20,000 nucleotides of DNA from Candidatus Rokuibacteriota bacterium (GCA_031406795.1 JANOHV010000005.1:51605-71604), one strand, 5' to 3'. Counted from the first letter of the stretch, positions 1 to 20,000 are shown. Notes: a model not told the origin generated them from the letters alone. Translations and numbers: made by a program.

Positions 1-1087
1 GGGCGCGGCGCAGCTCCGGGTCGCCGGCCAGCAGGTCGACGGACGCGGAGTACTCGAGGAAGTCACGGAACCAGAGCCCCCCCCCGCTGCGGCGGCAGTG
101 CCCGACCGTCACGGCGCAGCCGGCGTGCACCAGCACCGGCACCTCGTTGAGCCAGGACTCCATGATGACCCGCGAGAAGCTCTCGTTCACCGAGGGCTGG
201 CAGAGCGCGAGCGCCCCGGCGCAGGCGTCCATCTTCCCCTGCTCGTCCGGGACCCCCGTGGGCAGGAACACCGGTTCGTCGGGCGGGATCGCCAGCGGGC
301 CGCTGCCGAGCAGCACCAGCCGCTCGGCTCCCGCGCGCAGCCGCGCCCGCTCGCGCGCGTACGCCATCAGCAGGTGGGTGTTCTTCCCGCGGTCGAGCCG
401 CCCGACGTACAGCACGTACGGCTCGCGCACCCCGCTCTTTTCCCGAAAACGCCCCGCGTCGCCGCGCAGGTGCGTGTCGATCCCGCCGCCGGTCACTCGC
501 CCCGGCGGGGTCTTGCCGCAGGCCTGCCGCGCCACGGCGGCCTCCTCAGGAGTGAAGAAGAGCGAGCCGCGGACGCCGAGAAGCACCCGGCGCGTGACCC
601 CCAGATAGGCGTAGCCTTCGTCGTGCAGGCAGGGGATCAGCAGGCTGCGATCGGGTCGCACCGCCGCACCGGCGAGCGTCGTGCCGTACAGGTAGGGGGT
701 GAACACGAAGAAGTAGCGCTCCGCGTATTCCGCGATGAAGCGGTACAACGCGCCGCTGTTGATGCTCTCGCGGACGAACGCGTCCTCGAGCTGCGCGTTC
801 GTGGGCGCTCCCGAGAGCAGAACCTGTATGGCGGCGGCGAAGCGCCCCTCGTCGCGCGCATCGACCGCGAAACGGCGCACGGTGATCCCCTCGCGCTCGG
901 TGACGCCGGGGGCGTGATGGTTCTCGTCCCAGCGGTGCAGGAAGGAGCGCGAGCAGGTGGTGAGGATCTCGACGCGGCAACCGCGACGCGAGAGCTCGCG
1001 CGCGGTCTCCCACCCCTGCAGTTCGGCCCCGCCGCGGACCTCGTCGCCGAACCAGGGCACGACGAAAGCGAGCGTCACCCCCGTCAT
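1..1087 (-). CDS. GT4-family glycosyltransferase, 3' end outside the window (missing from the ORF track)
   Basis: Manual translation from ATG at 1087 (ATGA overlap with upstream stop): MTGVTLAFVVPWFGDEVRGGAELQGWETARELSRRGCRVEILTTC...RSLLIPCLHDEGYA...YVLYVGRLDRGKN...QPSVNESFSRVIMESW...SGGGLWF, open to the window edge; GT-B E-x7-E motif; paralog of the N-terminal domain of 1696..4068. Confidence 0.9.
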   Translation of the reverse strand, partial: MTGVTLAFVVPWFGDEVRGGAELQGWETARELSRRGCRVEILTTCSRSFLHRWDENHHAPGVTEREGITVRRFAVDARDEGRFAAAIQVLLSGAPTNAQLEDAFVRESINSGALYRFIAEYAERYFFVFTPYLYGTTLAGAAVRPDRSLLIPCLHDEGYAYLGVTRRVLLGVRGSLFFTPEEAAVARQACGKTPPGRVTGGGIDTHLRGDAGRFREKSGVREPYVLYVGRLDRGKNTHLLMAYARERARLRAGAERLVLLGSGPLAIPPDEPVFLPTGVPDEQGKMDACAGALALCQPSVNESFSRVIMESWLNEVPVLVHAGCAVTVGHCRRSGGGLWFRDFLEYSASVDLLAGDPELRRA

Positions 1088-1617
1088 TCCGGCACCGCCG
1101 CGCGTCCGTCGGGCTCGATTCGGGAACGCAGGCCGTCGATTTCGGCCTGCAGCTCCCGGTTGCGGCACTCCAGATCGTGGAGGCGGCGCGCCATCGTCTC
1201 GTTGTCGGCCTCGAGCGACTGCACGCCGCGGCAGGCGCCGGTGAGCAGCCGCACAACGGCGCCGTTGAACTCCGCCTGCCGCGCCAGGGTCACCGCCGCC
1301 ACGGGGCGGGCGAGGCGGTGCAGCACGCGCTTGGCCGCGACAATGAGGGCACCGATCCCGCCGCGGTGCGAGCTGAATGGGTACGGCCCGAGCGGGTCCC
1401 ACGAGGAATGCACTCGGGCGAGATCGTCGGACGGTGCCGGCCCGAAGTCGGTCCGCTCGCGCGGCTCATGCTCGACGCGGCGCAGCGCCGCGAGATCGGC
1501 TCGCCCGTACTCCCCCCGGCGCAGCTTGCCGGCGATGCCGGCGCGCACGCGCTGCATGATGGCGTCCACGTCGGGAACCGGCGCGCTCCCGGCGCCATCC
1601 TTGAACGGCACGCTCAT
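1084..1617 (-). CDS. Hypothetical helical/coiled-coil protein; stand-alone homolog of the N-terminal domain of the methyltransferase at 4068..5351
   Basis: ATG at 1617 with GGAGGTG SD at 1627-1633 (ORF track starts at GTG 1650); motif SSHRGGIGALIVAAKRVLHRLARP...LARQAEFN followed by a heptad-like C-terminus; ATGA overlap with downstream GT. Confidence 0.85.
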   Translation of the reverse strand: MSVPFKDGAGSAPVPDVDAIMQRVRAGIAGKLRRGEYGRADLAALRRVEHEPRERTDFGPAPSDDLARVHSSWDPLGPYPFSSHRGGIGALIVAAKRVLHRLARPVAAVTLARQAEFNGAVVRLLTGACRGVQSLEADNETMARRLHDLECRNRELQAEIDGLRSRIEPDGRAAVPE

Positions 1618-1695
1618 GATCGCCTGCACCTCCCCCCGCCCCGTCGCCACGGCGAGTGTACCTCAGGAGCCGGCCGGAGAGGACGTGCCTTCACC

Positions 1696-4068
1696 TCAGC
1701 CCAGCTCCAGGCCGAGCCGCGTGCGGAGCACCTGGCGCAGACGCTCTTGCACGATGTCGGGCCGGAAGGCCTCCAGCCGCTCCCGGGACCGCTGCCCGAG
1801 CGCCGTGCGCAGGGAGACGTCGCCGAGCACGCGCGCCAGCAGCTCCGCGGTGGCGAACGGGTCGGGGTCCGCCAACAGGATTCCGCCGGAACCGAGGGTG
1901 CCGGGCACGCCGGCGGCGGCGCGGGCCACGATGGGCAGTCCGAAGTGCATGGCCTCCACCAGCGGCACGCAAAAGCCCTCGTGGGCGCTCAGGCACAGGT
2001 AGAGGTCGGCCGAACGGTAATATGCGCTGAGCGCGGCGTTGGACACGTGGCCGGTGAAGTACACCCCGGGGACGCCCAGTTCGCGCGTGAGCCTCCTGAC
2101 CCCCTGGGCATAGGGGTTGGTCTCCCCGCCCCCCACGACGAGCAGGCGCGCGAGTGGCAATGCGCGGGTCAGCCAGTGGTGCGTCTTGATCACGTCCTCG
2201 ATCCGCTTGTTCGGCACGAGACGGCCGACGTGCAACACCGTCGGGCGCTCGTCGCCGAAGCGTGCGAGCAGCCGGGGGTCCGGAGCGGTTTTGAGTACCG
2301 TCAGGTCCAGCAGGATCGGGACCTCCTCGACGGCGGCGCACCCGGCCTCGGTCAGTTCGGCGCAGTTGAAGGCGCTCACGCCCACGCCGAGTTCCACCGC
2401 TGCGGCCAACCCGGGGAGCTGCCGCCGCCCCAGGCGCGCCCGCTCGGCTCCGTCGGGGTAGACGCCATCGAGAAAGTGGGCCGGGGTGATGTTGTGATAG
2501 CGCAGCACCTTGCGCCCCGGCAACCCGGGGAGCGCATCGGCCAGCGGGTGACCGATCGAGAAATGAAAGATGAGCACGTCGTCCGCTCCGGCCTGCGGGC
2601 CGTATTCCTCGACGGGGCGGACCAGTTCGCGCAGGCGCGGCTGGTAGTGACAGGCGAAGATCTCCGAACGCACGCCCCAAGACCTGAGCGCTTTCTGGAT
2701 CGCCAGGACCTCGTTCCCGATGGCGTCGCCGGCGGCGAAATCCGGCAGCATCTGGTGCACCGCGGGCCCGTCGGGCGCGCCGGCCCCGGCGGCGGGGCTC
2801 CGGCTGGTCGACGGGGCCGATCCGCATCCGGGATCGGCGCCGGCGGCGGGGGCAGGTTCGGCGTCGATGCGCTCGATCAGCCGCAGGTAGCGCTCGGTCA
2901 CCACCGGCCAGGAGTAGTTGGACAGCACGTACTGCCGGCCCGCGGCGGCCAGTGCGGCGCGCAGGTCCGGGCGGGCGAGCAGGAGGTCCAGGCACTCGGC
3001 GAAATGCGGGTAGTCGGCGAAGTGCAGGCCGCCGCCGGAGGCCTCGACGTGCCCGCGGGTGACCGCGCAGCCCGTGCGGACCAGAGCGGGGGTGCCGGCG
3101 AGCCAGGCTTCCATGAGGACGATGGAGAAGCTCTCCATCAGCGAAGGCTGCACGAAGATGTCGGCCGCGGCGTAGGCGTCGTGTTTGTCCTGCGGAGCGA
3201 GGAAACCCAAGTCGATCACGCTCCGCTCCCCGCCCGCGGGGATGGCGACGGTGCCGGGACCGATCAGCGCCAGTTTGAGCCCGTCCGCGCCGCCGCGATC
3301 GGCCAGGTAGCGCAGGAAGTACCGCACCAGCAGCGGCGTGCCCTTGCCTTCTTCCTTGCGCCCGGCGTACAGCAGCAGCGGGCCGTCCAGGCCGTACGAG
3401 CGGCGGAAACGCCCGGCGTCGGCGCTCCAGTCGGTCGCGATCCCAACGCCGAGAACCAACGCTTCGCCCCGGGCGTGCCCGTACAGCATTGTGGCCAGGT
3501 CGCGCTCGGCGGGATCATTGAAGGCGAGCGCCCGCGCGCTCTCGAAAGCCCGACGGACCGCCTTTGTCCGGGCATAGCCCTCGTCGTGCAGGCACGGAAT
3601 CAGCACGCTCCTGGCCGGATGGACAAGAGCGCCGTACACGGAAGTGGCGAACAGGTAGGGAATGAAGAAGAACGGACCCAGTTCCGGGTGGCCGGCCAGG
3701 TGCCGGAGCAACGCCGGACTGTGCGCCATGTTGTCGAAGAAGTCGTGCTCCTCCTCATCGCTCAGGGGTTCGCCGGCCATCACCCGGGGCTGGAGCAGGC
3801 AGAACCGGCCGCGATTGCGCCTCGCGGTCGGGAATCGCACGATGCGCACCCCCGATTCAAGCGACTCGCCGACAGGGTAGCGATCGAGATCCCAGTCGGT
3901 GGCGGGCCCGCCGAGACAGGTGGTGAGGACCGTCACTTCGACGCCCGCGGCGGCCAGGTGCTGCGCGGTGGCTCGGGCCTCGGCCTCGGCTCCACCGGGG
4001 ATGTCCTCGCCGTACCAGGGCGTCACGAAGCAAGCGCGCAGGCGCCGGCCGGGCACTGCCGACGACAC
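1696..4068 (-). CDS. Two-domain GT4-GT4 glycosyltransferase (WbdA-like multi-GT4 architecture)
   Basis: 790 aa; two complete GT-B units (PWYGEDIPGGAE...YAGRKEEGKG...PSLMESFSIVLMEAW and HQMLPDFAAGDAIGNE...HVGRLVPNKRIE...SAHEGFCVPLVEAM) joined by a Pro/Ala/Gly-rich linker; GTG start overlaps upstream TAG by 1 nt. Confidence 0.92.
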   Translation of the reverse strand: MSSAVPGRRLRACFVTPWYGEDIPGGAEAEARATAQHLAAAGVEVTVLTTCLGGPATDWDLDRYPVGESLESGVRIVRFPTARRNRGRFCLLQPRVMAGEPLSDEEEHDFFDNMAHSPALLRHLAGHPELGPFFFIPYLFATSVYGALVHPARSVLIPCLHDEGYARTKAVRRAFESARALAFNDPAERDLATMLYGHARGEALVLGVGIATDWSADAGRFRRSYGLDGPLLLYAGRKEEGKGTPLLVRYFLRYLADRGGADGLKLALIGPGTVAIPAGGERSVIDLGFLAPQDKHDAYAAADIFVQPSLMESFSIVLMEAWLAGTPALVRTGCAVTRGHVEASGGGLHFADYPHFAECLDLLLARPDLRAALAAAGRQYVLSNYSWPVVTERYLRLIERIDAEPAPAAGADPGCGSAPSTSRSPAAGAGAPDGPAVHQMLPDFAAGDAIGNEVLAIQKALRSWGVRSEIFACHYQPRLRELVRPVEEYGPQAGADDVLIFHFSIGHPLADALPGLPGRKVLRYHNITPAHFLDGVYPDGAERARLGRRQLPGLAAAVELGVGVSAFNCAELTEAGCAAVEEVPILLDLTVLKTAPDPRLLARFGDERPTVLHVGRLVPNKRIEDVIKTHHWLTRALPLARLLVVGGGETNPYAQGVRRLTRELGVPGVYFTGHVSNAALSAYYRSADLYLCLSAHEGFCVPLVEAMHFGLPIVARAAAGVPGTLGSGGILLADPDPFATAELLARVLGDVSLRTALGQRSRERLEAFRPDIVQERLRQVLRTRLGLELG

Positions 4069-5351
4069 TATTTGCGCCCCACCACCGCGTAATCCAGAGG
4101 ACCGTAGATCAACTCATTGAGGCGCGAGACGTTGCGATTGAACGCGCCGGCGACCTCGGGTGCGTCCGTACCGCCCGGCAGCATCTCGAGCTTGTGCTCG
4201 GGCGCCATGGCCGAGAGGTACAGGATCTGCACATCGCCCAGCCCGGCCCAGCGCCACAGGAAGCGGGCGGCCTCGGGGTGCACGGGCTTGTTGTGCGTCA
4301 GATCGACGTAGAACGCCCCGGCGAACGTGCTCAGGCTCTGGGGGTTGACCGTCTCGGCGACGAGGGTGCCGCCGGGGGCAAGTTTCTCGGCGCACAACGA
4401 CACGAGCTCGCTCAGCTGGTCGAGATCCAGATGCTCGATGACCTGACTCAGCAGGATCCCCCCGAGCCCGCCGGGCGGCAGGGCGCGCAGGTAGGTCAGG
4501 CCGTCGGCCTCCGCCACGTCCAGCCCCCGTTCCCGGCAGAAGGCGACCATTGCGGGGTTGACGTCGACCCCGCGGGCGGGCAGACCGTTCTCGCGGCAAA
4601 GTTCGAGGAATTCGCCCCGGCCGCAGCCGAGGTCCAGCAGCGGCGCCTGCGGGCCGATCGAGCGCTGAAAGTGCGGGAGATAGACCGACTGCCGGCGCTT
4701 GATCTCCTCGCGCGTCCCGCGGTGCAGATCCTCGAAGGCCAGGTAGGCGGCGCCCCGGTTGGCGGCGCGGACCTCGGCCACTTCCCTGGCCGCTCCGGGA
4801 GCCAGCCGGCCGGCCGGGGACTGATCCTCGACGAGGCGCTGCAGGCGCGCCAGAAGCGCCTCGGCCTGCGCGTTGCCGGAGTACAGCCGCCGCTCCAGCG
4901 CGGTCAACCGGGCCTCGACGTCGCTGAAGCGATCCTCGGACTGGTCCAGGCGCAGGCGCAGCGCGGTGACCTGGGAGAGCAGAAGGTTCTGCAGCCGGGC
5001 GCTGTGATTGTTGAAGGCCGTCTGCCGCGCCAGCGCGACGTTCAGATAGGGTCGGGTCAGCCGGTGCATCAACCGCTTCGCGCCAACGACCAGCCGGCCC
5101 GCGAGTCCCGCCCGGTGGGTGCTGATGTCGCAGACCTTGGCGTCCCAGGTTTCCCGCAGATACGCGGCCAGTCCCGCCATCGCCGCCGCGTCCGGATCGA
5201 GCTGCAGGGTCACCGCGGCGTCCTCGACCCGGCGGATTTCAGCGGGGTTGTACAACCCCCGGGATTTCTTGGCGATGACCGCGGCGTCCACCTCGGCCAA
5301 CAGCGCCGCCACGTCGGGCCGGGAAGGCGCTTTCGGATCGTCCGCGCTCAT
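4068..5351 (-). CDS. Class I SAM-dependent methyltransferase, WbdD(O8)-like polysaccharide chain terminator, with N-terminal helical/coiled-coil domain
   Basis: YLAFEDLHRGTREEIKRR..YLP, LLDLGCGRGEFL (SAM motif I), VIEHL, ETVNP, FYVDLTHNKP, GPLDYAVVGRK; ATG 5351 preferred over GTG 5360 because of GGGAG SD at 5362-5366. Confidence 0.85.
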   Translation of the reverse strand: MSADDPKAPSRPDVAALLAEVDAAVIAKKSRGLYNPAEIRRVEDAAVTLQLDPDAAAMAGLAAYLRETWDAKVCDISTHRAGLAGRLVVGAKRLMHRLTRPYLNVALARQTAFNNHSARLQNLLLSQVTALRLRLDQSEDRFSDVEARLTALERRLYSGNAQAEALLARLQRLVEDQSPAGRLAPGAAREVAEVRAANRGAAYLAFEDLHRGTREEIKRRQSVYLPHFQRSIGPQAPLLDLGCGRGEFLELCRENGLPARGVDVNPAMVAFCRERGLDVAEADGLTYLRALPPGGLGGILLSQVIEHLDLDQLSELVSLCAEKLAPGGTLVAETVNPQSLSTFAGAFYVDLTHNKPVHPEAARFLWRWAGLGDVQILYLSAMAPEHKLEMLPGGTDAPEVAGAFNRNVSRLNELIYGPLDYAVVGRK

Positions 5352-5383
5352 CGTGTCCACGCTCCCGGGATGCCGGACTCCGC

Positions 5384-6538
5384 CTAGAGCGGCGACATCT
5401 CCCGCAGTCTGCCGATGATCCCGGGCAGGTGCGTCATCAGCTGTTCGATCTCGCTCAGGGTGTTGTCGCGGCCGAGCGAGAAGCGGATCGCACCGCGCGC
5501 CTCCAGCGCCGTGCGGCCCATAGCGGTGAGCACGTGCGAGGCCTCCTGGTCTTCGGAGCTGCAGGCCGAACCGGTGGAGACCGCGAAGCCCTGCTGGTCC
5601 AGCAGCAGCAGCGCGGACTCAGCCTCGATGCGCGGGAAAGAGACGTTCAACGTGTTCGGCAGCCGCTCGGTCGGGTGGCCGTTGAGCCGCACGTCGGGGA
5701 TCTGCGCCCGGATGCGCGCCCAGAGGTCGTCCCGCAGCGCGGTCAGGTGCGCCGCCTCGGCGTCCAGTTCCAGCCGCGCCAGTTCGGCGGCCTTGCCGAG
5801 GCCGACGATCCCCGAGGTGTGTTCGGTGCCGGCGCGGCGCCCGATCTCGTGGCCGCCGCCGTGCATCAGCGGGTCGATCGCGACGCCTTCGTGGATGTAG
5901 AGCACCCCGACGCCCTTCGGACCGTAGATCTTGTGCGCCGAGATCGAGAGCAGATCGACGCCCCAGTCGGCCACCGGCGTCGGGATCTTGCCGACCGCCT
6001 GCACCGCGTCGGTGTGGAAAAGCACGCCGCGCTCGCGGCAGATGCGGCCGATGGCCGCGACGGGGTTGATGCTGCCGCTCTCGTTGTTGGCGGCCATGAT
6101 CGACACCAGCACCGTCGCAGGGGTGATCGCCGCGCGCACCGCCTCGGGATCGACCAGCCCGTCGGCGTCGACGCCGAGATACGTCACCGAGAAGCCGAGG
6201 CGCTGCTCGAGCCAACGGCAGGTGTGCAGGACCGCATGGTGCTCGACGCGGGAGGTGACGATGTGCGTCCCCTTGCCGCGCAGCGCGAACGCGGTCCCCT
6301 TGAGCGCGTGGTTGTCGCTCTCGGTGCCCCCGGAGGTGAACACCACCTCGACCGGGCAGCAGCCGAGCAGCGCGGCGACCCGGGCGCGGGCCTCCTCGCG
6401 CAGCGTCCGCGGGCCGCCGCCGCAGGCGTGGACGCTCGAGGGGTTGCCGAACTGCTCGCGGAACATCGGCAGCATGGCCTCGATTACCTCCGGCCGGACC
6501 GGCGTCGTCGCATTGTGGTCCAGGTACACGGGTTTCAT
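5384..6538 (-). CDS. nifS: Group I cysteine desulfurase (NifS/IscS family)
   Basis: MKPVYLDHNATTP, GNPSS, FTSGGTESDN, HTDAVQAVGK, SAHKIYGPKGVG (PLP lysine), STGSACSS (catalytic Cys); AGGAG SD at 6546-6550; 384 aa. Confidence 0.95.
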   Translation of the reverse strand: MKPVYLDHNATTPVRPEVIEAMLPMFREQFGNPSSVHACGGGPRTLREEARARVAALLGCCPVEVVFTSGGTESDNHALKGTAFALRGKGTHIVTSRVEHHAVLHTCRWLEQRLGFSVTYLGVDADGLVDPEAVRAAITPATVLVSIMAANNESGSINPVAAIGRICRERGVLFHTDAVQAVGKIPTPVADWGVDLLSISAHKIYGPKGVGVLYIHEGVAIDPLMHGGGHEIGRRAGTEHTSGIVGLGKAAELARLELDAEAAHLTALRDDLWARIRAQIPDVRLNGHPTERLPNTLNVSFPRIEAESALLLLDQQGFAVSTGSACSSEDQEASHVLTAMGRTALEARGAIRFSLGRDNTLSEIEQLMTHLPGIIGRLREMSPL

Positions 6539-6562
6539 CAATGCACTCCTCTCAACCGTCTT

Positions 6563-6691
6563 GCGCAGGGTGTCGAGAATGGTCTGGATGCAAGGCGCGC
6601 GACGATCCGGCGACTGAGGCGGGCTGGTGCCCGCCGCAGGGAGCCGGTAGGAGCGGAACGCAGCAGACGGGCCATTATCGGCGGCCTGCGC
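6563..6691. mobile_element. ~129-bp palindromic MITE/REP-like element
   Basis: 29-bp imperfect terminal inverted repeat (6563-6591 vs 6663-6691: 21 Watson-Crick pairs plus 4 G-T pairs on the + strand); internal hairpin GGCGGGC-TGGT-GCCCGCC; abuts the ferredoxin stop codon. Confidence 0.7.
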
Positions 6692-7107
6692 TACAACGCC
6701 GTTTGCATGGCGTGGGGGGGGCAGGCCGGGATGCACATCTCGCAGGCGATGCACTTTCCCGCGTCGAAACTCACGACCCAGCTCTCGCGATCGACGTCGA
6801 GCGCCTCGGTCGGGCAGACGGCAAGGCAGGCCCCGCAGTGGGTGCACTTGGCCTCGTTGCGGGTGACGTCGCGCTCCAGCGGCTCCACCCGCACCCCCTG
6901 CTCCTTGAGGAACCTGATCCCCTTGCGGTACTCGCCCTCCGGGCCGGAGAGGTCGAGGACGACGAGCCCCTCTTCCTGCGGCGTGACCTCGGCCTTGGTG
7001 ATCGAGAAGCAGAGGTCGAACTCCTTGGCGAGCCGGCAGACGATCGGCCGGTCCCAGATCTGTTGCGGAAAGTGCAGGACAATCTTGTGCGCAACCTGCG
7101 TGGTCAT
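6691..7107 (-). CDS. NIL domain + 2[4Fe-4S] ferredoxin (MA1822/MJ0099-like partner of aspartate-semialdehyde sulfurtransferase)
   Basis: N-terminal NIL-like region (KIVLHFP...PIVCRLAKEFDL.FSITKA.V...EGLVVLDLSG), CTHCGACLAVCP and CIACEMCIPACP motifs; AGGAGG SD; adjacent to DUF39 gene. Confidence 0.92.
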   Translation of the reverse strand: MTTQVAHKIVLHFPQQIWDRPIVCRLAKEFDLCFSITKAEVTPQEEGLVVLDLSGPEGEYRKGIRFLKEQGVRVEPLERDVTRNEAKCTHCGACLAVCPTEALDVDRESWVVSFDAGKCIACEMCIPACPPHAMQTAL

Positions 7108-7126
7108 CGTCGGTTCCTCCTGAACA

Positions 7127-7308
7127 GGCCAGGGTCATGAGTTGCCGTGCGGGCTGCGGGGTCCTGACGCTGCGGACCTCCGCCGTGTTTATGCCCCCCG
7201 AGCGGGCACTCCCTCCGGTCCGCCGACGGAGACCCCCCCTCCGCGCCACCCCTCCGCCCAGTACGTGCGACAGAAGTGACAATTCCCTCGCAGCGAACTC
7301 TCCGGGCC
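7127..7308. repeat. Intergenic nested inverted-repeat element (REP/MITE-like or structured RNA)
   Basis: GGGGTC 7158-7163/GACCCC 7231-7236, GCGGACC 7172-7178/GGTCCGC 7217-7223, TGCCC 7192-7196/GGGCA 7204-7208, plus weak outer GGCC..GAGTT / AACTC..GGCC. Confidence 0.45.
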
Positions 7309-7313
7309 ATGTT

Positions 7314-8519
7314 TCAGTGTTTCCTCGAAGGGCGATCGTGCAGGCCCTTGAGGGCGATGCCCGACCCTGGCCCCGGCAGCGGCTGCGCGGGCTCTGAAAG
7401 CGTGAACTCCCCCGCGGCAATCCACTGCTTCAGCGTCGCGGCGATCGTGCGCGCCTTGGCGAAGCTCGAGAGCGAGACCGTCGGCACCTCGCGGCCCTGG
7501 ATCGTGATGCTGCCGCTGCGCAGCTGGGCGTAGCTGACCTCCCCGAGGCTGCGCGCGACCATCTCCGGATAGTCGTGGGAGTAATCCACGATCTGGGTCA
7601 CCAGGTCTTCGTCCCCGAGCGCGGCGTGGCGCATGACATCCTCGTCGAGGATCGGGATCGGCACCCCGACGCCCACCGCGAGGCTGACCCCGTAGCCCAT
7701 GAAGCTCACGCCGACGACGAACTCGGGCGACATCTGCTTGAGATCGCCGGTGACCGCGAGCGTCCCCGCCCCCCCCGTGGGCACCCCGAGCGCCGTGCGC
7801 CGCACCTCGGGGTTGTGCTGGGTCCCCGGGCCGACGACGTACCCGACGCCGCCGCCGAGGAAGATGCGCGTCCCGACCCCGATCGTGCGATAGAGCGGAT
7901 CCTTGAGCAGCGGAGAGAGCACGCCGGCGCTGCAGTAATTGGCGTTGCCGATGTTGGGCTTGAGGACTCCCATGTAGGTGTAGATCATCCGGTCGGAAAC
8001 GTTCACTGCACAGTTGTAGTTCTGGTAGCAGTTGCGCGGGTTGAAGAGATACGCCTCGTTGACCGTCTTGAGCGAGATCGTCGTTTCGATCTCCTTACGC
8101 GGGTAGCAGTCGGTGCCGTACCCGATTGCGCGCAGGCGCACTTCCTTGCCGGCCACGAGCTCCTGGATCACGTGCGCGCCGCCGTACGGGAACGACCCGG
8201 GGTAGACGCGGTTCTCGGGGTCGGACTCGGGCAGTTCCGTGGCGCCCAGGTAGCAATCGACCGCCGCAAGGCCGCAGTAGGCCTCGACGTCGTTGAACCA
8301 GGCCTTCTTCATCTTGATGCGGGGCTTGGTGTGCCCGGTGTTGACGATCGCCCCCGAGGAGCACATCGGCCCGAAGGTGCCGGTGGTGACCACGTCCACC
8401 TCGGCGGTGGCCTTGCGCAATCCCTTCTCCTTGACGAGCCGTGCGACCTCCTCGGCCGTCAGAACGACCGCCTGGCCCTTCCTGATCCTCTCGTTGATCT
8501 CGGCAACGGTGCGTTTCAT
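7314..8519 (-). CDS. DUF39/COG1900 homocysteine biosynthesis protein (L-aspartate semialdehyde sulfurtransferase, MA1821/MJ0100-like), without CBS domains
   Basis: RTVAEINERIRKGQAVVLTAEEV, EVDVVTTGTFGPMCSSGA, GLAAVDCYLGATE, YGGAHVI, GTDCYPR, NPRNCYQNY, SPLLKDP, TIGVGTRIFLGGG, GTQHNP. Confidence 0.93.
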   Translation of the reverse strand: MKRTVAEINERIRKGQAVVLTAEEVARLVKEKGLRKATAEVDVVTTGTFGPMCSSGAIVNTGHTKPRIKMKKAWFNDVEAYCGLAAVDCYLGATELPESDPENRVYPGSFPYGGAHVIQELVAGKEVRLRAIGYGTDCYPRKEIETTISLKTVNEAYLFNPRNCYQNYNCAVNVSDRMIYTYMGVLKPNIGNANYCSAGVLSPLLKDPLYRTIGVGTRIFLGGGVGYVVGPGTQHNPEVRRTALGVPTGGAGTLAVTGDLKQMSPEFVVGVSFMGYGVSLAVGVGVPIPILDEDVMRHAALGDEDLVTQIVDYSHDYPEMVARSLGEVSYAQLRSGSITIQGREVPTVSLSSFAKARTIAATLKQWIAAGEFTLSEPAQPLPGPGSGIALKGLHDRPSRKH

Positions 8520-8588
8520 GGTCCGCCTTTCTCCCGCCGGACGGGCCCGCGTCCTCTTGCGGGTCTTCGTCCAGGTTGATAGACTTAA

Positions 8589-8617
8589 ACTTTACGAAAT
8601 AATACCGGAACTTGCAA
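8589..8617 (-). promoter_or_regulatory. Putative sigma70 promoter for the DUF39 operon
   Basis: Minus strand TTGCAA (8617-8612) - 17 nt - TAAAGT (8594-8589) in an AT-rich intergenic stretch. Confidence 0.6.
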
Positions 8618-8684
8618 GGTTGCTGACGCATCCAATACCAGAATACCGGCGATCAGCACAGGTGCAGAGATGCGAGGGAGGGTG

Positions 8685-9317
8685 ATGGGAAAAGTTGAGG
8701 TGCGCGCCCCCCGGTTCCCGGGGTGCTCCGCGGCGATCCTTGCCGGCGGGAAGAGTACGCGCATGGGGGCCAACAAGGCCCTTCTGGAGGTCGGCGGCAG
8801 CGGCATGCTTGGCCGCACGGCGCGGTTGCTGCGCCCCCTGGTCGACGAACTCTTCCTCGTGGCCGACGACGCCGCCCCCTATGCCGGGCTGGGGCTGCCG
8901 GTCATACCCGACGTGCACCCCGGACGCGGTGCCGCCGGCGGGATCCACGCCGCGCTGCAGCACGCGGCGCACCCGCTGGTCCTGTGCGTCGCGTGCGACA
9001 TGCCGCACATCGCGCGCAGGGTGATCGAGCTGCTGCTGAACTCCGTTCGCCCCGATGACGACGCGCTGCTCCCCCGCATCGGCGGCCTGCCGGAGCCGCT
9101 GCTGGCCGTCTACGGCCGCAGCGCGCACGCGGGTTTCGAACGGGCGATCCGCGCCGGCCGCTACCGGGTGGTGGAAGCTCTCGAGGGCCTGCGCGTGCGT
9201 TACCTCGAAGAGCCGGAGTTGCGGGTCGCAGACGCCGCGCTGCGCAGCTTCGTCAACGTGAACACCCCGGGCGAACTCACCACCGCCCGCGTCGTTTCCA
9301 CGCAGGGGGAGCCGTGA
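8685..9317 (+). CDS. mobA: Molybdenum cofactor guanylyltransferase
   Basis: AAILAGGKSTRMGANKALL, VACDMP, PEPLLAVY, FVNVNTP motifs; start ATG 8685 (alternative 8670) after GAGGGAGG. Confidence 0.92.
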   Translation: MGKVEVRAPRFPGCSAAILAGGKSTRMGANKALLEVGGSGMLGRTARLLRPLVDELFLVADDAAPYAGLGLPVIPDVHPGRGAAGGIHAALQHAAHPLVLCVACDMPHIARRVIELLLNSVRPDDDALLPRIGGLPEPLLAVYGRSAHAGFERAIRAGRYRVVEALEGLRVRYLEEPELRVADAALRSFVNVNTPGELTTARVVSTQGEP

Positions 9318-10108
9318 CGGCGACGCACCCGCGGGCGCGCACACGCGCCGCCCGCCTCTGGCGGGACGGGGCTTTCAGCGCGGTCGAAGTCCCCGTCGCG
9401 CGGGAGATCCCCGTCAACCTCAGGCTCAACGGCCGGGAAATCATCACCCTGCTCGCGTCGGACGACGCCCTCGATTTTCTGGCCGCCGGGTTTCTCAAGG
9501 CGGAGGGTTTCGTCTCGCGCCGCGAGCAGATCGTCTCCATCAGGGTCGAACCCCGGGATGAGTCGGTGGATGTGGAGGCGACCGGGGTGGATACGCTCGC
9601 GGAGAAGCTGCTCGAGCGGCGGGCCGTAACCTCCGGTTGCGGCAAGGGAACGACGTTCACACACGCGATCGACGCGCTCCAGGCGCAGCCGGCGCCGGCG
9701 GGTCCGCAGGTGGACGCCGGCCAGCTCCGCCGGCTGATGCACGCCCTGTTGCGTGGTTCGGATCTCTACCGGGAATCCGGCGGCGTGCACAGCGCCGCAC
9801 TTGCCACCACCGACGCCATCGTGATCTTCCGCGATGACATCGGGAGACACAATGCCGTCGACAAGATCCACGGCGAGTGCTTCTTGCGGGATATCCCCGT
9901 CGGGGACAAGATCCTGCTCACCACCGGCCGCATCTCCTCCGAAATCCTCGTCAAGGCCGCCAAGCTCGGCGTGGCCGTCCTCGTGTCGCGCTCGAGCCCG
10001 ACCGACCTGGCACTGGAACTGGCCGGGCGCACCGGCATCACGGTGGTCGGCCAGGTCCGGGGCGGCGGCCTCACGATCTACACGGGGGAAGAGCGGGTGG
10101 GCGCATGA
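9314..10108 (+). CDS. fdhD: Formate dehydrogenase accessory sulfurtransferase
   Basis: TSGCGKG, GGVHSAAL, DDIGRHNAVDKIHG, TTGRISSEILVKAA, SRSSPTDLA; GTGA overlap with mobA. Confidence 0.95.
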   Translation: MTATHPRARTRAARLWRDGAFSAVEVPVAREIPVNLRLNGREIITLLASDDALDFLAAGFLKAEGFVSRREQIVSIRVEPRDESVDVEATGVDTLAEKLLERRAVTSGCGKGTTFTHAIDALQAQPAPAGPQVDAGQLRRLMHALLRGSDLYRESGGVHSAALATTDAIVIFRDDIGRHNAVDKIHGECFLRDIPVGDKILLTTGRISSEILVKAAKLGVAVLVSRSSPTDLALELAGRTGITVVGQVRGGGLTIYTGEERVGA

Positions 10109-10230
10109 ACATAGCGCGGGCGCTTCGCCCGCAAGGCTATGGAGGCTTCGGCCTGAGGACGCCGAAGTCTTACCATGCAGACAGGCACTGGGTCTGTTTC
10201 GCTGAAGAAGACAACTATTCTCGCGGATAA
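10105..10230 (+). CDS. Possible 41-aa bridge micro-ORF (MNIARALRPQGYGGFGLRTPKSYHADRHWVCFAEEDNYSRG)
   Basis: ATGA overlap with fdhD stop and TAATG overlap with ruvX start; no recognisable homology. Confidence 0.3.
   Translation: MNIARALRPQGYGGFGLRTPKSYHADRHWVCFAEEDNYSRG
10110..10197. repeat. Three consecutive hairpins (REP-like or terminator-like)
   Basis: CATAGC-GCGGGCG-CTT-CGCCCGC-AAG-GCTATG (10110-10141); AGGCTTCGGC/GCCGAAGTCT (10143-10170); GCAGAC/GTCTGT (10177-10197). Confidence 0.55.
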
Positions 10231-10697
10231 TGCAAATGTTGCCAAGAAATACTCTGCTGGCGCCGCCGGGGGGCCGCATCCTCGGGATCGACCCGGGCAC
10301 GAAGACCATCGGGCTGGCGGTGAGCGACGAGCTGTTCTTCGCGGCGCACGGCCTCCCGAGCATCCCGGCACGGCCGGCCGCGAAAGCGCTGGAGGCTATC
10401 AAAGCGCTGATTTCGGACTATACTGTGTACCAGATAGTGGTGGGGTTGCCGATGAACATGGACGGGAGCATCGGCCCCAGCGCGGAGGCAGCCCAGGGGT
10501 TTGCCCGCAGCCTCGAAGTTTTGCTCCCGGGAGGTGTGTGCATGATCGACGAACGTCTGACGACCGTGCAGGCCGAGCGCACGCTGATCGAGGCGGATGT
10601 CTCCCGGGCCAAGCGGCGCGGGCTGCGCGATCAGGTCGCGGCCGTGCTCATCCTGCAAAGTCACCTGGACAGCCGGGGCCATGCGTCTGGCGACTGA
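10230..10697 (+). CDS. ruvX: YqgF/RuvX family RNase H-fold nuclease (pre-16S rRNA processing)
   Basis: RILGIDPGTKTIGLAVSD, IVVGLPMNMDGS, IDERLTT, DQVAAVLILQ; start 10230 or 10236. Confidence 0.93.
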   Translation: MQMLPRNTLLAPPGGRILGIDPGTKTIGLAVSDELFFAAHGLPSIPARPAAKALEAIKALISDYTVYQIVVGLPMNMDGSIGPSAEAAQGFARSLEVLLPGGVCMIDERLTTVQAERTLIEADVSRAKRRGLRDQVAAVLILQSHLDSRGHASGD

Positions 10698-11730
10698 GTC
10701 CGGGCACGATGGCGCAGCCCGGCCGCACACCGGCGCGCCGCTGCTTTTCGCAACGCTGGGGAGCGGCCTGGCGCTGGCGCTGGCGCTGGCGCACCTGTTG
10801 CTGGTTGCGCCCGCCGGGACCGGTGACGGCCCGGCAGCGGTGCGCATCCCCGCCGGGGCGGACGTCCGGCAGATCGCACGCGCGCTGGCCGACGCCGGCG
10901 TCATCACCAGCCAGAAGACCTTCGTGCTGGCGGCCCGGCTGGCCGGGCTCGACCGGCGTCTGCATCCGGGCGATTACCAGCTCGACCCCGACATGAGTTT
11001 TCCGGCGCTGCTGCGCGCGCTCCGCGACGGGCGGGGCCGGACCGCCGCCGTGACCATTCCCGAGGGTTGGCGCCTCGAATCGATCGCCGAACGCCTCGCG
11101 AGTTCCGGCGTCTGCGAACGCGAGGCCTTCCTCGCGGCGGCCCGCGACCCGGCGCTGCTCGCCGAATTGTCGATCCCCGGCCCCAGCGCAGAGGGGTTCC
11201 TGTTCCCCGAGACGTACGCGCTGCGGCTCCCGAGTGCCCCGGCCGACGTGATCCGCGCCATGCACCGGCAGTTCGAGAAGATCTGGAACGAACTCGCCGC
11301 CAGCGCCCCGCCGGCGACGCTCTCGCCGCTGGCCGCGGTGACGCTCGCGAGCATCGTCGAGCGCGAGACCGCGGCGCCCGCCGAACGGCCCCTCGTGGCG
11401 GCCGTCTTCCTGAACCGGCTGCGGCTCGGGATGCCCTTGCAGGCCGACCCGACGGTCATCTACGGCCTGGAGGCGTTCGACGGCAACATCCGCAGCCGCG
11501 ACCTGGCATCGGCGAACCCCTACAACACGTACGTCATCCGCGGGCTCCCGCCGGGGCCGATCGCGAGCCCCGGACGCGCTTCGCTCGCCGCGGTGCTCAC
11601 CCCCGCCGCAGTGGACTATCTTTACTTCGTGGCCCGCAACGACGGCACGCACCAGTTCTCCCGCTCGCTGGCGGAGCACAACCGCGCCGTCCAGCGCTAC
11701 CAGCTCGCGGGGGGGAGGCGCCGCGGATGA
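10681..11730 (+). CDS. mltG: Endolytic transglycosylase MltG (YceG)
   Basis: N-terminal hydrophobic segment, TIPEGW, EGFLFPETY, LASIVERET, LQADPTVIYG, NPYNTY, GLPPGPIASPG, YLYFVA; typical ruvX-mltG synteny; ATG 10681 inferred. Confidence 0.93.
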   Translation: MRLATESGHDGAARPHTGAPLLFATLGSGLALALALAHLLLVAPAGTGDGPAAVRIPAGADVRQIARALADAGVITSQKTFVLAARLAGLDRRLHPGDYQLDPDMSFPALLRALRDGRGRTAAVTIPEGWRLESIAERLASSGVCEREAFLAAARDPALLAELSIPGPSAEGFLFPETYALRLPSAPADVIRAMHRQFEKIWNELAASAPPATLSPLAAVTLASIVERETAAPAERPLVAAVFLNRLRLGMPLQADPTVIYGLEAFDGNIRSRDLASANPYNTYVIRGLPPGPIASPGRASLAAVLTPAAVDYLYFVARNDGTHQFSRSLAEHNRAVQRYQLAGGRRRG

Positions 11731-12470
11731 CCAGGCGCCTGCGCTTCGCCGCCGCACTGCTGGTCTGCGGCCTCATCGCCGCGGCCGCCCCGGCCCGGGC
11801 CACTCTGTACTCGTTCGTCGATGAGAACGGCGTCACGCACTACACGAACGTGCCGAGCGACCCGCGGTTCCGCAAGGTTCCCGGAAGCGCCCCGCCGCCC
11901 GCAGGCCGCTCCGGCTCCGCCAGCCTGACCGCGGAGAAGTACGAAACCGAGATCGCCCGGTGCGCCGACGACCACGGGGTGGACAGCGCGTTGGTGAAAG
12001 CGGTCATCAAGGCCGAGTCCAACTACGACAACCGCGCCATCTCGCGCGCCGGGGCCCAGGGCCTGATGCAGCTGATGCCCGCGACCGCGAGGCTGCGCAA
12101 CGTCGACAATCCCTTCAACCCGGAGCAGAATATCGACGGCGGGGTGCGCCACCTCAAGCACCTGCTGAAGACCTTCAACGGCGACACCAAGCTCGCGCTG
12201 GCGGCCTACAATGCCGGCGAGAACGCGGTGCGCAAGTACAACAACAGCGTGCCCCCGTACCCGGAGACGAAGAACTACGTCTCCACGGTGCTCTCGCACT
12301 ACGGGCGCTACAGCGGGCTGGTTCCGGGTGCCGGGGCGGGCCCGATCGCCGCGGCGCCCCAGACCGCCCGGATCCAGGAGTTCGTGAACGCCGAGGGCAC
12401 CCGGGTCTTCACGAACGTCCCCTGGAAGTACCTGGAAGCGCCGGGCTGGCAGCGGGAGCAGTCCCGGTGA
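11727..12470 (+). CDS. SLT-family lytic transglycosylase with signal peptide and DUF4124-like motifs
   Basis: ATG 11727 (ATGA overlap); signal peptide ending APARA; VIKAESNY, GAQGLMQLMP, ALAAYNAG, PPYPETKNYV. Confidence 0.92.
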   Translation: MTRRLRFAAALLVCGLIAAAAPARATLYSFVDENGVTHYTNVPSDPRFRKVPGSAPPPAGRSGSASLTAEKYETEIARCADDHGVDSALVKAVIKAESNYDNRAISRAGAQGLMQLMPATARLRNVDNPFNPEQNIDGGVRHLKHLLKTFNGDTKLALAAYNAGENAVRKYNNSVPPYPETKNYVSTVLSHYGRYSGLVPGAGAGPIAAAPQTARIQEFVNAEGTRVFTNVPWKYLEAPGWQREQSR

Positions 12471-13054
12471 TCACCGCGAACAACATCACGCTGCTGCGCA
12501 TCGTCCTGATCCCGCTGCTGCTGGTTTTCATGGTGCCCGACCACGTCGTCGACCGCTGGATCGCGCTGGCGATCTTCCTGCTGGCCTCGGCGACGGACTG
12601 GCTCGACGGCTATGTCGCCCGCAGCCGCGGCCAGGTCACCAATCTCGGCAAGCTGCTCGACCCGGTGGCGGACAAGCTGCTCGTGACCGCAGCGCTGCTG
12701 CCGCTGGTGCGCAAAGAACTCGTGCCGGACTTCATGGCCGCGCTGCTGATCGGCCGCGAATTCCTTGTCAGCGGCCTGCGCAGCGTGGCTTCGGCCGAAG
12801 GCGTGGTCATCCCCGCCGGTCAGGTGGGCAAGTGGAAGATGGGAATGAGCATCACCGCGATCTCCTTCCTGATCGTCACGCCCCGCAATCCGGCCAATAC
12901 CTGGCCGCCGTGGGTCCCCGACGGCACCTACTTCCTGCTCGGCACGGTCTTTCTCTGGGTGACACTCGCGCTCTCGGTCGGGAGCGCCGCGCTGTACTTC
13001 TGGGAGTTCCGGCACTTCTACCGCCCGAGCAAGGAGCCCCCCGCCGCCCCATGA
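12467..13054 (+). CDS. pgsA: CDP-diacylglycerol--glycerol-3-phosphate 3-phosphatidyltransferase
   Basis: GTG 12467 (GTGA overlap); ANNITLLRIVLIP, TDWLDGYVAR...LGKLLDPVADK CDP-alcohol motif, REFLVSGLR, GKWK. Confidence 0.92.
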   Translation: MITANNITLLRIVLIPLLLVFMVPDHVVDRWIALAIFLLASATDWLDGYVARSRGQVTNLGKLLDPVADKLLVTAALLPLVRKELVPDFMAALLIGREFLVSGLRSVASAEGVVIPAGQVGKWKMGMSITAISFLIVTPRNPANTWPPWVPDGTYFLLGTVFLWVTLALSVGSAALYFWEFRHFYRPSKEPPAAP

Positions 13055-13068
13055 GACGGCCGCGTTGA
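13051..13068 (+). other. 5-codon bridge micro-ORF (MRRPR)
   Basis: ATG AGA CGG CCG CGT TGA; ATGA overlap with pgsA stop, TTGA overlap with the TTG start of the next GT. Confidence 0.35.
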
Positions 13069-14180
13069 GGATCGGCATCGACGCGCGGCTGGCGGCTGCT
13101 CCACGCACGGGAATCGGCAGCTACACTGCAAGTCTGGTCGCCGCGCTCGCACGCAGCGGCGGGGCCGACCAGTTCGTGCTCTTCTCCGACGAGCCGCTGC
13201 CCGGACTCCCGGGCGAGCGCTTCGCGAACGCCGTGCTGCCGGTGAAGCACCGCCTGCTCTGGACGTTCGGCGCGCTGCCGGGGGCCTGCCGGGCGCGCCG
13301 GCTCGACCTCTTCCACGGCACGACGAACTTCGAGGTGCCCGCCTTCGCCGGCTGCCCGCTCGTGGCCACGGTGCACGATCTGATCCCGCTGCGCTGCCCC
13401 GGGGCCGTCTCGCCGCAGTACCGGCTGCTCTTCCGCGCGCTGATCGGCCGCGCGCTGCGGGCCGCCCGCTACGTGATGACGGACGCCGAGTACACGCGGC
13501 GCGAGATCCTGGCCGGCTTCGCCGTGGCCCCGCACAAGGTGGTGACGGTGCCGCTGGCCGCCGGGCCGGCCTTCGCCCCCGACCCCGACCCGGAGGGGCG
13601 GCGGCGGGTGCGCGCGCGCCACGGGCTCGGGGAGCGCTATCTGCTCTTCGTCAGCGTCTTCGAGCCGCGCAAGAACATCCCGCTCCTCGTCGACGCCTTC
13701 GAGATCTTCCGGCGCGAGTACCCGCACGGGCCGGCGTTCCAGCTGGCGCTCGCCGGGGGCGCCGGCTGGCGCGGCGCGGAAATCGCCGAGGCGGTGCGCC
13801 GGCGCGGCCTCGACCCGGCGGTGAGACTGCTCGGCTACGTCCCCGACGAGGACCTGCCGTGGCTCTACCGCGGCGCCGAACTCGCGGTCGTCCCATCGCA
13901 GTACGAGGGCTTCGGCCTCTCCGCGCTCGAGGCGATGGCCTGCGGGACGCCGGTGCTCGCCGCCGACGCCACGACCCTGCCCGAAGTCGTCGGCGACGCC
14001 GGCGAACTGTTCGCGCCCGGCGACCCGGAGCTGCTCGCGCGCCGGATCGCCGAGATCACCGCCGCCCCGGTGTACCGCGCCGCGATGCGCGAGCGCGGGC
14101 TCGCCCGCGCCGCCGGCTTCTCCTGGGACCGCGTCGCGCGGGCGGTGCTCGACGTCTACCGGGAGGCCGTCCGCGCATGA
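13065..14180 (+). CDS. GT4 glycosyltransferase (MtfB/WbdB-like, probable mannosyltransferase)
   Basis: TTG start; MRIGIDAR...TGIGSY, TVHDLIPL, EPRKN, PSQYEGFGLSALEAMACGTPV, FSWD. Confidence 0.92.
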   Translation: MRIGIDARLAAAPRTGIGSYTASLVAALARSGGADQFVLFSDEPLPGLPGERFANAVLPVKHRLLWTFGALPGACRARRLDLFHGTTNFEVPAFAGCPLVATVHDLIPLRCPGAVSPQYRLLFRALIGRALRAARYVMTDAEYTRREILAGFAVAPHKVVTVPLAAGPAFAPDPDPEGRRRVRARHGLGERYLLFVSVFEPRKNIPLLVDAFEIFRREYPHGPAFQLALAGGAGWRGAEIAEAVRRRGLDPAVRLLGYVPDEDLPWLYRGAELAVVPSQYEGFGLSALEAMACGTPVLAADATTLPEVVGDAGELFAPGDPELLARRIAEITAAPVYRAAMRERGLARAAGFSWDRVARAVLDVYREAVRA

Positions 14181-14230
14181 GCGGGCACCAGGGCGCAGTG
14201 CGGTGCGGGCGCGCGAGGCGGACCCCGTGA
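14177..14230 (+). other. 17-codon bridge micro-ORF (MSGHQGAVRCGRARRTP)
   Basis: ATGA overlap with upstream GT stop (14177-14180), GTGA overlap with downstream GT start (14227-14230). Confidence 0.35.
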
Positions 14231-15327
14231 GGATCGGCATCGACGCCCGCAAGGCCGCCGACTACGGCATCGGCACGCACGTGCGCAACCTCGTGCACCG
14301 GCTGGTCCGCCTCGACCGTTCGGCGGAGTGGGTCCTCTTCCACCGCCCCGGCGACGAGGGGCTGCTCCCGGCCGGCGAACGGATCAGGCGGGTGCCGGAA
14401 AGCTCAGGCGGCTACTCGTTCGGCGAGTTGACGGCCCTTTCCGCGAAGGCGCGGGAGCTGCGCCTGGAGCTCTACCACGCGCCGCACTACGTCCTGCCCC
14501 TGCGCCTGCCCTGCCCGTCTGTCGTGACGATTCACGATGTCATCCACCTGACGGCGCCGGAATTCCGCGGACCGCGCCGCCTCTACGCCCGGCTGATGAT
14601 CGGCCGCGCGGTGCGTGCCGCGGCGCGGGTCATCACCGTCTCGCACGCCTCCGAGCGGGAAATCCTGCGCCAGTTCCCGAAACTGCACCCCCGGATCGAG
14701 GTCATCCCGAACGGCGTCGAGGAAATCTTCCACCCACGCCCGGCGGGCGAGGCCACGGCATTCGTCAAGGAGGCCTTCGGTATCGCGGGGCCGTACCTGC
14801 TCTTCGTCGGCAACCCCAAAGGCCACAAGAACCTCGGCCTGCTCCTCGAAGGGTTCGTCAAGCTCGCGCGGCGCTACCCCGCGCTGCACCTGCTTCTGGT
14901 CGGCGGCGACGAGCGACAGCGCCGCGCGCTGGCGAAGCGCACCCGCCAGCTCGGCATCGCCGGGCGCACGCGCCTTGCCGCGCCCGTGGACCAGGAGGCG
15001 CTCGCCCGGCTGTACGCCGCGGCGGCCACCTTCGTCTTCCCCTCGCGCCGCGAGGGCTTCGGTCTCCCGCCGCTGGAGGCCATGGCCTGCGGCACGCCGG
15101 TGGCCGCGTCGTCGAGCCCTTCCCTGCCCGAGGTCCTCGGGCCGGCCGCCGCCTACTTCTCCCCCGAGAGCTCCGATTCGCTCGTCGAGGCGATCTGCCG
15201 GGTCCTCGACGACTCCGCGCTGCGCGAACGGCTCGTGCACCTCGGCATCGAGCGCGCCCGGCTCTACTCGTGGGACGACGCGGCGCGGCGCACGCTCGCG
15301 CTCTATCGGGAGGTGCTGGCGTCGTGA
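14227..15327 (+). CDS. GT4 glycosyltransferase (MtfB/WbdB-like), paralog of 13065..14180
   Basis: GTG 14227 giving MRIGIDARKAADYGIGT; TIHDVIHL, VGNPKGHKN, PSRREGFGLPPLEAMACGTPV, YSWD. Confidence 0.92.
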   Translation: MRIGIDARKAADYGIGTHVRNLVHRLVRLDRSAEWVLFHRPGDEGLLPAGERIRRVPESSGGYSFGELTALSAKARELRLELYHAPHYVLPLRLPCPSVVTIHDVIHLTAPEFRGPRRLYARLMIGRAVRAAARVITVSHASEREILRQFPKLHPRIEVIPNGVEEIFHPRPAGEATAFVKEAFGIAGPYLLFVGNPKGHKNLGLLLEGFVKLARRYPALHLLLVGGDERQRRALAKRTRQLGIAGRTRLAAPVDQEALARLYAAAATFVFPSRREGFGLPPLEAMACGTPVAASSSPSLPEVLGPAAAYFSPESSDSLVEAICRVLDDSALRERLVHLGIERARLYSWDDAARRTLALYREVLAS

Positions 15328-16502
15328 GCCCGCGGGTGGCGCTCGTGCACGACTGGCTCACCGGGATGCGCGGCGGGGAGAAGTGCCTCGAGGCCTTGTG
15401 CGAGCTCTACCCCGCGGCGACGCTCTTCACCCTGTTTCACCGCCGCGGGCACCTCTCGCCAGCCATCGAGCGGATGCAGATCCGCACCTCCTGGCTGCAG
15501 CGCATCCCCGGCTGGCAGCGCAGCTACCGCCACCTGCTGCCCCTGTACCCGCGGGCGCTCGAGTCCTTCGACCTCGCGGGGTACGACCTCGTCATCTCGA
15601 GCAGCCACTGTGTCGCCAAGGGCGCGCGGGCGGCGCCCGGCGCGACCCACCTCTGCTACTGCCACACCCCGATGCGCTACGCCTGGGACCAGTACCGGCA
15701 CTACTTCGCTCCAGAGCGGCTCGCCTGGTGGAACCGCCGGGCGATCCCCGCGCTTATCGGCCGGATGCGTGCCTGGGATGTCGCCACCGCGGATCGGCCG
15801 CATCGCTACGCGGCCAACTCGCGGCACGTGGCCGCCCGGATCCGCGGCGCTTACGGCCGGGAAGCCGAGGTGATCTACCCGCCGGTCGACCTCGCCGGCC
15901 TGCGCCCCGGGGATGGCGCCGGCGGCTATTACCTGATGGTCAACGCGTTTGCACCGTACAAGCGCGTCGATCTCGCCGTCGAGGCCTTCAACCGCCTCGG
16001 TCGCGAACTGCTGGTCATCGGCACCGGCCAGGACGAGGCCCGCCTGCGCCGGTTGGCGAAACCGAACGTGCGCTTTCTCGGCTGGACCTCGCCCGAGCGG
16101 CTGCGCGAGGCCTACGCCGGGTGTCGCGCCTTCGTCTTCGCCGCCGAGGAAGACTTCGGCATCACCCCCGTGGAGGCCCAGGGCTGCGGCCGGCCCGTGA
16201 TCGCGCTCGGCAAGGGCGGTGCCCTCGAGACCGTGGTGCCGCACCCGGAGTACCCCGCCGCCGGCTCGCGGTCCGCCCCGGCAGCCGCGCCGACCGGGGT
16301 GCTCTACGCGGAGCAGACCACCGAGGACCTCGTCGCGGCGGTGCGCTTCTTCGAGACGCACGAGCGCGACTTCGACCCGGCGGCGATCCGCGCCTCGGTG
16401 CAGCGCTTCGCCAGGCCGCGCTATCTGGCCGAGTTCAAGGCGTTCGTGGAGCGCAATCTGCAGGCCGGGCGCCAGGCAGGCTCCGGCACTGCGAGGCCGT
16501 GA
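15324..16502 (+). CDS. GT4 glycosyltransferase (WbaZ-like)
   Basis: GTG 15324 (GTGA overlap); RVALVHDWLTGMRGGEKCL, SSSHCVAKG, CYCHTPMRYAWD, PYKRVDLA, EEDFGITPVEAQGCGRPVIA. Confidence 0.92.
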   Translation: MSPRVALVHDWLTGMRGGEKCLEALCELYPAATLFTLFHRRGHLSPAIERMQIRTSWLQRIPGWQRSYRHLLPLYPRALESFDLAGYDLVISSSHCVAKGARAAPGATHLCYCHTPMRYAWDQYRHYFAPERLAWWNRRAIPALIGRMRAWDVATADRPHRYAANSRHVAARIRGAYGREAEVIYPPVDLAGLRPGDGAGGYYLMVNAFAPYKRVDLAVEAFNRLGRELLVIGTGQDEARLRRLAKPNVRFLGWTSPERLREAYAGCRAFVFAAEEDFGITPVEAQGCGRPVIALGKGGALETVVPHPEYPAAGSRSAPAAAPTGVLYAEQTTEDLVAAVRFFETHERDFDPAAIRASVQRFARPRYLAEFKAFVERNLQAGRQAGSGTARP

Positions 16503-16679
16503 CCCGCAAACGCAAGCCCGAGGTGACGGCAATAGCCGCGTTCCTTAGCACGTTGAGCGACGGCGGGATGATGGGCGGCGGGCCGGGCGGCGGCTACTAA
16601 GCCTTATGCTCGTTGGAGCGTGCTGGACAGGGCCTCGGCGGGCGTTCACAATGCCGGAAACAGCTGAGGGAGGAGACCG

Positions 16680-17333
16680 ATGAAATGGATCGTCGCGGGA
16701 ATCGTCGCAGTGACGGCAGGGTTTGGCCTGGCCGGCGCCGTCCAGGCGCAGCAGAGGACCATGAGCTTCTTCGTGACCAGCGTCGGCTCGGGCAAAGGCG
16801 CAGACTTCGGCGGCCTTGAGGGCGCCGACCGGCATTGCCAGGAGCTGGCGGCCGCGGTCGGCGCTGGCGGCCGGCAGTGGCGGGCCTACCTGAGCACCCA
16901 GGCTTCCGCGGGCCAGCCCGCCGTCAACGCCCGCGACCGCATCGGCAAGGGCCCCTGGCGGAACGCCAAGGGCGAGGTGATCGCGAAGGATGTCGATGAA
17001 CTTCACGGCGCGAACAAACTGACCAGGCAGACGGCGCTCAACGAGCGCGGCGACGTGGTGAAGGGCCGCGGCGACACGCCGAACCAACACGACATCCTGA
17101 CCGGCACGCGGCCGGACGGCACGGCGTTCGCCGACGCCGAGGACAAGACCTGCGGCAACTGGACCAGGAGCGGCGAGGGCTCCGCGGTAGTCGGCCACCA
17201 CGACCGGATGGGGCTCAATACCGAGCCGCCCGCGCTGTCGTGGAATTCGTCGCACGGGTCGCGCGGGTGCGGCGACGACGCGCTGAGGGCCACCGGGGGC
17301 GCGGGATTCGTTTACTGCTTCGCCGCGGATTGA
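16680..17333 (+). CDS. Secreted endostatin/C-type-lectin-like protein (DUF1554-like)
   Basis: Signal peptide ending AVQA; SFFVTS, GGLEGADRHCQELA, WRAYLS, ARDRIGKGPW, HDILTG, TCGNWT, YCFA; strong GAGGAG SD. Confidence 0.8.
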   Translation: MKWIVAGIVAVTAGFGLAGAVQAQQRTMSFFVTSVGSGKGADFGGLEGADRHCQELAAAVGAGGRQWRAYLSTQASAGQPAVNARDRIGKGPWRNAKGEVIAKDVDELHGANKLTRQTALNERGDVVKGRGDTPNQHDILTGTRPDGTAFADAEDKTCGNWTRSGEGSAVVGHHDRMGLNTEPPALSWNSSHGSRGCGDDALRATGGAGFVYCFAAD

Positions 17334-17516
17334 ACGCTCAGCCGCTGGCGGCGGTCGGACTCCTGAGCGGGGCGATCCCCGACCGCGCCGGCGGTGCCAC
17401 TCGTGCCAGCGTTGCGCATCGTCCGCCGCTTGCTCCCGCGCGGCGAGCATCGATGAGTCCGCGCAGCGTGACGGGAAGGCGGCAACCTCTTCGTTCCCGC
17501 CGCTTAGCGCGAGCGT

Positions 17517-17545
17517 CTGAAGAAATTCGAAAACACTGGTAGACT
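17517..17545 (+). promoter_or_regulatory. Possible extended -10 sigma70 promoter for the ABC1 kinase gene
   Basis: CTGAAG - 17 nt - TAGACT with TGG immediately before the -10 hexamer, in a short AT-rich patch. Confidence 0.3.
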
Positions 17546-17568
17546 TCGACCATTGCCGGGAGGAGCGC

Positions 17569-19200
17569 ATGGCGGTAAGAATCGATCCGGAGAACAGCAC
17601 CCTGCTGCGCGCGGCGCCGCGACTCATGCAAATCCTGCGCGTTCTCGCCCGGCACAACTTCCTGGGCGCTTTGCGCGGCAAGCGGCATTGGCCGTCGCCG
17701 CGGGAGGTGCGTGAAACCTTCGAGGAGCTGGGGCTGGCCTTTCTCAAGTTCGGCCAGGTGCTCGCGATGCGGCGCGATCTGCTGCCGGACGCCTACATCG
17801 ACGAGTTGGAACAATTGCACGACCAACTGCCGGCACTGGGCTTTGACGCGGTGCGCGCGACGGTCGAAGCCGAGCTGGGATCCCCGTTGACGAAAGTGTT
17901 CGCATCGTTCAGTGAAGCGCCGCTGGCCGCCGCCACGATCGCCCAAGTGCACGAGGCGACCATGCATAACGGTCGCCACGTGGTCGTGAAAGTGCAGCGC
18001 CCCGGCCTTGAAGCGATGATTGCCACGGATATCGCGGCGCTGACCTACCTGGTGGCCCTGGGGGAAGGCCTCTTTCCTCGCCTGCGCGCGCTCGACCTCC
18101 CCGTGCTGGTGCGTGAGTTTGCCAACAGCCTGAACCGGGAAACCGATTTCGGACGCGAAGCGCGTTCCATAGTGCTCTTTCGCGCCGCGTTGGTGGATGT
18201 CCCCGACCTCTGGATTCCGGATGTCGTGGCGGAGTGTTCGAGCGGAGCCGTGCTCACGCTGGAGTTTTCAGCCGGCGAACGGGTGGACCTTTACGCCAGG
18301 CTGCACCCCGAAGCGATGCCGCGGGCGATCAAGACTCTGGTCAGGCTGATGCTGCAGACGATCTTCGAGGAGGGGTTGTTTCACGCCGACCCGCACCCGG
18401 GCAACGTCTTCGTTCTGCCCGACGGGCGGCTTTCCCTTCTCGATTTCGGGATGACGGGTGAGCTTGACGAGCCGATGCGCGAATCGCTGAAACTTCTGCT
18501 CGAAGCGGTCGTCAAAGGCGATGCGCGGGCCGCCACCGAGGCGTACCTCGAGATGACGACGGGGGGCGAGAAGGTCAACCGTGCAGCACTGCTGCTGGAC
18601 ATCAAGGCGGTGCTCTATGAAATCCACCGGTCCGACTTGACGGATGTTTCAATCGGGGACACCTTCGATTCGCTGTTGCGCGCCGGCAGCCGGCACGGGG
18701 TCCACAATCCCGGCGAGTTCTTCCTGCTGACGCGCGCCTTCGTCATCCTTGAGGCGATGATCCGCCAACTCGATCCGGACCATAATTACCTGGGGTCGTT
18801 CCGCGAGGAGATCTCGCGCCTGACCGCGCAGCACTTCTCGATGGAGCGGGTCAAGGAAAAAACAACCAAGCTGGCGCGCGAACTGGAGCGTTTGATCAGC
18901 GATGCGCCCGGCGACACGCGCCGCGTCCTTCGACATTTCGCCGAAGGCGACCTGGGCCGCCTGCAGACTCCGGCTGTGGAGGCCCTGGGCGGCCGCATCA
19001 GCCGAAACCTCGAGCGGCTCACCGGCGCGATCGCTTCCTCGGCGCTCGTAATCGCCGGCGCTCTGCTGGTGATTGCGCCGCTGGGCGGCTGGCATCACGT
19101 TCTCGGAGAGGCGATGGCGATCGCCGGTTTTCTCGGCACGCTCTTCGTCTGGGTCGGCATTTTGCGTCACGATCGCGGCCGTGGCCGCGGTCGACGATGA
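17569..19200 (+). CDS. UbiB/AarF/ABC1 atypical kinase family protein
   Basis: ELGLAFLKFGQVLA.RRDLLP, PLAAATIAQVH, VVVKVQRPG, FHADPHPGN, LLDFGM, two C-terminal hydrophobic helices; GGAGGAG SD. Confidence 0.92.
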   Translation: MAVRIDPENSTLLRAAPRLMQILRVLARHNFLGALRGKRHWPSPREVRETFEELGLAFLKFGQVLAMRRDLLPDAYIDELEQLHDQLPALGFDAVRATVEAELGSPLTKVFASFSEAPLAAATIAQVHEATMHNGRHVVVKVQRPGLEAMIATDIAALTYLVALGEGLFPRLRALDLPVLVREFANSLNRETDFGREARSIVLFRAALVDVPDLWIPDVVAECSSGAVLTLEFSAGERVDLYARLHPEAMPRAIKTLVRLMLQTIFEEGLFHADPHPGNVFVLPDGRLSLLDFGMTGELDEPMRESLKLLLEAVVKGDARAATEAYLEMTTGGEKVNRAALLLDIKAVLYEIHRSDLTDVSIGDTFDSLLRAGSRHGVHNPGEFFLLTRAFVILEAMIRQLDPDHNYLGSFREEISRLTAQHFSMERVKEKTTKLARELERLISDAPGDTRRVLRHFAEGDLGRLQTPAVEALGGRISRNLERLTGAIASSALVIAGALLVIAPLGGWHHVLGEAMAIAGFLGTLFVWVGILRHDRGRGRGRR

Positions 19201-19287
19201 CGGCGGAGGGTTGCAGGTGGCGGGCAGCGTCGTGCCGGCGGCCTTCAGCCGAAACCCCTGAGTCCCGAGAAGATCCGGAGGACCACC

Positions 19288-20000
19288 ATGTGCGCTCAAG
19301 CATTCGACCCGGCCGGTCTCCAGGCCGCCGACACTCCGGAGGAAAGCGGTCCCGAGGTCCGCAGCGAAGCCATTCTGCTCGAGGCGGGGGCGCTGCAGAA
19401 TGCGATTTTCAACAGCGCGAACTTTTCGAGCATCGCCACCGACGCGAAGGGGGTCATCCAGATCTTCAACGTCGGCGCTGAACGCATGCTTGGCTACAAA
19501 GCCGCCGAAGTGCTGAACAAGATCACGCCGGCCGACATCTCCGACCCGCAGGAGGTGATAGCGCGCGCCAAGGAATTGAGCCTCGAACTCGGGACCCCGA
19601 TCACCCCGGGTTTCGAGGCCCTGGTGTTCAAGGCCTCGCGCGGCATCGAGGACATCTACGAGCTGACCTACATCCGCAAGGACGGCAGCCGCTTCCCGGC
19701 GGTGGTGTCCGTTACGGCACTGCGCGACGCGCAGGACGCCATCATCGGCTATCTGCTGATCGGCACCGACAACACCGCGCGCAAGCAGATCGAGGCAGAG
19801 CAGAAGCAGCTCGGTCAGCGTCTGCGCGACCATCAGTTCTACACCCGCTCCCTTTTCGAATCCAACATCGACGCGATCATGACCACCGATCCGTCCGGCA
19901 TCATCACCGATGTCAATAAACAGATGGAGGTGCTCACCGACTGCACACGCGATGAACTTATCGGCGCGCCGTTCAAGAACTACTTCACCGATCCGGATCG
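19288..20000 (+). CDS. Multi-PAS domain sensor protein, 3' end outside the window (missing from the ORF track)
   Basis: GGAGG SD at 19277-19281, ATG 19288; AIFNSANFSSIATDAKGVIQIFNVGAERMLGY...YIRKDGSRFPAVVSVTALRD...IGTDNTARK, second PAS FESNIDAIMTTDPSGIITDVNKQME; output domain not visible. Confidence 0.9.
   Translation, partial: MCAQAFDPAGLQAADTPEESGPEVRSEAILLEAGALQNAIFNSANFSSIATDAKGVIQIFNVGAERMLGYKAAEVLNKITPADISDPQEVIARAKELSLELGTPITPGFEALVFKASRGIEDIYELTYIRKDGSRFPAVVSVTALRDAQDAIIGYLLIGTDNTARKQIEAEQKQLGQRLRDHQFYTRSLFESNIDAIMTTDPSGIITDVNKQMEVLTDCTRDELIGAPFKNYFTDPD

Follow-up and report, generated by a model that had tools for sequence, protein, structure and literature searches.

Judged by comparison with relatives, all three gaps in a nine-gene plus-strand operon are derived from direct 4-nt stop/start overlaps, and the ATG that lies on the stop codon upstream of each gap is an old start codon. 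The operon lies in the window, i.e., the whole 20,000-nt stretch of DNA that was analysed. On balance, the micro-ORFs that now span these gaps appear to be relics of broken overlaps that are held in phase by selection and would relay ribosomes to the next gene. Indirect support for such a selection-kept relay comes from in-phase scars at the pgsA junction, from forward repeat copies whose lengths are multiples of three, and from a genome-wide enrichment of bridged gaps. An earlier sequence-only reading, in which the micro-ORFs were taken as relay linkers or deletion scars, is partly supported.

Architecture of the mobA-GT3 operon

Gene identities were assigned by NCBIfam profile matches. The operon comprises mobA (molybdenum cofactor guanylyltransferase; 8685..9317), fdhD (9314..10108), ruvX (10230..10697, counted from its first possible start), mltG (10681..11730), an slt-like lytic transglycosylase gene (11727..12470), pgsA (12467..13054), the GT4 glycosyltransferase genes GT1 (13065..14180; TTG start, second codon AGG) and GT2 (14227..15327; GTG AGG start), and the glycosyltransferase-like GT3 (15324..16502) as the final gene. 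Five direct gene/gene overlaps had been claimed, and base-by-base inspection places all of them where they had been reported, namely, mobA/fdhD (GTGA, 9314-9317), ruvX/mltG (17 nt, 10681-10697), mltG/slt (ATGA, 11727-11730), slt/pgsA (GTGA, 12467-12470), and GT2/GT3 (GTGA, 15324-15327). The remaining gaps, fdhD/ruvX, pgsA/GT1, and GT1/GT2, measure 121, 10, and 46 nt (each 1 mod 3). As had also been claimed, with correct coordinates, each is spanned by a plus-strand micro-ORF that overlaps both neighbours: I) micro-ORF 1 (10105-10230, 41 aa) runs from an ATGA on the fdhD stop (last codon GCA + TGA) to a TAATG on the first possible ruvX start; II) micro-ORF 2 (13051-13068, MRRPR) runs from an ATGA on the pgsA stop (last codon CCA + TGA) to a TTGA on the GT1 start; and III) micro-ORF 3 (14177-14230, 17 aa) runs from an ATGA on the GT1 stop (last codon GCA + TGA) to a GTGA on the GT2 start. 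The operon thereby holds four 4-nt gene/gene overlaps, the one of 17 nt, and six micro-ORF/gene overlaps.

Bridging is confined to this operon within the window, where it was found in 3 of 10 same-strand gaps; neither the five minus-strand gaps nor the two gaps after GT3 are bridged. From a GTGA on the GT3 stop, an ORF of 33 codons runs on but stops 82 nt short of the next start. Likewise, the ATGA at 19197, which had been named as a non-bridging counter-example, does open a 94-codon ORF that has no family match and overruns the next start. Among the RNA-library contigs placed on the operon region, none crosses any of the three gaps.

The double overlaps depend on where the downstream genes begin. 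If GT2 started at GTG 14203 and ruvX at 10236, the gaps would be smaller or absent and the double overlap would partly be an artefact of start choice. These are the positions favoured by the in-house gene caller, and ruvX is indeed ambiguous, with three in-frame start codons within 10 nt (ATG 10230, ATG 10236, and TTG 10239) and, as had been noted before, no Shine-Dalgarno motif. Against this, GT1 and GT2 both open with MRIGIDA at the proposed starts, a start codon occupies the same position in every relative (with GTG, TTG, and ATG interchanging), and GT2 read from 14203 gains 8 residues that are found in no relative. Even with ruvX at 10236, micro-ORF 1 would still end only 8 nt upstream. 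Mis-set starts are therefore considered an improbable explanation, and the caller is taken to have erred at 2 of the operon's 9 starts.

Origins of the three gaps

The gap at the pgsA/GT1 junction goes back to a gene deletion. In the sister species G002, a gene for a 392-aa GT4 glycosyltransferase (here referred to as GT0) lies between pgsA (ATGA) and GT1 (TTGA), and the order pgsA-GT0-GT1 also occurs in the class-level relative G005. Relative to the GT0-bearing form, 1161 nt, a multiple of three, have been lost and 18 nt remain; the junction is confirmed by an X2 contig, which covers 12637-13427. Sequence comparison thus identifies micro-ORF 2 demonstrably as the first ~10 nt plus the stop codon of the deleted GT0, i.e., as a net in-frame deletion scar. 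The ATGA at the pgsA end is kept in 9 of 9 relatives and contigs examined, and pgsA/GT1 is a direct ATGA overlap in G003 and L038. Scars of 5 codons (in this genome, G000, as well as in L042), 9 codons (L037), and 13 codons (L034) were found, as well as longer ones of 30 codons (L035, in which GT1 is also lost) and 46 codons (G001, with an extra repeat insertion), and they carry nested prefixes of the GT0 N-terminus (MRRLAFVV). All 6 gapped variants run from ATGA to NTGA in phase and without an internal stop, over five different lengths.

Geneticists build Keio-type in-frame deletion scars to be non-polar, i.e., so that expression of the gene behind them is left undisturbed. Micro-ORF 2 resembles such scars in that the native start and stop of GT0 are both retained, in a common frame; unlike them, it is natural and far shorter (5 codons), and several independent-looking natural variants exist at the one junction. 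Related papers are PMC8547470 and bioRxiv 10.1101/2020.12.30.424838.

At the fdhD/ruvX junction, the gap was opened by an insertion. An interspersed hairpin repeat of ~145 nt lies on the minus strand, reversed relative to the operon, at 10111..10255, its limits being set by the 10110->10256 joint. Three sister species lack the insertion and have fdhD and ruvX in direct overlap, by ATGA (G001) or GTGA (G002 and G003), and by this comparison the ATG on the fdhD stop is the ancestral ruvX start. Deletion scarring had been suggested for the micro-ORFs in general; this explanation holds for 13051-13068 but not for 10105-10230, which results from the inserted repeat, so that it applies to 1 of the 3 micro-ORFs. 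Micro-ORF 1 runs through the repeat on its antisense strand, and the first ~9 ruvX codons now come from the end of the repeat. The element contains a REP-like GTAG plus GC-hairpin module (10110-10156) and, on the minus strand, a sigma-70-like TTGGCA-17-GAGAAT (10245-10217); it is strongly structured (z -4.5), and an Rfam search with the gap gave no credible match. Since the repeat is reversed here, its own frame is unused and reverse copies have no common frame, so that bridging at this gap may be luck.

The GT1/GT2 junction is a GTGA overlap (reading MSVRIG) in the relatives G002, G003, and L037, and about 47 nt now lie between the two genes. From this comparison, micro-ORF 3 begins on the ancestral GT2 start and ends on the new one. 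A GGGAGG is found 13 nt upstream of the ATGA at the GT1 end, and an X3 contig (13928-14400) confirms the junction. A scar of the same 54-nt length occurs in the metagenome contig L042; the two versions are identical at 36 of 54 nt.

An interspersed repeat family at stop/start overlaps

The 3' module of the gap 1 repeat occurs in 23 copies in this genome; 20 of them are flanked by co-directional called genes and 1 by convergent ones, and the other 2 sit at contig edges. By the in-house gene calls, which set the bridging status, 6 forward copies bridge co-directional genes (ATGA/TTGA ... ATGA), together with 1 reverse copy (C209) and also the window copy, provided that 10230 is the ruvX start; 12 co-directional copies form no bridge, and 5 reverse copies are non-bridging. 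Forward copies carry ATGA at both ends with an open frame between them. For forward copies that directly adjoin a start, the spacing between the 5' ATG and the hairpin was measured in the three good assemblies and comes to 120, 120, 48, 54, 60, 60, 78, 60, 63, 57, and 66, so that 11 of 11 distances are multiples of three, with 8 distinct values; among the non-forward copies with the 5' motif, 2 of 3 distances are not. Two forward copies in G001 are out of phase (121 and 56) and ambiguous, since that assembly shows frameshifts in 5 of 9 operon genes. In comparisons of filled and empty sites, 5 of 7 insertions fall where an ATGA or GTGA overlap used to be, and the inserted element is then flanked by ATGA at either side; the other 2 of 7 fall in short spacers.

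This arrangement recalls the MIRUs, the interspersed repetitive units of mycobacteria (Supply et al. 1997; summaries in PMC12548453 and PMC3184786). MIRU ORFs are described as overlapping both neighbours, with tetranucleotide direct repeats (PMC3184786), and MIRUs as elements that insert at start codons and bring an ORF coupled at -4 (PMC12548453). As far as these descriptions go, both families are short (40-150 bp), GC-rich, and interspersed inside operons between co-directional genes, in both the ORF ends overlap the neighbours' stop and start at -4 nt, and what sets a filled site apart from an empty one is the element together with a tetranucleotide that is repeated (here ATGA). The likeness is drawn from descriptions of the arrangement rather than from sequence comparison, and the host here is an uncultured high-GC bacterium. 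Unlike MIRUs, the present repeat consists of single units in both orientations; it has a REP-like module (GTAG + hairpin) as well as a sigma-70-like motif. The window copy is reversed, so that the bridge there is not in the element's own frame. All copies seen are single units, with no tandem (VNTR) arrays among them.

A GTAG box is a hallmark of REP elements. An alignment of 16 copies shows such a box followed by a GC-rich palindrome, and the interspersed intergenic copies, transcribed with operons, add to the likeness to REP/REPIN elements, which RAYT transposases mobilise. Unlike REPs with a RAYT, the family has no cognate transposase gene flanked by the same repeat in this genome: the only Y1-transposase-like gene found (one PF01797 match) has another tandem repeat, of 48 nt, at its flanks, and no REPIN doublet structure was seen among the copies.

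Open frames and the C-terminus ...LAGEAPA common to forward copies would also fit micro-ORFs that encode functional small peptides. This reading is considered very improbable: at the pgsA junction the products measure anything between 5 and 46 residues and have no central sequence in common, and a conservation test gave no sign of a conserved peptide. Micro-ORF 3 shares only 8 of 17 residues with its L042 counterpart, although the proteins on either side show 84% and 91% identity. LAGEAPA is what one frame of the hairpin encodes, and reverse copies conserve this DNA as well. For micro-ORF 1, NCBIfam gave no match.

A proposed ribosome relay and genome-wide phase

In the ancestral operon, NTGA stop/start overlaps of 4 nt linked one gene to the next. 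Three of these junctions have been opened in this genome, by the reversed repeat at fdhD/ruvX, the deletion of GT0, and ~47 nt between GT1 and GT2. At each, the old start codon on the upstream stop has persisted, and at GT1 the GGGAGG with it. In the proposed relay, ribosomes ending the upstream gene would re-initiate on this orphan ATG and, where the orphan frame ran on, be carried beyond the next start in the wrong frame. An open orphan frame stopping exactly on the next start (TAATG, TTGA, GTGA) would allow a second termination/re-initiation and leave downstream expression intact. As only such in-phase variants would spare downstream expression, selection would keep the micro-ORFs in phase, acting as a relay or as damage control, with the peptides themselves having no function.

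The stop/start arrangement is the same as in NTGA/TGATG termination-reinitiation coupling, as described in passages of PMC10666635 and PMC12548453 (see also PMC6728339). In the passages cited from PMC10666635, coupling is down 40-80% at +14 nt and nearly nil at 22-38 nt, and distances to +10 nt are treated as predictive of coupling; on this distance dependence, an unbridged gap of 46 or 121 nt should break coupling, and the 10-nt pgsA/GT1 gap is short enough for direct re-initiation without a micro-ORF. A function of ATG leftovers as relays would match reports on mycobacterial MIRUs and on short ORFs "delivering" ribosomes (passages of PMC12548453). In comparison with the latter ORFs, those described here lie within an operon, between two genes, overlap both neighbours, and are traceable to ancestral starts, their role being presumed.

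Genome-wide counts rest on the in-house gene caller, with its two wrong starts in this very operon, and cover co-directional gaps of 1-300 nt (n=1580). Bridges beginning with ATG, GTG, or TTG span 88 of them, and 32 are bridged from ATG only, against 50.9 +/- 5.9 and 14.4 +/- 3.4 expected from a length-stratified permutation null, an enrichment of ~1.7-2.2 times that 0 of 1000 permutations reached with either start set. ATGA at stops is also more common before co-directional gaps (110/1580) than at convergent gene ends (28/820; p = 2.9e-4). Where a gap has a start codon overlapping the upstream stop as well as a stop codon overlapping the next start, the phase is right in 87 of 189 cases, versus 517 of 1391 others (p = 0.008); of these right-phase gaps, 71 of the 87 are stop-free versus 324 of the 517.

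A neutral origin has to be weighed against these figures. Here, the micro-ORFs would be relics of indels at former overlaps that are in phase by chance and were noticed through the choice of a striking case, with the downstream genes starting independently. Whenever an indel hits a former overlap, a start is inevitably left behind on the upstream stop, and the next start will often carry an NTGA, since 45% of second codons begin with A; chance alone puts a third of such events in phase, and stops are seldom met in short frames at ~70% GC (324 of 517 unrelated right-phase gaps are stop-free). Most gaps are unbridged (1492/1580, about 94%), and bridging does not rise significantly within overlap chains (54/1033, 26/466, and 8/81 for 0, 1, and 2 flanking overlaps; p = 0.42). 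By the in-house classification, about a third of well-scored genes (1025 of 2875) lack a Shine-Dalgarno-like motif, so that its absence is no proof that a gene relies on coupling, and the downstream genes may start on their own. Very many windows were scanned, and a case with 3 of 3 gaps bridged is expected somewhere; three ATG-started bridges in one operon are rare at a 2% per-gap rate, but, the operon having been picked as a striking case from a very large scan, the comparative evidence outweighs this rarity. That evidence, namely, the in-phase pgsA-junction variants and the eight forward-repeat lengths, speaks against neutrality, as do the phase excess and the enrichment over the stratified null. 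Because the scar variants share ancestry, as do the repeat copies, (1/3)^n arguments from phase overstate their independence. Overall, neutral relics are regarded as unlikely, with an appreciable probability nonetheless, and the selection-kept relay is preferred.

A wider proposal is put forward more tentatively than the relay itself. Selection may keep any remnant at a broken overlap, whether of a gene or of a mobile repeat, as an in-phase relay mini-ORF, i.e., as a natural "non-polar scar", and a MIRU-like family, apparently unrelated to mycobacterial MIRUs, may have evolved independently to land on NTGA overlaps with its own stop, start, and relay frame. If so, relay ORFs would be a general means of repair in operons with tight coupling, and also a harmless entry route for mobile DNA into operons.

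The codons at these junctions had also been called unusual. GCA, CCA, and AGG are indeed rare in gene bodies but much commoner at the positions concerned: GCA makes up 4.7% of Ala codons in gene bodies versus 15.4% at last codons, CCA 2.4% versus 17.8%, and AGG 4.8% of Arg codons in bodies versus 15.2% at second codons. In GT1, the AGG second codon is present in 8 of 8 copies, and adjacent codons vary synonymously.

The operon gaps and the relatives compared

Termination-reinitiation coupling is thought to require overlaps or gaps of just a few bases, which makes the tolerance of operons to insertions or gene loss at these junctions a practical question. In the metagenome-assembled source genome (G000; 4.1 Mb, 67% GC, 278 contigs; the window is C191:51605-71604), positions 8685-16502 of the plus strand code for mobA, fdhD, ruvX, mltG, a lytic transglycosylase, pgsA, and the glycosyltransferases GT1-GT3. 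The direct overlaps and micro-ORFs listed by the sequence-only reading were all recovered at their coordinates when the sequence was checked. The three true gaps, namely, fdhD/ruvX (121 nt), pgsA/GT1 (10 nt), and GT1/GT2 (46 nt), are each 1 mod 3, and every one is crossed by a frame whose ATG overlaps the upstream TGA and whose stop lies on the downstream start codon (10105-10230, 13051-13068, and 14177-14230, respectively). The orphan ATG at 14177, i.e., a former start codon left on the upstream stop, has GGGAGG 13 nt upstream, within the conserved YREA-coding end of GT1. The ATGA at 19197, put forward as a counter-example, is indeed an unbridged orphan start at the ABC1-kinase gene's stop; the 94-codon frame at 19197-19481, without a Pfam match, extends beyond the start of the PAS-domain protein gene that follows. 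No intrinsic-terminator-like site was found in any of the three gaps and no known RNA in the window at Rfam gathering thresholds, the sole match of the fdhD/ruvX gap being a lncRNA at chance level (E = 0.16). Relative to shuffled controls, the structure of the pgsA/GT1 gap is unremarkable and the GT1/GT2 gap is less structured (z = +2.2).

The junctions were compared with three species of the same genus (G001-G003) and nine close metagenome contigs (L034-L042, from 80 loci), all of which have the same gene order as G000; five of the nine contigs (L034, L035, L037, L038, and L042) contain a junction of interest. The assemblies of G001 and of the class-level relative G005 are full of frameshifts, and were used for presence/absence and gene order and excluded from phase arguments. 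Both look like error-prone long-read assemblies from which phase arguments are unreliable; their contigs are few, their completeness is low, and several frameshifts fall inside single conserved operon genes (loci L031 and L115, respectively). Other samples in the source study yielded contigs that span the pgsA/GT1 and GT1/GT2 junctions, and no listed DNA contig of runs X2 or X3 covers the whole fdhD/ruvX gap because contigs break in the repeat located there. The contigs from RNA libraries (X4, X20) derive from relatives or cover only fragments, none of them crossing a gap, and are silent on co-transcription and translation.

Remnants at the pgsA/GT1 and GT1/GT2 junctions

A direct ATGA overlap joins pgsA and GT1 in G003 and L038. 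In G002, a gene for a 392-aa GT4 glycosyltransferase (GT0; Pfam Glycos_transf_1) extends from the pgsA stop (ATGA) to the GT1 start (TTGA); the order pgsA-GT0-GT1 is found as well in the class-level relative G005, and GT0 is therefore ancestral. The micro-ORF of G000 (MRRPR, 13051-13068) consists of the first ~10 nt of GT0 and the GT0 stop, with a net loss of 1161 nt, a multiple of three. Remnants at the same junction read MRRPR in L042, MRRLAGAAT in L037, and MSRLSFVAAAEKR in L034, and comprise 30 codons in L035, where GT1 is lost as well, and a 46-codon frame in G001. Across nine genomes and contigs, the junction is thus represented by the full gene, five scar lengths, and the clean overlap, and a stop-free frame from ATGA to NTGA is present in all six gapped junctions. 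In GT0 of G002 (locus L032), CTCGC occurs near the gene start and near its end in the same codon phase, and in L037 (2110-2140) the 23 nt after CTCGC equal the GT0 tail in length; the 9-codon scar of L037 looks like a microhomology deletion. Geneticists deliberately build in-frame, non-polar deletion scars, which the natural GT0 deletion scar of G000 resembles; word searches of open-access text returned no description of natural in-frame deletion scars kept as relays.

GT1 and GT2 overlap by GTGA in G002, G003, and L037, with GT2 reading MSVRIG. In G000 and L042, the first seven bases of the old GT2 start are retained, followed by a 54-nt frame and then a new start; the two 54-nt frames are of equal length and identical at 36 of 54 bases. 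A degenerate copy of the interspersed repeat as the source of the 14177-14230 micro-ORF or of the L035 scar was rejected, since the 3'-module profile, run with nhmmer against the window plus 14 related loci, matched only the fdhD/ruvX gap and the pgsA gap of G001, with all else at ≤6.4 bits. Separately, from the second base of the GT2 start codon onward, 17 bases in G000 (14227-14244), L042, and L035 are those of GT1 (xTG AGG ATC GGC ATC GAC), and the opening in G001, G002, G003, and L037 is GTGAGCGT(G/A)CGC, which suggests gene conversion or recombination between the 5' ends of these paralogues.

An interspersed repeat at fdhD/ruvX and elsewhere

In all three sister species, the ruvX start lies directly on the fdhD stop (ATGA in G001; GTGA in G002 and G003). 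Only G000 has ~145 nt inserted directly after the fdhD/ruvX ATGA, of lower GC and strongly structured (-62.3 kcal/mol, z = -4.5), and its ruvX start codon now lies within the insert. In an RNA-library contig from another study, two other letters separate 10110 from 10256; with a shorter side of only 26 letters, this contig weakly indicates what would be an empty site. The insert holds, in reverse orientation, GTAG followed by a 21-nt GC hairpin. This hairpin module has 23 copies in G000 by profile search, and a 2-mismatch pattern search gave 9, 3, and 3 matches in G001, G002, and G003, respectively. Long copies (~143 nt) start with ATGAA..., contain a sigma-70-like -35/-10 pair, and end with ...CTATGA. 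Six forward copies between co-directional genes form ATGA (once TTGA) ... ATGA bridges in gaps of 139, 139, 67, 79, 79, and 133 nt; the encoded peptides share the C-terminal LAGEAPA, one reading frame of the hairpin. For the forward copies abutting a start in the three good assemblies, the distances from the 5' ATG to the hairpin (120, 120, 48, 54, 60, 60, 78, 60, 63, 57, and 66) are without exception multiples of three, with eight distinct values. The distances are 113, 119, and 120 for three non-forward copies with the 5' motif, and 120, 120, and 72 (in phase) and 121 and 56 (out of phase) for the forward copies of G001, an assembly in which 5 of the 9 operon genes are frameshifted.

The nearest relatives have plain overlaps (GTGA or ATGA) at the repeat sites of contigs C126, C195, and C146, and a former overlap also underlies the fdhD/ruvX site and the pgsA gap of G001 (versus L034). 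The copies on C209 and at C191:1193 lie in short spacers, and in C209 the 144-nt insertion kept a pre-existing TTGA...GTGA frame. In these filled/empty comparisons, five of seven insertions lie on former overlaps, with ATGA on both sides of filled sites. According to two reviews, MIRUs are mobile repeats that insert at start codons, with their own ORF coupled at -4 nt (PMC12548453), and MIRU ORFs overlap both neighbours, with tetranucleotide direct repeats at filled sites (PMC3184786). The G000 repeat works like a MIRU as judged by this published description, and differs in that its copies are not tandem. If confirmed, this would extend the MIRU idea beyond mycobacteria.

The sigma-70-like pair of the repeat in the window (TTGGCA-17-GAGAAT, 10217-10245, minus strand) points antisense into fdhD, and in forward copies it is directed at the downstream gene; the repeat may act as a mobile promoter, in the manner described for Neisseria REP2 in the earlier review (PMC3184786). 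Mobilisation by the genome's Y1 transposase was considered and no link was found: the only PF01797 match, a 165-aa Y1-transposase-like ORF with an HVH motif (1354-1851, minus strand, in G000:C70:14713-17967, locus L116), has arrays of a different 48-nt tandem hairpin repeat on both sides, as would be expected for a RAYT accompanied by its own REPs. Near local position 1500 of G001:C18 (locus L126), a repeat copy appears to contribute to two micro-ORFs chained by GTGA overlaps from the upstream stop to the downstream start, i.e., a 5-codon frame and then the repeat's own frame starting with GTG.

The proposed relay and bridging across the genome

Comparison with the relatives identifies the orphan ATGs as ancestral start codons and shows that the remnants keep phase across variants. 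Together, the pgsA/GT1 series and the filled and empty repeat sites suggest that phase-preserving mini-ORFs are a solution to broken overlaps. Ribosomes ending the upstream gene would resume at the orphan ATG and, after 5, 17, or 41 codons, reach a stop on the next start, where they would re-initiate once more; from out-of-phase remnants, ribosomes would pass the next start in the wrong frame, and selection would remove such remnants. Short ORFs whose sole role is ribosome delivery are described in a 2025 review (PMC12548453). The need for such a relay is backed by published distances: in native gene pairs, coupling drops by 40-80% at +14 nt and is nearly gone at 22-38 nt (PMC10666635). Gaps of 46 or 121 nt should thus lose coupling if left unbridged, and the 10-nt gap might couple without its micro-ORF. 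The interpretation of the sequence-only reading, i.e., linker ORFs or deletion scars that maintain coupling, is borne out in part: the scar origin is established and phase maintenance has statistical and comparative support, and the relay function of the micro-ORFs is inferred. If confirmed, annotators would gain a reason to inspect orphan ATGA starts, and synthetic biology would gain natural minimal relay cassettes, down to 5 codons.

Genes were called in G000 with a simple, self-built, codon-usage based caller (3508 genes, 84% coding), which agrees with homology for 7 of the 9 operon starts and sets the other two at 10236 and 14203. The 2484 co-directional pairs include 401 NTGA overlaps and 1580 gaps of 1-300 nt, of which 88 are bridged when any of three start codons is allowed and 32 with ATG only. 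When upstream ends, interiors, and downstream ends were permuted within gap-length classes, 50.9 +/- 5.9 and 14.4 +/- 3.4 bridges were expected, respectively, and none of the 1000 permutations reached the observed values; bridges are thus enriched over this null. Because overlap relics alone would associate both end contexts, phase was tested as well: where the upstream stop carries a start codon and the downstream start carries a stop, 87 of 189 gaps are 1 mod 3, versus 517 of 1391 others (p = 0.008), and among these 1-mod-3 gaps 71/87 and 324/517, respectively, are stop-free. ATGA at stops is about twice as frequent before co-directional gaps (110/1580) as at convergent ends (28/820). Bridging did not depend significantly on flanking overlaps (54/1033, 26/466, and 8/81 for 0, 1, and 2 overlaps; p = 0.42), which counts against a strong operon-specific effect. 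Across the genome, the A-ending last codons and AGG second codons, regarded earlier as unusual, are infrequent within gene bodies and 3-7 times more frequent at gene ends, an excess that fits a pervasive NTGA architecture. The shorter co-directional gaps of G000 show a periodicity without explanation beyond bridges, 1 mod 3 being commoner at 1-30 nt (remainders 1/0/2: 232/183/158) and at 31-100 nt (201/165/141), and at 101-300 nt the remainders are even (171/160/169).
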